A stretch of 64,000 bases of DNA, from NCBI GenBank assembly GCA_020381345.1, contig GCA_020381345.1_3636.1. One strand, 5' to 3'. Position 1 is the stretch's first letter. The number at the start of each line of letters is the position of its first letter. This DNA is from a phage. Shown here piece after piece: positions 1 through 64,000 of the stretch. A program made the translations under genes and the position numbers. A model generated the notes under the pieces. The model searched no databases, had not been told where the DNA came from, and saw only the letters and a program-made list of their open reading frames with translations.

Positions 1-1
1 C

Positions 2-556
2 TGGTATAATAATACATTTAAGACAGAGGGTCCAGTTGCCTCGCGTTATGTATGGCAGAGAGGTAATGAAGGGCTGACTGGTTGGTGGGAGATGGTAGAT
101 AACTCTAAGCTCCAGTCAAGATCTTTTGTTGCTGCGTGCCGCACAATCTATGAGCTCAAGAAACATAAAGAACCTGTTGATGAAAGATTATTCCTGTTCT
201 GCCAGAAATGGGCATGGTTTCTCAACAGATTCCAGTCATCTCATTCAGGAAATCTGCCTACAGACTTTAACACCTCTGGGGGATATTCTTATCAAGACAG
301 AGGGGACAGGATGTGGGTGGTAGGTGAATGGCTTGCAGGTTGCTGCTGGCTAGGTCTGTGCGGGTATTCAGAGACAATACCTCAAATAGATATTGTTGTA
401 GAAGCCTGTATGAAGCTACTGCAAAAGCACCACTTCATCAATGGGGATAATGTTTTAAACGGCTGCTGGGCAGTTTCTGATCCGGTGGGCTATCACTCTG
501 GCGAAATCCTTCGCGGTCTGGGCCTCTATGCTCAATACCGTGGATTGTACCTTTAA
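2..556 (+). CDS. hypothetical protein, C-terminal fragment (5-prime end lies upstream of window)
   Basis: Frame is open from position 2 with no stop until 556; Trp/Cys-rich; followed by hairpin and RBS of next gene. Confidence 0.4.
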   Translation, partial: WYNNTFKTEGPVASRYVWQRGNEGLTGWWEMVDNSKLQSRSFVAACRTIYELKKHKEPVDERLFLFCQKWAWFLNRFQSSHSGNLPTDFNTSGGYSYQDRGDRMWVVGEWLAGCCWLGLCGYSETIPQIDIVVEACMKLLQKHHFINGDNVLNGCWAVSDPVGYHSGEILRGLGLYAQYRGLYL

Positions 557-591
557 CATAGGGGGCTGTTTGCCCCCTTTCAGGAGAAAGA

Positions 592-3500
592 ATGGCTGAT
601 ATTAAAGTTGTCAGAATTGAATCTCTTCCTGCCACTACCGCAGTGACAGAGGATGATTACCTGGTTGTTCAACAACCAGACCTGACCCGTCGTGTAAAAA
701 TTGGCGATGTTGTCCATGTGGATGGGACTGTTTCTCATGTAATCTCCTTTAAGGAAGGTGGTAAGTTAAACGGCCCAATGGATTTTGCCTACTTCGAAGA
801 GGAAGACCTCTACCTGCGTTGGAAAGGCGAATTTCCACACACTGTTCCTGCACTATCTTCACCGTACGCTGATGGTGGGATTACTGACGCTGCATGGATG
901 GTATATACTGACCCGTCCTTAAGGGAGGAGTTGGAATCTACCATTGGCGCATCTATGATCATGACAGCCGAAGGGCAGTCTGTCCAGGATGTAATGGATG
1001 TTACTGTTCAGACAGCTAACGATGCTAAAGCCCTTGCACAGCGTGTAGATTTTGGTACAGTGCACACTGTAGGTGATGTTATCCACCTTGATAACTTTGT
1101 TGGCCCTGCAGTTATTGAAGAGGGAAGAACCACCAACTATCCCTCTGTAGCAGCTGGTGAAAAATTTCTGAACGGTGTGGTATCTCGTCGTGATACTACA
1201 ACTGTTGATGGTATTTTCCGTGGAGCTACCTCCGGAGCTATGTATACCATCTCAGTAACCAACGGTGTAGCGACAACAAAAAGAATAGCACTTCGTGATG
1301 AATTTAAACGCCTGGAGGCAAACAACCCAACAAGAACAGTTATCCGTGCTGGAGATGATTTAAACACGGCAGGGTACTTGCAGCTTGATGCAACAGGCCG
1401 TTGGGGTATGTGGAACCAACAAACAGCCTCGTGGCAACCTCTTGCTATAGAGCAAGGCGGTACAGGGGCCAGAGATGCCGCTGGAGTCCGTATCAATATC
1501 GGGGCTTTCTATAAGCAACGTGCAGCCCTTGAGCCAAATTTCAATATCAATAACTTGACTGGTAATCAGGATGGTGTATACTACCAGCCGATGACTGCTT
1601 ATGCAACTGAGGCAAATGGTTACCCTGCAGGTTCTGGTGCTGGTCACTTGATTGTTTGGCAGAACAATGCTAACGGCGGTACAGGTTGTCGTCAGGAATA
1701 CTACCCATTCTCTAACGTAGATGTTTGGTATTTGAGAACCTATCAGGCCAACACAAACCAGTGGACTGCATGGCAGCCGATGGTCAGACCTCGTAACGAT
1801 GATACCTTTAGAGCGCACATCGGTCTTGGGCCTAGAAATACCCCTACCTTCGGGCACATTTACCTGTCTCAAAGTTCTGCTGATGTTAAGTCAGCCTCGG
1901 GTATTGTTAACGGGGACAAATACAGCGCTGACGGTGTCCTTGAGCATGGATATAGGATCTATTCTGAGGTAAGAAACGACAATAAGGCTTGGTTGACAAT
2001 CCACCTGCACAAAGGTGCAAAAGGATCTGAAACTCACAGATATTTAGGTTTCCGCGAAGACGGCGTATTAGACTGTCCTAAATATATGCAGGTTGGGGAT
2101 CTTACTGGTCAGCTGACAAACTGGGGACTTGGAGAATGGATCCGTAGTTCAGGAGCAGAAAGAGGCTTTTGGGGGTCCAAGAAAGCCGCCAAGATGGTGG
2201 TCTGGGATGGAGGAATGGACGAATCCGGTAACGGCACTCTGGAATGGGGTGTTTATAACAACCGGAAGGCCAAGTGGGAACCTTTACCTCAAGCCGCAGG
2301 TGGCACTGGAGCTACAACTTTAGCAGATGCTCAGAATCTGTTCAAAGTTCCTGTAGCGGCAGGAGTAAAAGATTTCTTAACATTGCCAAGAACTGCAGGA
2401 ATGGAAGATGGGAAATACTACCCAATCATCGTTAGAACAGATCCATACTATGCGTCCACAACTGGTACTGATATTACTATAGTTACCAGATCGTCATCTG
2501 GAAATGACCCTATGAACTGTGCGACCTTACAGTGTCACTATAGAACTGGTGGTTGGACAGACAGAGGGGATTCTTTCCAAGGGGTTATTAATTTCTACCA
2601 AAACGAGAAAGCAATTCTTGGGTGTATAGCTCCAACCAGAGGAAGGCAGGAGTATGTTGCATTCTATGTTGAGTCGCGCGCTTTCCCTGTCAGTGTCTAC
2701 GCAAGCAGAAACGTTCTTGAGGTATTTACCAGAGAAAATGACTGGCAGGTAGGAAATGTGACTAACAACCAAGATGGTGTCAAGTTTTGCGCCCCTCTTG
2801 CGTCAGATAATTTAAGTCTTGCAATTAAAGGTGATGATGTAACAAACACCAGACCTCTTGCTGAGTTCAGGGGAACATCAGGGTTCTATACGGGTGGTGC
2901 TACAGGCTGGCACTATGTAGGCACACCTGACAGAATGGTTCTGATGAGTAAGACAGAGATGCCTCCTGTAGAGATGTGGTACAACGGTCTTAACTACATT
3001 TGCCCGGGTAGCCAAACCACTAGAAAAGCACTGTTCTCTAACGCAGGGTTCCAAGCTGCATCGGAAGGAACAGAGGATCTGATCAACAATACCTTTACCT
3101 CTAAATGCGGTAATGGCGCAAGACTGCAAGGACAGGCAGAGTTCAGATCCACCCCAGAGGCTGGTCAAGTTATTGTTCGTGATATTGTAGGCACAGCTCA
3201 TAGATTCTACAACTTCAACAAGGATGGTACTTTCTCAGCTCCTGGCGGTTTTGTATGTCATACTGGTGCTGACTGGAACAACCAGTTTGGTCCTAACAAC
3301 CCGTCAAAAATAATGGCTGGCAACGTCAACGGACCTGAAGGTTCAATGGTTGTTGGCGGGTTGTCTGTGGCATTTTCTGGAAACTACGCTTTCCAGATGG
3401 CAGGTCGTTTAGACCAGTTGTACACTCGTTCCATAGAGCAGGGAAACCACAGGGCGTGGAACAAAGTTATTCAGCACCGTGGTCAAGGTCTGGGGACAGA

Positions 3501-4404
3501 AGACCTTGATGCCTACGATGGTAGCCGTGAAGGTTTCTATCACCAGGGTTCAAACGCTGACGCACTTGTAATAGATCGCCACTACCCTGCTCCGTACGCT
3601 GGTACACTGCTTGTTTACAAAAACACAGCTAACAGACCTCAAGGTTGTGTGCAGGAATATATCACCTATTTTGGTGACAGATATACTCGTGCTGGTAACT
3701 ACGTTGGCGATGTCTTTACTTGGGAAGAATGGAGACACGATGCTGGTAAGGGCATTCAGTTAAGACCTAATTACACTTTCGGTGAAACCAGTACTCAACT
3801 GGAAATTCATGTCGGTGCTAATGGTCTTCCCTCCAACGCAGATGGCTTACCCAAGGATGATGCTGTACTCCATTATTGGGGTAACGGCAGCACAGGGGAT
3901 CGTCCAAACGTGTTAGAGTTTAAGGTTCGTGACGAGTCTCAAGCAAATTGGGTATGGCATTGCGGTACCTTGCCGGATAAATCAAGATATCTTTCTGTAA
4001 ACGGTGCTGTGAATTGCACATCTGTCAATCAGAGTTCTGACAGAGACCTGAAAGATAACATAGCTGTTATTCCTGATGCGTTAGAAGCTATCCGGAAGAT
4101 GAAGGGTTATACTTACACTCTTAAAGAGAACGGTATGCCTTATGCAGGTGTTATAGCACAAGAAGTGCTTGAAGCGCTGCCGGAAGCAGTTAGCTCTTTC
4201 GTGCAAAGAAAGGAAATCCCAAACCCTGATCAAGATGGAACTCCTTTGATAACAGAGGAAAGATTCTACAGCGTGGATTACGCAGCCGTAACAGGCTTGC
4301 TTGTCCAGGTTTGCAGGGAACAGGACGATAAAATAACCGCCCTTGAGGAGCAGGTTAAAAAATTGACAGAGGTTGTTACTGGGTTGCAAGAGAAACTGAA
4401 GTAA
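592..4404 (+). CDS. tail fibre/tailspike protein with C-terminal intramolecular chaperone (peptidase S74-like) domain
   Basis: RBS AGGAGA 7 nt upstream; 1270 aa; C-terminal ~120 aa (SSDRDLKDNIAVIP...GYTYTLKENGMPYAGVIAQEV...coiled coil) matches the autoproteolytic chaperone domain seen at the C-terminus of endosialidases and L-shaped tail fibres; rho-independent terminator follows. Confidence 0.7.
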   Translation: MADIKVVRIESLPATTAVTEDDYLVVQQPDLTRRVKIGDVVHVDGTVSHVISFKEGGKLNGPMDFAYFEEEDLYLRWKGEFPHTVPALSSPYADGGITDAAWMVYTDPSLREELESTIGASMIMTAEGQSVQDVMDVTVQTANDAKALAQRVDFGTVHTVGDVIHLDNFVGPAVIEEGRTTNYPSVAAGEKFLNGVVSRRDTTTVDGIFRGATSGAMYTISVTNGVATTKRIALRDEFKRLEANNPTRTVIRAGDDLNTAGYLQLDATGRWGMWNQQTASWQPLAIEQGGTGARDAAGVRINIGAFYKQRAALEPNFNINNLTGNQDGVYYQPMTAYATEANGYPAGSGAGHLIVWQNNANGGTGCRQEYYPFSNVDVWYLRTYQANTNQWTAWQPMVRPRNDDTFRAHIGLGPRNTPTFGHIYLSQSSADVKSASGIVNGDKYSADGVLEHGYRIYSEVRNDNKAWLTIHLHKGAKGSETHRYLGFREDGVLDCPKYMQVGDLTGQLTNWGLGEWIRSSGAERGFWGSKKAAKMVVWDGGMDESGNGTLEWGVYNNRKAKWEPLPQAAGGTGATTLADAQNLFKVPVAAGVKDFLTLPRTAGMEDGKYYPIIVRTDPYYASTTGTDITIVTRSSSGNDPMNCATLQCHYRTGGWTDRGDSFQGVINFYQNEKAILGCIAPTRGRQEYVAFYVESRAFPVSVYASRNVLEVFTRENDWQVGNVTNNQDGVKFCAPLASDNLSLAIKGDDVTNTRPLAEFRGTSGFYTGGATGWHYVGTPDRMVLMSKTEMPPVEMWYNGLNYICPGSQTTRKALFSNAGFQAASEGTEDLINNTFTSKCGNGARLQGQAEFRSTPEAGQVIVRDIVGTAHRFYNFNKDGTFSAPGGFVCHTGADWNNQFGPNNPSKIMAGNVNGPEGSMVVGGLSVAFSGNYAFQMAGRLDQLYTRSIEQGNHRAWNKVIQHRGQGLGTEDLDAYDGSREGFYHQGSNADALVIDRHYPAPYAGTLLVYKNTANRPQGCVQEYITYFGDRYTRAGNYVGDVFTWEEWRHDAGKGIQLRPNYTFGETSTQLEIHVGANGLPSNADGLPKDDAVLHYWGNGSTGDRPNVLEFKVRDESQANWVWHCGTLPDKSRYLSVNGAVNCTSVNQSSDRDLKDNIAVIPDALEAIRKMKGYTYTLKENGMPYAGVIAQEVLEALPEAVSSFVQRKEIPNPDQDGTPLITEERFYSVDYAAVTGLLVQVCREQDDKITALEEQVKKLTEVVTGLQEKLK

Positions 4405-4411
4405 CTGTTTT

Positions 4412-4440
4412 GCCCTCGCTTCGGCGGGGGCTTTTTGTTT
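4412..4440 (+). terminator. rho-independent terminator
   Basis: GC hairpin with TTCG loop then CTTTTTGTTT. Confidence 0.6.
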
Positions 4441-4503
4441 GTATTGCGTATTAACTTAAAATCTGGTAAAATAACTATCATGATTGTTTAACCTGGAGGC
4501 ACA

Positions 4504-5094
4504 ATGTTTTTATGGGAAAGGCCTAGATACCTTCCAGATATTAGATTGGAGCTGCTGGCAGATATTGTTACGTTTAAAAGTCCGTTTACAGGTAAAACGC
4601 AAAAAGTAACCTATGCCACACCTAACTGGAAAGGCACTTTGACGGTTTCCAATATCAGCGAGTCACAGTTGCTAGAGCTTAAGAGCTTTGTTGATCAGGT
4701 GTATAAAGATGGAAACATCTTTCTTATTAAAACTTACGGTCACTCAGTTGCAGCTAATGAGCCAATCGCCCTTGGGCCTACTGGTAACGACGATTTTTTG
4801 AAGACTGTTGGGTGGGAGCCAAACAGAGACATAGCCAGAGCTGGGGATAAGATATCTGTCAATGATGAATTGAAAGTGGTAACAGCTCCAGTGCGTAGCG
4901 ATGGTGTTGGGTCTGCTGTTATAAGCATATCTCCAAGACTTAGAAAACCTATTGCCGCAGGGGACACTATGAAGATAATAACTCAATCCCCGAAGGGTAG
5001 GTTTCATATCAGAGATATTTATAAAATTAAGCAAAAAGTCGATGCTATGCAAAAAGGCGATAATATAGTTATCAACTTCTTTGAGGATTTCTAA
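4504..5094 (+). CDS. tail-tip/baseplate assembly protein (hypothetical)
   Basis: GGAGG RBS; position in tail module; overlaps next gene start (translational coupling). Confidence 0.4.
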   Translation: MFLWERPRYLPDIRLELLADIVTFKSPFTGKTQKVTYATPNWKGTLTVSNISESQLLELKSFVDQVYKDGNIFLIKTYGHSVAANEPIALGPTGNDDFLKTVGWEPNRDIARAGDKISVNDELKVVTAPVRSDGVGSAVISISPRLRKPIAAGDTMKIITQSPKGRFHIRDIYKIKQKVDAMQKGDNIVINFFEDF

Positions 5095-5647
5095 GATGAT
5101 CAGAGCGCCATTAGATAATTTATTTCTTGAAAAGCTGGAGCTTGATGGTGTTGAGATCTTAATTGCTGCAAAGCTGGAGCTACCGACAGGAACTGTCAGG
5201 GTGTGCTCAGGCACTGGTGTTATAGTAATTGAGGGGCAACATTTTATAGGGATAGGGGGATCAGCAACATTAACTGCTGTGTCTGAGAAAGATGCCACCA
5301 ACTTCGGATCTGTGGTAGCAACATTGAACGGGTTTGATCCTAAGTATGTGGGTGATCTGCTGAAGACGGAGTATTCTGGTTGTCGTGCCACGTTGTACAT
5401 TACCGCTATGGAGAATGGTCTACCTGTCACAACTAATGGCTTGTTTGACGGCCTTATAACAGATATGGCTATTCAGACAGGTGAGAATAGTGCTTTGTCA
5501 ATATCCATCTCTTCCATCTTCAACAGTTGGTTAAGAGGTTTTCCTTATCGGTACACGGAGGAAAGCCACAGCTCAAGAAACGATAATGACAGATTTTTTA
5601 AATATGTGGATCAGGTGGCGAGCCGCCCGATCATTTGGGAGGTTTAA
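5081..5647 (+). CDS. tail-tip/baseplate protein (hypothetical)
   Basis: 188 aa ORF, coupled to neighbours, Gly/Thr-rich beta-type composition. Confidence 0.4.
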   Translation: MRISKMIRAPLDNLFLEKLELDGVEILIAAKLELPTGTVRVCSGTGVIVIEGQHFIGIGGSATLTAVSEKDATNFGSVVATLNGFDPKYVGDLLKTEYSGCRATLYITAMENGLPVTTNGLFDGLITDMAIQTGENSALSISISSIFNSWLRGFPYRYTEESHSSRNDNDRFFKYVDQVASRPIIWEV

Positions 5648-6072
5648 TGAGCACACACCCTCGTTTAGTGGATTGGCAAGAAAGATTGTGGAAAGTGTTT
5701 GACGAAGAGGCCACCATACCTTTTGAATGGGGATTCCACGATTGTTGCACCTTTGCGGCTAAGTGTGTTGATGCCCAATACGGAACAGATTTTCTTTCCA
5801 ACTTCGAAGGAACGTATAAAACAGAGTTGGAAAGCAAAAGATGGTGCATGCTTCGTTTCAAAACTACACACCTGCCTACTATTTTTGATCTCTTTATGAC
5901 TCGACTGGATACTCCTAAACAGGTTCAGCGTGGCGATATTGTTATTTTCGAAGGTCTGAACGGGCTCACCGCTGGTGTGTTCTGGAACAACCAGATTTGG
6001 GCGAAAGGTGATAAAGGGGTCTTTATGTTCGACATGAAAGATTCTATCGTTGTTGATGTCTGGAGGTATTAA
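5635..6072 (+). CDS. small tail protein with possible NlpC/P60-like fold (lambda gpK-like position)
   Basis: GGGAGG RBS; motif GFHDCCTF and GDIVIF reminiscent of NlpC/P60 Cys region; directly precedes the large tip protein. Confidence 0.3.
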   Translation: MGGLMSTHPRLVDWQERLWKVFDEEATIPFEWGFHDCCTFAAKCVDAQYGTDFLSNFEGTYKTELESKRWCMLRFKTTHLPTIFDLFMTRLDTPKQVQRGDIVIFEGLNGLTAGVFWNNQIWAKGDKGVFMFDMKDSIVVDVWRY

Positions 6073-9000
6073 TGCCAATTGCAATGATTGATAACATCGT
6101 TGCTTCTGCAAGATCTTCAAGTTATGACTGGAACGCATCCAAGGCAGCTCTGGCTGACAGCCTGAACACTGTGACCACCAGAACTTTGGATAAGATTTTT
6201 GAGGGCAACAAATCTTACAGAAGTCAGCAAGATAGACAAAAGCTTCTCAGATCTTCTGCTGCACCTTGCTCTGTAGTGTATGGAAAGACACGCACATCTG
6301 GATTGCTTGCGTTTTTGGAGCAGGATAGCGACAGAACCCTCCATTGTGCTATTGTTCTTGCCAATCACCCTCTGGAAGGTATAGAAGATATACTTATCGA
6401 CGGTAATCCTATTTCCTCGTATGGAGATCTGGTATCGTGGGAGCTACATAACGACAGAAAAACATCTGATCCTTTCATGGGTACACACTGCCCATCATGG
6501 TCACCCGACATGATAGGTAGAGGGATCAGTTGGCTACGTGCCAGCTTCAGGTTTGACCCTAACAAGTTTCCTTTTGGGTTGCCAAACGTTACACTTGTCA
6601 AGGTTGGTAAAAAATGCTATGATCCTCGTATCAGTAAAGAGGTGTATACCAATAACGCGGCCTTGGTGATCCTAGACTATTTAAGAACGTACCTTAAATG
6701 TCCTGACGAAACCATTAACTGGGAGTCCTTCAAGGAGGCTGCCAACATATGCGACGAGGCGGTAAAAAACGCTGACGGAACCAGTGAGCGACGTTACACC
6801 ATTAACGGTGAGTTTGACATGGATGAGGCCCCAGCAAGCATTATGGCAGAAATGCTGAAAGCTTGTGGTGCAGATCTCAGCTATGTAGCTGGTAAGTATG
6901 GTTTGCTGGTTGGTGCATACTATGGCCCAGCAACAATGACACTGAGTGAGGATTGTGTCTGTGGTGAGGTCAAGATCTATCCGGAAGCCTCATTTGACAA
7001 AAGATCCAACACAATAACTGGCAGATTCACCAGTCCTACCAAAGGGTATTCTGAAACAGATTTCCCATCAGTGTTTGTCCCAGAGTGGATAGAGAAGGAT
7101 GGAGAAAGAAAGATAATCGATATAGACTATCGCTTTGTTACCAGTCCTTATCAAGCTCAGCGTGTTTCTGCAATCTTCCTAAGACGTGCCAGAGCTGGCA
7201 GGATTATTGAAGTCACCTGCAATATGCGAGGTTTCAAATTTAAACCTGGTCGTTACGTTACAATGGACCTCCCAAGTATTGGTATAGTGGGCCAAGAAAT
7301 GAGAGTTCTTGAATGGGAGTTTACCAAAAAGGGTGGTGTCAAGGTAAAACTTCGTCAAGATGCTAAAGAGTGGAATGATGCCACAGGACAACTTCCGGAT
7401 TCTGGCGATGTAGATATTCCAATATCTCCATCTGGTGTAGCTCAACCGCAAAACTTCAGATATTCCGTTCTCCAAGCTGGAGAAGTAACTCACGGTGTTT
7501 TGGCTTGGGACAACGTTGGGACCTACGCTCAAAATATTGTGCAGGTAAGAAAGAACGGAGAGATTGTTTGGACAGCACAAACAGTTGAGCAGTTTGTCCG
7601 AGTAGAAGGCTTGACCAAAGGGTCATACACAGCAACCGTGGTTGCAACATCTTATAAAGGTGGCGTATCTCCGGAAGCATATTGTGAGTTCAACATTCAG
7701 GCACCTGAAGCTCCTGTTTCTGTGGAGGTTAAACAGGGATACTTTGCTATTACCCTGATCCCGCACAGCAGAGACTTGGCTAGTGTAAGCACCCAGTACG
7801 ACTTTTGGACATCTGGGATGACAAGATTGCCAGATACCAGTGATGCAACCGTTACTTCAAAAGCCACTCGTATGGGTGTTGGTTCAACTTGGACATCTGA
7901 AGGTCTGCAGAACGATAAGATTTATTACTGGTATATCAGGACAACAAATGCTTTTGGTTCATCTGCTTTTGTGGAGTGTGCAGCCCACTGTTACACATCC
8001 ATAGAAGATCTTATGCCACAGATTGATGCTGAGTTCAAAAAGACAGAGACTTATAAAGAGCTTACCGCCAATCTTGATAATGCAGTCAAGGAAATGGATA
8101 AAAATGTTGGTGCAGTCAATGACCGTGTTACTAGCATTTTTGAAGAGCTTGGGGATACAATAGAGGGTGTTGTCAGAGAGACGACAGAAAAATTTACAGG
8201 GGTTAATGGAGAAATTTCTGCCCTTAACAGTAAGCTGGTAGCAGCTCAGCAATCCTTTGACGATAAACTTGCAGCAGAGTCTGGTAGGCTTGGGTCACTA
8301 ATCGAGACAACAAATAGATCAACCGTTGATCTTGTTAATCGTAAAACTCAAGCATTGAGTGAGCAAATAACTGCAACTCAAGGTACTCTGCGGGAAGAGT
8401 TGAAGAACACTGAGAGCAAACTTAACTCCTCTATTCAAGAAACCAACAAGGCAACAACCGACCTGCTAAATAAGACAACGGAAGCTATTAAGCAGGATCT
8501 GGTGGCAGCTACAGGGAAGATCACCAAGCTGGAAGATGATGTGCAGAAAGAGGTTGCCAATCTGCAAGCATCTATTCAAGAAACTAATAGTACAACAGTT
8601 GATCTTGTTAATAATACAGCCACAGCGATCCGTCAAGAACTTACCTCTGCAAAACAAGAAATTGTTGACGAAATGGGTAATATTGATGAGCTTAGGGCTA
8701 CAGTATCTAATACCTCTAAAGCTGTAACAACACTTGAGGGTAAAATAGATGCTCAGTGGGGGGCTAAGATTCAGGTTGACAGCCATGGTAATAAATATGT
8801 GGCAGGTATCCAGCTGGGCATGGAGGGGTCTGGAGGACAAGTTCAATCATACTTTATGGTTAGTGCAAACAACTTTGCGGTGTACAACCCTGGTAACGGC
8901 ACAGCAACCCTTGCTTTCGCAATCAAGAATAACCAAGCGTTCTTGAAAGACGCTTTTATAGAGAATGGCACGATCTCCTCTGCCAAGATCGCACAAGAAA

Positions 9001-9671
9001 TTTCGTCAAACAACTACGATAGCAACGGGTACCATAACTACGGTTGGTATATTAACAAGAACGGGCACGCCCAATTTATGGATGTGTGGGTGAAAGGTAA
9101 CATCAACGCCAGTTCTGGTAACTTCACAGGGGCAGTTAACGCCACCAGTGGTACCTTCCGTGGTGATGTTTATGCCAATAATGGTAGCTTTAGAGGCACC
9201 ATAGATGCAACCGGAGGTACCTTCCGTGGTCGTGTAGAAGCTTCTGTTATCCGTGCTAACCAGTTCGAAGGTGCGATTGTTGCACACAGGACTTACGGAG
9301 ATTGTGCTCCAGTATATAACTCCCAGCAAAGGGTTTGCCGTTGGAGGTGGAGATACGTAGATAACGTTTCAGGTCAGGGTAAGAACGTAACATTCTTCTT
9401 TAAACTTAATGGTACTCTTGCCAGCTCCCAACTGAATGCATGGATAGCTGGTCATCAGATCCTTGCTGGCAAGAAGTATTTTAACGACAACAACGGCATG
9501 TGTGCGGTAGGGATAACAGGTCTGGGTGAACAAACTATAGACATTGTTATCGAGATTTACACACCGTGGTCAACGTCGAGCGTGACAGGTGTCACAATCT
9601 CCTGTCCTACTGTAATAGTAAGTCGTTCAAACTCTAGCTTCCAGGGACCTTGGAACGAGTCTCACGACTAA
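6072..9671 (+). CDS. central tail fibre / host-specificity (J-like) protein with coiled-coil shaft and Gly-rich C-terminal repeats
   Basis: GGAGG RBS; 1199 aa; globular N-terminal region, ~250-aa heptad-like region with repeated ETN..TVDLVN motifs, C-terminal repeats GNFTGAVNATSGTFRGDVYANNGSFRGTIDATGGTFRG; terminator follows. Confidence 0.5.
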   Translation: MPIAMIDNIVASARSSSYDWNASKAALADSLNTVTTRTLDKIFEGNKSYRSQQDRQKLLRSSAAPCSVVYGKTRTSGLLAFLEQDSDRTLHCAIVLANHPLEGIEDILIDGNPISSYGDLVSWELHNDRKTSDPFMGTHCPSWSPDMIGRGISWLRASFRFDPNKFPFGLPNVTLVKVGKKCYDPRISKEVYTNNAALVILDYLRTYLKCPDETINWESFKEAANICDEAVKNADGTSERRYTINGEFDMDEAPASIMAEMLKACGADLSYVAGKYGLLVGAYYGPATMTLSEDCVCGEVKIYPEASFDKRSNTITGRFTSPTKGYSETDFPSVFVPEWIEKDGERKIIDIDYRFVTSPYQAQRVSAIFLRRARAGRIIEVTCNMRGFKFKPGRYVTMDLPSIGIVGQEMRVLEWEFTKKGGVKVKLRQDAKEWNDATGQLPDSGDVDIPISPSGVAQPQNFRYSVLQAGEVTHGVLAWDNVGTYAQNIVQVRKNGEIVWTAQTVEQFVRVEGLTKGSYTATVVATSYKGGVSPEAYCEFNIQAPEAPVSVEVKQGYFAITLIPHSRDLASVSTQYDFWTSGMTRLPDTSDATVTSKATRMGVGSTWTSEGLQNDKIYYWYIRTTNAFGSSAFVECAAHCYTSIEDLMPQIDAEFKKTETYKELTANLDNAVKEMDKNVGAVNDRVTSIFEELGDTIEGVVRETTEKFTGVNGEISALNSKLVAAQQSFDDKLAAESGRLGSLIETTNRSTVDLVNRKTQALSEQITATQGTLREELKNTESKLNSSIQETNKATTDLLNKTTEAIKQDLVAATGKITKLEDDVQKEVANLQASIQETNSTTVDLVNNTATAIRQELTSAKQEIVDEMGNIDELRATVSNTSKAVTTLEGKIDAQWGAKIQVDSHGNKYVAGIQLGMEGSGGQVQSYFMVSANNFAVYNPGNGTATLAFAIKNNQAFLKDAFIENGTISSAKIAQEISSNNYDSNGYHNYGWYINKNGHAQFMDVWVKGNINASSGNFTGAVNATSGTFRGDVYANNGSFRGTIDATGGTFRGRVEASVIRANQFEGAIVAHRTYGDCAPVYNSQQRVCRWRWRYVDNVSGQGKNVTFFFKLNGTLASSQLNAWIAGHQILAGKKYFNDNNGMCAVGITGLGEQTIDIVIEIYTPWSTSSVTGVTISCPTVIVSRSNSSFQGPWNESHD

Positions 9672-9680
9672 CCTTTAAAG

Positions 9681-9706
9681 CCCCGCTTCGGCGGGGTTTA
9701 TTTTTA
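9681..9706 (+). terminator. rho-independent terminator
   Basis: CCCCGC TTCG GCGGGG then TTTATTTTT. Confidence 0.65.
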
Positions 9707-9776
9707 TGCTCAGATTGACTATTGTTACAAAATTTGGTAAAATACCTTGTAGAGATTTTCATACCGGAGGAGTGAC

Positions 9777-11267
9777 GTGGCTAAGTATGGATTGACAGAG
9801 GCTGGTTTCGTTATACCAACCCTAAATGACCTAATCGTTGAAACTAAGCAAAGCCTGATCCGTGCTTTTGGCGAAAACTTCAACGTACAGAGTAACTCCG
9901 TTGCAGATAAGCTGACCACTATCTTCAACGAGCGAGAGTATCAACTTATTCTTATGGCAGCATCTGTATACGCATCACAGACGCTGTATGGGGCAGAAGG
10001 TATTTACCTGGATGAGCTTCTTGGAAGACAGGGTATTTACCGAAGAGGCCGTTCTAAATCATCAGGTACCTGCCAGTTGACGATCAACACAACTGTGCCG
10101 TACAATATGATTTATGATTCCAAAACTTATACGCTGGATAGTGGCAACTTTGTTCTTAGCAATGATGTGCAAGTGGCAGGGAATCTTATTGCCCACAGAA
10201 TAAATGCTCCAGACCTGAGGATTGGTAAATACAACTTTCAAATTACCAACCAGACAGATGGAAGTATCAAAACAAAAAGTTTGGTTTTAACAGATAAGGC
10301 TCTGGACTCTTCTGATCTGCCAAGCTTTTACGGAGAGATTAAGCAATTCATTGTCGATAATACAACCCTGTTGAACGACGATTTGATTCAGATCGATATG
10401 TTGACAGGAACGTTGTGGATAGGGTACAATTCGAATCTTGATCAAGTTGGACTTAATAGTAGGGTAGATTTCAGAGTATCCCCGATTGTAGGGGAAAGAA
10501 CTATCACACTGGATGTTATCGCTAACGAGGCTGGTGAGCTGTCAAGAGAAGCAGAAACCGTGACAACAATGTCACCTACTCCTAGTGGATTTATCAAGCT
10601 TACCAACCGAGAAAGATTCAATGAGGGCAGGGATGTTGAGAAAGACTCAGAGTATCGCTTAAGAGCTTCCAGCACAAAACAGTTAACATCTAAGGCTACC
10701 CGTCCTGCAATCCTTAGCGCTGTAAGCGAGGTGAAAGGTGTTGAGAAAGTGAGAGTGTTCTCCAACAACACCGATAAAACTGATGCTAAAGGTATACCTC
10801 CTTACAAGTTCCAAGTGGTTGTGTTTGGTGGTGCAACGGAAGACATTTGCCAAGCACTTTACCAAACTATAGCCTGTACGAACAGGACTTATGGTAATAT
10901 TTTCTACGATGTCACTACATCTGACGGTCAAACTGAAAGAATTTATTACTCCAAGGCAAACACCTACCGCCTGGATATGAGAATTACCTACTCCGGTGCT
11001 GCGCTTTCTACAACCGAAAAAGATGCCATTATAGAGGCTCTTTTGCAGGTTGTTAACGGACTGGATGTTGCAGATACGTTGTATAATATCCAATTGGTAG
11101 GTGCTGCATCTGCTGCTGTGTCAATAGGCAGATTTAATAGACTGGTAATTCAAGTTAAATCCGTAGGAGCTTCTGATGAAGCTTACACTACAAACGATAT
11201 TGTTGCGAACATGACCGAGGTGTTTGACCTCGACGAAAGTAATATAACTTTCCAACAAACTATTTAA
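9777..11267 (+). CDS. baseplate J-like (wedge) protein
   Basis: GTG start with GGAGG RBS; N-terminal segment LDELLGRQGIYRRGRSKSSGTCQLTI resembles the conserved baseplate-J family motif; followed by I-like, fibre and Tfa genes as in P2-type baseplate modules. Confidence 0.5.
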   Translation: MAKYGLTEAGFVIPTLNDLIVETKQSLIRAFGENFNVQSNSVADKLTTIFNEREYQLILMAASVYASQTLYGAEGIYLDELLGRQGIYRRGRSKSSGTCQLTINTTVPYNMIYDSKTYTLDSGNFVLSNDVQVAGNLIAHRINAPDLRIGKYNFQITNQTDGSIKTKSLVLTDKALDSSDLPSFYGEIKQFIVDNTTLLNDDLIQIDMLTGTLWIGYNSNLDQVGLNSRVDFRVSPIVGERTITLDVIANEAGELSREAETVTTMSPTPSGFIKLTNRERFNEGRDVEKDSEYRLRASSTKQLTSKATRPAILSAVSEVKGVEKVRVFSNNTDKTDAKGIPPYKFQVVVFGGATEDICQALYQTIACTNRTYGNIFYDVTTSDGQTERIYYSKANTYRLDMRITYSGAALSTTEKDAIIEALLQVVNGLDVADTLYNIQLVGAASAAVSIGRFNRLVIQVKSVGASDEAYTTNDIVANMTEVFDLDESNITFQQTI

Positions 11268-11278
11268 GGCGGCGAGAT

Positions 11279-11965
11279 ATGGCAGAGATTAAGTCGGATG
11301 TTAACCACATCCACACTCTGCCAGATTTTGTTCAGGGAGGTCTTGACTACCTACCTGGAGATTTTCTGGCTGAGAAGGTTAATTTAGTCACATTCTTAAC
11401 CGTATACCTTAAAAGGTTGGAGGATGTTGATAAGATGCTGGTAGGTTTGGCTGAAGGAAGATTGCTTAACAATGCCAGCGGAAGATACCTTGACGAAGTT
11501 GGTAATCAACTTGGTATTCTTAGGAATGGACTTTCAGATGCTGATTTTCGTGCCACACTAATTATTCAGCAGGCCGCAGCATCAAGGGGCGGGACTCGCG
11601 AAGATGTCATCTCCACCTTGCGACAATTGTTCGGAAGAGACAATTTCGATACGTGGAAAGGAGACAACTTCAGGTTTGACATAAATATTAGAAAAACTTG
11701 CTTTGACATATTGCAGTCTATCGATCAGATCTTAGATATGCTACCATTACCTTGTCATTTACGTCTTACAGAATCGCAAGGGCAAGCTTTTGGTTTTGAA
11801 GGGGACTCTACAGCTCTTGGCTTCGGATCAGTGTGGGAAGAAAGCCAATTCGGAGTTGGTGGGCTGGCTACTTTGCTATATGTTCCTGACGTAAGACCTG
11901 ATTGGGACACCACAACCATTTATTGTGAAAGTATTACAGTAAACGCAACTAGACAGGAGGGTTAA
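11279..11965 (+). CDS. baseplate protein (gpI-like position), hypothetical
   Basis: 228 aa ORF immediately downstream of J-like gene. Confidence 0.35.
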   Translation: MAEIKSDVNHIHTLPDFVQGGLDYLPGDFLAEKVNLVTFLTVYLKRLEDVDKMLVGLAEGRLLNNASGRYLDEVGNQLGILRNGLSDADFRATLIIQQAAASRGGTREDVISTLRQLFGRDNFDTWKGDNFRFDINIRKTCFDILQSIDQILDMLPLPCHLRLTESQGQAFGFEGDSTALGFGSVWEESQFGVGGLATLLYVPDVRPDWDTTTIYCESITVNATRQEG

Positions 11966-14037
11966 TGGCAACAGCTGTTTTTAAACCTTACCGTGATTAC
12001 TCTACAATGGCTGCACAGTTTCATTACCGAACAGTTCAGGATACTGCCGTTCCTGGTAGGGATTATAATCATGTTGAGGGCGATGTAACTATCCCAATTG
12101 GGGCAACCAGTATTGAGATCCCCGTGGAAATTGTTGACAAATTACCCAACAGGTTGCCAAGAAGCTTCTTTATGGAGTTTTCATCAAAATCTCAAGGGGT
12201 GATGATTGGAACACAAAGGGCGAAATGTACAATAGTTTCAGATGAGAATCTTGACAGGATATCTTGGGATACTGTTGAGGAGAGAATGTTTCACCCAAGG
12301 TATTGGGTTACAACTACTCAGCAGACTGAAAGTACCTGTATTGTTGCAGATAACAACTGTTGTATTAACCGTTTAGTGTCAAGAACATATGGAGGTATGG
12401 CTGGGTGCATTTGGGAAACAGTTGACAAGTATGACCATTTCGGTATTGGGTTTGATGATCACTATGAGATGAGAAACACCAAGCTTTGGTTCAGAATGTC
12501 AATAACCAATGCCAGCAACTTCTCCACCCCTGAAAAGATGATTATGACTGTAGACCTTGTTGATGGCACAATCATCTATGTTCCTTTAGCTCAATATGCT
12601 GTCAGCATCTCAGAGGATAAGAATGTTGCAGAGATTCATATTGATTTCGAGGACTGCGTCGGGATGGATCAGAACAACAACATGATGGGTGTTGATCCTC
12701 GACAGGTGAGAAGGATTTTAATACCGCTTATGCCTAAAGACTGGGTAAGTAATAGCACAGACCCGAGAACGGAAAATGTAGAGTGTGAGTTACGCCTAGA
12801 TCTGCTTCAGCCAGACACAGGCTGGAAAATGATGCAACTTAACAATATTCAGGTTAAAGAGCACGACGTTGGGATCTGCACCGCATATGACGATATGTGG
12901 AACGTATCTCCTTTAAGGGTGTTGAACAATATCAAGCGTCTGGGCTATACCGGAACCATAAACCATTATGTTGGTATGAGTCATTATTATGACTACACAT
13001 GGTCAGGAACCCAATGGTCTATAAACAGAACAGGGGCGCTAAACGCTGCAGCTTATAAATGGCATGATGATTTTATGTACAATGCCAAACGACATAACTT
13101 CGACGTTATGCAGTCTGTAAGTTTTGAGCTTTATAGCGATGCCTGCCCGTTGGAATGGACCCAAAGAGACTGGAATGATAACTACGCTAAAACAGGATAT
13201 ACACCTTGTAGCTACCTCCTGTCTCCAACCATTGAAGAGGGTATGAATTTCCTTACTGCAGTATTTAAGAATTTTGCATCAGCCGCTATGAGAAACAACC
13301 TGCCAGTGATTATGCAGGTTGGTGAACCGTGGTGGTGGTACAATACCGATACTCGTAGACCTTGTATTTATGATTACCCTACAAAGCAGGCGTTTTATGA
13401 TGAGACAGGTGAGTATGCATTAGATATTGGGACTATTGACGATCCTAAAACTGGCGGTGTTTACGACAAGTATGTAGCATTTTGTCGTGGTAAGCTTGGC
13501 GCTCGTATTGCGGCTATTTCAAAGGCAATAAAGGCACACGCTGCATCAGCTCAGATGACAGCTTTGCTGTTTTTCCCAACCATCATGGAAACCGAGCTTA
13601 CGCAAAAGCTGAACCTTGCTGACCAATATAAAAAGGAAGCAGGTGCTCTTGATTTCTTCTGCACCGAGTGCTACGATTGGGTGATGCAGGGAGGTATTGA
13701 AAAGGCAAAAGAGTCTGTAAACATACCTATCGTTAAGTTAGGTTGGCAACCGTCTGAAATACAATACCTTGCAGGGTTCGTTCCTAGTAAAGAGCTTGCT
13801 CCGGTATATGGCTACGACCCAACCAGGAATTACCAAGAATTTTTATGGAGATGTATTTGCGGAAACATGGCAACTATAGAGTATAGATACCCTGAGGTAA
13901 AACAGTATGTGTGGGCATACCCGCAAGTAATGTCTGACAGCATCACTGTTACCGCTAGAGATTCTACCGTGCTTCATATGGGGCAGGTTGCTCTGAAAGG
14001 GTATGTAGAGGATGTTGTCCCGCCAGACTTCTCATAA
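11965..14037 (+). CDS. large baseplate/fibre-associated protein, Trp/Tyr-rich, possible carbohydrate-active domain
   Basis: GGAGGG RBS; 690 aa; aromatic-rich segments (VGEPWWWYN) suggestive of a sugar-binding or hydrolase fold, inference only. Confidence 0.4.
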   Translation: MATAVFKPYRDYSTMAAQFHYRTVQDTAVPGRDYNHVEGDVTIPIGATSIEIPVEIVDKLPNRLPRSFFMEFSSKSQGVMIGTQRAKCTIVSDENLDRISWDTVEERMFHPRYWVTTTQQTESTCIVADNNCCINRLVSRTYGGMAGCIWETVDKYDHFGIGFDDHYEMRNTKLWFRMSITNASNFSTPEKMIMTVDLVDGTIIYVPLAQYAVSISEDKNVAEIHIDFEDCVGMDQNNNMMGVDPRQVRRILIPLMPKDWVSNSTDPRTENVECELRLDLLQPDTGWKMMQLNNIQVKEHDVGICTAYDDMWNVSPLRVLNNIKRLGYTGTINHYVGMSHYYDYTWSGTQWSINRTGALNAAAYKWHDDFMYNAKRHNFDVMQSVSFELYSDACPLEWTQRDWNDNYAKTGYTPCSYLLSPTIEEGMNFLTAVFKNFASAAMRNNLPVIMQVGEPWWWYNTDTRRPCIYDYPTKQAFYDETGEYALDIGTIDDPKTGGVYDKYVAFCRGKLGARIAAISKAIKAHAASAQMTALLFFPTIMETELTQKLNLADQYKKEAGALDFFCTECYDWVMQGGIEKAKESVNIPIVKLGWQPSEIQYLAGFVPSKELAPVYGYDPTRNYQEFLWRCICGNMATIEYRYPEVKQYVWAYPQVMSDSITVTARDSTVLHMGQVALKGYVEDVVPPDFS

Positions 14038-14049
14038 TCAGGAGATAAA

Positions 14050-15090
14050 ATGTCAAAACCTAGTTTTCCATTAGAGATTTGGGCAGAGGAGGATCAGGTT
14101 CTGCCTAACACCCACAGACAGAACAGGCTACGCCCGATTGATGATTTGTGGAGAAAAGGTTGGGATCTTGGTCAAAAGCCCTCATGTGAAGAACTTAACT
14201 ATATTTTCAATATGCTCGGAACTTGGGCAAAATACATTGCTGACGAGCAGATCCCCGCTCAAGAAGGCCGTTATCTGGTACGTGATAATAACTTGAGTGA
14301 TCTTTTGAACATTCCTGTTGCCCGTAGAAACCTTGGGATTATTACTAAGGAAGAGGCAGACGCCAGGTATGTAAAAGTTACAGGTGATACAATGACAGGC
14401 CCATTGGGTTTGCAACGTATCAACTTTAAAGCTGCCGAGACAGATAAGGCTTGGATAGAGACAACTATTGGCCCAGATAAGACAACTCTCGACTTTGGGT
14501 TAAGTGATAATACCGGGTCGTTTGATGATGGTGGTACATCTACAGTAGATGCGTTTCGTTGGAGATTCCAGCCAACTCAGCCGGATATTAATCCAGAGTT
14601 CACTTTGATGTACCTTAACGCGATCACGGCTAACCGTGCGCTGTTGAAAGTGGTCGGCAATGTTGAAGTTGTCGATAACATGAGGTGTAATAACCTTACT
14701 ATCAGCAATACAGCAACATTCACCAACTGTAATGTGGCTAGTCAGTTGACGACTGGGTCAGTGTATGTTAATGGTGGTGCAAGTTGTGACAGTATGGTTG
14801 TAAGAAGTCAGCACTGTGTTGTCGGTAACAGAAATGTGGTGCGCTCTGTGAATGGAGTGACGGCTAACGGTAACGGTGATGTAACAATCACTATCCCGCA
14901 GACAGGTGTGCAAGACATCAGAATCGGTGCAAGACTTGTTGACGGCGTTTCTGAATCTCCAATTCGCAACGGCTACGTTGTCACAGGCTGGCATTTCGGT
15001 GACAAAAAAGAGATGCGTGGTTCAACCTACTGGGCAGGACCTTTACAAAAACTTGTAAATGGTCAATGGATCACTGTTAATTATGCATAG
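14050..15090 (+). CDS. tail fibre protein (P2 gpH-like C-terminus)
   Basis: RBS AGGAGA; C-terminus GPLQKLVNGQWITVNYA resembles the conserved C-terminal end of P2 H-type fibres (..IQKYINGTWYNVAQV); paralog of 16105..17148. Confidence 0.6.
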   Translation: MSKPSFPLEIWAEEDQVLPNTHRQNRLRPIDDLWRKGWDLGQKPSCEELNYIFNMLGTWAKYIADEQIPAQEGRYLVRDNNLSDLLNIPVARRNLGIITKEEADARYVKVTGDTMTGPLGLQRINFKAAETDKAWIETTIGPDKTTLDFGLSDNTGSFDDGGTSTVDAFRWRFQPTQPDINPEFTLMYLNAITANRALLKVVGNVEVVDNMRCNNLTISNTATFTNCNVASQLTTGSVYVNGGASCDSMVVRSQHCVVGNRNVVRSVNGVTANGNGDVTITIPQTGVQDIRIGARLVDGVSESPIRNGYVVTGWHFGDKKEMRGSTYWAGPLQKLVNGQWITVNYA

Positions 15091-15104
15091 ATCGGAGGAC
15101 TAGC

Positions 15105-15689
15105 ATGAAAATACTTCAAGAGTTTAAACTTTACCAACCGGGATCTGGCGAATACCACGCCAACAAGGAAACCAAGGAGCTGACCCCCCAAGAGGTTGAG
15201 GATTACACCGCATACACTGGGTATTTTTTACGTAATGATGATGGAGATTGGTATGTGCAGTCACGAACATTACGACAAGAAAATCCGGGTTGTATCTTCC
15301 TACTTGTTGACGAGAAGGGAATTCTTAAGACATCTACAGAAGAACCTGATGCCTTATGGCCTGCTCCAGGTCTTCGTGTGGTTATCGCCAAAAAAGAAGA
15401 GGTACCAGAAAACATTATGCTTCACCACGACGCTTTGCGTTTAGTTGGTGATGAATTTGTCACAGATAATGAATTCTTTGTTCAACAGGCAGAGGGTGTC
15501 ATAGAGACAGAACTTGCTTGGGCTACTGCTAGAATTGGTGCCTATCAAGACATGATTGACCTTGAATATGATCTTACTGATGACCAGAAACGTAACATCA
15601 GAGATTTGAAAATGTACAGGGTAAAACTTCTTGAAATAGATACATCTAAAGCCCCTGACATTTTCTTCCCGGAGCGACCTACCCTCTAA
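15105..15689 (+). CDS. tail fibre assembly chaperone (Tfa-like)
   Basis: Immediately downstream of fibre; C-terminal motif YRVKLLEIDTSKAPDIFFPERP matches the Tfa family signature (YR..L..D.S.APDI.WP..P). Confidence 0.55.
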   Translation: MKILQEFKLYQPGSGEYHANKETKELTPQEVEDYTAYTGYFLRNDDGDWYVQSRTLRQENPGCIFLLVDEKGILKTSTEEPDALWPAPGLRVVIAKKEEVPENIMLHHDALRLVGDEFVTDNEFFVQQAEGVIETELAWATARIGAYQDMIDLEYDLTDDQKRNIRDLKMYRVKLLEIDTSKAPDIFFPERPTL

Positions 15690-15700
15690 GAGGAGGTGTT

Positions 15701-16015
15701 GTGGAGTTGGATTTGGCGGCATTGTACGGTATCTGCATGGGTACCGTTGTCCCGATCTGTGTATGGGCTTTCAACCAGTGGCACACCAAATGGAAAGGCA
15801 TTTCCAAGAGGTTGGATGAACTGGAGAAAGACCTCATCTTAGTGAAAAACAGTATGGTTACAAAAGATAAACTTGATTCCGTTATCGAGACCCGGTTAAG
15901 CAAGCTAGAGGCCGATATTAACGACCTTAAGCAGGATGTCAGGACAGATGTCTCCGGTATCCGAGCTGATGTACAAAAGATTTTGCACATGCTCGTAGAG
16001 CATAGTAAAAGGTAA
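15701..16015 (+). CDS. membrane-anchored coiled-coil protein (holin/spanin-like?)
   Basis: GTG start 4 nt after AGGAGG; N-terminal hydrophobic helix then coiled coil; function inferred only. Confidence 0.3.
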   Translation: MELDLAALYGICMGTVVPICVWAFNQWHTKWKGISKRLDELEKDLILVKNSMVTKDKLDSVIETRLSKLEADINDLKQDVRTDVSGIRADVQKILHMLVEHSKR

Positions 16016-16104
16016 ACAAAGGTCAGAACGGAAAGGACTCCGTTCTTGCATTTTGTTCTCTAAAGTGTTAAAATAGTCCTAAGGAATTTTCTCAGGAGAA
16101 CGCG

Positions 16105-17148
16105 ATGACTAAACCAGTTATCCCTCTTGATATTTGGGCCAATCAGGATGTTGTGCTTGAAAATACGGGAGAGTTGAATAAGTCTCAACCAAAAAAAGAA
16201 GAGAGATTGAAAGGTTGGGATATGACACAAAGAGTGGCATGTGAAGTTGTTAACTTTGAACTTCACATGCTTTCTGCGTGGTTAAAGCATCTAACAGAAG
16301 ATGTTGTCCCAGGATGGGATAATAGATTCTTAAGGGTTACTAATAATCTAGCAGACGTTCCAGACAAAGCTGCTGCACGTCAAGTTCTCAATGTATACTC
16401 GCCTGAAGAAATGGACGATCTGTATGTTGACAAGTCTGGAGACATAATGACTCAGACTCAAACTTTGGGCCTTCAAAGAATCGAGTTTGCATCTGCGTCA
16501 ACAGACAATGCGGCAATATATACCACCATAACCTCAGACAAGACGATGATGGATTTCTGGATTATGGACAACATTGGTGGTGCTGACGGCACAGATCTTG
16601 ATGATCCTTCTCACCAAATAGACGGGTTCCGTTGGAGATTTCAGCCTTCTGGTGGGCAGCCTGTGTTTTCGGCTATGAAGCTCAATGCTATAACTGCCAA
16701 CCGTGCAAGACTGGCTATCCAAGGAAATCTTGAATGCAACGATGCAAAAAGTTCCTCTGCAAATGCCAATGCGGTCACGATACCAAGAGCCACTGTTAAC
16801 GGACAACAATCCTGCGGAAGCGCTCAAATAGGTGGAAGAGTTGATTGTAACGATGAAACCGTTAGAGGCCAATATGCAACAGTTGGTGGAAGAAACGTGG
16901 TCCGCAGGGTAAATGGTAACAGCGCAGACGGTAGTGGTAACCTTACTATCCCTATGCCTAGTAGAGGGGTTGACGATGTAAGGATAGCAAACCGTTTCAA
17001 AACCACCTACAGAGAGTCAAGAGTCTACCCTGGACATGTGATGTGCTCTGGTAACTACGCTTATAAACACCCTTATCAAGGTGATTACTGGACAGGTGCT
17101 ATCCAAAAACTTGTAAACGGTCAATGGATCACTATATCTTATGCTTAA
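16105..17148 (+). CDS. tail fibre protein, paralog of 14050..15090
   Basis: N-terminus (KPVIPLDIWANQD...LKGWDM) and C-terminus (IQKLVNGQWITISYA) match the first fibre, middle region divergent. Confidence 0.6.
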   Translation: MTKPVIPLDIWANQDVVLENTGELNKSQPKKEERLKGWDMTQRVACEVVNFELHMLSAWLKHLTEDVVPGWDNRFLRVTNNLADVPDKAAARQVLNVYSPEEMDDLYVDKSGDIMTQTQTLGLQRIEFASASTDNAAIYTTITSDKTMMDFWIMDNIGGADGTDLDDPSHQIDGFRWRFQPSGGQPVFSAMKLNAITANRARLAIQGNLECNDAKSSSANANAVTIPRATVNGQQSCGSAQIGGRVDCNDETVRGQYATVGGRNVVRRVNGNSADGSGNLTIPMPSRGVDDVRIANRFKTTYRESRVYPGHVMCSGNYAYKHPYQGDYWTGAIQKLVNGQWITISYA

Positions 17149-17159
17149 AAAGAGGGTAA

Positions 17160-17426
17160 ATGAAACTAACTCAGTTTTTATGGGGATTGGTTGCGGCATC
17201 TGATGACCCTACGAAAGTGTCCCAATCTAAGCTATGGTCGAACATAGGCATGGCGGTGATGACTGGGGTGTTTATTCATATGGGGTATAATGATACGCTT
17301 CCTGAATGGTATGCGTGGATATACGCGCCTTCAGTAGCTTGCCCCCAGCTTATTAGCAAATTCATCTCGCTCCGGTGGGGTTGCCAGCACCCTGACCACG
17401 TTAAAAACGAAGAGCAAAAAGCTTAA
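17160..17426 (+). CDS. small hydrophobic protein
   Basis: RBS AGAGGG; 88 aa with hydrophobic segments. Confidence 0.3.
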   Translation: MKLTQFLWGLVAASDDPTKVSQSKLWSNIGMAVMTGVFIHMGYNDTLPEWYAWIYAPSVACPQLISKFISLRWGCQHPDHVKNEEQKA

Positions 17427-17435
17427 GGAGAAATC

Positions 17436-19181
17436 ATGGCGCAAGACATGACAAGCTTTGAGCAGGCGGTAGATCAAGTAATTGTTGATTCTGAACGTTT
17501 GCACTTGGTTGTCAACGGCAACGCTGTGGATGAAGTTGTCGTAGAGGATGGAACCACCATCCCTACGGTACGAAAAGCCATGCTTGACAACCTTTATTTT
17601 AAAACGCCACCGATCCCTTGGGCGTATGGTGCATCCACAACAGTTTTTAACCAGCTGTACGAGTTTAAAGGAGATACAGGTCCTCAGTGGTGGTACGCTC
17701 CCGCAGCATCAAAATCTAACCCTGTTAGAATGCCAGCAGATCCTTCACAATCTCCAAACTGGAGATTATATACCGACTCTGCAGTAATGGCAAAATACTA
17801 CGCAAAACTTAACAGCCCTAGGTTCGAAGGTGACCCGCGAGTACCTACACCTCCAATGGACGATAAGTCAGAGTCCATAGCAAACACAGAGTTTGTTGTT
17901 GACTATGTTGATAGCATATTTAAAGCCATGGAGGGGATGAAAGTTACTGTAGGGTCTTTGGTGGTAAAAGGTCTTACAGAACTCGCTAACACCATAGTCG
18001 GTGGCACCCTCACCTTACATGGGCCTGTTAATGGAGCAGATTCTACTGCACGCTTCAGGAATCTAATCCTCACGGCAAATACTTCTACACTTACTTTTGC
18101 GTGGAGCGATCCTAAGCATGCAGACTGGAGAAGCACAGAGCTGCAACCTCATGAAGTGTCCACCCACAGGATTATAGCTGACACTATAACTTCTGGGAAA
18201 CCAGTGGCTAATAATAACGATGTGCATTTTGATGGTCTAGGTAATAACTTTTTTGACTACGTGTACATTCGTGGTAATGCCATGAAGGCAGCAACCGAAC
18301 CGACATTACAGGTTGATGGGACCACCAGGGTTAAGAACCTTGAGGTGACAGGTACTGTTACAGGGATAACCTACTCTGTCGATGGCACCATGATCTACCC
18401 TAGCTATATTGAAAGCACGGGTGACGCATTAATAAATGGTGATTTGGAGGTTGGTGGATCTGTAGTTATTCGAGGTACAGCCTCTATCCAAAACATAGCT
18501 CTGAATACCTTAAGAGTTAATGAGCGTGCAACTTTTGAAGGAGAAGGGCTTACAGCTAATAAAGGTACAATTACCGAGCTGACAACCACCACTTTAACTG
18601 CAACAACTACAAACTCTGAAAACTGCAACGTTACCCGAAACTTGCAGGTAAATGGAGATGTTAGTTTAAACGCAGCAGGTACGGGCACCACCTACCTTCA
18701 CAACCTTGAAATATCCGGCACAGTGACTGGGTGGCTGCCAGACTTCTCTAATGTCAACTTTGTTTGTAATGGCATTAACTCCAGCGGTAAGATAACCACC
18801 TCTCAAGAAATTGAGGCTGGTAAAACCATTACTGCCCCTACTTTCCACGCAGGAAAGGTAGATTTTGATTTAGAGGAGGTTGACGCGTCCAGTGGGACAT
18901 GGACACCTAACGGGCAGGCCAGTATGTATGTTGTCCACGCTAAAGGGGATTTTACAATAGGGCAGTGGCCTGGTACATCAGCGGAAGATAAACCTTATCC
19001 ATTCACTGCAGTTATCTATGTCATTCAGGATGCTGTAGGTCACAACGTGACTTTGCACGATAAGTATGCTATCCTGTCGGCAACACCTGTTATTAACAAC
19101 AAGGCTAACAGTGTTACCCTGCTGCAATTAACATATTGTGGTGTTGGTGATATCGTAGACGTAGTAATTGCACAACGTTAA
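17436..19181 (+). CDS. tail fibre / receptor-binding protein
   Basis: AAGGAG RBS; 581 aa; Thr/Gly/Asn-rich repetitive beta-type sequence typical of fibres; terminator follows. Confidence 0.5.
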   Translation: MAQDMTSFEQAVDQVIVDSERLHLVVNGNAVDEVVVEDGTTIPTVRKAMLDNLYFKTPPIPWAYGASTTVFNQLYEFKGDTGPQWWYAPAASKSNPVRMPADPSQSPNWRLYTDSAVMAKYYAKLNSPRFEGDPRVPTPPMDDKSESIANTEFVVDYVDSIFKAMEGMKVTVGSLVVKGLTELANTIVGGTLTLHGPVNGADSTARFRNLILTANTSTLTFAWSDPKHADWRSTELQPHEVSTHRIIADTITSGKPVANNNDVHFDGLGNNFFDYVYIRGNAMKAATEPTLQVDGTTRVKNLEVTGTVTGITYSVDGTMIYPSYIESTGDALINGDLEVGGSVVIRGTASIQNIALNTLRVNERATFEGEGLTANKGTITELTTTTLTATTTNSENCNVTRNLQVNGDVSLNAAGTGTTYLHNLEISGTVTGWLPDFSNVNFVCNGINSSGKITTSQEIEAGKTITAPTFHAGKVDFDLEEVDASSGTWTPNGQASMYVVHAKGDFTIGQWPGTSAEDKPYPFTAVIYVIQDAVGHNVTLHDKYAILSATPVINNKANSVTLLQLTYCGVGDIVDVVIAQR

Positions 19182-19188
19182 TATATCT

Positions 19189-19217
19189 AACCGCTCCTGA
19201 CGGGGCGGTTTTCTTAT
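19189..19217 (+). terminator. rho-independent terminator
   Basis: AACCGC...GCGGTT hairpin then TTTCTT. Confidence 0.5.
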
Positions 19218-19254
19218 CTGGAGAACACAATGCTTCCAATCCCTTTGCTAAAAC

Positions 19255-22200
19255 TTGGTCGTCATTTCCTCGATAAGAGGGGGTGGAATTAAGGAACTTG
19301 CTGTTCTGTCATACCCAATAGACAACAGTGATGGCACAAGCACTACAGTATCCTATGTAAATAGCTTAGCTATACTTTTTGATGATGGTCAGCTTAATAT
19401 CACGGGCTATAACAGGTTCGGGGAGTGCCGCACTGGGGATCTTGACACGATAAACTATCCCAACGAGGCTGCCTGGAACGTTGATCATGTGTGGAGAGCA
19501 GACCGTGCGTTTGTGATCCGAACTTTTGATAACCAGTTTTTCTACATCGGCTGCACTGCAGGACTTATTGGGTCGGATGCTGCAGGCGGTAATGATGTTT
19601 GTGTAAGAGAGTGGACACCTCTTCCTGAACAGATCGTTAAAGGGTTGCACCTTGACACCCACCCAGAGCGCCTTATTGAGGTGATGGGTGGTATTAACAA
19701 CACGGTCTGGGTTATTGCAGAGGCAGAAGGCACTGGCATACTTAACCTGTATGGGTCTGGTAACAACACCTACGGATCTTTACATGTAGATAAAAATCAG
19801 CATGCAACCCCTGTAAAGATTGGTGAGACATCGGAAAATCCTGAAACAGGCCCTTGGAAAAACCCAAGCATCAACTGTGAGGTGCATGACAACTCTGTTA
19901 TTTTCGGTGGTCCTAGGGGTTTCTGGGTTGCTGGACACGACTTTCTGAGAAATAACAGTAGAAACGACCTTGTTTGGCCTCCTGTGCAGATTACTCGTAA
20001 CGATTTGAGAGGCATTCCTGCAGATGAGGAGTGGAAAGGGTTTATGTGTGGTCCTAACGGGGCAGTAATTGCTACACAGAGGATGCATAGACCCGATGAC
20101 CAGCAGCTTGTTAACGTATTTTATGGTCAAAACATTTGGGGAGATGATACATGGCGGGAACTGAATATCACCTACACCCATGAGGTAATGATGGCTCGTG
20201 GGTACGGCACAAGTGGCATTTTCTTCAATAATGGCACTAAGCAGTACCGTGGGTTCTCTCGCAACTTATGTAATGATATTGGTGCACAATCTGCAAACAA
20301 TAGTCCTAGGGCCGATTTTATCCACTATCAAGCTCTTGCTACAGCTAAATATGTTGAGCAACGCCTGCCAGTCAGCTGGACAGAGAGTGTTTATTTCCAA
20401 GGCATCCACAGAGAAGGTTTCTTAGGGACCTTTACTGTTGTTAATGGTAAACTTTGGTGGTCAGGTATCCCAAGGGGAAGTTTTACAGGCTCTAATAACC
20501 TGTTTGGCGGCAGACTTAATAGTCAGGGGTTCACAGAGGTTCCTGAGAATTGGTATAAAAATGTCCCAGTAGACAGTTGGGGCGTTGATGATATTTTCGA
20601 CGTTAATGGTGTTAGCAGTGTTAGCAATATCTACATTGGTGACACGGTCAAGATGAAATTGAAGCCTCAGCCAGAGGGAGCTACGTTCATCATTGACAAG
20701 ATTGAACTGGTGAATGCTGCAGGTACGGTTGTTACAGATGCAAATTACCAATTCTCCACCAACTGGAACCACGGCGGGGCCAACGAAGTTGTTGTTACCC
20801 AGTATAACAGAAATGTTAACAGACGTGGCCTGTACTCTGTAAAAATAACCTATCATGACAAGCATGGCACAGGCAGAACTCACACGACAAGGACTTTGAA
20901 CTGGAACACCATAGTTCCTGCGTATCCGTCCAACGGCAAGTGGCATACCGTTGGTAGAAACAAGCAGTTCCATGTTAACGATACTGTATACTTTGGGCTG
21001 AATGGGACCCAGCCTGCAGTAGAAGGGGATACATCGTATATGGTCAGACTCCACAGAATGGATGCTGAATCAGTCACTTATGATGTGACCCAAGAGATCT
21101 ACGATCAAAGACGCGCCACGTATGACAATATTGTAAAAACACAAGCCTTGTGGGAGTTCAATCCTAATGGCAAGGGTGGTAAAATGTTGCAGGTTAATGA
21201 GCAGAACGGAACGTCGTTGACTGTTCACGAACACCCAGACCCTTGGCCTGATCCTGGAAAACCTCACCCGGGAGCTCGTACACTGAAAATTGTCAGCCAT
21301 GATGCAGGATATTTCGGAATACGCTGGGAAGCTACAGTAAGATATGTCGACGGGACAACAAACAACATAGGGATTACACTTGGCGGCACTAGTGAAGATA
21401 ACTCGCTGAAAATTGCCTACACGCCCAGAGGTATCTCTATTGATAATATGGATGTTGTTCGCAATGGTTACGGCGATGTGAATGTCAAAGTTACTCTTGG
21501 CGAACATCTTGGTGGGGAAAGGATCATCATGTATGCCTTTGATCATGATCCACGCACCAATGGAACTTATGCAAATCAGGCATGGAGTTACCTGATAAAT
21601 GCACCTGAGCCGAATACTAAAGAGTTCTACTATGGTATGAAGCGAGATGTGTGCAAGAAAACAGGAACACATGACTGGATTGCTATCTGCGTTAAAGATG
21701 AGCGCACAGCTTGGGATGAGCCTGTTAACAGATGGTTCATAGGTATTCCTACCAGAAGTGATAAGTATGTCGCAGAATATATTGTATGCATGGGCGGTAC
21801 CAACCTAAACATGTGTTGGAACGAAGATGTAAACAAATACTCTGATTATGACTATATGAGGGATTACTCTTGTAATTTGTGGTTTAACCAAACTACAGGT
21901 TACCCTCCGCGTCAGGCAAGGGTAAATCCTGCAATCTTTACAGATACGCAGGTTTTCTTGACAAAACAGGCCAACGAGGTTCAGACCTTCAAGAATAACT
22001 ATGACCCTAACAAATGGTTCTATAATTGTTACGGAGCATACTTTTGGGGGCCTGCTGAACTGCCTGACAGCGGTTCTTGCTTCGAGGCTGCAACCTACGG
22101 CAGCGACTATATTATGGGACAGGTCAAGAAGTACAAGATGATCCCAGGGCCTGAAACTTTAGGTAACGCTGTTGACCCATACATAAATTTCGCAGCTTTG

Positions 22201-24858
22201 CATGCGAATATGGATGGTGCAAGGTATCCGTTCGACGTTCCAGTTGCCAATGGGTACAGACGTGTCGTGATGATTATTAAATGCGATCTGATCGGAAAGC
22301 AAGTTCTTGCAGAAAACGGAACATCCACACATCCTTTTGAAGTTGCTCTGCACTACCAGTTTGCAGACTCACCATATGCGGGAGATAAAAGAATCTCCGA
22401 CACAGACTCTAAGCGCTGTAAGAAAGTTTTACTTGGAGCCGGGTGGTGGTGGTACGAGTTTGATTTAACAGATAAGTTCACAGATGATACCAAAACTCTC
22501 ACAGGTATCCGTCTGGACCTTGGTGAGGACATGCACAAAGCTGTTTGTGATGGCACCTACGGTGATCCTACAGTATACTTGAAGTATGTCTCTCTTGAGC
22601 ATCCAGAGGATGCCGTAATCGGTCCTAAACTGAAATTGTTCGGCTCATGGATTGCCGAGGATAGAGTAGGAATGGGTAAGAAAGTGAGAGGATTCCTGAT
22701 AGACGCAGGGACAGAGGACATGCTGGTTAATGCAGTGTGGCCTACGCTAGAAGGCACTGCCTACAACAATGCAGCCAGGTCTATAAATTGGTTCAACATT
22801 CACAGAGCTATGTGGACCACTAACTGCTACTTGTGGAGAGAGCTTAACGATCAGGCCTTTGGCTTTAGTGACGGCAGAAGGATGGCGATCATTTGCTGGA
22901 CAACATTGCAAAGATGTTATGACCATGACTACGAGATTGGCGGTAGAGCATGGAAAGATATCAGAGATAGGGTTATATACAATTTTGCAGACGATAACGG
23001 TGGAGGGGCATATAACTTTGGCACAAGCCGACTTATCCACTTGAACGGATCTTCAGCCTACAAGAAAGAAGGTTACTCTGGGTCCATGATCGAGTGGGGT
23101 CTGGTGAAAGATGCTCGTGTATTGATGGGCCAGCAACTTGCTGCTGCAATAGGGCCTAGTGCAGTGCAGTCTGCTAAACCAGCGTGGTTCGATATCCCAT
23201 TATGGTCCTCTGGAACACCAGGAGCTGCTGCAATCAACCCTACCACTGGGGATCTGGAAATCTCCTGGGAAGACCTGAAGCAGGTCGGTGGCTGGGATAA
23301 GACCGGGTACCAGGTGCAGTGGTGGAGGGCTGACGGATCTTTAGCCGCTGATGAGTTTGTTAAGGACAATTTCTACACCATGTCCTCTGCAAAAGCACAG
23401 GAATTGTTCGGTCAGGCAACTCCGTCAACGATCACCATGTCTATGTGCTGTAAAGACAACAGGACTGGAGCTTTGGGGCCAAGGGTTGCTAAGGTTTTCT
23501 CAGGTATTAAATGGAATCCCTCTGTTCAAAGTGTTTCATGGAAGCAAATAGGTGATAACAAGCTGCTAGTTACCCCAGCCTGTCAGTTCAACGCAACTCT
23601 TAACGTTGATCCTGCTGCTGCGGCAAACTCAGCTAAAGCTTCTGACTTCTCTGTGTCTAACACTGCTATGGCAGATGTGAGGAAGATTGACACGCTGAAC
23701 GCCAGAATTACCTGTAAAAACACTTATGGCACATTCCAGATCATCAACAACTTCACAGATGCTGATTCTAAGGTAGTGAGGACAGCAAGCCAGACTCTGA
23801 GTTTAGGAACTCTGGCCTATGCGGCACTGATCACCGAACAGTCGGCAACACTCCAAGGAGGCGGTGTAGGCAAGTCCATTGCAACACCTGTGTGGAAGCC
23901 GAATGAGTGGGTTGTGTTTGATTTGACTGTGGACTTCTCCAGTGATAATAACTGGACATGGGTAAGGAATTGTTTGTCACAGTTGATGGGCGGTCCAAGC
24001 TCCATTAGCGATAGTCACGACTCTACTGACCCGAGCGTGTTCCAGGTGGGTAAAACTCACCCAGAGACTGGAGAAACGTTGCCTGACAGGAAGTATGCTT
24101 TGGTTTGCATCTCCAACGGCAAGGCAGATGTCACATTCTCAGGCACACACGCTTATAACGGTACATATAACTTCTCAAGGAAGTATAGTCTCAAAGCAGG
24201 GAACATTATAGACGAGGTTGGTGTGCTGTATAATCCGGGAAACGGCATAGGGATTGTTGGTGGTAAACTGCAGATGCAGGAACCTTCTATTACCCCTTCC
24301 AACGTAGCCGGGATTAGAAAGACTTGGGAAAGTAGTAATACCAACATTGCAACAGTGGATGCCACCACAGGGCTGGTAACATTTAAAGCTACTGGGAATG
24401 TCACCATAAAGTTTGTAGTTACAGATGATGCAGGCCGCAAAACGTCTTCAACATCGTTTACTGTCAGACAGATGGCACCTCAGTGGTTTATTTGGGAAGG
24501 AAATCCTCTTGACGGGGCTTACCCTAGACCTGCAGGAACGTCCAATATGAGGGTCTTTACCGGTCCGGTCATGGACAATCCGACCACAACCACCAACCCT
24601 ACATTTTTTGGTGCTTACATACCTGAAATTATTGGCCTACCAAGGAACCAGATACAACTGCTTTTCGGAGCAGGTGTTGATGGTCTAGCCACCTTTGGGT
24701 ACAGTGACAACATCGATGCAGCCAGAAGCTCGGGCTGGATTGGATTTAAGTTCCAGTGGAACCCTGGTGGTAGAACATTAGGTCTTGCAAGTATAGGTAT
24801 TATGCTACCTGGTAACCAGCAATACCATCTCGAAGCTTATACAAACTTCCCTAGTTAA
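19255..24858 (+). CDS. giant virion-associated protein (1867 aa) with Big_2-like Ig domain; start codon uncertain
   Basis: Long uninterrupted ORF; C-terminal segment SSNTNIATVDATTGLVTFKATGNVTIKFVVTD resembles bacterial Ig-like group 2 domains; TTG start without RBS, while a well-placed ATG (19230) is in another frame; bidirectional terminator follows. Confidence 0.5.
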   Translation: MVVISSIRGGGIKELAVLSYPIDNSDGTSTTVSYVNSLAILFDDGQLNITGYNRFGECRTGDLDTINYPNEAAWNVDHVWRADRAFVIRTFDNQFFYIGCTAGLIGSDAAGGNDVCVREWTPLPEQIVKGLHLDTHPERLIEVMGGINNTVWVIAEAEGTGILNLYGSGNNTYGSLHVDKNQHATPVKIGETSENPETGPWKNPSINCEVHDNSVIFGGPRGFWVAGHDFLRNNSRNDLVWPPVQITRNDLRGIPADEEWKGFMCGPNGAVIATQRMHRPDDQQLVNVFYGQNIWGDDTWRELNITYTHEVMMARGYGTSGIFFNNGTKQYRGFSRNLCNDIGAQSANNSPRADFIHYQALATAKYVEQRLPVSWTESVYFQGIHREGFLGTFTVVNGKLWWSGIPRGSFTGSNNLFGGRLNSQGFTEVPENWYKNVPVDSWGVDDIFDVNGVSSVSNIYIGDTVKMKLKPQPEGATFIIDKIELVNAAGTVVTDANYQFSTNWNHGGANEVVVTQYNRNVNRRGLYSVKITYHDKHGTGRTHTTRTLNWNTIVPAYPSNGKWHTVGRNKQFHVNDTVYFGLNGTQPAVEGDTSYMVRLHRMDAESVTYDVTQEIYDQRRATYDNIVKTQALWEFNPNGKGGKMLQVNEQNGTSLTVHEHPDPWPDPGKPHPGARTLKIVSHDAGYFGIRWEATVRYVDGTTNNIGITLGGTSEDNSLKIAYTPRGISIDNMDVVRNGYGDVNVKVTLGEHLGGERIIMYAFDHDPRTNGTYANQAWSYLINAPEPNTKEFYYGMKRDVCKKTGTHDWIAICVKDERTAWDEPVNRWFIGIPTRSDKYVAEYIVCMGGTNLNMCWNEDVNKYSDYDYMRDYSCNLWFNQTTGYPPRQARVNPAIFTDTQVFLTKQANEVQTFKNNYDPNKWFYNCYGAYFWGPAELPDSGSCFEAATYGSDYIMGQVKKYKMIPGPETLGNAVDPYINFAALHANMDGARYPFDVPVANGYRRVVMIIKCDLIGKQVLAENGTSTHPFEVALHYQFADSPYAGDKRISDTDSKRCKKVLLGAGWWWYEFDLTDKFTDDTKTLTGIRLDLGEDMHKAVCDGTYGDPTVYLKYVSLEHPEDAVIGPKLKLFGSWIAEDRVGMGKKVRGFLIDAGTEDMLVNAVWPTLEGTAYNNAARSINWFNIHRAMWTTNCYLWRELNDQAFGFSDGRRMAIICWTTLQRCYDHDYEIGGRAWKDIRDRVIYNFADDNGGGAYNFGTSRLIHLNGSSAYKKEGYSGSMIEWGLVKDARVLMGQQLAAAIGPSAVQSAKPAWFDIPLWSSGTPGAAAINPTTGDLEISWEDLKQVGGWDKTGYQVQWWRADGSLAADEFVKDNFYTMSSAKAQELFGQATPSTITMSMCCKDNRTGALGPRVAKVFSGIKWNPSVQSVSWKQIGDNKLLVTPACQFNATLNVDPAAAANSAKASDFSVSNTAMADVRKIDTLNARITCKNTYGTFQIINNFTDADSKVVRTASQTLSLGTLAYAALITEQSATLQGGGVGKSIATPVWKPNEWVVFDLTVDFSSDNNWTWVRNCLSQLMGGPSSISDSHDSTDPSVFQVGKTHPETGETLPDRKYALVCISNGKADVTFSGTHAYNGTYNFSRKYSLKAGNIIDEVGVLYNPGNGIGIVGGKLQMQEPSITPSNVAGIRKTWESSNTNIATVDATTGLVTFKATGNVTIKFVVTDDAGRKTSSTSFTVRQMAPQWFIWEGNPLDGAYPRPAGTSNMRVFTGPVMDNPTTTTNPTFFGAYIPEIIGLPRNQIQLLFGAGVDGLATFGYSDNIDAARSSGWIGFKFQWNPGGRTLGLASIGIMLPGNQQYHLEAYTNFPS

Positions 24859-24870
24859 CAGGAGGCAAAT

Positions 24871-24900
24871 AAAAAAGGGGCCGTTTGGCCCCTTTCTTTT
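24871..24900. terminator. bidirectional rho-independent terminator between convergent operons
   Basis: AAAAAA GGGGCC GTTT GGCCCC TTTCTTTTT. Confidence 0.65.
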
Positions 24901-24905
24901 TATAG

Positions 24906-25106
24906 TTAGTAATACTCCCAACATGCCCCATCTTCAGACGGCTTGACGCGCTTACCTTTATGGTCAACATAGGTATAGCCACAACCTTCACAAATAACAG
25001 GTGCTGCATAGCCTTCCTTCCACTGATCCTCAGTGATCAGACCTTCCAAATCTTTGCAGTCAAAGCCAAACAACTCTTCAGAGCAATCTTTACAAAAATC
25101 AGCCAT
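24906..25106 (-). CDS. small zinc-ribbon protein
   Basis: 66 aa with CxxC...CxxC (CKDCSEE...CEGCGYTY). Confidence 0.4.
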   Translation of the reverse strand: MADFCKDCSEELFGFDCKDLEGLITEDQWKEGYAAPVICEGCGYTYVDHKGKRVKPSEDGACWEYY

Positions 25107-25109
25107 TTC

Positions 25110-25517
25110 TCAGTCCTCGCATTTAACAAATTTTTCTACAGATCCACCAAGCACAGCTTGTTGTTTGATGGCACTTTCTTCATCATAGTGAATAGACTTA
25201 TGTTCCGTACCTCCAAACTTACCTGTGTGGAAGGTGTGCACCCAAATCTCTTTAGGAAGGGATTTATTCTCTTCTTCCACCAACTCCCACATTCCCCATA
25301 AGTGATCTGTGATATCTCTGATGAAATATCCCTCGCCTAGGTTTGTATTCACACTATAAGCTGATTCGTGATCTCCACAAATATAACGGAAGGCTGTGTA
25401 CTCTTTACCTGGTGTGAAGTGGGTATCCATTAGTATAGCTGTTAAAGAATAAGGGTCTCGAAAGCCCAAGAACTTTAGTTTAACAATTTCGACATTCACA
25501 CTTGCAAGATTCTCCAT
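25110..25517 (-). CDS. hypothetical protein
   Basis: 135 aa ORF in leftward operon. Confidence 0.4.
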   Translation of the reverse strand: MENLASVNVEIVKLKFLGFRDPYSLTAILMDTHFTPGKEYTAFRYICGDHESAYSVNTNLGEGYFIRDITDHLWGMWELVEEENKSLPKEIWVHTFHTGKFGGTEHKSIHYDEESAIKQQAVLGGSVEKFVKCED

Positions 25518-25680
25518 GGCAGTCTCCTCTGTTTGGTTGGTGAGATAATCCTATACAAATCTGTTGTTGGTGTCAAGATTAATTTTAAGAGATCTGAGAG
25601 GGTATTTTATTCAGGAAGGCAATCGCACAGGGTGGGGCAATTTATGAAGGCACAGGCCTCGTTTGAGGCCTTAAATTCTA

Positions 25681-26061
25681 TTATGACACTTTGACATAGC
25701 GCTCTGACAAAGCTGGGAAGCCAAAAGTAGTGCCTATACTACCATAGGCTATCCACCATTGAAGTTCATCGTGACACCATTTTCCGATCAGGAAGGTGCT
25801 GGGATAGCGGGTCAGTATTTTGGCATAAGCTTTAGGATCTGCATCTTCTGGGATAATGATGCTTGGAACATCTTTGTTATGACCACAGCAGCAGTTTAGC
25901 GTTTTCAAACCTGCTGCCCACAAACTCATGATAGGCTTAGCCATACACTTATCAAGGCACACACGTTTTTTGCCGTCACGGAGCTTTTTAGGCACATCAA
26001 CGATAACATTTTGATGCTTGGCACCTTTCACTTTCCAATTATAGGATTTACACTTGCACAT
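25681..26061 (-). CDS. Cys-rich hypothetical protein
   Basis: 126 aa; multiple Cys incl. NCCCGHN. Confidence 0.4.
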   Translation of the reverse strand: MCKCKSYNWKVKGAKHQNVIVDVPKKLRDGKKRVCLDKCMAKPIMSLWAAGLKTLNCCCGHNKDVPSIIIPEDADPKAYAKILTRYPSTFLIGKWCHDELQWWIAYGSIGTTFGFPALSERYVKVS

Positions 26062-26091
26062 TTAGTCAGTCTCCATCTAGAAAGCTATACT

Positions 26092-26298
26092 TTACTTAAA
26101 GTCTTTATCACCTGCCACGATTGCATGAATCCACTCATTGTGATGCTCAATAGCGGTGAGATGTAACATGATGTAGTGATCGTCATTGCCAAACATGATA
26201 TGATAGGCTTTGGCAGCATTTTGATATAACTTCCACATCAGGTAATGATATCTTCGCCTCATGGCCTTACTCCGGTTCAGGATCTGGGTAATCTTCAA
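26092..26298 (-). CDS. hypothetical protein
   Basis: 68 aa ORF in operon. Confidence 0.3.
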   Translation of the reverse strand: MKITQILNRSKAMRRRYHYLMWKLYQNAAKAYHIMFGNDDHYIMLHLTAIEHHNEWIHAIVAGDKDFK

Positions 26299-26737
26299 TA
26301 ATAAAGGGCCATCCGTTCCGCTTAGCCGCAGACTTATACTCGATCTCCTTCATTGCAAACTCTAACTGATTCTTAGCCGGAATACATGCCGGAGAATCAT
26401 CAATCCAGATATCTGGGTAGATATCAAACTGCGCCAGATAGGCTGCCTTCTGGACACCACCAGTATAAAACACACCAACATCGAGATCCTTACGCCAATA
26501 CTCAATGTCTACATTATCTTGAGTAATGAATCGGAAAGTCACAAGGTATACTGTCCACCCTTCCTTTTTCAAGTCCCTAATCAGGCGGGAGAAGATGAAA
26601 GGACTCGCATTAAATGTTCCATCAAAGTCAATGGCAATGATGTGTGTGCCGTGGCGTGTCTCATATGGATTGCTTGTGGTAAGATTGCTGTAGTTAAAAG
26701 GGACCTCTTCCCCGCAGTAGCTGTAGTCCATATTCAC
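26267..26737 (-). CDS. HAD-superfamily phosphatase-like protein
   Basis: Motif IIAIDFDGTF (DxDGT, HAD motif I) near N-terminus. Confidence 0.5.
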   Translation of the reverse strand: MNMDYSYCGEEVPFNYSNLTTSNPYETRHGTHIIAIDFDGTFNASPFIFSRLIRDLKKEGWTVYLVTFRFITQDNVDIEYWRKDLDVGVFYTGGVQKAAYLAQFDIYPDIWIDDSPACIPAKNQLEFAMKEIEYKSAAKRNGWPFIIEDYPDPEPE

Positions 26738-27009
26738 ACCTTCTCGTTGATAAATTTACGGGCGGTTTGGTGAGTTGTTTCTGCTGTCTTCAGAATGATA
26801 TTAATTTTATCGTCAAGATCATTCATCTCAGCAGTTAATTCAGGAATCTCTCCGGCATGCATGGTGAAATCATACATAGACATACCCAGGATCTCATTGA
26901 TTCGGCGGTTGCATTCTGCAGCACGCTGGTTCATTTTCCAAGCCAACACCAGAGCCTCTTGCGTAGCCTCCAGTGCAAAGTCTAATACGTCAGCTTCTTC
27001 TTTCGTCAT
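26734..27009 (-). CDS. hypothetical coiled-coil protein
   Basis: 91 aa ORF. Confidence 0.35.
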   Translation of the reverse strand: MTKEEADVLDFALEATQEALVLAWKMNQRAAECNRRINEILGMSMYDFTMHAGEIPELTAEMNDLDDKINIILKTAETTHQTARKFINEKV

Positions 27010-27064
27010 CTCAGTCTCTCTTGTTGTATTGTTAGTAGGTGCATGAACACCTTATATCTCACTT

Positions 27065-27631
27065 TTATTCAAACTGCAATAGCAAGTCCACCACCGCGCT
27101 AGGTCTGTCAACAAATTCCCCAGGTCCACATGCCCACAGAGGGTATCCGTCCACATACCGCCAAATCCAACCTGCAGTGTGGAGTTCGAGCAGGGCAGCA
27201 CCGTCCTTACTGTCAACCACTCTTTCCCACAGTGTTGGGCAGCGAAGCTTGAGAATCGGATCACCTCCCTTATACCCGTCCATGTAGATACCCATTGCAA
27301 AGTTCAGCATCATCTTTTTGTGCACTGATCTCTTACTGAGGGTGCTCATCACTTCCTCTTTGTGAATGTTTGTAAGCTTCTCTTTGGCTACCCGCAGATC
27401 GTTGCAACCATTGTTCAGCAGATCTTCCAGACACTTGATCCGAAGGTCGTGAATGTCTTTGTCGTGTACCGTTGGCACAGGGTCGTAGCGGTATAGCACT
27501 GTTGATACAAGGTTGCTCGGGTGTGGGTCTGACAGCAACCCATAACCCCAATACTCTTCTGTATCTGAAAGGACAAGACACCCAATGTCTCTGTCAAGCT
27601 TTCCTGTGTTGTAAGCCACATTGACCGCCAT
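27065..27631 (-). CDS. hypothetical protein
   Basis: 188 aa ORF. Confidence 0.4.
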   Translation of the reverse strand: MAVNVAYNTGKLDRDIGCLVLSDTEEYWGYGLLSDPHPSNLVSTVLYRYDPVPTVHDKDIHDLRIKCLEDLLNNGCNDLRVAKEKLTNIHKEEVMSTLSKRSVHKKMMLNFAMGIYMDGYKGGDPILKLRCPTLWERVVDSKDGAALLELHTAGWIWRYVDGYPLWACGPGEFVDRPSAVVDLLLQFE

Positions 27632-27633
27632 GA

Positions 27634-27879
27634 CTATAGCTCCACTAGCAAAGTGCTTTCAAAGTGCCGTTCATGCAGACCGTTGTAAGGGACCACTTCC
27701 ACAACGCCATCACGGACATATGGGGCCATCATGGTGGTATAATCTCCAAACGGGTTGGTATTGTCACTAACCACAACCACCTTCTGCCCTTCCTTGGCAG
27801 AGTGCCAAATAGATCTGCACTTCATCAGGTGTTCGAGAGCTCCAGGTAAAATTTTGTTACGTTCTTTACGGGTCTTCAT
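27634..27879 (-). CDS. hypothetical protein
   Basis: 81 aa ORF, coupled. Confidence 0.35.
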   Translation of the reverse strand: MKTRKERNKILPGALEHLMKCRSIWHSAKEGQKVVVVSDNTNPFGDYTTMMAPYVRDGVVEVVPYNGLHERHFESTLLVEL

Positions 27880-28325
27880 AACAGATATAGCTCCTTATGA
27901 AAGTGGTCTTTTAATTTCTCACTGAGAAACTTCTTGATACCTTCCTCTAAAGTGTTTTCGATGTAGTCCAGCTTAACTGCTTCGATGGACATATCATAGA
28001 TCGCCAGCTCTAAGCTGTCAAGTCCCATCATAGCATGAACCATAAGATTTTCATCTTCAGATACATTCAGGGGACTTCCTATAACATCTGTAGGTAGGAT
28101 AGTTTCCCAATTATTCTGGGGGGTAGTTCTCCCACCATCCACTTTACGGCGCAGTTCGAAGGTGTTCTTAGTGTAGAACACTTCATAAGAAACGATACGA
28201 CTATCGCTCTCATAATAAACGAAGTTCAGGTAGGAGCCTAGCCGCAGTCGGCAAACTTCTACCCCAAACCATTGTTTCTTATAAGAATTCAGGCTAATGC
28301 TGTCGCATTCACGCTTGCTCAACAC
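27876..28325 (-). CDS. hypothetical protein
   Basis: 149 aa ORF. Confidence 0.4.
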   Translation of the reverse strand: MLSKRECDSISLNSYKKQWFGVEVCRLRLGSYLNFVYYESDSRIVSYEVFYTKNTFELRRKVDGGRTTPQNNWETILPTDVIGSPLNVSEDENLMVHAMMGLDSLELAIYDMSIEAVKLDYIENTLEEGIKKFLSEKLKDHFHKELYLL

Positions 28326-28341
28326 GGCTATCTCCTTTTTG

Positions 28342-28575
28342 TTAATCTTCGTAAATCAAGATTTCTGCTTTAGGTTTTCGTGCTTTCAAGTCCAGCTCTA
28401 TCCAGTGCACCATAGCTGTTTCAAGAAAAACAGCTTGGATGCATCCGTCCTCAGCGTGCCCCACCAACATAACAAGATCTTCACCTTCGTCATCTGCATC
28501 ACGAACATACAGAATCTCTCCAGATTCAAAGTCTTTCACAACCTGATTGCTGGATAATTTACGAATTTTTGCCAT
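28342..28575 (-). CDS. small hypothetical protein (possible member of a 3-gene paralog set)
   Basis: 77 aa; similar size and composition to the next two genes. Confidence 0.35.
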   Translation of the reverse strand: MAKIRKLSSNQVVKDFESGEILYVRDADDEGEDLVMLVGHAEDGCIQAVFLETAMVHWIELDLKARKPKAEILIYED

Positions 28576-28576
28576 A

Positions 28577-28840
28577 TCAGAAACCCTCTAAAAAGCTCTT
28601 GTAGAAAATAATTTCAGTGTCCACACCTGTCACGATCTTATCGTTTCGGATCTCATCTGTGAGGTAGGTATCGAAACGTAGTACTTGTGTGGTATTGTTA
28701 CACATCCACTCAGCTGTGACCATTGCGAAAATCTTAGCATCTTCATTATCTGGTGTGAATGTTACCACCTCGCCGCACTTAAACTTTTCGATAGGTTGAG
28801 TGTTAGCTTTCGGTTCTGCGATAGTGATTTTCGTGGTCAT
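28577..28840 (-). CDS. small hypothetical protein
   Basis: 87 aa. Confidence 0.35.
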   Translation of the reverse strand: MTTKITIAEPKANTQPIEKFKCGEVVTFTPDNEDAKIFAMVTAEWMCNNTTQVLRFDTYLTDEIRNDKIVTGVDTEIIFYKSFLEGF

Positions 28841-29106
28841 TACTCTTCCTCCATAGTTTCACCAAATACTTCGATACGAGCATCGAGCTCGGTTGCTTTC
28901 AGCTCCCCAACAAAATCTTTTAGTTCTTTCTCGTCCAGATCGTAAGCCCACACACAAGAAGAACATGCAGATTTCACAATCAGCAGCGTAGATACACGGC
29001 CTGACTCTGTGATCATGCTCACAATGGTTCCAACAGGGAACGTGTTGATAGCTTTTTTAACTGGTCGTTCAGCTTTGATTACTACCTCTGTTGCCATAAA
29101 TAACAT
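28840..29106 (-). CDS. small hypothetical protein
   Basis: 88 aa. Confidence 0.35.
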   Translation of the reverse strand: MLFMATEVVIKAERPVKKAINTFPVGTIVSMITESGRVSTLLIVKSACSSCVWAYDLDEKELKDFVGELKATELDARIEVFGETMEEE

Positions 29107-29112
29107 CCTCTC

Positions 29113-30573
29113 TTACTTAGCGTACTCAATTAATTCCACAGTTTTCCCAAAGCTCGGGATATAATTTTTATTATACCCCTCGGTGAGAACCCATAAAGTA
29201 TCGTACTTTTTCCACTTGTTGTCAACAGCCTTTTGTTCAAAGTTATGCTCAAAGTATAGGTCTGTCAATACGATGACATCTTTTGCATTCGGTATGTTGG
29301 CATCCAGATACTCGAACACGCAAGCAGCTGTTGTGCCCCATGTTGAGTGGACCTCATAGTTGATCATCTCATCTATGTTACCGCGAGTGTATACTTTAAC
29401 CTCTCCAACCTCAGTTGACCAACAGAACATTGTAACCTTAAACTCTTTATACAGATTGCACAATCCGGTGATTTCATTGAACATTTTCTTTAAAGTTCTT
29501 TGAGAGATCGAGCCAGAAACGTCTAAAGCTACCACAATATCTATGGTGTTTTCCGGATTACGACCAGGAACAATAACGTGCTGGTTCTTGTTTATAGCCC
29601 CAACTTTTCGCATTGTGCTGGTCAAAGACCCAGATCGGCGACCAGGTTTTCTGTAGGTCAGTTCAGCCTTTCGTTTAGACAACATGCGTTGCTTGATGAT
29701 GTCTATATAATTGATTACAGGCTTACCTCTATTCTTGACAAACTCACGAACCGCCTCAGGGCAACGGCCTCCGGAAGCTTGCATTGCTGCCTCCAGCATG
29801 TCACCAGAGTCCTGCATGGCCTGATCTTTATCAGATTGACTGATTACAGGTTGTGGCTGATCATACCCCATAGCCTTTCCAAGATCATCACTGGTGCCAC
29901 CGTTACCACTCATGTGATCATCGGTTTGTCGCTTATCTCCTTGAGAGTTCTCACCTTTACCGCTCTTACTTTTACCGTTATTCTGATCTCTTTGCTTATC
30001 AAGAACTGCATAGACGTTCTCAGCAATCCATCCATGAAACTTCATGTCGCAGTAGCAGCTGGCTAAGAATCCAAAAGGCTTACCTTTCACGAACGTAGTG
30101 CTTTTCCCCTTCGGGAAGAAAACACAAGGGGGCTTGCTAAAGTCAACCACAAGACCTGTGTTGATAACGTGATCACAAGCAATATTGAACAGTTCCGGCT
30201 CAAAGCTTTTACCACGGACCAGGTGATCACAGATAATATGTCCCACCTCATGTGACAGAAGGAAGGCCACCTCTTTCACAGATTTTGGGGAATAGAAAAC
30301 TTCAGCCATCTCAAACTGCTTGTCAGTTAGAGAAGCCTTAAGAATAGCCTTGCGTTCATCAGCCAATCCCATAATGAACTCAGGACTGTAATAAATGCGT
30401 TTATGGTCGGTTGCCATGGTGGAGCACCATGTGTGGTTTTCTACGAACTGCAACCCTGACAGCAGTGTGCCATAAAACGGCAGCTTTTCAAGGAGATACA
30501 TACGTGCAGCCTGCAACATTCTCAGGGCATCATCTTTTTGTGAGGCAATGATTTCTGAACTTCTGCTATCCAT
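29113..30573 (-). CDS. metallopeptidase-like (HExxH) + von Willebrand factor A domain protein
   Basis: HEVGHIICDH zinc-protease-type motif in N-terminal half; VALDVSGSIS (DxSxS MIDAS) in C-terminal half; start placed at the second ATG (MDSRSSEI) which has a GGAG RBS; the track start at 30594 lies inside a hairpin. Confidence 0.6.
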   Translation of the reverse strand: MDSRSSEIIASQKDDALRMLQAARMYLLEKLPFYGTLLSGLQFVENHTWCSTMATDHKRIYYSPEFIMGLADERKAILKASLTDKQFEMAEVFYSPKSVKEVAFLLSHEVGHIICDHLVRGKSFEPELFNIACDHVINTGLVVDFSKPPCVFFPKGKSTTFVKGKPFGFLASCYCDMKFHGWIAENVYAVLDKQRDQNNGKSKSGKGENSQGDKRQTDDHMSGNGGTSDDLGKAMGYDQPQPVISQSDKDQAMQDSGDMLEAAMQASGGRCPEAVREFVKNRGKPVINYIDIIKQRMLSKRKAELTYRKPGRRSGSLTSTMRKVGAINKNQHVIVPGRNPENTIDIVVALDVSGSISQRTLKKMFNEITGLCNLYKEFKVTMFCWSTEVGEVKVYTRGNIDEMINYEVHSTWGTTAACVFEYLDANIPNAKDVIVLTDLYFEHNFEQKAVDNKWKKYDTLWVLTEGYNKNYIPSFGKTVELIEYAK

Positions 30574-30606
30574 TAAAACTCCAGAAGGGGCCATTGGCCC
30601 CTGTCA

Positions 30607-31650
30607 TTATTTAACGTGTTTGAAAATACCTGCCAACTCGGTCATTGTCATGCGGGTGGTCTTCATAAGATCTGTCATAGCTTTCTCCATAATTGGAGAT
30701 ACTACCATAAAGTTTCCTTTAGTGAAACCTTTATTCCAGTCGGTCACCAACAGCGGTTTAAGTCCAGCTCCGAGACGTTTACCAGTTAAAGCACAGCATT
30801 TGCGAATATACGAACTCTTAAATTGGCTGAACGATAGATCAACTTTCATACCTGCATCGTAGAACGTTTGACAATAGAAAGTGTAAGCCTTAGCAATCTC
30901 AACATCATCAGGTAGTGCAGGAACCTCTTCTGCAATCTCCTCTTCAACCACCTGAGGCTCTTTTTCCTCTTCAGAGGTCTGTTCTTCAATTTCTTCTGTC
31001 ACAGTCTCGTTTACGATGTCTGAAATGTGTTTGTTGGCTGCACGATCAGCCATGAAATTTTTAAAATCCTGCATCGGTGACATATCTTCTTCCTCTTCGT
31101 CAAATAGTGCTAGTTTATCTTCTTCTGACCCGTATTGCAAGATGAAATCTTCAAAAGTATATTCATCTTTTAATTCCTCCATACGCTCTTCGCTCAGGTG
31201 GAGCATCATCTGCTGGACAATTTTTCGATCAGTTTTGTCTTTAATCAGGATTGCAGTCTTTTTATCTACCAGACAGTCCTTCAGAGCGTTGCACCTCAAC
31301 CCTACCACACAACAATTATCAATTGCGTAAGGACCTTCATCATCTATCCGCTCCAGAGATGGGTAGAAAGGATTTCCCAGTCCGTTTTCATCTGTGTGCA
31401 TGTCGAAAGGTATAAGGGTATAGTCGCATACCCCCTCTCCTAAAAGTTTTTTACCAAATAGGAGGTATTCTTCCCACGACAGGTCGAACTCTATATCTCG
31501 TTTCCGTGCGTTATTCTGTTTGCGTCTATATTTTTTGAGCAAGCGCTCTAACTCTTCTGGTGTATAATATTTTTCAAGATTCATGAGTCGTCTCTCGTGC
31601 TCTGTAAGTGAAGAAATCGTATCAATTGTCTCAACAGATGTCAACATCAA
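30607..31650 (-). CDS. hypothetical protein with acidic linker
   Basis: 347 aa; first gene of leftward operon; glutamate-rich central segment. Confidence 0.45.
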   Translation of the reverse strand: MMLTSVETIDTISSLTEHERRLMNLEKYYTPEELERLLKKYRRKQNNARKRDIEFDLSWEEYLLFGKKLLGEGVCDYTLIPFDMHTDENGLGNPFYPSLERIDDEGPYAIDNCCVVGLRCNALKDCLVDKKTAILIKDKTDRKIVQQMMLHLSEERMEELKDEYTFEDFILQYGSEEDKLALFDEEEEDMSPMQDFKNFMADRAANKHISDIVNETVTEEIEEQTSEEEKEPQVVEEEIAEEVPALPDDVEIAKAYTFYCQTFYDAGMKVDLSFSQFKSSYIRKCCALTGKRLGAGLKPLLVTDWNKGFTKGNFMVVSPIMEKAMTDLMKTTRMTMTELAGIFKHVK

Positions 31651-31657
31651 AAACGTG

Positions 31658-31686
31658 TTGACTTTACTCTAACTCCACAATATAGT
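31658..31686 (+). promoter_or_regulatory. sigma70-like promoter for rightward middle operon
   Basis: TTGACT-17-TATAGT, ~40 nt upstream of ATG 31727 in divergent intergenic region. Confidence 0.5.
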
Positions 31687-31726
31687 GCACCCATTCGAAA
31701 GAAAACTAACATAGGAGCACTTACTT

Positions 31727-32626
31727 ATGGCAAATCTTAACAGTTTTAGTACGCGGTGGAAACAGGACATAACAACCAATCTTTCAGCTGGGGACATCCT
31801 TTCTGCAATTTACGAGGCTTTAGATGATAAAGCTACTTCAAAAGCGGTTTGTACCAACCCACTAATTCCTGTAGTGATGAAGGTTATTGAGCGTAGATTG
31901 GTATCTGGGTCTGATAAGTGGACATATTTAGATAATGAAGGACACACCTATTCCAATGGGTACGTCGATATAAAAGTAGAATACGCGGTATCATACCGCC
32001 GGAGCGGTTCTGTAACTTTCAACTTCTCTGGAGGTTTTCGATCTCTGGCTACCTCACCTTTTGTTTCCTCAGAGGAGAAGTATGAGCTGCCATTTCTTTG
32101 GATGATGGCTAACGCGACAGGAAAAACCCCCGTTAGCATCCGAGTAAAATACAACTACAACGGATCTAGTAAGATCTATGCCGAAAGTGTCTCAGCAAGT
32201 TTTTATTTTGTGATGGGGGATGGAATCCTCAAACATATAAAGATGTGCGATATGCATGATGTTATAAATGAAGTGACTGATAAGAATGTTCTAGTGAAAG
32301 ACCTCAACAATTTTTATACACCCGGAGACTATTACGTCAGCCGTCCACTGTGCATCTTTAATGCCGCACACCCTCTAGGTGAGTATTTGATCGCCAATAG
32401 CGATATTGCCAATAACCGCTTCGAGGTAGCAAGAGTTCAGAATGAGGTATTGACATCCTGCAAAAGTGGTGATAAATTTACTGATGAAGAGATGGGTGTT
32501 TTAGAAATGATGGGGTATAAATGCAGTCTTTGGGTAGATGAGGTGTTTAATGACTACATCTCCGGACAGGATATTTACCCGTTAAAGAAGTATACTGATA
32601 CAAGTTTAATTTATGCGGGGATTTGA
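31727..32626 (+). CDS. hypothetical protein
   Basis: AGGAG RBS 9 nt upstream; promoter TTGACT-17-TATAGT upstream. Confidence 0.45.
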   Translation: MANLNSFSTRWKQDITTNLSAGDILSAIYEALDDKATSKAVCTNPLIPVVMKVIERRLVSGSDKWTYLDNEGHTYSNGYVDIKVEYAVSYRRSGSVTFNFSGGFRSLATSPFVSSEEKYELPFLWMMANATGKTPVSIRVKYNYNGSSKIYAESVSASFYFVMGDGILKHIKMCDMHDVINEVTDKNVLVKDLNNFYTPGDYYVSRPLCIFNAAHPLGEYLIANSDIANNRFEVARVQNEVLTSCKSGDKFTDEEMGVLEMMGYKCSLWVDEVFNDYISGQDIYPLKKYTDTSLIYAGI

Positions 32627-32901
32627 CTATGATGAAGACATGTGGTAATGTATATTACGTCGGTGAGCATGTTCAGGCAGACAGTGTGTGGAAATCTATT
32701 AAGTCCACCACTGACGATGCCTTTCTGAGTGGACTATGTTTCCCCAATCCGGGAGACATCCTCCCTCACCCTGGAGATTTTGTTGTCAACAAGATGGACG
32801 GTTATACCGTGTGCCTGATGGTTGAGAAAATCTTTTTAGACACTAGGCACAATCACCGTCTTGTGTTAAAATTTCAAGAATGTAAAATGACAATTGCCTA
32901 A
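32623..32901 (+). CDS. hypothetical protein
   Basis: 92 aa coupled ORF. Confidence 0.3.
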   Translation: MTMMKTCGNVYYVGEHVQADSVWKSIKSTTDDAFLSGLCFPNPGDILPHPGDFVVNKMDGYTVCLMVEKIFLDTRHNHRLVLKFQECKMTIA

Positions 32902-32914
32902 GGAGGCCTTACCT

Positions 32915-33271
32915 ATGTCTAAAGTTACTTATCGTGCAGCTATTTACTGCAATGAACACCCGATCAATAATGATGGTCACTGCCTTTTTAAAGAAAATCA
33001 GTTGGGCTGTATTGTCCTACCTGATGAAGGGGAAGGTTATCTGATTGCATTGACAGGGTTTGAGCCTGAAGCTCTGGAAGCCAATCTGGACTACCTGGTA
33101 GAAGAGGGTGCTGCAGACCTGGTTGCCAATGGCTTCTCCGTAAGCCTTGACGAAGTGGAGCGCTTCATGGGTAATTACCGTGTAGTGCGTGAGTTTACTA
33201 TCGAGGTTGAAACTCCAGAGTGGGGCAGCCCTGAAACCAATGTCGAAGAAAAAGAAGAGGAGGTAGAATAA
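32915..33271 (+). CDS. hypothetical acidic protein
   Basis: AAGGAGG RBS before ATG at 32915. Confidence 0.4.
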   Translation: MSKVTYRAAIYCNEHPINNDGHCLFKENQLGCIVLPDEGEGYLIALTGFEPEALEANLDYLVEEGAADLVANGFSVSLDEVERFMGNYRVVREFTIEVETPEWGSPETNVEEKEEEVE

Positions 33272-33528
33272 TGAAAGTGCAGATCTTGACTAATGCCGAG
33301 AAGATGTTTATTGAAGATACACCTTTTGAAGCTGGTGAGCTACAGTTTGTTTATTTTGTTGACTTAGATAAGGTGTTTCCTGCACTGAATCTGGGTCTGG
33401 ATGAAGTTCCTCATAAGGTTTTGTGCCAAGTTGTTCGTGCCTTGGCGGCAGAGGGGGAGTTCCACACCCTTCAAAATGTCCAGACCTACGGGTATCTTGA
33501 ACTACAACGAGAAGAAGAGGTGGACTGA
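33271..33528 (+). CDS. hypothetical protein
   Basis: GGAGG RBS. Confidence 0.35.
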   Translation: MKVQILTNAEKMFIEDTPFEAGELQFVYFVDLDKVFPALNLGLDEVPHKVLCQVVRALAAEGEFHTLQNVQTYGYLELQREEEVD

Positions 33529-33530
33529 TA

Positions 33531-33911
33531 ATGGCACGGTGGAAGACAACAGTTGACCTTCATGATCAGTGGTTAGGACGCATCACTGAAGACGGGAAAC
33601 TAGTGGAGTGGGACAATAAGCATGTTAGCGAGTTGGCAAGCATTGTGGCTGGCAAGTTACGCTCCAAGTTCCCTGAACAACTGGATCCTGATAATTCAAA
33701 GTTCGATCCTGAGTTGGAGGATGTTGTATACTACTTCGATACCGTGGATGACTACGATGCGTGGTTTGCAGCACGAGAGCTTTACCCACAAGGCTCTGCT
33801 ATGCGCCAGATGGAAGAAGATTATCCTCCGTGCGAGCAATTTAATAGCGCAATGACTTGCCTCTACGATTGGGCAGATAAGAACCTTGTCTGGATTCGGA
33901 CTGTATTCTAG
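33531..33911 (+). CDS. hypothetical protein
   Basis: 126 aa ORF. Confidence 0.4.
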   Translation: MARWKTTVDLHDQWLGRITEDGKLVEWDNKHVSELASIVAGKLRSKFPEQLDPDNSKFDPELEDVVYYFDTVDDYDAWFAARELYPQGSAMRQMEEDYPPCEQFNSAMTCLYDWADKNLVWIRTVF

Positions 33912-33917
33912 CAGGTA

Positions 33918-34220
33918 GTGGCAAGGATGCCACTTAAAAGAGTAATAAACATGTTATACCAGAAACACGAACTTTGTGCAGAAAAAGAGTTAAATTTTGA
34001 CAAAGCTATCCACAGATATTGTTATGGAAAAACCGGAAGACAAGTAAGAAGATGCACTCCAGCATTCTTTCACCCCAGCAGGCGGCTAAGTCCTGAAGAG
34101 GCGACAGCAGAAAGGGTTGCATACAACTGGGAAGTTGTGTACGATATTGACAGATCCGATGTGACATCTGTTTTGGAAAACTTTGAAAACACTTACACAC
34201 AAGTAGAGGACTTTTACTAA
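33918..34220 (+). CDS. hypothetical protein
   Basis: 100 aa ORF, start uncertain (GTG 33918 or ATG 33927). Confidence 0.3.
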   Translation: MARMPLKRVINMLYQKHELCAEKELNFDKAIHRYCYGKTGRQVRRCTPAFFHPSRRLSPEEATAERVAYNWEVVYDIDRSDVTSVLENFENTYTQVEDFY

Positions 34221-35404
34221 TGTCAAGAAACGTATTTGAAAGTGGTCAAATCACTGTCCGTGAGTTGCCAGCTATCATTCAGTTTGCCCAGCGTCATAAC
34301 CGATCTGTCCTGATTTTAGGACCAATGGGTGTGGGAAAGAGTCAGGTGATGAAGCAGATCGCTGATAATATGTTCGGTGAGCGAGATGACAACCTGGTTG
34401 ACGTGCGGCTGTCAGATAAAGATCCTGCCGACTTATCTGGGCTACCTATCCCTGTAGAAGCGGATGGGACTACACGTACAGTGTTTGCAATCCCAGAATT
34501 TTGGCCTGCGGATCCTGACTGGAGCGGAATTGTCTTTCTGGATGAGCTCACTCATGCAGATAACTACCTGCAAAAGGTTGCAATGCAGATTATGCTCGAC
34601 CACAAGTGCGGCACCTATGCATTCCCTAAGGGCTCTGTTTTTGTAGCTGCAGGTAACCGTTCTACAGATGGTGCTGTTCTTTCGGCGCTCGAAGCCCCTC
34701 TGGCTAACCGCTTTATCATTGTAGAAGTTACAAGCAACGCAGAGGTGTTTATTGAGGACTACGCATTCCTTAATGGGGTGCACTCCTCTGTAATTGGATA
34801 TCTGAAAAGAGTTCCATCAGCTATTGATAATTATGAGGCCATGGCTGAGATTAATTGTCCATCTTTTGCCACACCGCGATCTTGGGTTGCTGCATCTGAT
34901 ATCTTGCACGATTTTGACAGCGGTATTATTTCTGACGCTATGGCCCGTGTTCTTCTGCAAGGTGCTATTGGTCACACTGCAGCGGTAGAGATCTGGACTT
35001 ACCACACCAAGAAACGCAATTTACCGGAAATCGGTCGGATTATGGCAGGTGGCTGCAAAGAATACGTAGGCCCTAAGCAGCCAGACATTTTGTGGATTCT
35101 TGGATCTGAAGGTTGTATCGCTATTCGTAATATGATGGAAAATGCAAGTATCTCAGACGAAGATCTTGTCAGCTGCGTGGCAAACTTCCTCGATTTCCTT
35201 TGGGAAAACTTCAAGGACGAGAACCGAGATTTTGTATTCTCAGTCTTTATGGCGATGATGAAACCTAATGCCTTAGGAAATGCCTTGCTTATCGGTAAAG
35301 GGCGTGACAAGATTGTTGCTCAGCTGATCAAAGCATACCCAAACCTGATGAAGATTGTAAAAGAGTTTGGTGAAGAGTTTAGCGCCATTTTGGCTAAAGC
35401 TTAA
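34220..35404 (+). CDS. MoxR/AAA_5-like AAA+ ATPase
   Basis: Walker A GPMGVGKS, Walker B IVFLDEL, sensor AAGNR. Confidence 0.65.
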   Translation: MSRNVFESGQITVRELPAIIQFAQRHNRSVLILGPMGVGKSQVMKQIADNMFGERDDNLVDVRLSDKDPADLSGLPIPVEADGTTRTVFAIPEFWPADPDWSGIVFLDELTHADNYLQKVAMQIMLDHKCGTYAFPKGSVFVAAGNRSTDGAVLSALEAPLANRFIIVEVTSNAEVFIEDYAFLNGVHSSVIGYLKRVPSAIDNYEAMAEINCPSFATPRSWVAASDILHDFDSGIISDAMARVLLQGAIGHTAAVEIWTYHTKKRNLPEIGRIMAGGCKEYVGPKQPDILWILGSEGCIAIRNMMENASISDEDLVSCVANFLDFLWENFKDENRDFVFSVFMAMMKPNALGNALLIGKGRDKIVAQLIKAYPNLMKIVKEFGEEFSAILAKA

Positions 35405-35413
35405 GGGGGTTGT

Positions 35414-35794
35414 ATGGCTAAAGTAGGTAAGCGGGGAAACTACCTGGTGGTATTGACCGAGGAGCCGGAGAAGGAGTACGAATGCAGCTCCACTTGCGTG
35501 ATCGATATCCGAGAAAAAGATGTAGATGAAATCTGGTTTAAAATATTGGACGCTTGCGATAGCAGTGATTATTTCTTCATCTATGTCAACGATAAGGCTG
35601 GGTTCTTCCATGACGACGGAGAGTTGCCGTATGAAATCTATGAACTTGTAGAGGCTTGCCATCGTGGAGATGCGGAGTTGTTTGGCTTACGGCTGAAAAG
35701 CGGTAAATTCTTCTATCAAGATGAGTGCATGAATCTTCATAACTTTGTAGAGGGAACTTGCAACGATGGAGAGATTTTGGCACACTACGATTAA
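35414..35794 (+). CDS. hypothetical protein
   Basis: 126 aa ORF; terminator follows. Confidence 0.4.
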   Translation: MAKVGKRGNYLVVLTEEPEKEYECSSTCVIDIREKDVDEIWFKILDACDSSDYFFIYVNDKAGFFHDDGELPYEIYELVEACHRGDAELFGLRLKSGKFFYQDECMNLHNFVEGTCNDGEILAHYD

Positions 35795-35806
35795 TTTCTA
35801 AGACCT

Positions 35807-35832
35807 CCCCCGCTTCGGCGGGGATTTTCTAT
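35807..35832 (+). terminator. rho-independent terminator
   Basis: CCCCGC TTCG GCGGGG then ATTTTCTATTT. Confidence 0.6.
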
Positions 35833-35843
35833 TTGGAGTTATT

Positions 35844-36344
35844 GTGAAAATTAAGATCTTTGCTATTATTTTGAGCGCATTTTTATCGCTGCCTGTTGTT
35901 GCAGCACCAAAACAAAAAGTATATCATACTTGCAAGCCCTCAGATACTAAGGAAAACATTCTGGCATGCAATATCTACAGGGAGGCTAGAGGGGATGGCA
36001 CGATGGGTATGCTGGCATCCGGGTTTGCCACACTAAACAGGAAATCTCACCCCAAATACCCAGACACTATAAGAAAGATTGTCTACCAACCTAACCAGTT
36101 TTCGTGGACAAACCACGGCAAAACTTTTAAGGTGACAGAAAAAGATTCATGGGATCACGCTAAAAGTCTTGCAAAGATGCTTCTAAAGGTCTATAATAAC
36201 AACCATGTTGCATACATGGCTATGGACATAACAGGTGGAGCAACACACTACCATACAACCAAAGCACGACCGAAATGGGCAAAAAAGATGCAGAGGACAG
36301 CTCAATTCGGGAGTCATATCTACTACAAGGAGCGCAATAAATGA
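35844..36344 (+). CDS. secreted cell-wall hydrolase (SleB/Hydrolase_2-like), candidate lysin
   Basis: GTG start after GGAG; N-terminal signal peptide-like segment MKIKIFAIILSAFLSLPVVAAP; motif NIYREARGDG...ATLNR resembles the SleB-family signature. Confidence 0.5.
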   Translation: MKIKIFAIILSAFLSLPVVAAPKQKVYHTCKPSDTKENILACNIYREARGDGTMGMLASGFATLNRKSHPKYPDTIRKIVYQPNQFSWTNHGKTFKVTEKDSWDHAKSLAKMLLKVYNNNHVAYMAMDITGGATHYHTTKARPKWAKKMQRTAQFGSHIYYKERNK

Positions 36345-38323
36345 TTGTAAACAGTAATGAAACTAAAGCAGTACTAACCGGAAATATGGAGGTCACCAGG
36401 GGCTCAATTTCTCTGAACAAAGAGACTTTTGGGCTAATCATTAAAGGGATTTACGAAGATAAGGTGCTGGCAAGCTGCCGTGAACCAATCTTCAATGCTG
36501 TGGACTCCCATGTTGAGTCTGGACGGGGTGATGTACCGATCATCATTCACTCCCCTACAGACCTTGAACCATACTTCTTTGTGCAGGACGTTGGATTGGG
36601 CATGTCAGAAGAGATGGTCCGCAACACTTTCATGAACCTCGGGGAGTCAACCAAGCGCAACAGCAACGCTCTGGTAGGTAATAAAGGTGTTGGTTCAAAG
36701 GCTCCGTTCAGCATGGTGGACACTTTCGATGTTATCAGTGTGCACAATGGTGTTGAAAGCACATATCTATTGTTCTTGGATCAGGGTATCCCAAACGTTA
36801 CCAAGATCCGCGAGCGGAAGACTGAAGAGCACAACGGGGTAAAAGTTCAGTTTCATGTTAAGAAAGAGCATGTCCTGAAATATCGCACTGCTATTGCATC
36901 GTGCTTACGCTATGCGAAGTTTCCGTTCACCGTCACCGATCCCATGACTAGTAAGATGTTAGAAGGTGACAAGGTTGAGGCGCAGTATCGCTACGAGAAA
37001 GATGGTTGGAAAATGACTATCCTGAAAGGTTATACCAGCTCTGATGAGAGCCGTGTGGTGATGGGACACCAACCTTACCGCTCTAAGTTTCTGGAAACAT
37101 TGACCGATTACCCTGCAATCTGCGTGGAAATTCCTATTGGGGATTGCAATATTAACCCTGGGCGTGAATGGACCATAGAGGGCCATGACGACGGTGGATT
37201 CCAGGATCGCCTGGAGGCCTTTGTCAAAGAAGGTATACGTCTTCGCGGGGCAGAAGTTGTTGCAGAACTGGAGACGGCAAAAACCTCCGCAGAAGCACGT
37301 GAAATGATGAAGAATAGTGGAGTGTTCGGACACATCTTCGGCAAAAACTTTATGTGGAACCGTTGGGAAGAAACAGGGCTTGGCGACTTAGGCGATTGTG
37401 AAATTTTCGCTGGCGGCTTAAATAAAGGCCGCATAGGCTATGCCAGTTACGGAAAGTCGGAGTTCTTACGAGGCGTATACCTTGTATTTAACGACGGAGA
37501 CGGCAAATATAACCGAAATAAGTGTAACTACTTAAGCGAGATCACCGGACGCAACGTTTTCTATTGCCGTAACACGGATCTGGTGGAAGAGTTTAAAGAA
37601 GCGGCACACCACCCGTTCTTTGCAGATACGGTCAAATTGTTATCAGAACTCCCTCGCCGACCTGTCAAGAAAGGTGAAACAAAAACTCGTTATGAGCCAG
37701 GCTATTGGGTTAAAAAACTTGAGAAGGATGGTTACTTCCGCCGTGAGCGTATTACTAAGGCAGAGTTCCGGAAGATTAAACACTGCATCCCTTATGAGGG
37801 TGATATCCAACGTGGAAGTTGTTGGCTGGGGCAGATGAGTAACATCTACCAGCAAGATTATGACCGTGTACGTGCGGCACTTCAGATTCCTGAAGGTGAA
37901 GATCTGTATCTGGTATCTGAATCTCGTCTGCTTTGGACTGATCCTGATTGCCAGTATGTTACAGAGAAGAATGTGGAGCACCTGTTGAAAGAGGATGCTT
38001 GGAAATTCTTACTGACCCGTGCAGCAAATGAGACTTCTTATGACAGCCTGTATAGACAATTAGGGAAAATTATTCCCATGCAAGATTTTGGAAATTATCG
38101 GCCACATTTCCACAAGTGGGAAGGTAACACCACGTGGAAGCACAGTGAGCTAAATCATCGTGCCAAAATCTTAATCGCCAACCGAGTTAAATGCGGGAAG
38201 GCCTATATTGCAAGATTGGAAAAGAAATACCCGCTTTTGAAGCATGTAGGCTTGAAATATTGGGACACTCCTGCTATGATTGAATACCGTGAACTGATCG
38301 ATACAAAGAATAACATCAAATAA
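36341..38323 (+). CDS. Hsp90/MORC-like GHKL ATPase domain protein (660 aa)
   Basis: Bergerat-fold motifs in order: N-box EPIFNAVD (ExxxNAxD), G1 DVGLGM, G2 GNKGVGSKAPF (cf. Hsp90 GQFGVGFYSAF); AAGGAG RBS. Confidence 0.6.
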   Translation: MIVNSNETKAVLTGNMEVTRGSISLNKETFGLIIKGIYEDKVLASCREPIFNAVDSHVESGRGDVPIIIHSPTDLEPYFFVQDVGLGMSEEMVRNTFMNLGESTKRNSNALVGNKGVGSKAPFSMVDTFDVISVHNGVESTYLLFLDQGIPNVTKIRERKTEEHNGVKVQFHVKKEHVLKYRTAIASCLRYAKFPFTVTDPMTSKMLEGDKVEAQYRYEKDGWKMTILKGYTSSDESRVVMGHQPYRSKFLETLTDYPAICVEIPIGDCNINPGREWTIEGHDDGGFQDRLEAFVKEGIRLRGAEVVAELETAKTSAEAREMMKNSGVFGHIFGKNFMWNRWEETGLGDLGDCEIFAGGLNKGRIGYASYGKSEFLRGVYLVFNDGDGKYNRNKCNYLSEITGRNVFYCRNTDLVEEFKEAAHHPFFADTVKLLSELPRRPVKKGETKTRYEPGYWVKKLEKDGYFRRERITKAEFRKIKHCIPYEGDIQRGSCWLGQMSNIYQQDYDRVRAALQIPEGEDLYLVSESRLLWTDPDCQYVTEKNVEHLLKEDAWKFLLTRAANETSYDSLYRQLGKIIPMQDFGNYRPHFHKWEGNTTWKHSELNHRAKILIANRVKCGKAYIARLEKKYPLLKHVGLKYWDTPAMIEYRELIDTKNNIK

Positions 38324-38333
38324 GGAGACCAAG

Positions 38334-39539
38334 ATGATTTTCATCTACGAACATTTCAAAACTCGTAAAGAAGCACGCGACCGCCGTGCAGAACTTGAGA
38401 AGAAGGGTTTCACATGTGCCATTGAGAAAGGTGACACAACCTGGACACTGGCAGTGGGTGCCCCAGAATTGTTCGATCCTGACCGTGACAGCGTCTGCTA
38501 CACCCGTGAGGATTTTGAAACCCGTGAAGAGGCACGTCTATTTCGATATGGGCTGGAAGATAACGGTAAGTACGCCATGATCTTAGACTTAGGCGAAGGT
38601 TCCGTTAAACGTTGGGGCGTGATATACCCACTGTGTGTTGTTCACGGTGTGGGGTTCACCGGGGTGGCAATCAAGTCAGAAGAACCTTTAGTAGAAGTCA
38701 AAGACCCGGTGCTGGAGGTGGTGAGCAGTGTGTCTCAGCAACAGACTCGAAGCATCGAGCCTTTAGTAGTTATTTGTGGGGAACTCCTCCAGATCACCTG
38801 CAACGAAGGCATTTTTGAAATTCGCCGCAGCGAAAGTGAGGAAGTTTACCAGAAAGTCTTCGACCATATCTCTGTTCAGGAATATGATGAGGCAATTGGT
38901 GAAATCCTTGTCTGGCTGGAACGCAAGAATGAGTTCACCACACTTGCAGACAACCTGATCATGAAAGATGGTAAGCTCTACTACTACGGTGTAGAGATGC
39001 GATCCACCATTGCAAAGAAAATTGAGAAAGACTATGCAGACGGAACACTGGATGACCGCTATGTGAAATTCCTCGTTCGCCTGCTACGCAATCCTTCTGC
39101 AAAATCTGTAAACATGCTCTACGATTTTATGCAGGCCAACGATATCCAGATTGCAGAAGATGGTCGAATCATTTGCTACAAAGGGGTTCAGTTTAACGGC
39201 AGCAAGTGGGTGGATTGGCACAGTGGTAAAGTTCCACAATACCAGGGTGCTTTTGTATCCATGCCTCGTAACTTTGTAGAGGATGATCCTGAAGCTGCGT
39301 GCTCCTATGGCTTACACTGCGCCAGCAAGGAGTATGCAAAGAGCTACGGCACTGTAATGACTGTCATGGTTGACCCTGCAGATGTGGTTAGTGTGCCATA
39401 CCAACACAATAGCGCTAAGTGCCGTGCATGCCGCTATGAGATTGTGGTAGCTCCGGAAGCACGCAAGGACGGAGACCCGATTGAATACGTGGTTGACCGA
39501 GACGGTAACACTATCGACATTCTTTACGAGGAGGCGTAA
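38334..39539 (+). CDS. hypothetical protein, likely partner of the GHKL ATPase
   Basis: AAGGAGA RBS; 401 aa; start 10 nt after upstream stop. Confidence 0.45.
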   Translation: MIFIYEHFKTRKEARDRRAELEKKGFTCAIEKGDTTWTLAVGAPELFDPDRDSVCYTREDFETREEARLFRYGLEDNGKYAMILDLGEGSVKRWGVIYPLCVVHGVGFTGVAIKSEEPLVEVKDPVLEVVSSVSQQQTRSIEPLVVICGELLQITCNEGIFEIRRSESEEVYQKVFDHISVQEYDEAIGEILVWLERKNEFTTLADNLIMKDGKLYYYGVEMRSTIAKKIEKDYADGTLDDRYVKFLVRLLRNPSAKSVNMLYDFMQANDIQIAEDGRIICYKGVQFNGSKWVDWHSGKVPQYQGAFVSMPRNFVEDDPEAACSYGLHCASKEYAKSYGTVMTVMVDPADVVSVPYQHNSAKCRACRYEIVVAPEARKDGDPIEYVVDRDGNTIDILYEEA

Positions 39540-40909
39540 TGGAAAAAGGGCAGTATGATGTAGGCACAGATGCTGCCCTCGTTGCAATCATGAGCGGTGA
39601 GAATGTCTTCGTTTCAGGACCCGCAGGTTGTGGGAAGACGTACCTCATCAACATGATCCAGTCAATGTATGGAGACTCTTGCATAACGGTTGCCCCGACA
39701 GGGGTAGCCGCTTTAAACGTTAATGGAGCAACAGCACACCGAACCTTCGATCTTGCAGCAGGTGTGAGCATGGAGTCAGACTGGACCGCAATAAGGGCAA
39801 AAACAGCAAAGCCTTTGAAAAGCAAGGCATTTACCATCCTAATTATCGATGAAATCTCTATGATCCGTGCTGATAAGTTTATAGAGATGGATAGGAAACT
39901 CCGCTTCCTTCGAAAAAATGACAAACCTTTCGGAGGCATACAGGTCATATTGTTTGGCGATTTTTACCAGGCACCTCCTGTTGTCTCTTCTATGGAGAAG
40001 GAAGCCTACTTCAACTTCTACCATACGGACCTGTGTTGCTACACCGAATCTTGGAAAGAACTTGACCTCCACAACATAGCTCTAATAGATCAGTTCCGAC
40101 AGGAGTCTATTCGATTTGCCACAATGCTCAACTGTGTTCGTGAGGGTCGTCGCATAAAAGAGGTTGTAGCAGAACTTAATGCTCGCTGTTACAAAGGCGG
40201 TGTACCAACAGACGCTCTCACAATTTGCGCCACCAACAAACAAGCAGAGGAAGTGAACAGAAGGTTCTATGATGCCATCAACGCCCCAGAGAAGGTATAC
40301 ACTGGTGAAATGAAGGGTAAGTTTCCCTCCACCCTGCCAGTTGAGCAGGAGATGAAGTTGAAAATTGGCATGAAAGTTATGATAACCGCCAACGATGTTG
40401 ACCCGACGCACAAAGTACCTTATTATGTTAACGGAACACGTGCCACAATTGTTAAATTTAAGAACAAGGCAGTGGTGGTAGAGCTTGAAGATGGAACACA
40501 GGTTGACATAGAGCAGAGGTTGTGGGAGAATAACGAGTATAAGCCCTCTCAGAGATACAACATTGCAGAAAGGAAGATGGAGAAGTTTATAGAGAGGGTA
40601 GTGATTGGGTCATACAAGCAACTTCCTCTGAAATCTGGGTACGCCGTAACATCTCATAAAAGTCAAGGACTTACTCTAGATTGTTACAACCTAGACCTTG
40701 GAAAGAACGGAGCTTTCTCTCCTGGGATGACGTATGTCGCTTTGAGTAGAGTTAAGACAATACAGGGAATAAACTTGTTGCGTCCACTAAGAGAAGTTGA
40801 CATTATTGTTGACCCGCGAGTCGTAGAGTTTTACAATACAACATTCCCTGACTTAGACAAAATTGTCAGGAAAGATTTTGAAACCAGAGCAGAAGAGGGG
40901 GACGTATGA
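39539..40909 (+). CDS. dda: Dda/RecD/Pif1-like superfamily 1 DNA helicase
   Basis: Walker A GPAGCGKT, Walker B ILIIDEISM, C-terminal motif AVTSHKSQGLTLD, motif VALSRV. Confidence 0.75.
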   Translation: MEKGQYDVGTDAALVAIMSGENVFVSGPAGCGKTYLINMIQSMYGDSCITVAPTGVAALNVNGATAHRTFDLAAGVSMESDWTAIRAKTAKPLKSKAFTILIIDEISMIRADKFIEMDRKLRFLRKNDKPFGGIQVILFGDFYQAPPVVSSMEKEAYFNFYHTDLCCYTESWKELDLHNIALIDQFRQESIRFATMLNCVREGRRIKEVVAELNARCYKGGVPTDALTICATNKQAEEVNRRFYDAINAPEKVYTGEMKGKFPSTLPVEQEMKLKIGMKVMITANDVDPTHKVPYYVNGTRATIVKFKNKAVVVELEDGTQVDIEQRLWENNEYKPSQRYNIAERKMEKFIERVVIGSYKQLPLKSGYAVTSHKSQGLTLDCYNLDLGKNGAFSPGMTYVALSRVKTIQGINLLRPLREVDIIVDPRVVEFYNTTFPDLDKIVRKDFETRAEEGDV

Positions 40910-41247
40910 GTTTGTGGAGAAATATCGTTAACTACGTGTGTGGCAATCCAACTCCTGAAGAGAAGGATGTTGTGATTCACGATTTTACTAAAAGATCTCG
41001 TGAAAAAGATCTACTGCTAACAAAGGTGACTGATAAAGATCCTGCAGTAGGGGACTGGGCAGGTTTTGCGTTTACATCGGACGAATACACCTTTAACAAA
41101 GGTGACTACCTTGTTGTGGATTTTAACGAAGACATTGAGGGTGCTGAACCTTACTATCAAACCCTTATTGTTGCAGGGTGTGTTAATCTCTCTGCAGGTA
41201 TGCACAGTTTGATTCTTTTTGAGCTTGACTCTGAAGACCTTCAGTAG
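40906..41247 (+). CDS. hypothetical protein
   Basis: 113 aa coupled ORF; hairpin follows. Confidence 0.35.
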   Translation: MSLWRNIVNYVCGNPTPEEKDVVIHDFTKRSREKDLLLTKVTDKDPAVGDWAGFAFTSDEYTFNKGDYLVVDFNEDIEGAEPYYQTLIVAGCVNLSAGMHSLILFELDSEDLQ

Positions 41248-41307
41248 TAAGATGTAAGTCTAAAGGGGAGGCACTCCTCCCCACAAAAACTAAGGAAGCA
41301 CTAAACG

Positions 41308-42633
41308 ATGAGTAAAACCAAATTAGAACTTACCTGGATAGGTAAAAACGAGCGCAAAAAGTTAGAGCCGCACATTTTGTTAGAAGATTCTAGCAAATCT
41401 TACCACAGCCAGAAAGTGACCGAAAACGATATTTTTGATAATAAACTGATTTTTGGAGATAACTTATTAGCATTGAAGGCGCTAGAGCAAGAGTATGCAG
41501 GCAAAGTGAAGTGTGTTTACATAGACCCGCCATTCAATACCGGGAGGGCTTTTGAGCACTACGATGATAGCCTGGAGCATTCCATTTGGCTGGGCTTAAT
41601 GAGGGATAGGTTAGAAATAATTCGTAATCTTCTAAGTGATGATGGGGTAATATTCGTTCACTTAGATGATTGCGAAATGGCGTATTTAAAAGTTTTGATG
41701 GACGAGATTTTTGGTCGTGCAAATCAGTTAAATACCATATCGATGACCACAAATTCCCCTTCGGGATTTAAGGCAACAGGAGCCACAGTTTTCTCCACAG
41801 CAAACTTTTTGCTTGTATATGCAAAAGATCGCACCCAGAAACCGCTTAACAAAATCTATATACCTAAAGGGTATGATACAGGATATAACAAATACCTATT
41901 AAACCCGGATGACCATTATAAAAATTGGACGTGGTGCGGTATTGCCGATGCGTTTGCAAAGGCCAATGGCTATAAAGATGCAAAAGAAGCCAAGAAAAAA
42001 CTGCCTGATACATTCGATGATGAATTAGCACAATTCGCAATTGATAATGCAGAACGTGTATTTCAATCTGTTGCAATTGGCGGTGGTGCTAAAATAAAGA
42101 GAAAAGAAACTATCGAGAAGTCAAAGAAAGATAGGGATAAGGTTTATGTACATCCAAATGAAGATGTTGAAGGATTTTATATCGCAAATGGTAGGCAAAT
42201 GGTCTTTTACTCCAACAGGCTTTTGGAAATTGACGGTGATATGCAACCTGCGGAACTAATAACTGATGTTTGGACAGACATTAGTTGGAATGGAATAGCA
42301 AATGAAGGCGGCGTTAGTTTCAAAAATGGGAAAAAACCAGAAGCGCTTTTGAAGCGAATTTTCGAAATGTGTACGCGAGAAGGCGATTTGGTATTGGATT
42401 CATTCGGTGGTTCGGGAACTACTGCTGCTGTAGCTCACAAGATGAAAAGACGTTGGATCTCCATCGAGATCGGTGATCATTGCCATACCCATATTATTCC
42501 GCGCTTGGAAAAAGTGATCGATGGGGAAGATCAAGGTGGTATTTCTAAGTCTGTAAACTGGCAAGGTGGTGGTGGCTTCCGTTATTACAAACTTGCCCCG
42601 ACCTTAATTGCGAAAGATAAGTCTGATCAATAA
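41308..42633 (+). CDS. DNA N6-adenine (or N4-cytosine) methyltransferase, beta class
   Basis: Catalytic motif IDPPFNT precedes the AdoMet motif DSFGGSGTT (beta-class order). Confidence 0.7.
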   Translation: MSKTKLELTWIGKNERKKLEPHILLEDSSKSYHSQKVTENDIFDNKLIFGDNLLALKALEQEYAGKVKCVYIDPPFNTGRAFEHYDDSLEHSIWLGLMRDRLEIIRNLLSDDGVIFVHLDDCEMAYLKVLMDEIFGRANQLNTISMTTNSPSGFKATGATVFSTANFLLVYAKDRTQKPLNKIYIPKGYDTGYNKYLLNPDDHYKNWTWCGIADAFAKANGYKDAKEAKKKLPDTFDDELAQFAIDNAERVFQSVAIGGGAKIKRKETIEKSKKDRDKVYVHPNEDVEGFYIANGRQMVFYSNRLLEIDGDMQPAELITDVWTDISWNGIANEGGVSFKNGKKPEALLKRIFEMCTREGDLVLDSFGGSGTTAAVAHKMKRRWISIEIGDHCHTHIIPRLEKVIDGEDQGGISKSVNWQGGGGFRYYKLAPTLIAKDKSDQ

Positions 42634-42646
42634 AGAGTACAATCAA

Positions 42647-42952
42647 ATGATGAAACGTTATAAACCATACACTTTTGAAATCGATTTCGAACTTGACGAT
42701 ATGTTTACTGTAGAAGCTCAGGCAGTTGTCCAGTTACCAGACTCGGATTGCCGGGATTCTGATGTTGACTATTACGGATTTAGACAAATCACCGATGTGC
42801 ATGTTTACCACAACGGTGAAGAGGTGGACTTCCACCAACTGCCAAACGATATGCGTCACTCAATTTACAAACGTGCAGCCCGTGAACTAGAGTCCTATCT
42901 GGATGCAGCGACGACAGCAGCTGCATTTGCTGAAGAAGTGGGAGGTTTCTGA
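42647..42952 (+). CDS. hypothetical protein
   Basis: ORF; start chosen at ATG beyond the methyltransferase stop. Confidence 0.3.
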   Translation: MMKRYKPYTFEIDFELDDMFTVEAQAVVQLPDSDCRDSDVDYYGFRQITDVHVYHNGEEVDFHQLPNDMRHSIYKRAARELESYLDAATTAAAFAEEVGGF

Positions 42953-43341
42953 TGATTACAGGTGTGAAGATTATCCAATACCACTTAACCAAATTGGAAG
43001 ATGCTGAAAAAGAGCTTGCAGAAGTTCTGAATAGTGGATATACTTTGCTATCATGCGCCTGCTCAGACACCTACGCTGTGTGGACACTTATCCGGAAGGA
43101 AGAGCCTGCAGGGATCTTGGTGCCAAACCCTAAGATTATTAGTGAGGTGGATGACTATCCCCAGGACGAAGGCTGGGAAGTATGGGAAGGTGGTGAAAAC
43201 CCTGCACCAGGTAAGTGGGTAAAATATAAACTACGTAGTGGTGCACAGTACGCTGACTACTCTGATGACCTAGACTGGAGTCATTCTTCACCAGGATCGT
43301 CTGCAAGTTCATATGATATCGTTGCTTTTCAGGAAGAATAA
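42952..43341 (+). CDS. hypothetical protein
   Basis: 129 aa ORF. Confidence 0.35.
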   Translation: MITGVKIIQYHLTKLEDAEKELAEVLNSGYTLLSCACSDTYAVWTLIRKEEPAGILVPNPKIISEVDDYPQDEGWEVWEGGENPAPGKWVKYKLRSGAQYADYSDDLDWSHSSPGSSASSYDIVAFQEE

Positions 43342-43353
43342 GGAGATAGTGTT

Positions 43354-43836
43354 ATGTCAGATTTTATGTGGAAAGTAGGTTACGCAGCTCCTGAAATGTG
43401 TGAGGCTTGCTTTGTGAAAATAGGCCGCGAGGATATCGACAAAGTGATCCTTAAGTTTCGTGATGTAGCTGTGATCGGCAACCGAGTGCTTAAGCACTTA
43501 AAGAATCTGAAGCTCACCAAAAAGAAGTTCTTCGGACTTTTCGAAGAGAAAGTTGATGCTTGGACCCATTGCATTCAGGAAGCTAAATCTCACTACAGTG
43601 CTATCGTTACCCCAGAACGGGTAGCCAAGATGGAAGGACTCATCAACAGCACAGAGTTTGAGTGCCTAAAGGCTGCCCTTGATAGTTATCCGAAATGCCT
43701 CAAGCACTTGGACAAGTATGTAGAAAAGGATGGGGAAATGTATCTCACCCTGGATGCATACTATGAGATGCAAGAAATTTTAAATTTAGATTTGACATTG
43801 GTATCCACCGAGTATACAATAGGTATCCGGGTTTAA
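43354..43836 (+). CDS. hypothetical protein
   Basis: 160 aa ORF; terminator follows. Confidence 0.4.
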   Translation: MSDFMWKVGYAAPEMCEACFVKIGREDIDKVILKFRDVAVIGNRVLKHLKNLKLTKKKFFGLFEEKVDAWTHCIQEAKSHYSAIVTPERVAKMEGLINSTEFECLKAALDSYPKCLKHLDKYVEKDGEMYLTLDAYYEMQEILNLDLTLVSTEYTIGIRV

Positions 43837-43842
43837 CACTAG

Positions 43843-43870
43843 GCCCTGCCCGAAAGGGTGGGGCTTTTTG
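43843..43870 (+). terminator. rho-independent terminator (repeated element, copy 1)
   Basis: GCCCTGCCCGAAAGGGTGGGGC then TTTTT; identical 22-mer at 54265. Confidence 0.55.
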
Positions 43871-43887
43871 CATTAGGAGACAGCAAA

Positions 43888-44652
43888 TTGAAATTTATCT
43901 ATAAAGAACACTACCACAAAGGTGTTGTGTGGAGTCTATTTGACGGATCTGGCGGTGCAGTCATTGACTGGGCAAAAGCTGGATATCTGTGCCTGTGCTT
44001 TAACGCAGAAGGTGCTGACCACGGCAGTTATGCAGAGGTGATCACCGATCATCCAAATATTCACTATGTAGATTATTGGATTGATCCATGGTTCCCTCAG
44101 GAAACTTTCTGCATGTACCCAGCTCCGGACTTTGTTCTTGCATTTCCTCCGTGCACCCACTTAGCGGTGTCAGGTGCTGCACACTTTAAGAAGAAGCTGG
44201 CTAAGGACCCGCTGATCCAGATTAATGCTGTAAAGGATGCTCGGGTTGCAGAAGAGTTGGGAGAGATTTACGATTGCCCGTGGCATGTAGAGAATCCTGT
44301 GGGTGTTATGTCCACACTGTGGCGCAAACCTGATTACCGTTTTCACCCTTCTGACTATGGCGGGTATTTACCGGAGGATGATGTAAACCCCTGGTTTCCT
44401 GAATTTATAGCTCCACGTGATGCCTATCCAAAAATAACTTGCGGCTGGATAGGTAATGGATTTATAATCCCGGCCACAAAACCTGTCCCGCAAATAGTTG
44501 ACGCGGTTAGCGGGTATTCCATGCAACACGCCAAGCTGGGTGGAAAGAGTGCAAGAACGAAGATGATCCGAAGCCTCACACCACGTGGCTGGGCAAAAGC
44601 CGTATTCTTAGCAAACGAGCCTGTAGTAAGGAGCAGAATTAATGGGAAGTAA
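43888..44652 (+). CDS. compact DNA cytosine-5 methyltransferase-like protein
   Basis: Motif I LFDGSGG (FxGxGG), motif IV FPPCTHLAVSGA (PC), motif VI HVENPVG (ENV); TTG start after GGAGA RBS proposed because the track start lies inside the terminator hairpin; only ~255 aa so target-recognition region is minimal. Confidence 0.45.
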   Translation: MKFIYKEHYHKGVVWSLFDGSGGAVIDWAKAGYLCLCFNAEGADHGSYAEVITDHPNIHYVDYWIDPWFPQETFCMYPAPDFVLAFPPCTHLAVSGAAHFKKKLAKDPLIQINAVKDARVAEELGEIYDCPWHVENPVGVMSTLWRKPDYRFHPSDYGGYLPEDDVNPWFPEFIAPRDAYPKITCGWIGNGFIIPATKPVPQIVDAVSGYSMQHAKLGGKSARTKMIRSLTPRGWAKAVFLANEPVVRSRINGK

Positions 44653-46720
44653 ATTTATGGCATCTGCATACAACCGTTTCGGTGAGCCAAACCCGAAAGC
44701 AACTAAGTATAAAAGTGGGGGAAGTGTGAAACGAGACTATCGTGATGAAAAAGAGGTTGAAACTGTAGAGACTGTTTTAGAAAATACTAAAATTGTCCCT
44801 GTTCCACAACAAAATATCGGTCTGATGGCTGCACAATATTTTGGTGTGCGATCAGCATTGTCTCAAGAAGACGGTGTGACAGTTACTGCAACATATTTCC
44901 CATATTACGACCGCTACGGAAATCTGTCAGGTTTCAAAAAGCGTGACTGGACGATTCCTAAAGAGCAAAGGGGCCATTTCTCAGTTGTTGGCATAGTAAA
45001 GGCTAACTCCCAGATGTTTGGTCAAAAGCTGTGTGCATCTTCCAACAACCGTAAGCAGATTAATGTTTGTGAGGGAGAAGGTGATGTTATTGCAGCATGG
45101 CAGGCTGCATATCAGATACAAGTAAAAGGGATTCTCACCAACGCTAAAGCCCCGGCAAAGGTGAAACAGTGGGCTAAAGAGGTCCAGGACGGGATCGATG
45201 CAGTTATCAACGGGGGTGATCTGGCAGGAAAACCCTGCCTGCCTTTTGTTGGAATTAACTGTGGATGTGCAAACGCAGTAGACACTTTTGCAAACAATGA
45301 GAAATTTATCCGTAGCTACGGAACAGTGGTCCTTGCAATGGACAACGATGCAGCTAACGAGGTAGAGAAGCAAAAACACGTTATCAAAGGTGTTGAAGCC
45401 ACACATAATATCGCGGCATTTTTGATGGCGGATAACGTTTACCACGTAGAATATCCTGGTGAAGTAAACGATCCTGACGGTGTAAAAGATATCCGTGACA
45501 TGCTGAAGGCTAAAAAGCTGGAAGATATTGTAAACATGTTCCGGCATCCTGTTAAGTATGTGCCTGATGCTGTGTCGGATTTAGAAGACTTCTCTATCGA
45601 ATCTTTGCGGAAAAAGACTTCCAACGGGGTAGATATTAGCGCAGAGTTCCCAAAACTGCAAAAAATGCTAAAAGGCTTGCACAAAGGGACACTCGTAATG
45701 CTTACAGGTCCATCAGGGGGTGGTAAAACAACTGTAGCTAAAAAACTGGAACACTGTATTGCAAGATACTTAATGGACCCGACATGCCCGAAGGCCGATG
45801 ACTACGAAGAAGATGATCGTCTATGCATGATCCATCTTGAGGAGGACCCAGAGGAAGCAATTAACTCCTTGTATGCAAACCAGTTAGGGTTTGATGTTAA
45901 AGAGTTTGTTGAAGATCCTAGCCAGTTTTTAACTGATCAAGAACACGCAGAGATTCACCAATCATGGGCAAAAGCTGGAAAAATCAAAGTGTTCAAACAT
46001 TTCGGATCTATTCCGGTGGACGAGTTGATTACCAAGCTTAAGCAAATGGTTTGCCTGTACCATTGTCGTTATATTGTGCTGGATCACCTGTCCATGGTAA
46101 TTTCAGGTCTTAATGTTAAGGATGAGCGAAAAGAACTGGACATAGCTATGACCCAACTGGCTGCGTTTTGTAAGCAGTTTAATGTGTTTATCTTGGTGAT
46201 CGCTCACCTCAAACGTACAGAGATTGTGCCTCCTAAAGACAAGGATGGTAACCCGTTACCTTTCTGGTATCCTGTGCGAAAAGAGAATTTGCGAGGATCG
46301 GCTGGGCTTGAACAGTTGAGTTGGGTAGTCATAGGTGTCGAGGCCGAAGAAATGGTGGATCGTTCTCGTGGGCGTGTCCGTTTAGTAGGTCTTAAAAACC
46401 GTCCAGCAAAAACATTGGGTATTGCAGACACTTTGGTTATGGACCCACATACAGGTAAGTTCCATGATGCCAGTAATTGGTACTGGGACAAAGAAATGCA
46501 AATGTTTACAGATGGAGAAGGTGGGGAGGTTGTTTGGAGACCTCAGGCTATGTTTGAGGATCAGGAGCATGCAGTTGTAGAAACACCTATGGGCAAGGTT
46601 GTGGCTGATAAGGTTGTAACTCCTACTGTTAAGCCTGTTGACACGCAGGAAGACCTCCAGTACGATGATCCGTCCTCTGACCATGTTCCTGGTTTTGAGG
46701 ATGATGAAACACCTTTTTAA
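44642..46720 (+). CDS. bifunctional TOPRIM primase / DnaB-type helicase (T7 gp4-like) lacking N-terminal zinc ribbon
   Basis: TOPRIM Glu (VCEGEGDVIA) and DxD (LAMDNDAANE); Walker A LTGPSGGGKTT; acidic C-terminal tail ending FEDDETPF. Confidence 0.7.
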   Translation: MGSKFMASAYNRFGEPNPKATKYKSGGSVKRDYRDEKEVETVETVLENTKIVPVPQQNIGLMAAQYFGVRSALSQEDGVTVTATYFPYYDRYGNLSGFKKRDWTIPKEQRGHFSVVGIVKANSQMFGQKLCASSNNRKQINVCEGEGDVIAAWQAAYQIQVKGILTNAKAPAKVKQWAKEVQDGIDAVINGGDLAGKPCLPFVGINCGCANAVDTFANNEKFIRSYGTVVLAMDNDAANEVEKQKHVIKGVEATHNIAAFLMADNVYHVEYPGEVNDPDGVKDIRDMLKAKKLEDIVNMFRHPVKYVPDAVSDLEDFSIESLRKKTSNGVDISAEFPKLQKMLKGLHKGTLVMLTGPSGGGKTTVAKKLEHCIARYLMDPTCPKADDYEEDDRLCMIHLEEDPEEAINSLYANQLGFDVKEFVEDPSQFLTDQEHAEIHQSWAKAGKIKVFKHFGSIPVDELITKLKQMVCLYHCRYIVLDHLSMVISGLNVKDERKELDIAMTQLAAFCKQFNVFILVIAHLKRTEIVPPKDKDGNPLPFWYPVRKENLRGSAGLEQLSWVVIGVEAEEMVDRSRGRVRLVGLKNRPAKTLGIADTLVMDPHTGKFHDASNWYWDKEMQMFTDGEGGEVVWRPQAMFEDQEHAVVETPMGKVVADKVVTPTVKPVDTQEDLQYDDPSSDHVPGFEDDETPF

Positions 46721-46778
46721 TGTTTAACAAAGAGTGGGAGGGGTAGTACAACCGCCTCCCCTTTAAGGAGAACTGTAT

Positions 46779-49202
46779 ATGAGCATGTGGTCGTTCGATT
46801 TTGAGTCATCCGGTTTACTGGAAGACCCAGATCTTTATTATCACTGCGGTCTGTTTAAAGAGCTGAATAAGAACCGTTTTATGCTGTTCCTTCCTCTAAA
46901 TGACCGCACACACTACTCCGAGGAGGATATAGAAAAGGCTAAGAACTTCATTCTGGCAAAGAAAACTCTTTATAAAGATTTTGAAGTTCGCATAGCAGAT
47001 TTTTCGGAGTTGGAAGGTTGGCTTACAGGCAATTCCGACTGGTCACCAACAGCTTTGAACTGCCATAACTGCTACAGTTATGACTTTATGCTGATGGAAA
47101 GATTATCCGGTATTCATTTTGACATGTTCCGTGATCCTAAATGCATGGGGACTATCAACGACCACCAGGTTAACCTGTTTGATACGTTGGCGATGAGTCG
47201 AATCTTGTGGCCTGATCGCCCTTTACCAAAAGGTTGTCCGGACTCTGTATTCAACCCGGTCACTAAGAAAATGCAGCCTGTTGGTCCTCACGGCCTTATG
47301 GCATGGGGCTATGCTCTTGGTAACCAGAAAGTTCAAATTGATGACTGGCGCGATCTTCCGTTGTGGAAGTATGTGGATCGTGTATTTGAGGACGTTATCA
47401 TCCAGGAGCTGCTCTGGAAAGAACTGGTAGCGGAATCAAAAGGTGTATTCTACGGCAAGTCTGACATGCAGAACTTTATGTACGATCCTGCCAAAGAGAA
47501 GCCAAAAGGGTTCAAGAAGATCACCTGGAAGAACGCATTACGCCGAGGCATGCTGCAGCACTTCCTGATGGAGCTGCAGGCCCGTCAGGGTGTGTATTTC
47601 GACATAGACGGGGCTATTGCTTTACGTGACCGCTGTGATGCGTGGATGAAAGAGATCGCTGATCGTGTTGAACCTCAACTTCCTTTAAAAGAGTTATCAA
47701 TATCTCAGCGGCCTAAATTCCCTGAAAAGCCGTTCAACCAAGATGGGACAATTTCCAATAATGGCTGGAAATGGTTAAAAGATAAGCTTGGCTATCCTGT
47801 AGATATGAGCGCTTTAGAGTTCAAAGCCCCGCCTAAGCGAGCATTTACCTCCACAGGAGATGTCAGTAAGATGGGGATAAAATGGTGTGAAGAGATGGGC
47901 TGCAAAGACCCCGATAAGATGGCTGATTTCTTGAGAGGCTATATTAAGGGCACCTCAACACCACAACCTTTACCTAAAGAGCTAATGGATCAGGCAATAA
48001 GTGATCTACAGCAGAAGCGAATGCCGGACTGCAAGATACCTATGAAAATCAGCAATCAGGACGACATTAAGCGATACCTGATCAGTGCTGGTTGGCTTCC
48101 GACAATGTGGAGAACTAAGGATGTAACTAAAGACAGCAAGAAGAAAGCTCTACCTGATGCAGATGTTGATGCACGAGTATATGCATATATGGACGAGCTT
48201 TTAGAGTCAGAGTATTGTGACCTGATTATCAACTTCTGGAACAAAACTGATGCTAAGTTCCAGACAACCGTGCACAAGTTCCGAAGCTTTCCTAACTCCG
48301 AAAGGATTAAAAAGGAAGTATTCGGGAAAATACGTAGAAAAGCCAGGGCACTTATTACTTCTCCGCAACTGAAAGATACGTTTGGACACCTATGTCCGAA
48401 TCTTGAAAAATTGAACGGAGAGATGGCTAAAGATATCGTCTTGTGGTTATCATTGCGAAACCGCAGATCGGTCCTTGATCCAATCAAGGAGGATAAGGTT
48501 GATACTGGTCTTCTTAATCACCCACGCTTGAAGATTGACCATAAGCTTCCTGCTAAAAGTTCTGGGCTAACAAACACTTCCAGACAGAAACACAGTATTT
48601 GTGCAAACATGCCTAAACCATCTCCTAAAGTGGTTATGGGTAAAGAGATGCGTAGTCTATGGGGTGTTCCTCCGGGATACTTTGAGATCGGTATTGACGG
48701 GTCCAACTTAGAGCAGCTTATCGGAGCTTGGGGTGCCTTTGAGTTCGACAACGGCTTGTATTATGATGTTGTAAGTAACGGGGACGCACACCAAAACAAT
48801 GCTGAGGCATATACAAAAGTAGCAGGTAGAGAGGTGTCTCGTAACGACGGTAAACCTATCACGTATGGGGTTATGTACGGGGCACAAAAAGATAAAGTTG
48901 CAGACATGCTGGATATCTCTCCAGAGTTGGGACAAAGGGTAATCGATGCACTCTGGGATGCCAACCCTGGTCTTAAGGGGCGCAAAGAGGATCTGGAGAA
49001 ATTCTGGGAAGCAACAGGTAAGAAGTTTATCTACTCTTTTGATGGTCATGCTATCTGGACCCGATCTAAACACTCTTTACTTAATGCATACCAACAGAAT
49101 GGTGGTGCATCGCTGTGTGACTTAGTTGGGATACTCATGCACCACCAAATGGTGAAGCGTGGGTGGTACGATGAAGGTGTTCGTCGTATTATTTATTACC
49201 AT
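46779..49202 (+). CDS. DNA polymerase, family A (T7 gp5-like), exon 1
   Basis: Exo I FDFESSG, Exo II-like NCHNCYSYD, motif A EIGIDGSNLE, motif B KPITYGVMYGAQ; ORF stops 1 codon after the His of motif C (..IIYYH K stop). Confidence 0.7.
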
Positions 49203-49478
49203 AAATAACATTGTGGCTTCATAGAGTAATCTATGTCGAATAACCTCTTTAACTGCGGGAAGCCTAAACCTTATGGCAAGGTAATCCGCAACGAAGCGCT
49301 CAAAAGAGCGAACGCTCAGAGGCCATTCCGAAAGGAAGTAGACCAGCAAGTGCGGTCGAAATGGGAGGATTCCTGTGGTTGCTTATCATAGGAATATGAG
49401 ATGGTCCGATCCTACGTGAAAACGTATGGCTATGCACGTAATGGTGCGGGGTAGCTTAACGACCTACCTGAACTATTG
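49203..49478 (+). ncRNA. group I self-splicing intron (no ORF) interrupting DNA polymerase motif C
   Basis: P-like AACTGCGGGAAG (49251), Q-like AATCCGCAAC (49283), R-like GCTCAGAGGCC (49314) in canonical order; P/Q complementary; upstream exon ends in T, intron ends in G; three in-frame stops; joining exons restores ..YYHDEYQLQV (H-D-E motif C). Confidence 0.6.
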
Positions 49479-49832
49479 GATGAGTACCAACTTCAGGTCC
49501 CTGACACACCTAAGTATAAGACTGTGTACACCTTCGACACAATTGAAGAACTGGAAGCATTTAAGGCAGAGCAGGAAGCCAAACTTCATGTGTTCGACGG
49601 TCATAAGTACAAAAAGGCACGCAAGGATGAAAACGGAAACGAGGTGGTTGACAGAGACGGAAACACGGTGTACGATCCTATCCTGAACGATGACGGAAAG
49701 CTTGAACTTATCTGGAGCCCTGTGGGCGAGATGGTGGTACATTGCTTCTGGCAAGCTTCTAAAATGATGGGAGTCCCGTTCCAGATCACAGGTGAATACT
49801 TGTGTGGTCGTAACTGGGGTGATTGTCACTAA
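49479..49832 (+). CDS. DNA polymerase, family A, exon 2 (C-terminal segment)
   Basis: Same frame as exon 1; begins GAT GAG (D-E of HDE); C-terminus ..CGRNWGDCH resembles T7 pol C-terminus ..GPNWAICH. Confidence 0.6.
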   Translation, partial: DEYQLQVPDTPKYKTVYTFDTIEELEAFKAEQEAKLHVFDGHKYKKARKDENGNEVVDRDGNTVYDPILNDDGKLELIWSPVGEMVVHCFWQASKMMGVPFQITGEYLCGRNWGDCH

Positions 49833-49881
49833 TGTAAACTATCAGCACAGGGAGGTGCTGTTGAGCAAAGAGGAGACTTTT

Positions 49882-50166
49882 ATGGTAGTAGAGCCAACAA
49901 AAACATTTACATCCATGACCATTCCTGTTATTATGCAGGTGGAGTGTGTTCAGGTATCTCAAGTGTGGCCTGGCACCAAAATCCCAACAGGGCCTGATTT
50001 CTTTCAGGTTGGGAAAGTGTACAATGTCTGGAAGGCACCAGATTGTTACCCTTTCATTAAAGATGACCGTGGGATGCTGTGGTATCTTGGAAATGACTTG
50101 ACACTGCACCTTGGGAATGCTATTATTGCAGTATTCAGACTTAACAAGAAGGAGACCGATCAATGA
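49882..50166 (+). CDS. small protein, member of tandem paralog family (KDD.G..W motif)
   Basis: AAGAGGAG RBS; motif FFQVGKVYNV ... PFIKDDRGMLWYL. Confidence 0.4.
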   Translation: MVVEPTKTFTSMTIPVIMQVECVQVSQVWPGTKIPTGPDFFQVGKVYNVWKAPDCYPFIKDDRGMLWYLGNDLTLHLGNAIIAVFRLNKKETDQ

Positions 50167-50390
50167 CAACTTTGGTTAAAGCTACTTTTGTAGAAGAAAA
50201 GATGACAGACCTGTCCTTCTTTAAAGAAGGAAAGACCTACGAGGTTTATTACGATAAAAATCGTGCAAACAAGATGATTAAAGACGAGGAAGGGATTGCC
50301 TGGTTTATCTCCCATCTGGCAAACGGTGAGTATCATATCTACGGAACCGCCCTGCTTGCCAAGTTTGTAGCTGTTGAAGAGGGCCTATGA
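50163..50390 (+). CDS. small protein, paralog family member
   Basis: AAGGAGA RBS; FFKEGKTYEV ... MIKDEEGIAWFI. Confidence 0.4.
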   Translation: MTTLVKATFVEEKMTDLSFFKEGKTYEVYYDKNRANKMIKDEEGIAWFISHLANGEYHIYGTALLAKFVAVEEGL

Positions 50391-50581
50391 AAGTAAAGTA
50401 TCTGGCTGAGGGTATGAGTAGGTATTTCACCCTTGGTGAAGAATATTGGCCCTTTACAAGCAACGGCGATGTCTACGTGAAAGATAATTTCGGCACGCCG
50501 TGGTTTCTGCACTCTAATGGGTTGGGATATTCCATTTACTGCGGTGCAGTGAACAACACAACTCTTGCAGAGTTCGTTTAG
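50387..50581 (+). CDS. small protein, paralog family member
   Basis: FTLGEEYWPF ... YVKDNFGTPWFL. Confidence 0.35.
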   Translation: MKVKYLAEGMSRYFTLGEEYWPFTSNGDVYVKDNFGTPWFLHSNGLGYSIYCGAVNNTTLAEFV

Positions 50582-50591
50582 AGGAGGTAGG

Positions 50592-50963
50592 ATGTTAGTA
50601 AAAGGTACCCACACAGTCAAACAACGTATCGAAGTTGAGATCGATGACTGCGAGCTGAAGCATATTTTACGGTCATGTTCTAACGTTTTGCTACTCAGTA
50701 TTCTCCAGGAGCGAGCGGAGAACGAGTTCTTAAATGCATTGGCAGGCCGTCCTGGTGACTTCTGCGTGCGTAAACGTGAAGGTCATAAGTCATGGTTGTG
50801 GGAAATCGATGCCGACTGGGATTACCACAAAAATGAGGGTATAGATGAGCCTATTCGTGAACTGACGGACAAAGAGATTCAGATGTACAATGAAGTTTGT
50901 CATTGGGCAACACGCCAACAAATTTACCTCGACCCTGTGTGGCTGATTGAAAATAGCCATTGA
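50592..50963 (+). CDS. hypothetical protein
   Basis: GAGGAGG RBS before ATG 50592. Confidence 0.4.
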   Translation: MLVKGTHTVKQRIEVEIDDCELKHILRSCSNVLLLSILQERAENEFLNALAGRPGDFCVRKREGHKSWLWEIDADWDYHKNEGIDEPIRELTDKEIQMYNEVCHWATRQQIYLDPVWLIENSH

Positions 50964-50988
50964 CAAGAAGTAAGATTAGATATAAGAT
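50960..50988 (+). promoter_or_regulatory. sigma70-like promoter
   Basis: TTGACA-17-TAAGAT upstream of 51040. Confidence 0.35.
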
Positions 50989-51039
50989 GCTTCACACAAA
51001 CAGAGCGTTGATTTTTAAATAACTAAGGAGACTGCCAAG

Positions 51040-51294
51040 ATGAAAATTACTTTGAAGCCAGAATGCGTTGCAAATGACCGAGCTTTTAAAGATTGCACAG
51101 TCGGTGCAATTTATGAAGCAGAGTTTTGTGAGAACCCTCTGGTAAAAGCCCTTCTGGAAGAAGGGGCCCCTTTATCACAAGAAGAGATCGATGAGCTGGA
51201 AAACTCAGCACAGTGCCTTACCTTTAAAGATGATGAAGGAGACTCTGTCTGGTGCACTGTTAATGAAGTCGTTTTTGTAAAACCTGAACATTAA
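51040..51294 (+). CDS. small protein, paralog of 51358..51630
   Basis: AAGGAGA RBS; KPECVANDRAFKDCTVGAIYEA ... TFKDDEGDSVWCTV. Confidence 0.45.
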   Translation: MKITLKPECVANDRAFKDCTVGAIYEAEFCENPLVKALLEEGAPLSQEEIDELENSAQCLTFKDDEGDSVWCTVNEVVFVKPEH

Positions 51295-51297
51295 TAC

Positions 51298-51335
51298 TTG
51301 ACAACAGCGATAGGACCTAATACAATGGTCCTATC
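51298..51335 (+). promoter_or_regulatory. sigma70-like promoter with overlapping 9-bp-arm palindrome (operator-like)
   Basis: TTGACA-17-TACAAT; inverted repeat GATAGGACC / GGTCCTATC flanks the -10. Confidence 0.45.
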
Positions 51336-51357
51336 AAAACGAAAGGGGACCACAACA

Positions 51358-51630
51358 ATGACCAAACAATACCAACGAATTAAAGCCAAGGTTAAGCCAG
51401 ACTATCTGGAGAAGGACTCTGCTTTTCGGGACTGCACAGCTGACAAAGTTTACACAGGGGCCGTCCTGTTGAACGATGAACTTGAAGTATATATTCTTGG
51501 TAAAGAGGCCACTATTAAGGACGACCAAGGCGATTATGTTTGCTGCACCACACGGGAGCTAGAAATCTTAGAATACTTCGGTGAAATCTTCACCTCTCTT
51601 GATGATTACTTAGATGACGAGGAAGCGTAA
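51358..51630 (+). CDS. small protein, paralog of 51040..51294
   Basis: KPDYLEKDSAFRDCTADKVYTGA ... TIKDDQGDYVCCTT; promoter TTGACA-17-TACAAT with palindrome upstream. Confidence 0.45.
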   Translation: MTKQYQRIKAKVKPDYLEKDSAFRDCTADKVYTGAVLLNDELEVYILGKEATIKDDQGDYVCCTTRELEILEYFGEIFTSLDDYLDDEEA

Positions 51631-52019
51631 TGAAAAATATTTGGGATATTGATATCTTTGAAGCCTCTAAGCTTGACGGTGCTGATGGAGTGATTATGGT
51701 GTCTGATGGCAAGGCAACACTAACTTCCGGAGATATCATCTATGCCTTGGACGAGCTGGCGCTTCTGAAGTCTACCGGTAACACTCTAGAGGAGCGTCTT
51801 CAAGGCTTCGCCTTCAAAGAAGGCACAAATACCGCCATGATGTGCACCACACGGACAGTTCAGGTGGGTAACGGTGTCTATATGATCATTGCTGTGTGTC
51901 CTAAATTCAGCAACGTCAACAAAGATGATACTGACGCTGTCAACGATGTGGTTGTTCTCTTCGTTGGTGACGCTATGGCAGATCTGATGAATGCAGGAGA
52001 GGCAGCAAATGAAGACTGA
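51630..52019 (+). CDS. hypothetical protein
   Basis: GAGGAAG RBS; 129 aa. Confidence 0.4.
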   Translation: MKNIWDIDIFEASKLDGADGVIMVSDGKATLTSGDIIYALDELALLKSTGNTLEERLQGFAFKEGTNTAMMCTTRTVQVGNGVYMIIAVCPKFSNVNKDDTDAVNDVVVLFVGDAMADLMNAGEAANED

Positions 52020-52311
52020 AAACATCACCCCCGCAGGGTTCTTAAAAGTATACCGTGAACTGCTATACACTACAGAGGACAGTATTCTAGAGTATCCAGA
52101 GTATCTTTTGCTGTATAAGTATCTGCAGGAGGCTGGTGAAAATCTGCCAGTTAGTGCAGAAGGTGGTCCGAACTGGATATACAGCGCATGGAGAAAGGTT
52201 GACATTCTCCCAGACCCAGGTAAAGATATGGTAGTTTGGCAGCTTATCAACAACATCGGGATTCCAATCTTTGATGAAGCTGTTAAAATCTATTTTGAAC
52301 TTGACGATTAA
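52009..52311 (+). CDS. hypothetical protein
   Basis: GGAG RBS before ATG 52009. Confidence 0.35.
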   Translation: MKTENITPAGFLKVYRELLYTTEDSILEYPEYLLLYKYLQEAGENLPVSAEGGPNWIYSAWRKVDILPDPGKDMVVWQLINNIGIPIFDEAVKIYFELDD

Positions 52312-52328
52312 TATCAGGAGACCTTAAG

Positions 52329-52574
52329 ATGGCTGAAGTAGTTGCTCGCGCAGGACAGAAAGTACGTTGTGTGGAAGTAGGTTTTGGTGGCAAAGGGTGT
52401 CAAAACTTGACTCAAGGTAAGGAATACGCTGTTATTTCTGGTGGTGGCGACGAGAGTATTGTGTTCGAGGGCCACATCCTGGATGCTGAAAACTTTGAAA
52501 TCTTTGACGACGATGGAGATCCGATCACCTGCCTGCTGGACGGGAATTGGGGAACTTTCGAAGTGATTGGCTAA
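52329..52574 (+). CDS. small protein, paralog family member
   Basis: CAGGAGA RBS; LTQGKEYAVI ... IFDDDGDPITCLL. Confidence 0.4.
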   Translation: MAEVVARAGQKVRCVEVGFGGKGCQNLTQGKEYAVISGGGDESIVFEGHILDAENFEIFDDDGDPITCLLDGNWGTFEVIG

Positions 52575-52657
52575 CAAATACCTATTGTAATTTACAGAAG
52601 GGGATGCTAAAATAGTGTCTCCTTTTATGTTGTTCAAATAAAATCGGAGATTCCATA

Positions 52658-53023
52658 ATGGAACAAATGAACGATCAAGCGTCGGTTGCGATGAACGAGC
52701 AAGAACAACCTCAAGAATTTTTCTTAGGGTTAAGTAAAGATCAAGTGTCTCTTCTGCTAGTGCTTTCTTCTTTCATGGGAAGACTTCAGGAGCTCACACA
52801 ACAGCCAGAGGCTGAACAATTATTCCAAGCTTTGCGTGAAGAAGAAAAATATCGTCGTTTGGACTATGCCTTAGGTTGGGTAGCTCAACAACGGGATATG
52901 CTGATGGCCCTCTCTGGGACCACAAGTTTTGCAATGGGCCTGTTGGCTCAAGTTCAGGACAAATTAATTCAAGCAGGGTTCGCACACACGGCAAGCACTA
53001 ACGAAGAACAAGGAGACAAATAA
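52658..53023 (+). CDS. hypothetical protein
   Basis: GGAGA RBS; 121 aa. Confidence 0.4.
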   Translation: MEQMNDQASVAMNEQEQPQEFFLGLSKDQVSLLLVLSSFMGRLQELTQQPEAEQLFQALREEEKYRRLDYALGWVAQQRDMLMALSGTTSFAMGLLAQVQDKLIQAGFAHTASTNEEQGDK

Positions 53024-54249
53024 TGAGCGTTATTCAACAATTCGCTAACCCAATGAATCCGCGTGAAACTGTTTTACTAGCTCACGGCATGATTAAACGT
53101 GTTAGCATCAAGCCTATTAAAGGTGCTGATCCTACAACAGGTATTAAAACCACTGTGTGGCAAGGTAAGAAAATTGAATCCAGCCACACCATCTCTTTAC
53201 TGATTTCTGAACTGGATTCCTCTGATAACCTGCTTCAAGGTGGTGAAGAAGTCTGGATCAGCATGGGTGATAAGCTGCTTAAACCAGGTCATCAAGACTC
53301 TGTCTCTGTTAAGATTGATGACAAGTGGGAAACCGTAACGCCAGGATGGATCGTAAATATCCCTTTGAAGGCAAACGAGCATAACGGTAAGACCTATTAC
53401 AAGGGCTCACTGGCTAAGATGGTTAAGCTGGGTGCAGGAGAGGCTCCAGCAGCGACTCAGCAGCAAAAACAGCAACAAGGTGCACAATCACAAGGCCAGA
53501 AGCAGAAACCTCAGCAGAATGCCAATCAGGACGTTTTACGCATCTATGGTGATGTGACTCAGATTGTTGGCAACGTGGTTACTGTTAATGACCACAAGAT
53601 TGGCGAAGGTGCTATGGTTGTAACTGATGAGCAGCTTAAAGACCTGGTGGTAGGTGGTCGTGTTGCAGCCATTGTTGACAAAGACACCGGAAACATTATC
53701 AGTGGTTTCAAGGCCTATCCCCCTAAGGCAGAGAACGGCACTCAAGGATCTGGTGGCAAGCGTAAATCCTCTTACGACCCTATCGGTGTGGAAACGGGGC
53801 ATAGCATCAATGCGTTGCAGATCATCCTGGATCGCGGGTTTAAGGTAGACGACCCACTGGGCGTGGCTAAAACACTGCACGTAGTCACCATTGAGCTTAA
53901 GAAAGAGTATGCTCAAGCCACCAACCGAACTGAAGATGAAGTAGGTGCCAGTGTCGGTAATGCGGTGTTGAACGCTTGTCGCCGTATTGACAAGAAAACG
54001 AAAGTTGATGATTTTGCAGCGGCAATTACTGCAGAAGCAAAAGATGTCTTGACTAATCTGGCTGAACCGTTGTACGATTGGATCAAGAACGGTGCTGGGT
54101 CAACCGACCATCAAGAACCTCAGGCTGCCAAACAGGAAGCAGCTCCACAGCAAAACACTGTAGACGCTCCTCCTGTAAATGATGCGGAAGATGACCCAAT
54201 GGATCAGAATCCAGCACAGTACGCCTTTGATGATGACATCCCTTTTTAA
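53023..54249 (+). CDS. ssb: single-stranded DNA-binding protein with acidic C-terminal tip
   Basis: C-terminus ...AQYAFDDDIPF matches the canonical SSB tail (DDDIPF); Gln/Gly-rich linker; AAGGAGA RBS. Confidence 0.6.
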   Translation: MSVIQQFANPMNPRETVLLAHGMIKRVSIKPIKGADPTTGIKTTVWQGKKIESSHTISLLISELDSSDNLLQGGEEVWISMGDKLLKPGHQDSVSVKIDDKWETVTPGWIVNIPLKANEHNGKTYYKGSLAKMVKLGAGEAPAATQQQKQQQGAQSQGQKQKPQQNANQDVLRIYGDVTQIVGNVVTVNDHKIGEGAMVVTDEQLKDLVVGGRVAAIVDKDTGNIISGFKAYPPKAENGTQGSGGKRKSSYDPIGVETGHSINALQIILDRGFKVDDPLGVAKTLHVVTIELKKEYAQATNRTEDEVGASVGNAVLNACRRIDKKTKVDDFAAAITAEAKDVLTNLAEPLYDWIKNGAGSTDHQEPQAAKQEAAPQQNTVDAPPVNDAEDDPMDQNPAQYAFDDDIPF

Positions 54250-54264
54250 CAATTAGTTAACATA

Positions 54265-54292
54265 GCCCTGCCCGAAAGGGTGGGGCATTTTT
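54265..54292 (+). terminator. rho-independent terminator (repeated element, copy 2)
   Basis: GCCCTGCCCGAAAGGGTGGGGC then ATTTTTG, after SSB gene. Confidence 0.55.
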
Positions 54293-54311
54293 GTATAAGG
54301 AGATCTGAAAA

Positions 54312-54728
54312 ATGACATTAGAAGATATCATTGTTAAACCTGAGAACTATGACCAATACAACCTGTCAACTCAATCTGTAGACCTCGGATGCGCCACAGT
54401 CAGTGCATGGCTGGTTAACGGAAAAGAGCTTGACGAGTGCCTGGAAGCACACATGTCGGTGAATAAATTTCTTGATGAAAATACCCACTGGCTAGAGGGT
54501 GCAGGAGTATATGCTTCATGGTTGGAGAGTATGGGATTCGACTACCAATCTGAAGAGGGGTGGTGGAGCTATTTAGCTATCTGCCCAGAGACGCTGCAAT
54601 GCTTCATGAAATATTCTGAAGATTTGGAGTACCGGGCGGTGGTTGATAGTGCCATTGCCCGTTATAGCCGTAAACCTTTTTCCCACGACATTAAAACTGT
54701 GGAAGAATTTGTTGAAGTTTTCTGTTGA
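54312..54728 (+). CDS. hypothetical protein
   Basis: AAGGAGA RBS; 138 aa. Confidence 0.4.
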   Translation: MTLEDIIVKPENYDQYNLSTQSVDLGCATVSAWLVNGKELDECLEAHMSVNKFLDENTHWLEGAGVYASWLESMGFDYQSEEGWWSYLAICPETLQCFMKYSEDLEYRAVVDSAIARYSRKPFSHDIKTVEEFVEVFC

Positions 54729-54824
54729 CACAGGTTGAAAGGTGTGCAATTATAACTTCATATAACGGGAGGACGCGATGAACGAAGAAAACTGGGATGT
54801 ATAACTAACAGGAGGCCACTGCCC

Positions 54825-55022
54825 ATGATTTATCGAATCCGTGTAAGAGAAGATGCACCAGGCTGTTACTTTGACTGGCGTGGGTGGTGGTTTCTCCACC
54901 CAATGGATGGACTCACAGATAGAATGCTGGATGCTGCCCTTTACACAGATACCGACATAGAATATAATCTCTATCTGAAGGACGGTATAGATAACGGCCT
55001 GTTTGAAGCAATTCCTGTGTAA
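54825..55022 (+). CDS. hypothetical protein
   Basis: AGGAGG RBS; preceded by an 8-codon mini-ORF with its own RBS. Confidence 0.35.
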   Translation: MIYRIRVREDAPGCYFDWRGWWFLHPMDGLTDRMLDAALYTDTDIEYNLYLKDGIDNGLFEAIPV

Positions 55023-55090
55023 GAGACTGTGATAACTATGTTTTATGATCTTCCTGTAGCGCCACCACCTGTTGAACCCGGAGAACTAAG

Positions 55091-55516
55091 ATGATCTATG
55101 AAATGCCAAAACTGATTCGTGACGATGCCCAAAACGCTCACACCATTATTATGGGCAAACGCATGGATATTATTTGTCATAAAGATTTCTGGGAAGGAAG
55201 TTACTTCACAGAGTATTTTGGTAAACTGGACAATGGTCTGCTGATCCAGTTCTACACCGATGCGGAAAACAATATCTGCTGGGAGTTCGAAACTGAAGAT
55301 ATCCATAAACTTTTCACCTTCCTCGGTATTAAGGTTGAGGCCAAGTTTGAAGAAGGTGAGTGCGACGATTGTGGATTCTACGAGGTAACAGATTTCTACC
55401 TCCCGAGCGGTGAGAACCTTTACTATGAAAGCCACTTCGGTAACTCCAATATGCCACAGTGCTGGACTGAGTTTTTTGAAATTGCGGAAGAGGAGCTGGC
55501 ATACCGTGATTATTGA
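55091..55516 (+). CDS. hypothetical protein
   Basis: GGAGA RBS; 141 aa. Confidence 0.4.
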   Translation: MIYEMPKLIRDDAQNAHTIIMGKRMDIICHKDFWEGSYFTEYFGKLDNGLLIQFYTDAENNICWEFETEDIHKLFTFLGIKVEAKFEEGECDDCGFYEVTDFYLPSGENLYYESHFGNSNMPQCWTEFFEIAEEELAYRDY

Positions 55517-55964
55517 TACTGTAGGGGGAGATCTAATCTCTCTTTTCAAGAAAGGGTCGGGCCACATGATCCACGGTTGTAACTGCTTTCACACAATGGG
55601 TGCAGGCATAGCGAAAGACATTGCCCGTGAGTTCCCTCAAGCACTGGCAGCCGACAAAGAGACTGCTTATGGTAATCTAGACAAGCTGGGTATGTTTTCT
55701 TGTTGGGAGCATTTTGCCAAGAACAGGGTCGTATATGGAATCAACCTGTATACCCAGTTCTACCCAGGGCCCAATGCTGAATACTTCTCAATCATGAAAG
55801 GTTTTGAGCGAGTCAACGAGGTATTCAAAGGTGTGTCATTGCCGTTCTACATTCCTAAAATCGGATGCGGTATTGGCGGTCTAAAGTGGGAACATGTAGA
55901 AGATGTAATTAATCTTGCAACCACAGATATTGATGTGGTTGTAGTAGAGTACAAAAAGTGTTGA
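55506..55964 (+). CDS. macro domain (ADP-ribose binding/hydrolase-like) protein
   Basis: VIIDTVGGDLIS...HMIHGCNCFHTMGAGIAKDI...IPKIGCGIGG resemble macro-domain N-terminal strand, Gly-rich loop and C-terminal loop; GTG start overlapping upstream stop proposed (an upstream in-frame ATG at 55410 would overlap the previous gene extensively). Confidence 0.5.
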   Translation: MIIDTVGGDLISLFKKGSGHMIHGCNCFHTMGAGIAKDIAREFPQALAADKETAYGNLDKLGMFSCWEHFAKNRVVYGINLYTQFYPGPNAEYFSIMKGFERVNEVFKGVSLPFYIPKIGCGIGGLKWEHVEDVINLATTDIDVVVVEYKKC

Positions 55965-56018
55965 CGACCATCTTCTGAGGTGATATAGTCTCCACAACAA
56001 CTAAGAGAGGAGAGCACT

Positions 56019-56189
56019 GTGGAGACTAAAATCTTAATTCTTGCTGTGGTAGATACAACCGAAGGAGCTATATTCGAATCTGCAGGAGGGTATTTCTACC
56101 TACCATACGGAAAAAGAACTTCCGAGCCAAGTAAAGATTCAATCCGCAAAGTGTTCCCGTGTGCTTTCTGGCTGGAGATTTTGGTATAA
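56019..56189 (+). CDS. small hypothetical protein (56 aa, below track threshold)
   Basis: GTG start 7 nt after GAGGAG. Confidence 0.25.
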   Translation: METKILILAVVDTTEGAIFESAGGYFYLPYGKRTSEPSKDSIRKVFPCAFWLEILV

Positions 56190-56215
56190 GATTGCAGAGG
56201 ATTTGGGAGAGAATT

Positions 56216-56410
56216 ATGAGAAACAAGAAAGAGCTTTACTCTGGTGAGTGGATCAACGATCAACAGGTGGGAGAGGTAACCTGCTTCCGATGTTTTACCA
56301 GGTACAATCTTAAAACTGCACCAAAAAGTGTTCCAAAGACTGATGGTTATTACATAAAAGAACCTTATTGCCCAAAATGTAAATGCCGATTATACTGGAG
56401 TAACCTGTAA
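56216..56410 (+). CDS. small zinc-ribbon protein
   Basis: GGGAGAG RBS; CFRC ... CPKCKC. Confidence 0.4.
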   Translation: MRNKKELYSGEWINDQQVGEVTCFRCFTRYNLKTAPKSVPKTDGYYIKEPYCPKCKCRLYWSNL

Positions 56411-56473
56411 AAGATTGACATCTGAAAACTGCAGTGTATAATATATGCATAAACTAACAGAGAGTGATGTATT

Positions 56474-56665
56474 ATGGTAATTTTTAACCGGGATGGTATC
56501 ATAGTTAGACAGCACCCGTTCCTTGAATACTATCAAATTGAGCAATGGTGCTACGGGGATTGCAGTCACTCCTATGGGCAAAGTTGGGGATATCGTACAG
56601 TTTTTGAATCCACAGACCTTGACAAAGTAAGACAGAAAGTTTTAGAACTTATTAACAACAAGTGA
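56474..56665 (+). CDS. hypothetical protein
   Basis: 63 aa ORF. Confidence 0.35.
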   Translation: MVIFNRDGIIVRQHPFLEYYQIEQWCYGDCSHSYGQSWGYRTVFESTDLDKVRQKVLELINNK

Positions 56666-56672
56666 GTATGAT

Positions 56673-57005
56673 ATGGTAACATTAGAAAGACGTAAAGCTA
56701 TCGCCGCCACACTGGCAGACATCTTTTGGGAGTGCAATTTAAAAGATACTAGATATTGTGGCGCATCTGTAGATGCATTGTTCCCACGGCCTACTATTGT
56801 TGCAATGGGCAACCTGCTCGATGTGGTATATGGAGCATGGGACAAGGAAGGTGGATTCTATATCTGGCAACCTGACTACGGGACTTGGAAAGAGGTTAGT
56901 GGTTCTTCGGACTTCACTCCTGCAGTGGCTAAAATGGATGGCTGGAAAATCTATGTCGGTAACGACATGGAACTGAAAGGCGAAATTGTTTACTGGTTAC
57001 CTTAA
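56673..57005 (+). CDS. hypothetical protein
   Basis: 110 aa ORF. Confidence 0.4.
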   Translation: MVTLERRKAIAATLADIFWECNLKDTRYCGASVDALFPRPTIVAMGNLLDVVYGAWDKEGGFYIWQPDYGTWKEVSGSSDFTPAVAKMDGWKIYVGNDMELKGEIVYWLP

Positions 57006-57026
57006 GAAAGTCCAGGAGATAAAGTT

Positions 57027-57272
57027 ATGAACAAAGGGTGGACATTTGTAGACGGCGTTAAAAACATGCCTCTAGGAAAGTATATTGTAGCCATGGCAGA
57101 TGAGAATGGCAATGTGGATTTCGGAGCTTGCGAGGTTGTTCTTGCAGGATCTGGTAACTATGTGGACAAAACCGGGATAATTAACGGTCAGTTCTACTTT
57201 GATCACAACCCTGTTGTAGCGTATATGGCTATGCCAGAGTTCAAGTTCCCAAAGGAGGGTGCAGATGTTTAA
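57027..57272 (+). CDS. hypothetical protein
   Basis: CAGGAGA RBS. Confidence 0.4.
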   Translation: MNKGWTFVDGVKNMPLGKYIVAMADENGNVDFGACEVVLAGSGNYVDKTGIINGQFYFDHNPVVAYMAMPEFKFPKEGADV

Positions 57273-57462
57273 GCTTAAATCTGCATGGAACATCGCTGTG
57301 GGGGACGAGATCCGTATCCCAGGTGGAAAGACCATTATGAAGATATCTCGTATCGAGTACGAAGGTGATCGTGTATTTCATATCTTTGCAGAGGATGGTC
57401 GAGAAATTTATATACAGGCAGGCTCTCACATCTATATTCGTAAGAAAGGGGACGACAAATGA
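57259..57462 (+). CDS. hypothetical protein
   Basis: AAGGAGGG RBS. Confidence 0.35.
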   Translation: MQMFKLKSAWNIAVGDEIRIPGGKTIMKISRIEYEGDRVFHIFAEDGREIYIQAGSHIYIRKKGDDK

Positions 57463-57788
57463 CAGAGATCATCATTTCAACTGCAGGGTATGTGTTCCTG
57501 ACAATCATTGCACTGACCATTCTGGTGGTGGTATATGGAATTGTTATTCTCCCTATTCTTGAGACAATTAGTTTGTGTCGGTGTTGGAGAAAGGCTTACG
57601 GTCCACAGCCGTGGAAGGACTGGCCCCACCTGGTGCACATAGCGTTCTCTTATGCTTATGATCACGCCAGCAGTGCATGCATAACCGGGTATCACGCCCA
57701 CAACTGGAGCTGGGAAGGGTTGAGGAAATGGAATGTTACAAAGACCATACCTCTGCGCATGTACAAACCTAAAAACAAAGACAGCTGA
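57459..57788 (+). CDS. membrane protein (N-terminal transmembrane helix)
   Basis: AAAGGGGA RBS; hydrophobic N-terminus IIISTAGYVFLTIIALTILVVVYGIVILPIL. Confidence 0.4.
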   Translation: MTEIIISTAGYVFLTIIALTILVVVYGIVILPILETISLCRCWRKAYGPQPWKDWPHLVHIAFSYAYDHASSACITGYHAHNWSWEGLRKWNVTKTIPLRMYKPKNKDS

Positions 57789-57819
57789 TACTTGAAAATT
57801 CCTGGCATATCAAGTATAA

Positions 57820-58300
57820 GGGGGATTTCTAAAATGGATTTCCTCCTTTTGATATTTCACCGGGCCGGATATTTTAAAATTCTTAGAAAATCAGAAAATG
57901 GATCGAAAACTAAAATGGATTTTTCAGAGTAGGCGCGACAAGCTGAATAACTCATCCTATCGTTTGCACCATATTCCAGGCCACCATTATAGATTTCCCA
58001 CACATGCTAACCTCTCTCTACTAGAACTTCCTCCACTTACCCTTGACCTTCTATGGTAACAATCTAACCGCTATCTTGAAGTTGCGGTGCAGCTTTCCAG
58101 GTACTCGATCTACTTTTCATTTCAGGGCTTGGATTTTCTGAAAATTTTTCTCGATAAATTTCTCAGTACTCGATCTGTTTTTCGTTTTCTGAATCGGATT
58201 TTCTGGAAATCGTTCCGGCTCTCAACCTGAAATTTTTGGGGACGAAATCGATTTTTCGTTTTCAGAAATGGATTTTTAAAATTTCTATATGGGAATATTT
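57820..58300. repeat. AT-rich non-coding region with recurring AAAATGGATTT / GGATTTTCTG / ATCGAAAAC motifs
   Basis: No credible ORF; motif recurs at ~57833, 57896, 57913, 58131, 58196, 58270. Confidence 0.5.
58098..58210. repeat. imperfect ~48-bp direct repeat, two copies, ~66-bp period
   Basis: CAGGTACTCGATCTACTTTTCATTTCAGGGCTTGGATTTTCTGAAAAT vs CAGTACTCGATCTGTTTTTCGTTTTCTGAATCGGATTTTCTGGAAAT. Confidence 0.55.
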
Positions 58301-58392
58301 TAGTGGATACTATTTTATAGTAAATTGTTACGGAGGGTAATTAGCGTGCTAATTAAATTTATTAAATGCGAGGAGTTCTCATTTAGAATTTT

Positions 58393-58650
58393 GAATGATA
58401 ATCATTCTCGTTTGCAGAATAACGGGCAGGCCCAGTGATTGTCTCCCGGCCCCTGTTGCCCCGGCTTGTTATTATAGTATCACACAGGACAAAGAAAGCA
58501 AGGATTTTTTGCATAAATTTTTAAATGATAATGATAACCGTTCTCATTTTATGCAGCGCCCATCCCCGGTGGTTGTCTCCCCCGTCACCGGTGCCTGCCG
58601 TCCTTTCGATAGGTATATTGTGCCACCTGGCGGGGCCGCTGTCAACACTT
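58393..58650. repeat. two paralogous GC-rich units in otherwise AT-rich spacer
   Basis: Both start AATGATAAT, then TTCTC, GCAG, TTGTCTCCC, GTGCC; second unit followed by direct repeat CCTGGCGGGG. Confidence 0.4.
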
Positions 58651-58742
58651 TTCAAAAAATTTTTCTAACCTGATGCGCTAACCGCTGCAACCTGGCGGGG
58701 GCGGCAGGTGGATTCTATCATAAAAATAATTTAAAATAGTCG

Positions 58743-58771
58743 TTGACAACAAGGTTAATCATGGTATTATT
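58743..58771 (+). promoter_or_regulatory. sigma70-like promoter (early)
   Basis: TTGACA, ~16-17 nt spacer, TATTAT. Confidence 0.45.
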
Positions 58772-58820
58772 ACCCTACAAGGTGAACAACACCGCACTAA
58801 CCAGTAAAGAGGATAAATTT

Positions 58821-59018
58821 ATGAACGCATACGGGATCAAAGTACGTCGCAACACTCGCCAGGTGGTCACCAATCAAGTGATTTGCCGGGTGGATGTAAC
58901 CATCAACAACGGGCAAGGCCTTTATAAATTTCGTCGCGGTCATAGCTATACCCTGCAACAGCTTAATCGTTGCGCCCTGACAAAAGGTCAGATCAACCAC
59001 TGGTTTAATAAAAAATAA
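58821..59018 (+). CDS. small early protein
   Basis: AAGAGGA RBS before ATG 58821; 65 aa; basic. Confidence 0.45.
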   Translation: MNAYGIKVRRNTRQVVTNQVICRVDVTINNGQGLYKFRRGHSYTLQQLNRCALTKGQINHWFNKK

Positions 59019-59020
59019 AT

Positions 59021-59049
59021 ATTGACATGTAGTCTGACACAAAATATAC
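59021..59049 (+). promoter_or_regulatory. sigma70-like promoter (early)
   Basis: TTGACA-17-TATACT. Confidence 0.55.
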
Positions 59050-59082
59050 TGAAATCACAAAAGACACTAAGAGGATAAAATC

Positions 59083-59481
59083 ATGAAAACCACAACCTTT
59101 AATTTTGATAATGCCAACTTTTCTTTTTCTGATGTCAAGAACTGCCGCCGTGATCGTGGATTTTACAAGGCTTATAATCTGGTGGGCCTGGACGATGACA
59201 ATAATTTGCACGAAGTAGCTGAGATCCGGTATTATGCCGCCGCCAGCGGGAACACTTACTACTGCGTTTTTTGGATACACGACAACAAGAACAATAAGTA
59301 CGGCTATACTGGCGGCAAGGCGAGCGGTCACGGTTATGATAAAGCTAACGCAGCACTTGAGAGCGCATTAAATGCTATGGGGATCACTGCCGACGGCTGG
59401 ATCTACGAAGAAGAGTTTTTGTCGGCACTTGCTGACCACCTAGGCTATAAAAAGCACATTGTAACATGCGCCCACGAATAA
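59083..59481 (+). CDS. early protein, hypothetical
   Basis: AAGAGGA RBS; 132 aa. Confidence 0.45.
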   Translation: MKTTTFNFDNANFSFSDVKNCRRDRGFYKAYNLVGLDDDNNLHEVAEIRYYAAASGNTYYCVFWIHDNKNNKYGYTGGKASGHGYDKANAALESALNAMGITADGWIYEEEFLSALADHLGYKKHIVTCAHE

Positions 59482-59487
59482 AAATCA

Positions 59488-59515
59488 TTGACACGCTGCA
59501 AAATTTAAGTAAACT
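59488..59515 (+). promoter_or_regulatory. sigma70-like promoter (early)
   Basis: TTGACA-16-TAAACT. Confidence 0.45.
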
Positions 59516-59563
59516 AGACACAAAAGGCGGGAATGTTTCCCGCCAGCACAAAGGAAAAAGATC

Positions 59564-59968
59564 ATGAATAAGAACGTACGCCGCATCATGAACGAGTTGG
59601 CAAACGATGAAAAAATTATTGACATGCATTTGATCAACATTTGCCGCCGTTGTGTAACATATAACAACCGCGCCGCAAAAGCGCGTGAGATGAACGCAAA
59701 AGGCACCTTAAAGCCATTCCAGGTGGTGGTAAAGGCCATTAAAGATGTAACTAATACGGCAAACCAGGTACAGGGGAACACCAACGAGAGTACCAACATT
59801 GATCCGGCTTACATCATGAAACGGATCCGGACCTGCAAGAACAAAGAGCAAGTGTATAATGTCATAGACTGGTTGGATTCTATGGGCGATGTGGTTTACA
59901 ATAGGTTTTCTGCAGCTATCGAGATCCAGCTTGACAGGTTGGACGGTAAAGTACTGAAAACTTACTAA
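59564..59968 (+). CDS. early protein, hypothetical
   Basis: AAAGGAAAAAG RBS; 134 aa. Confidence 0.45.
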   Translation: MNKNVRRIMNELANDEKIIDMHLINICRRCVTYNNRAAKAREMNAKGTLKPFQVVVKAIKDVTNTANQVQGNTNESTNIDPAYIMKRIRTCKNKEQVYNVIDWLDSMGDVVYNRFSAAIEIQLDRLDGKVLKTY

Positions 59969-59979
59969 GTTTATTTTTA

Positions 59980-60016
59980 GATGGCCTTGACTTCAGGGCC
60001 ATCAATAAAGTAAACT
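59980..60016 (+). promoter_or_regulatory. promoter cassette: 7-bp-stem hairpin enclosing -35 (TTGACT) then TAAACT
   Basis: GATGGCC TTGACTTCAG GGCCATC inverted repeat; near-identical copy at 60604-60640. Confidence 0.5.
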
Positions 60017-60051
60017 AATCTCAACTAAGCGAAAAAAAAGGGGGCTTTAAG

Positions 60052-60171
60052 ATGAGCACTACACGCCAATACACAAAGGTAACTATTATCGTTTGCGTTG
60101 TCGGTTACATCCTGGCGCAAATGTTAATGAGTAGCGCTAACAGTTTTGCAAAATTTTTCTTAAATTTTTAA
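60052..60171 (+). CDS. 39-aa hydrophobic peptide (below track threshold)
   Basis: GGGGG RBS 7 nt upstream; MSTTRQYTKVTIIVCVVGYILAQMLMSSANSFAKFFLNF; own promoter. Confidence 0.4.
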   Translation: MSTTRQYTKVTIIVCVVGYILAQMLMSSANSFAKFFLNF

Positions 60172-60172
60172 T

Positions 60173-60199
60173 TGACAAACTAACTTAGATCGATATACT
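60173..60199 (+). promoter_or_regulatory. sigma70-like promoter (early)
   Basis: TTGACA-15-TATACT. Confidence 0.4.
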
Positions 60200-60250
60200 T
60201 AAACACGTAAACGGGAAAACTTCCCAGAGCACACAAAAGGAGAAAACACC

Positions 60251-60592
60251 ATGACTACTATGACCGCCGCAGAAAAAGCTATGCAGATCGCCGCGCTGAA
60301 AAAACAGATCGCAGACCTTGAGAACAAGATCGATAACTTTGAAATCGACGAGGACAAGTACGACGAAAACTATGATGAATGGTTAGACGAGATCTACGGC
60401 GAAATTATGATCGGAAACATTTCTTTTCTTCCGTCGCGTATCCTCAAGGAGCTAGATCCTATCGCTTACCGCTGCGGATTTAGCGACTACATTGACAGCC
60501 TGGATATTGAGGACGATGAAGAATACCAGGAACTACAGACAGAGTTAGAAGAAGCAAAAGAAGAGCTTGCGGAGCTGGAAGAAAACGAGTAA
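60251..60592 (+). CDS. very acidic early protein, candidate DNA-mimic anti-restriction protein (Ocr-like by composition and context)
   Basis: AAAGGAGA RBS; 113 aa, Asp/Glu-dominated, ends EELAELEENE. Confidence 0.45.
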   Translation: MTTMTAAEKAMQIAALKKQIADLENKIDNFEIDEDKYDENYDEWLDEIYGEIMIGNISFLPSRILKELDPIAYRCGFSDYIDSLDIEDDEEYQELQTELEEAKEELAELEENE

Positions 60593-60603
60593 GATTATTT
60601 TTA

Positions 60604-60640
60604 GATAGCCTTGACTTCAGGGCCATCAATAAAGTAAACT
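60604..60640 (+). promoter_or_regulatory. promoter cassette copy (hairpin + TTGACT ... TAAACT)
   Basis: GATAGCCTTGACTTCAGGGCCATCAATAAAGTAAACT. Confidence 0.5.
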
Positions 60641-60681
60641 TTATACTGTTAACACTGAACTAATTCAGAGGAGTTAAAACC

Positions 60682-60927
60682 ATGGCAGCACTAATCACCA
60701 AATATTACGCCCCTACCAACACCAAAAGCGCCCGTATCATGGTAAAAGGCTTCGGACGTAAAAAGGTTTACACCTGGGATTATTCCCTAGACATGGAAGA
60801 CAACTACACCAACGCGATGACCGATTTTATTAACGAGCTGAATACGCGGATCTTAACAAATTATAAAATTACCGACATTGCTTATATAGGTGAAGGCGGG
60901 ATCTGTTTTGTAGGCATTGTGAAATAG
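60682..60927 (+). CDS. early protein, hypothetical
   Basis: AGAGGAG RBS; 81 aa. Confidence 0.4.
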   Translation: MAALITKYYAPTNTKSARIMVKGFGRKKVYTWDYSLDMEDNYTNAMTDFINELNTRILTNYKITDIAYIGEGGICFVGIVK

Positions 60928-61002
60928 TTATTTTTTCGGTGGTCCTTGCTGCAGGGCCATCTATAAAGATAATTTACTAACACCATGAAAGGAGAAAGTA
61001 AC

Positions 61003-61356
61003 ATGATCAGCGGGGCTAGTTTTATTATTGGCGCTATTGCTACGGCTTTAATTGTAAACAAGATCCAGGATAAAAAGGAAAGAGGAAGTACCGCCCTTGC
61101 AGAATATCCATTTTGGACATTCAACGATAACGAAGATTATATTGTAAAGTATAAAAATAAAGAAGGTGACCAAGTAACACCGCGACCGATCCCCGCTTAC
61201 AAGATGCAGGAAACACTATACCGCCTGGAGGCGGGGGGCGCAAAAATTGTAGACTTTTGGGGATACGATCACACAGATCAGGAAGCTATAAAGCGACGTA
61301 TCAGGGCTATTCAGGCCAATATTGAAGTTAGCAAGGGGGGAATATATGAAGATTAA
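61003..61356 (+). CDS. early membrane protein
   Basis: AAAGGAG RBS 8 nt before ATG 61003; N-terminal TM helix. Confidence 0.4.
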   Translation: MISGASFIIGAIATALIVNKIQDKKERGSTALAEYPFWTFNDNEDYIVKYKNKEGDQVTPRPIPAYKMQETLYRLEAGGAKIVDFWGYDHTDQEAIKRRIRAIQANIEVSKGGIYED

Positions 61357-61543
61357 TTTTGAGAAAATTGTAAAGCGATCTCATGATTCCGAAGAGCTGC
61401 CGGAACGCCGCCAGCGTAACAATAAACTGAATAAGCCAAAAAGATTTGGGAAGATCTGGCGGAATCATTATGATCGTAAATTGCCGGGCCTCCTTTTGGA
61501 ACGTGAACGGCAGGCGGAACGATACCGCCACAAAGGCAACTAA
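61346..61543 (+). CDS. small basic protein
   Basis: AAGGGGGG RBS; Arg/Lys-rich; terminator follows. Confidence 0.35.
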   Translation: MKINFEKIVKRSHDSEELPERRQRNNKLNKPKRFGKIWRNHYDRKLPGLLLERERQAERYRHKGN

Positions 61544-61551
61544 CAACCAAC

Positions 61552-61580
61552 GCCCCGCCATCGTGCGGGGCTTTTTATTT
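61552..61580 (+). terminator. rho-independent terminator
   Basis: GCCCCGC CATCGT GCGGGGC then TTTTTATTT. Confidence 0.6.
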
Positions 61581-61702
61581 CTATCCTATGAATAGCGCCC
61601 CTGGTTGGCCCCACAACGCCCTAAAGGCCCCCTGCCCATGCAATCCCCTTTCTTAACCTGAAAACATCGTCAAAGGCTGTTTTAAAGCGTTAAAAAATAT
61701 TG

Positions 61703-61730
61703 TTGACATCTAAAAATACTCTAGATATAC
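61703..61730 (+). promoter_or_regulatory. sigma70-like promoter (early)
   Basis: TTGACA-16-TATACT. Confidence 0.5.
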
Positions 61731-61766
61731 TAACCACATCAAAGCAAGAAGGAAGGAGTAAACGCC

Positions 61767-62027
61767 ATGCGTAAATTAAAAAATTTTGATAAAGTTGATG
61801 TTGTCCTGAATAATTTTTACTACTGCAATAACAAGGCCATTTGGTGGCGTGATAGTTCCACCGATAAGGTTAAGGCGCGCTTTCTCCAGGGGCACTGGCA
61901 AGGCCGCCCAGTGATTAAAATCATGGGGCAATTGGTAGCGTTTAAAAATTGCCGCCGTGTTGATGACGTTGAAGAGATTTTAAACATTTTGCGCCACAAT
62001 AATTTAAAAAATAGTGTTGACAAGTAA
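61767..62027 (+). CDS. early protein, hypothetical
   Basis: AGGAAGGAG RBS; 86 aa. Confidence 0.4.
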   Translation: MRKLKNFDKVDVVLNNFYYCNNKAIWWRDSSTDKVKARFLQGHWQGRPVIKIMGQLVAFKNCRRVDDVEEILNILRHNNLKNSVDK

Positions 62028-62044
62028 ATCTCGATAAGTATACT
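62017..62044 (+). promoter_or_regulatory. sigma70-like promoter (early)
   Basis: TTGACA-16-TATACT. Confidence 0.5.
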
Positions 62045-62101
62045 TAAACACACAGGCGGGAAAACTTCCAGCCACTAACAAAGAAAACAGGAGAAAATAT
62101 C

Positions 62102-62725
62102 ATGACCACCGTTAACATTACCACAGGTTGCAATTTATCTTTCGACGTGCTGACCGACGAACAAAAAGAAAAAGCTATTGAAATGGTCCGCGAAAGAGAA
62201 GAACACAGCGGAGAGGATTTTTTCGCAGAAAGTGTAATTGAATATTATAAAGAACAAGTTTTTCCAGAGTACGGCCTTGAAGATACCGATGTACATTGGT
62301 CCGGATTTTGGTGTCAAGGCGATGGCGCGTCAATTAGTGCTGAAAATGTAGACTTAGAAAAATTCTTGCGTAAAGTCAAGGCCCTGACCAAGTTCCGATC
62401 AATTCGTCACTTGTTTGGCACAATGCACGATGGCGAACTATCAGCCAGTGTTGAACGCGACAAGTACAGCCATTATAGCCATGAAAACACTGTAAGCGGA
62501 TACATTGATACTACATGGCTAGACCTGACCACCAAGCAAGAAAACAAAGTGGAAGATCTGGAAGAGCTGATCACCGAGACGGTACGGGAGTTATCCCGCA
62601 AGGTTTACGTAGACCTGGAGGAGGCCTATCTTGAACAATTCACCGCCGAAAACTTGATCGGCCTTATCGAGGCCAATGATTGGCGGTTTGATGTCGATGA
62701 ATATGGTGAGATGACTTTTTCATAA
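62102..62725 (+). CDS. acidic early protein, hypothetical
   Basis: CAGGAGA RBS; 207 aa, acidic. Confidence 0.45.
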   Translation: MTTVNITTGCNLSFDVLTDEQKEKAIEMVREREEHSGEDFFAESVIEYYKEQVFPEYGLEDTDVHWSGFWCQGDGASISAENVDLEKFLRKVKALTKFRSIRHLFGTMHDGELSASVERDKYSHYSHENTVSGYIDTTWLDLTTKQENKVEDLEELITETVRELSRKVYVDLEEAYLEQFTAENLIGLIEANDWRFDVDEYGEMTFS

Positions 62726-62813
62726 ATAAAGTGTTGCAATAACCTAAAAACCTGCTATATTAAAACTCAAGGGGCAAGACGTTTGCCCCACATAGAATAA
62801 AGAGGGAAACATC

Positions 62814-63194
62814 ATGAAAAACACTACTAAAGCTATTGACACCGTTATGTTTAACCTGGTTACCTTTCGCGAGGATATGAAAGATCTTCCACGTGAAACA
62901 GTGTGCGATCACATTGAAAACTATCGCAAACTAATCAAAGAGTTGCCTTTAAAACGTGACCAGTATGCGGCTAACGCTATGCTCAACGCCATGATCAAAA
63001 AGATGATCCAGTGTGATTTAACTTTGGCCTATGATTATGCAGGAGGTCGTTTTGCAGTATACAATCAGCCCGTGCCTGGTATGGGCACCACCGAAGAATT
63101 GCACGCGCTCAATCTAAAACAAGACGTGTGGGATAGTATGCCCCGCGTGGTGGTGTGGGCAGAAAGCGGAAAGATTTACGGCGATAATTTTTAA
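62814..63194 (+). CDS. early protein, hypothetical
   Basis: AAGAGGGA RBS; terminator follows. Confidence 0.4.
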   Translation: MKNTTKAIDTVMFNLVTFREDMKDLPRETVCDHIENYRKLIKELPLKRDQYAANAMLNAMIKKMIQCDLTLAYDYAGGRFAVYNQPVPGMGTTEELHALNLKQDVWDSMPRVVVWAESGKIYGDNF

Positions 63195-63204
63195 TCAGGT
63201 AACA

Positions 63205-63230
63205 GGCGGCATATTTGCCGCCTTATTGTT
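63205..63230 (+). terminator. rho-independent terminator
   Basis: GGCGGC ATATTT GCCGCC then TTATTGTT. Confidence 0.55.
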
Positions 63231-63258
63231 AAACAGAACTGCAAAAGAGGTACATAGA

Positions 63259-63630
63259 ATGGAATTTATTATTTTGGCTGTATTGGTTGCCTTGTTTAAC
63301 GCCTGGATCGCTGGCAAGATGGGCAGATCCGCCTTTTTATGGTTTATTATATCTATTTTCCTGGGGGTGGTTGCAACTATTGTATTGGTTATCCTTGCAA
63401 TTGTTGACAAGGGGAATAATAGAAAGGGTAAAGTATTTTCAGACCTGTACGACGCTCAAACGTTTGTCAACGCCTATTATAGTGATCTTCCAGTCTCCCT
63501 ACGCTGCAGCCTGGCACAACAGGTTTTTGATGAGGCTAAAACCAGAGATCAAGCCCATGAGATATGTTTAACTGAGGCGGATCGCCTATTTGAGAGGAAT
63601 AGAAAATATGTGGGCCAACCGTTTAAATAA
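63259..63630 (+). CDS. early membrane protein (two TM helices)
   Basis: AAGAGG RBS before ATG 63259; MEFIILAVLVALFNAWIAG...FLWFIISIFLGVVATIVLVILAIV. Confidence 0.4.
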   Translation: MEFIILAVLVALFNAWIAGKMGRSAFLWFIISIFLGVVATIVLVILAIVDKGNNRKGKVFSDLYDAQTFVNAYYSDLPVSLRCSLAQQVFDEAKTRDQAHEICLTEADRLFERNRKYVGQPFK

Positions 63631-63740
63631 TGCCACGTTAATTAATCCTTTTAGTGAAGATTTGAAGCCAGCCGCCTGGCGTGACGGATTCAATAACGAA
63701 CGCTTTATTTTCAGGCCTGATCTTGAGGAATTTTATAACA

Positions 63741-63866
63741 ATGGATCGAACAACAGCGGAGATAATTTTTCTTGTGGTGTGTGTCGTGATAGGACTCCTG
63801 GGGGCCATTGTAGATCGCGTCACCACTACCAGGAGGAAAGGGGGAGACGATGACAACCAAGGATAA
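63741..63866 (+). CDS. 41-aa single-TM peptide (alternative to overlapping 63608..63853 frame)
   Basis: MDRTTAEIIFLVVCVVIGLLGAIVDRVTTTRRKGGDDDNQG; the overlapping frame has low-complexity C-terminus; uncertain which is expressed. Confidence 0.25.
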   Translation: MDRTTAEIIFLVVCVVIGLLGAIVDRVTTTRRKGGDDDNQG

Positions 63867-64000
63867 GCCATGCACCGATAAGGTGCGCCGCGTTATGGTA
63901 TAGCTTGAGATTATCGCCCTTGAAATATTGCTAGGCGTAGGGATGTACTTTATCGCTGTAAGTAACTAGGAACGGCCCCCGATCATGGGGGCCTATCTTT

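What the first reader, a model, noticed from the sequence alone, without database searches (positions are those of the whole stretch)
60251..60592. Highly acidic 113-aa early protein: candidate DNA-mimic anti-restriction factor
Asp/Glu dominate the sequence, which ends in an acidic helix (EELAELEENE). Size, charge and position (early, near the putative genome end, own strong promoter) parallel T7 Ocr and other DNA mimics. There is no sequence identity to Ocr; the call rests on composition and context.
Basis: inference. Interest (0 to 1): 0.5.

Follow-up and report, generated by a model that had tools for sequence, protein, structure and literature searches.

The report
Acidic early phage protein, unknown family
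A real, very acidic 113-residue gene of an rV5-like E. coli phage belongs to a large uncharacterised family found almost only in virulent phages; it matches T7 Ocr in size and charge but is unrelated to it, so a DNA-mimic role is plausible and unproven.

Summary
ORF 60251-60592 (+) encodes 113 aa with 31% Asp+Glu, net charge -26 and pI about 4. It is the most acidic of 85 plus-strand ORFs. It has its own TTGACA-16-TATACT promoter and an AAGGAG ribosome-binding site.

The window is a Vequintavirus (about 94% identical to phage FV3), and the gene is not near a genome end. It belongs to PHROG 9294. A profile search finds about 3,900 clusters, nearly all in virulent phages, with no Pfam or PDB relative.

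AlphaFold gives a confident model: a conserved ~55-aa head (YDxxLDExYG...SRxLKELDPIAYRCGFSDY) on an antiparallel N/C-terminal helical hairpin. Acidity sits in two helices whose sequences drift while their charge is kept.

It is not an Ocr or ArdA homologue (hhalign 0.3%; no fold match). One T7-like phage carries both a family member and a true Ocr.

Circumstantial support for a DNA-mimic role:
- Size and charge match Ocr.
- T7-like phages carry it in their early left-end region.
- BASEL raw data show Vequintaviruses with 9-15 EcoKI sites are barely restricted by type I systems but strongly by type II and III.

That insensitivity is not specific to phages carrying this gene. Best reading: a stand-alone acidic decoy of a host DNA-binding protein, target unknown.

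The parts
60172..60199 (+). Sigma-70-type promoter TTGACA - 16 nt - TATACT (11 of 12 consensus matches), starting right after the stop codon of the upstream 39-aa ORF
   Evidence: promoter scan; 23 sites found against 11.3 +/- 3.5 in shuffles of the region; sequence
60237..60242 (+). Shine-Dalgarno AAGGAG, 8 nt upstream of the ATG
   Evidence: read directly; the same AAAGGAGAAA..ATGA motif recurs at 60988 (family D9)
60251..60592 (+). CDS of 113 aa plus stop codon; acidic protein of PHROG 9294
60266..60334 (+). Residues 6-28: N-terminal heptad helix (I13, L16, I20, L23, I27, F30), carrying about half of the protein's few lysines; one arm of the antiparallel stalk
60341..60499 (+). Residues 31-83: conserved head domain. 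It comprises acidic helix 34-49 (YDxxLDExYG), beta-hairpin 52-59, and helices 61-68 and 70-83 (SRxLKELDPIAYRCGFSDY). D69, A72, Y73, C75 and D79 are invariant or nearly so.
   Evidence: alignments; the head alone (64-aa P0056) folds at pLDDT 85.5 and pTM 0.69
60500..60589 (+). Residues 84-113: acidic linker and C-terminal heptad helix (Y92, L95, L99, A102, L106, L109), with nearly all exposed positions Asp or Glu; second arm of the stalk
60590..60640 (+). 51-nt cassette beginning at the stop codon: T-run, a 7-bp stem-loop (GCCTT..AGGGC) and an embedded TTGACT-18-TAAACT promoter-like site. It is repeated after the two neighbouring genes (59966, 60924). It probably separates transcription units; its role was not tested.
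   Evidence: family D1

Best explanation
The gene encodes a stand-alone, early-made, strongly acidic inhibitor of a host protein. It has two parts. The first is a conserved ~55-residue head (helix, beta-hairpin, two helices; signature YDxxLDExYG...SRxLKELDPIAYRCGFSDY). The second is an antiparallel coiled-coil hairpin formed by the N- and C-terminal helices. The negative charge is concentrated on head helix 31-50 and on the C-terminal stalk helix 84-113. I propose that these acidic helices act as a nucleic-acid-like decoy that occupies the DNA-binding surface of a host DNA-binding protein soon after infection. The conserved head would supply fold and target specificity. This is 'tailored' DNA mimicry of the kind shown for T7 Ocr and gp5.9. 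A type I restriction-modification or BREX-type methyltransferase complex is one plausible target, but the target is not determined. Shown: gene, promoter, composition, family, predicted architecture, and lack of homology to known mimics. Inferred: early timing, decoy mechanism, and target.
For: Composition equals that of Ocr (113 aa, 35 D+E, net -26, against 117 aa, 34 D+E, net -28). Acidity is a family trait: 197 small members have median 31% D+E, median net -27, and all have pI of at most 4.97. Across 146 members the two acidic helices keep 41-42% D+E (sd 0.07) while pairwise identity is only 0.32-0.33, which suggests selection on charge rather than on sequence. The gene has its own sigma-70 promoter. 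In T7-like phages the family gene lies in the left-end early region before RNAP or primase (Lepni01, Proteus 309, RS1pmA). PAK_P3 gp086 has its own annotated promoter within a block of small genes, and the syntenic PAK_P4 block is the experimentally defined early region (PMC5563952). There is no conserved neighbour gene in 88 loci, so it acts alone. The family is absent from plasmids and nearly absent from 185,579 bacterial genomes, so it is confined to virulent phages, as Ocr is. BASEL raw data for Bas57-59, which carry 96-99% identical orthologues and, for Bas58 and Bas59, 9 and 15 EcoKI sites: EOP is 0.06-0.83 on EcoKI and 0.22-1 on EcoCFT_I, but about 1e-4 on EcoRI and no plaques on EcoRV or EcoCFT_II. 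A siphovirus with 3 EcoKI sites plates at about 1e-4 on EcoKI. The window shows no avoidance of type I sites (9 EcoKI sites against 6.6 expected). There is precedent for structurally diverse acidic viral DNA mimics with tailored targets (PMC7617805).
Against: No sequence, profile or fold similarity to any solved DNA mimic was found. The most conserved segment (residues 61-83, pairwise identity 0.53) is only 17% acidic, so the family may be defined by a specific protein-protein interface, or simply by its fold. A genuine Ocr (61% identical to T7 Ocr) co-exists with a short family member in Proteus phage 309, which argues against simple redundancy with Ocr. Type I insensitivity is also seen in phi92-like and Felix O1-like BASEL phages, so it cannot be assigned to this gene. 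The BASEL authors attribute weak type I restriction to the rarity of sites. The surface charge geometry and oligomeric state could not be computed here. Acidic coiled coils also occur in proteins that do not mimic DNA.
Confidence: 0.4

Rival explanations
1. One reading: a functional analogue of Ocr that blocks type I R-M (and possibly BREX) by mimicking DNA in the HsdM2S cleft.
For: Vequintaviruses carrying the gene are almost unrestricted by EcoKI and EcoCFT_I despite 9-15 and 4-6 sites, yet are fully sensitive to type II and III systems. That is the Ocr/ArdA specificity profile. Type I sites are not avoided in the window. Size and charge match Ocr. The gene has an early-type promoter. No other acidic ORF in this window hits a known anti-restriction family.
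Against: The gene responsible for the phenotype is unmapped, and only half of the genome is in the window. Other large BASEL phages are equally insensitive. A family member co-exists with a true Ocr in Novosibovirus phages. There is no homology or fold match to Ocr or ArdA.
Confidence: 0.17
2. A host-takeover protein whose conserved head binds a universal non-defence host protein, such as RNA polymerase, a nucleoid protein, a protease or a replication factor, through a specific protein-protein interface. In this view the acidity gives solubility or electrostatic steering and does not mimic DNA.
For: The strongest conservation lies in the weakly acidic SRxLKELDPIAYRCGFSDY motif. The head occurs alone (64-83 aa) and in tandem copies without a stalk. 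The family spans phages of Proteobacteria, Actinobacteria and marine hosts, which implies a very conserved target.
Against: Even head-only members are strongly acidic (net -11 to -24). No known interaction motif or family match was found.
Confidence: 0.23
3. A phage-internal role, for example an accessory factor of phage replication or transcription, or a chaperone or assembly factor with a prefoldin-like shape.
For: It lies in the same orientation and long gene block as the replication genes (rV5 transcription-unit description, PMC3606486). The best Foldseek PDB hit is prefoldin beta, though not significant (E=2.7, TMq 0.44). The wide distribution resembles that of a semi-core accessory gene.
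Against: There is no conserved partner or neighbour gene. T7-like phages place it among class I-like early genes. The fold matches are generic helical hairpins only.
Confidence: 0.15

Closest known systems
T7 Ocr (gp0.3; Pfam PF08684)
   Same: Nearly the same length, acidic content and net charge. An acidic C-terminal tail. Found only in virulent phages. Expressed from host-RNAP promoters. Family members in T7-like phages lie in the same early left-end region.
   Different: No sequence or profile relation. A different predicted architecture: a helix/beta-hairpin head on a helical hairpin, with no match to the Ocr fold in the PDB. It co-occurs with a true Ocr in Proteus phage 309. Its distribution is much wider, in phages of many phyla.
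T7 gp5.9 (RecBCD and MukBEF inhibitor; PDB 8B1R)
   Same: A small acidic helical viral protein in which carboxylates on helices replace DNA phosphates, with 'tailored' mimicry that can reach more than one target (PMC7617805). It shows that acidic helices are sufficient for DNA mimicry.
   Different: gp5.9 is much smaller (about 52 aa, from my own knowledge) and lacks the conserved head. No sequence hit was found against PDB chains, a set that should include 8B1R. Oligomeric state is unknown here.
ArdA (Pfam PF07275; PDB 2W82)
   Same: An acidic anti-type-I DNA mimic with wide taxonomic spread.
   Different: ArdA is carried by plasmids and conjugative elements, whereas this family is absent from 72,556 plasmids. 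There is no profile or fold match.
PHROG 9294, 9396 and 37123 (unknown function)
   Same: This protein is a full-length member of PHROG 9294 (E=5e-54). Its head matches PHROGs 9396 and 37123.
   Different: These families carry no functional annotation, so membership says nothing about mechanism.

Membership tests
Ocr (PF08684) | Sequence or profile similarity to the Ocr family | tested here: not met
   BLASTP against T7 Ocr gives E=0.45 over 15 residues of acidic tail. hhalign of the family alignment A2 against an alignment of 22 Ocr sequences (A3) gives probability 0.3%. PF08684 is not among the listed Pfam hits at E up to 10.
Ocr (PF08684) | The Ocr fold (PDB 1S7Z) | tested here: not met
Ocr (PF08684) | Small, very acidic protein (about 117 aa, net about -28) | tested here: met
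   113 aa, net -26, pI about 4.05, against Ocr at 117 aa, net -28.
Ocr (PF08684) | First-expressed gene at the leading genome end | tested here: inconclusive
   A strong sigma-70 promoter is present. The gene lies about 23 kb from the end of the FV3 record, inside a long block of small genes. No transcript data exist for this phage.
Ocr (PF08684) | Inhibits type I R-M or BREX by binding the methyltransferase core | not testable with these tools
   Only indirect data: Vequintaviruses carrying the orthologue plate at EOP 0.06-1 on EcoKI and EcoCFT_I, but so do other large phages.
ArdA (PF07275) | Profile or fold similarity to ArdA, and carriage on conjugative elements | tested here: not met
   No ArdA hit among the listed Pfam matches, PDB sequence matches or fold-search matches. 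Absent from plasmids apart from a misfiled phage genome.
DNA-mimic proteins (functional class) | Small size, pI below 5, high Asp+Glu content | tested here: met
   The property is conserved in all 197 small family members examined.
DNA-mimic proteins (functional class) | Surface carboxylates spaced like DNA phosphates | not testable with these tools
Only the linear pattern could be read: nearly all non-heptad positions of helices 34-49 and 88-113 are Asp or Glu.
DNA-mimic proteins (functional class) | Binds a DNA-binding protein in competition with DNA | not testable with these tools
   Needs pull-down or competition assays.
PHROG 9294 | Full-length profile match | tested here: met
   E=4.6e-54, residues 1-113 against profile positions 1-119 of 127.
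Prefoldin beta-like | Significant structural match to the prefoldin beta fold | tested here: not met
   Foldseek E=2.7, probability 0.28, TMq 0.44.

The most novel reading that the evidence does not exclude
This family is a new, structurally unrelated class of modular DNA mimic, built from a conserved head and a charge-selected acidic coiled-coil stalk. Virulent phages of many bacterial phyla would use it to neutralise type I R-M or BREX-like DNA-sensing defences, or another universal DNA-binding guardian. It would also explain why Vequintavirinae with many EcoKI sites escape type I but not type II or III restriction.
Probability: 0.17. Interest if true: 0.7.

Novelty: new variant of a known kind. 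Interest (0 to 1): 0.45.

Why it matters
A 2025 catalogue of 268 phage anti-defence proteins lists only 11 DNA mimics (bioRxiv 10.1101/2025.06.06.658234). A family with about 3,900 clusters at 50% identity, no Pfam entry and no solved structure would add a common new type of decoy, if it is one. It would also give a candidate gene for the type I-specific restriction insensitivity visible in the BASEL raw data for Vequintaviruses, a group used in phage therapy and biocontrol. If it is not a mimic, it is still a widespread conserved early protein of virulent phages with a confidently predicted small domain that matches no solved structure, and its host target would be worth finding.

Tried and rejected
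- Homology to Ocr is rejected. I had noticed by eye a shared 'P..Y...FS' spacing between Ocr (AVPHYYADIFS) and this family (LDPIAYRCGFS), but hhalign gave probability 0.3%.
- PDB sequence searches with the single protein and with the family profile gave only coiled-coil noise.
- Foldseek against BFVD gave only uncharacterised phage proteins of the same family.
- Pfam scans of the protein, eight neighbours and ten longer fusion proteins were uninformative. The one hit above cutoff was Kyano_Gp96, itself of unknown function.
- A search for a conserved partner gene in 88 loci found none.
- Plasmid and bacterial-genome searches found essentially nothing.
- A recent Vequintavirus record, checked for other annotated anti-restriction genes, was annotated 'hypothetical' throughout.
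- Nine other acidic ORFs of the window are all in PHROGs of unknown function, or are tail-fibre assembly proteins.
- I tried to use phi92-like BASEL phages as a gene-negative control for EcoKI sensitivity. This failed because they are equally insensitive, and related Stephanstirmvirinae carry a homologue.
- Distance from contig ends in 17 contigs of 30-60 kb was mixed: 9 lay within 15% of an end and 8 did not.
- Literature searches found no paper on this protein or family.

Full report
**The object.** ORF 60251-60592 on the plus strand starts with ATG and encodes 113 residues. It has 22 Glu and 13 Asp (31%) against 9 Lys+Arg, giving net charge -26 and pI about 4.05. It is the most acidic of 85 plus-strand ATG ORFs of at least 60 aa in the window; the next has 23%. 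An AAGGAG site lies 8 nt upstream of the ATG. A TTGACA-16-TATACT promoter-like site lies at 60172-60199, directly after the stop codon of a 39-aa hydrophobic ORF.

**Where the window comes from.** The region is about 94% identical at the DNA level to Escherichia phage FV3 and more than 100 other Vequintavirus (rV5-like) genomes of about 137 kb. The FV3 orthologue, FV3_00176, is annotated 'hypothetical'. It lies at 113.8 kb of 136.9 kb, inside a long same-strand block of small genes that continues for more than 6 kb past the window end. The 'near the genome end' argument therefore fails. The gene is under purifying selection: 5 synonymous and 2 non-synonymous codon differences from FV3, and residues 1-86 are 100% identical in many records. 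For rV5, sigma-70-type promoters were reported across the genome, and the block containing this gene was assigned to one long transcription unit by gene layout only (PMC3606486). 'Early' is thus an inference.

**Family.** Pfam gives only sub-threshold coiled-coil noise. PHROG 9294 (unknown function) matches over the full length at E=5e-54, and PHROGs 9396 and 37123 match residues 38-101.
- A word-indexed search found 71 relatives down to about 40% identity.
- A profile search of 1.84 billion cluster representatives found 3,861 hits at E up to 1e-3 and 1,638 at E up to 1e-10. Some weak hits may reflect acidic coiled-coil bias. Of the 218 family sequences retrieved, 186 carry the D-P-x-A-Y core motif.
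- The conserved signature is YDxxLDExYG...(beta-hairpin)...SRxLKELDPIAYRCGFSDY, with D69, A72, Y73, C75 and D79 invariant or nearly so.
- The head occurs alone in 64-83-aa proteins. It also occurs in tandem in odd marine multi-domain proteins.
- Named relatives are in Vibrio, Klebsiella (Stephanstirmvirinae), Pseudomonas (PAK_P3, KPP10 and PAK_P1-like), Proteus, Providencia, Pseudoalteromonas, Clavibacter and Gordonia phages. All are uncharacterised.
- The family is absent from 72,556 plasmids apart from a misfiled Vequintavirus genome. In 185,579 bacterial species genomes it was found only on four MAG contigs (the scan is pattern-based, so its sensitivity is limited). It therefore belongs essentially to virulent phages.

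**Structure.** AlphaFold2 with the family alignment gives mean pLDDT 88.9 and pTM 0.62. The elements are helix 6-28, helix 34-49, strands 52-54 and 57-59, helices 61-68 and 70-83, and helix 90-111.
- The head alone (64-aa P0056) folds to the same helix/hairpin/helix/helix unit at pLDDT 85.5 and pTM 0.69.
- Independent BFVD models of relatives with 23-44% identity superpose at TM 0.77-0.81.
- No solved structure matches beyond generic hairpins. The best Foldseek hit is E=2.7, and no Ocr or ArdA chain, nor any other DNA mimic I recognise, is among the matches shown. PDB sequence and profile searches are also empty.

**Where the charge sits.** Across 146 family members, segments 31-50 and 84-113 hold 41-42% Asp+Glu (sd 0.07) and 2-5% Lys+Arg, while pairwise identity is only 0.32-0.33. 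Segment 61-83 is the best conserved (0.53) but only 17% acidic. All 197 small members have pI of at most 4.97, with median net charge -27. Charge is therefore conserved as composition in two helices, and sequence is conserved in the head. This fits a charge-driven surface combined with a specificity or fold module.

**Tests against known mimics.** hhalign of the family alignment against 22 Ocr sequences gives probability 0.3%. BLASTP gives E=0.45. The protein is therefore not an Ocr-family member, and nothing supports ArdA membership either. Proteus phage 309 (Autographiviridae) carries a 71-aa family member (pp309_000004). About 1.1 kb downstream it carries a genuine Ocr homologue, pp309_000009, which is 61% identical to T7 Ocr and hits PF08684. 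The two are thus not simple substitutes, at least for the stalk-less form.

**Context in other phages.**
- In T7-like genomes the gene lies in the left-end early region, upstream of the RNA polymerase gene (Lepni01) or of the primase/helicase genes (Proteus phages 309 and RS1pmA).
- PAK_P3 gp086 has its own annotated promoter in a block of small genes. The equivalent block of the related phage PAK_P4 is the experimentally defined early region (PMC5563952).
- Clustering all same-strand ORFs of 88 loci found no neighbour family shared by more than 13 loci, so there is no conserved partner.

**Phenotype data.** The BASEL paper's text calls Vequintavirinae 'exceptionally susceptible' to R-M systems (PMC8594841). 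Its raw plating data are more specific. Bas57, Bas58 and Bas59 carry 96-99% identical orthologues. Bas58 and Bas59 have 9 and 15 EcoKI sites and 4 and 5 EcoCFT_I sites. The stocks were grown on a restriction-free host.

| System (type) | EOP for Bas57-59 |
|---|---|
| EcoKI (I) | 0.06-0.83 |
| EcoCFT_I (I) | 0.22-1 |
| EcoRI (II) | about 1e-4 to 1e-3 |
| EcoRV (II) | no plaques in nearly all trials |
| EcoCFT_II (III) | no plaques |

In the same data set a siphovirus with 3 EcoKI sites plates at about 1e-4 on EcoKI. The window itself has 9 EcoKI and 9 EcoBI sites, against 6.6 and 8.3 expected, so type I sites are not avoided. This is the pattern expected from a type I-specific inhibitor. However, phi92-like and Felix O1-like phages show the same insensitivity, and the BASEL authors attribute it to the rarity of sites. 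The phenotype is therefore compatible with the hypothesis but not specific to this gene. No other strongly acidic ORF in this half-genome hits a known anti-restriction family.

**Interpretation.** The best-supported reading (about 0.4) is a stand-alone, early, stoichiometric acidic decoy of a host DNA-binding protein. The head would give fold and specificity, and the two acidic helices would give the DNA-like surface. This is in line with the 'tailored mimicry' shown for structurally unrelated viral mimics such as Ocr and gp5.9 (PMC7617805). The specific claim of type I R-M or BREX inhibition gets about 0.17. A non-mimic host-takeover binder acting through the head gets about 0.23. A phage-internal role gets about 0.15. 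None can be decided without experiments or co-folding.

**Verdict.** The protein is not a member of any characterised family. If it is a mimic, it is a new structural variant of a known kind of counter-defence. Interest is moderate (0.45). Acidic early ORFans are routine candidates, but this one defines a very large, confidently folded and wholly uncharacterised family with a cheap and decisive test available.

Noticed in passing
window 59966-60016, 60590-60640, 60924-60974: A 51-nt cassette follows the stop codons of three consecutive small genes (copies 96% and 71% identical to the first). It holds a T-run, a 7-bp GGCC-type stem-loop, and an embedded TTGACT-18-TAAACT promoter-like site. It resembles the composite promoter/terminator 'PeSL' cassettes described for T4-like phages (PMC4122927, title and abstract only).
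   Followed up: partly
window 57800-58740 (repeats at 58091-58276 and 58621-58703): A stretch of about 0.9 kb has no convincing ORF. It contains three copies of a ~47-nt direct repeat spaced 65 and 74 nt apart, and a second pair spaced 65 nt apart. No tRNA genes were found anywhere in the window. It may correspond to the 'non-coding' box drawn for rV5; an origin or iteron role is a guess.
   Followed up: partly
P0096, P0101, P0106, P0135, P0139, P0160, P0199 (metagenomic proteins of 211-837 aa found by the family profile; origin not recorded): These multi-domain proteins have two tandem copies of the head domain followed by many unrelated small domains. The domains are separated by a recurring AETF(G/E)A linker. 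An EF-hand-like DRNKDGKIS motif and a C-terminal membrane anchor are also present. No Pfam hits. They look like polyproteins or strings of small phage-like domains.
   Followed up: no
window 62102-62725 (+): A second acidic protein two genes downstream: 207 aa, 22% D+E, pI 4.4. It is in PHROG 5162 (unknown function) with no Pfam hit, and has its own TTGACA-16-TATACT promoter at 62017-62044. It is another candidate host-interaction protein.
   Followed up: partly
whole window: EcoRI sites (GAATTC) are strongly under-represented, with 3 observed against about 19 expected from base composition. EcoRV (27 against 19), EcoP1I and type I sites are not depleted.
   Followed up: no
BASEL data for Bas57-63 (PMC8594841, S1 Data): Large myoviruses of three groups (Vequintavirus, phi92-like, Felix O1-like) are nearly unrestricted by both type I systems, and for the Vequintaviruses this is despite 9-15 EcoKI sites. 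[quoted passage not shown] The gene or genes responsible are unassigned.
   Followed up: partly
search_dna_similar hits H6-H9, H21-H23 (MG0656xx records): Seventeen records named 'Campylobacter phage', with host given as C. jejuni, are 94-100% identical to E. coli Vequintaviruses in this region. This suggests mislabelled or contaminant entries.
   Followed up: no
plasmid record CP057073.1 (137,565 bp): A record filed as a non-mobilizable E. coli plasmid carries the orthologue at 93% identity and has the size of a Vequintavirus genome. It is most likely a phage genome or pseudolysogen filed as a plasmid.
   Followed up: no
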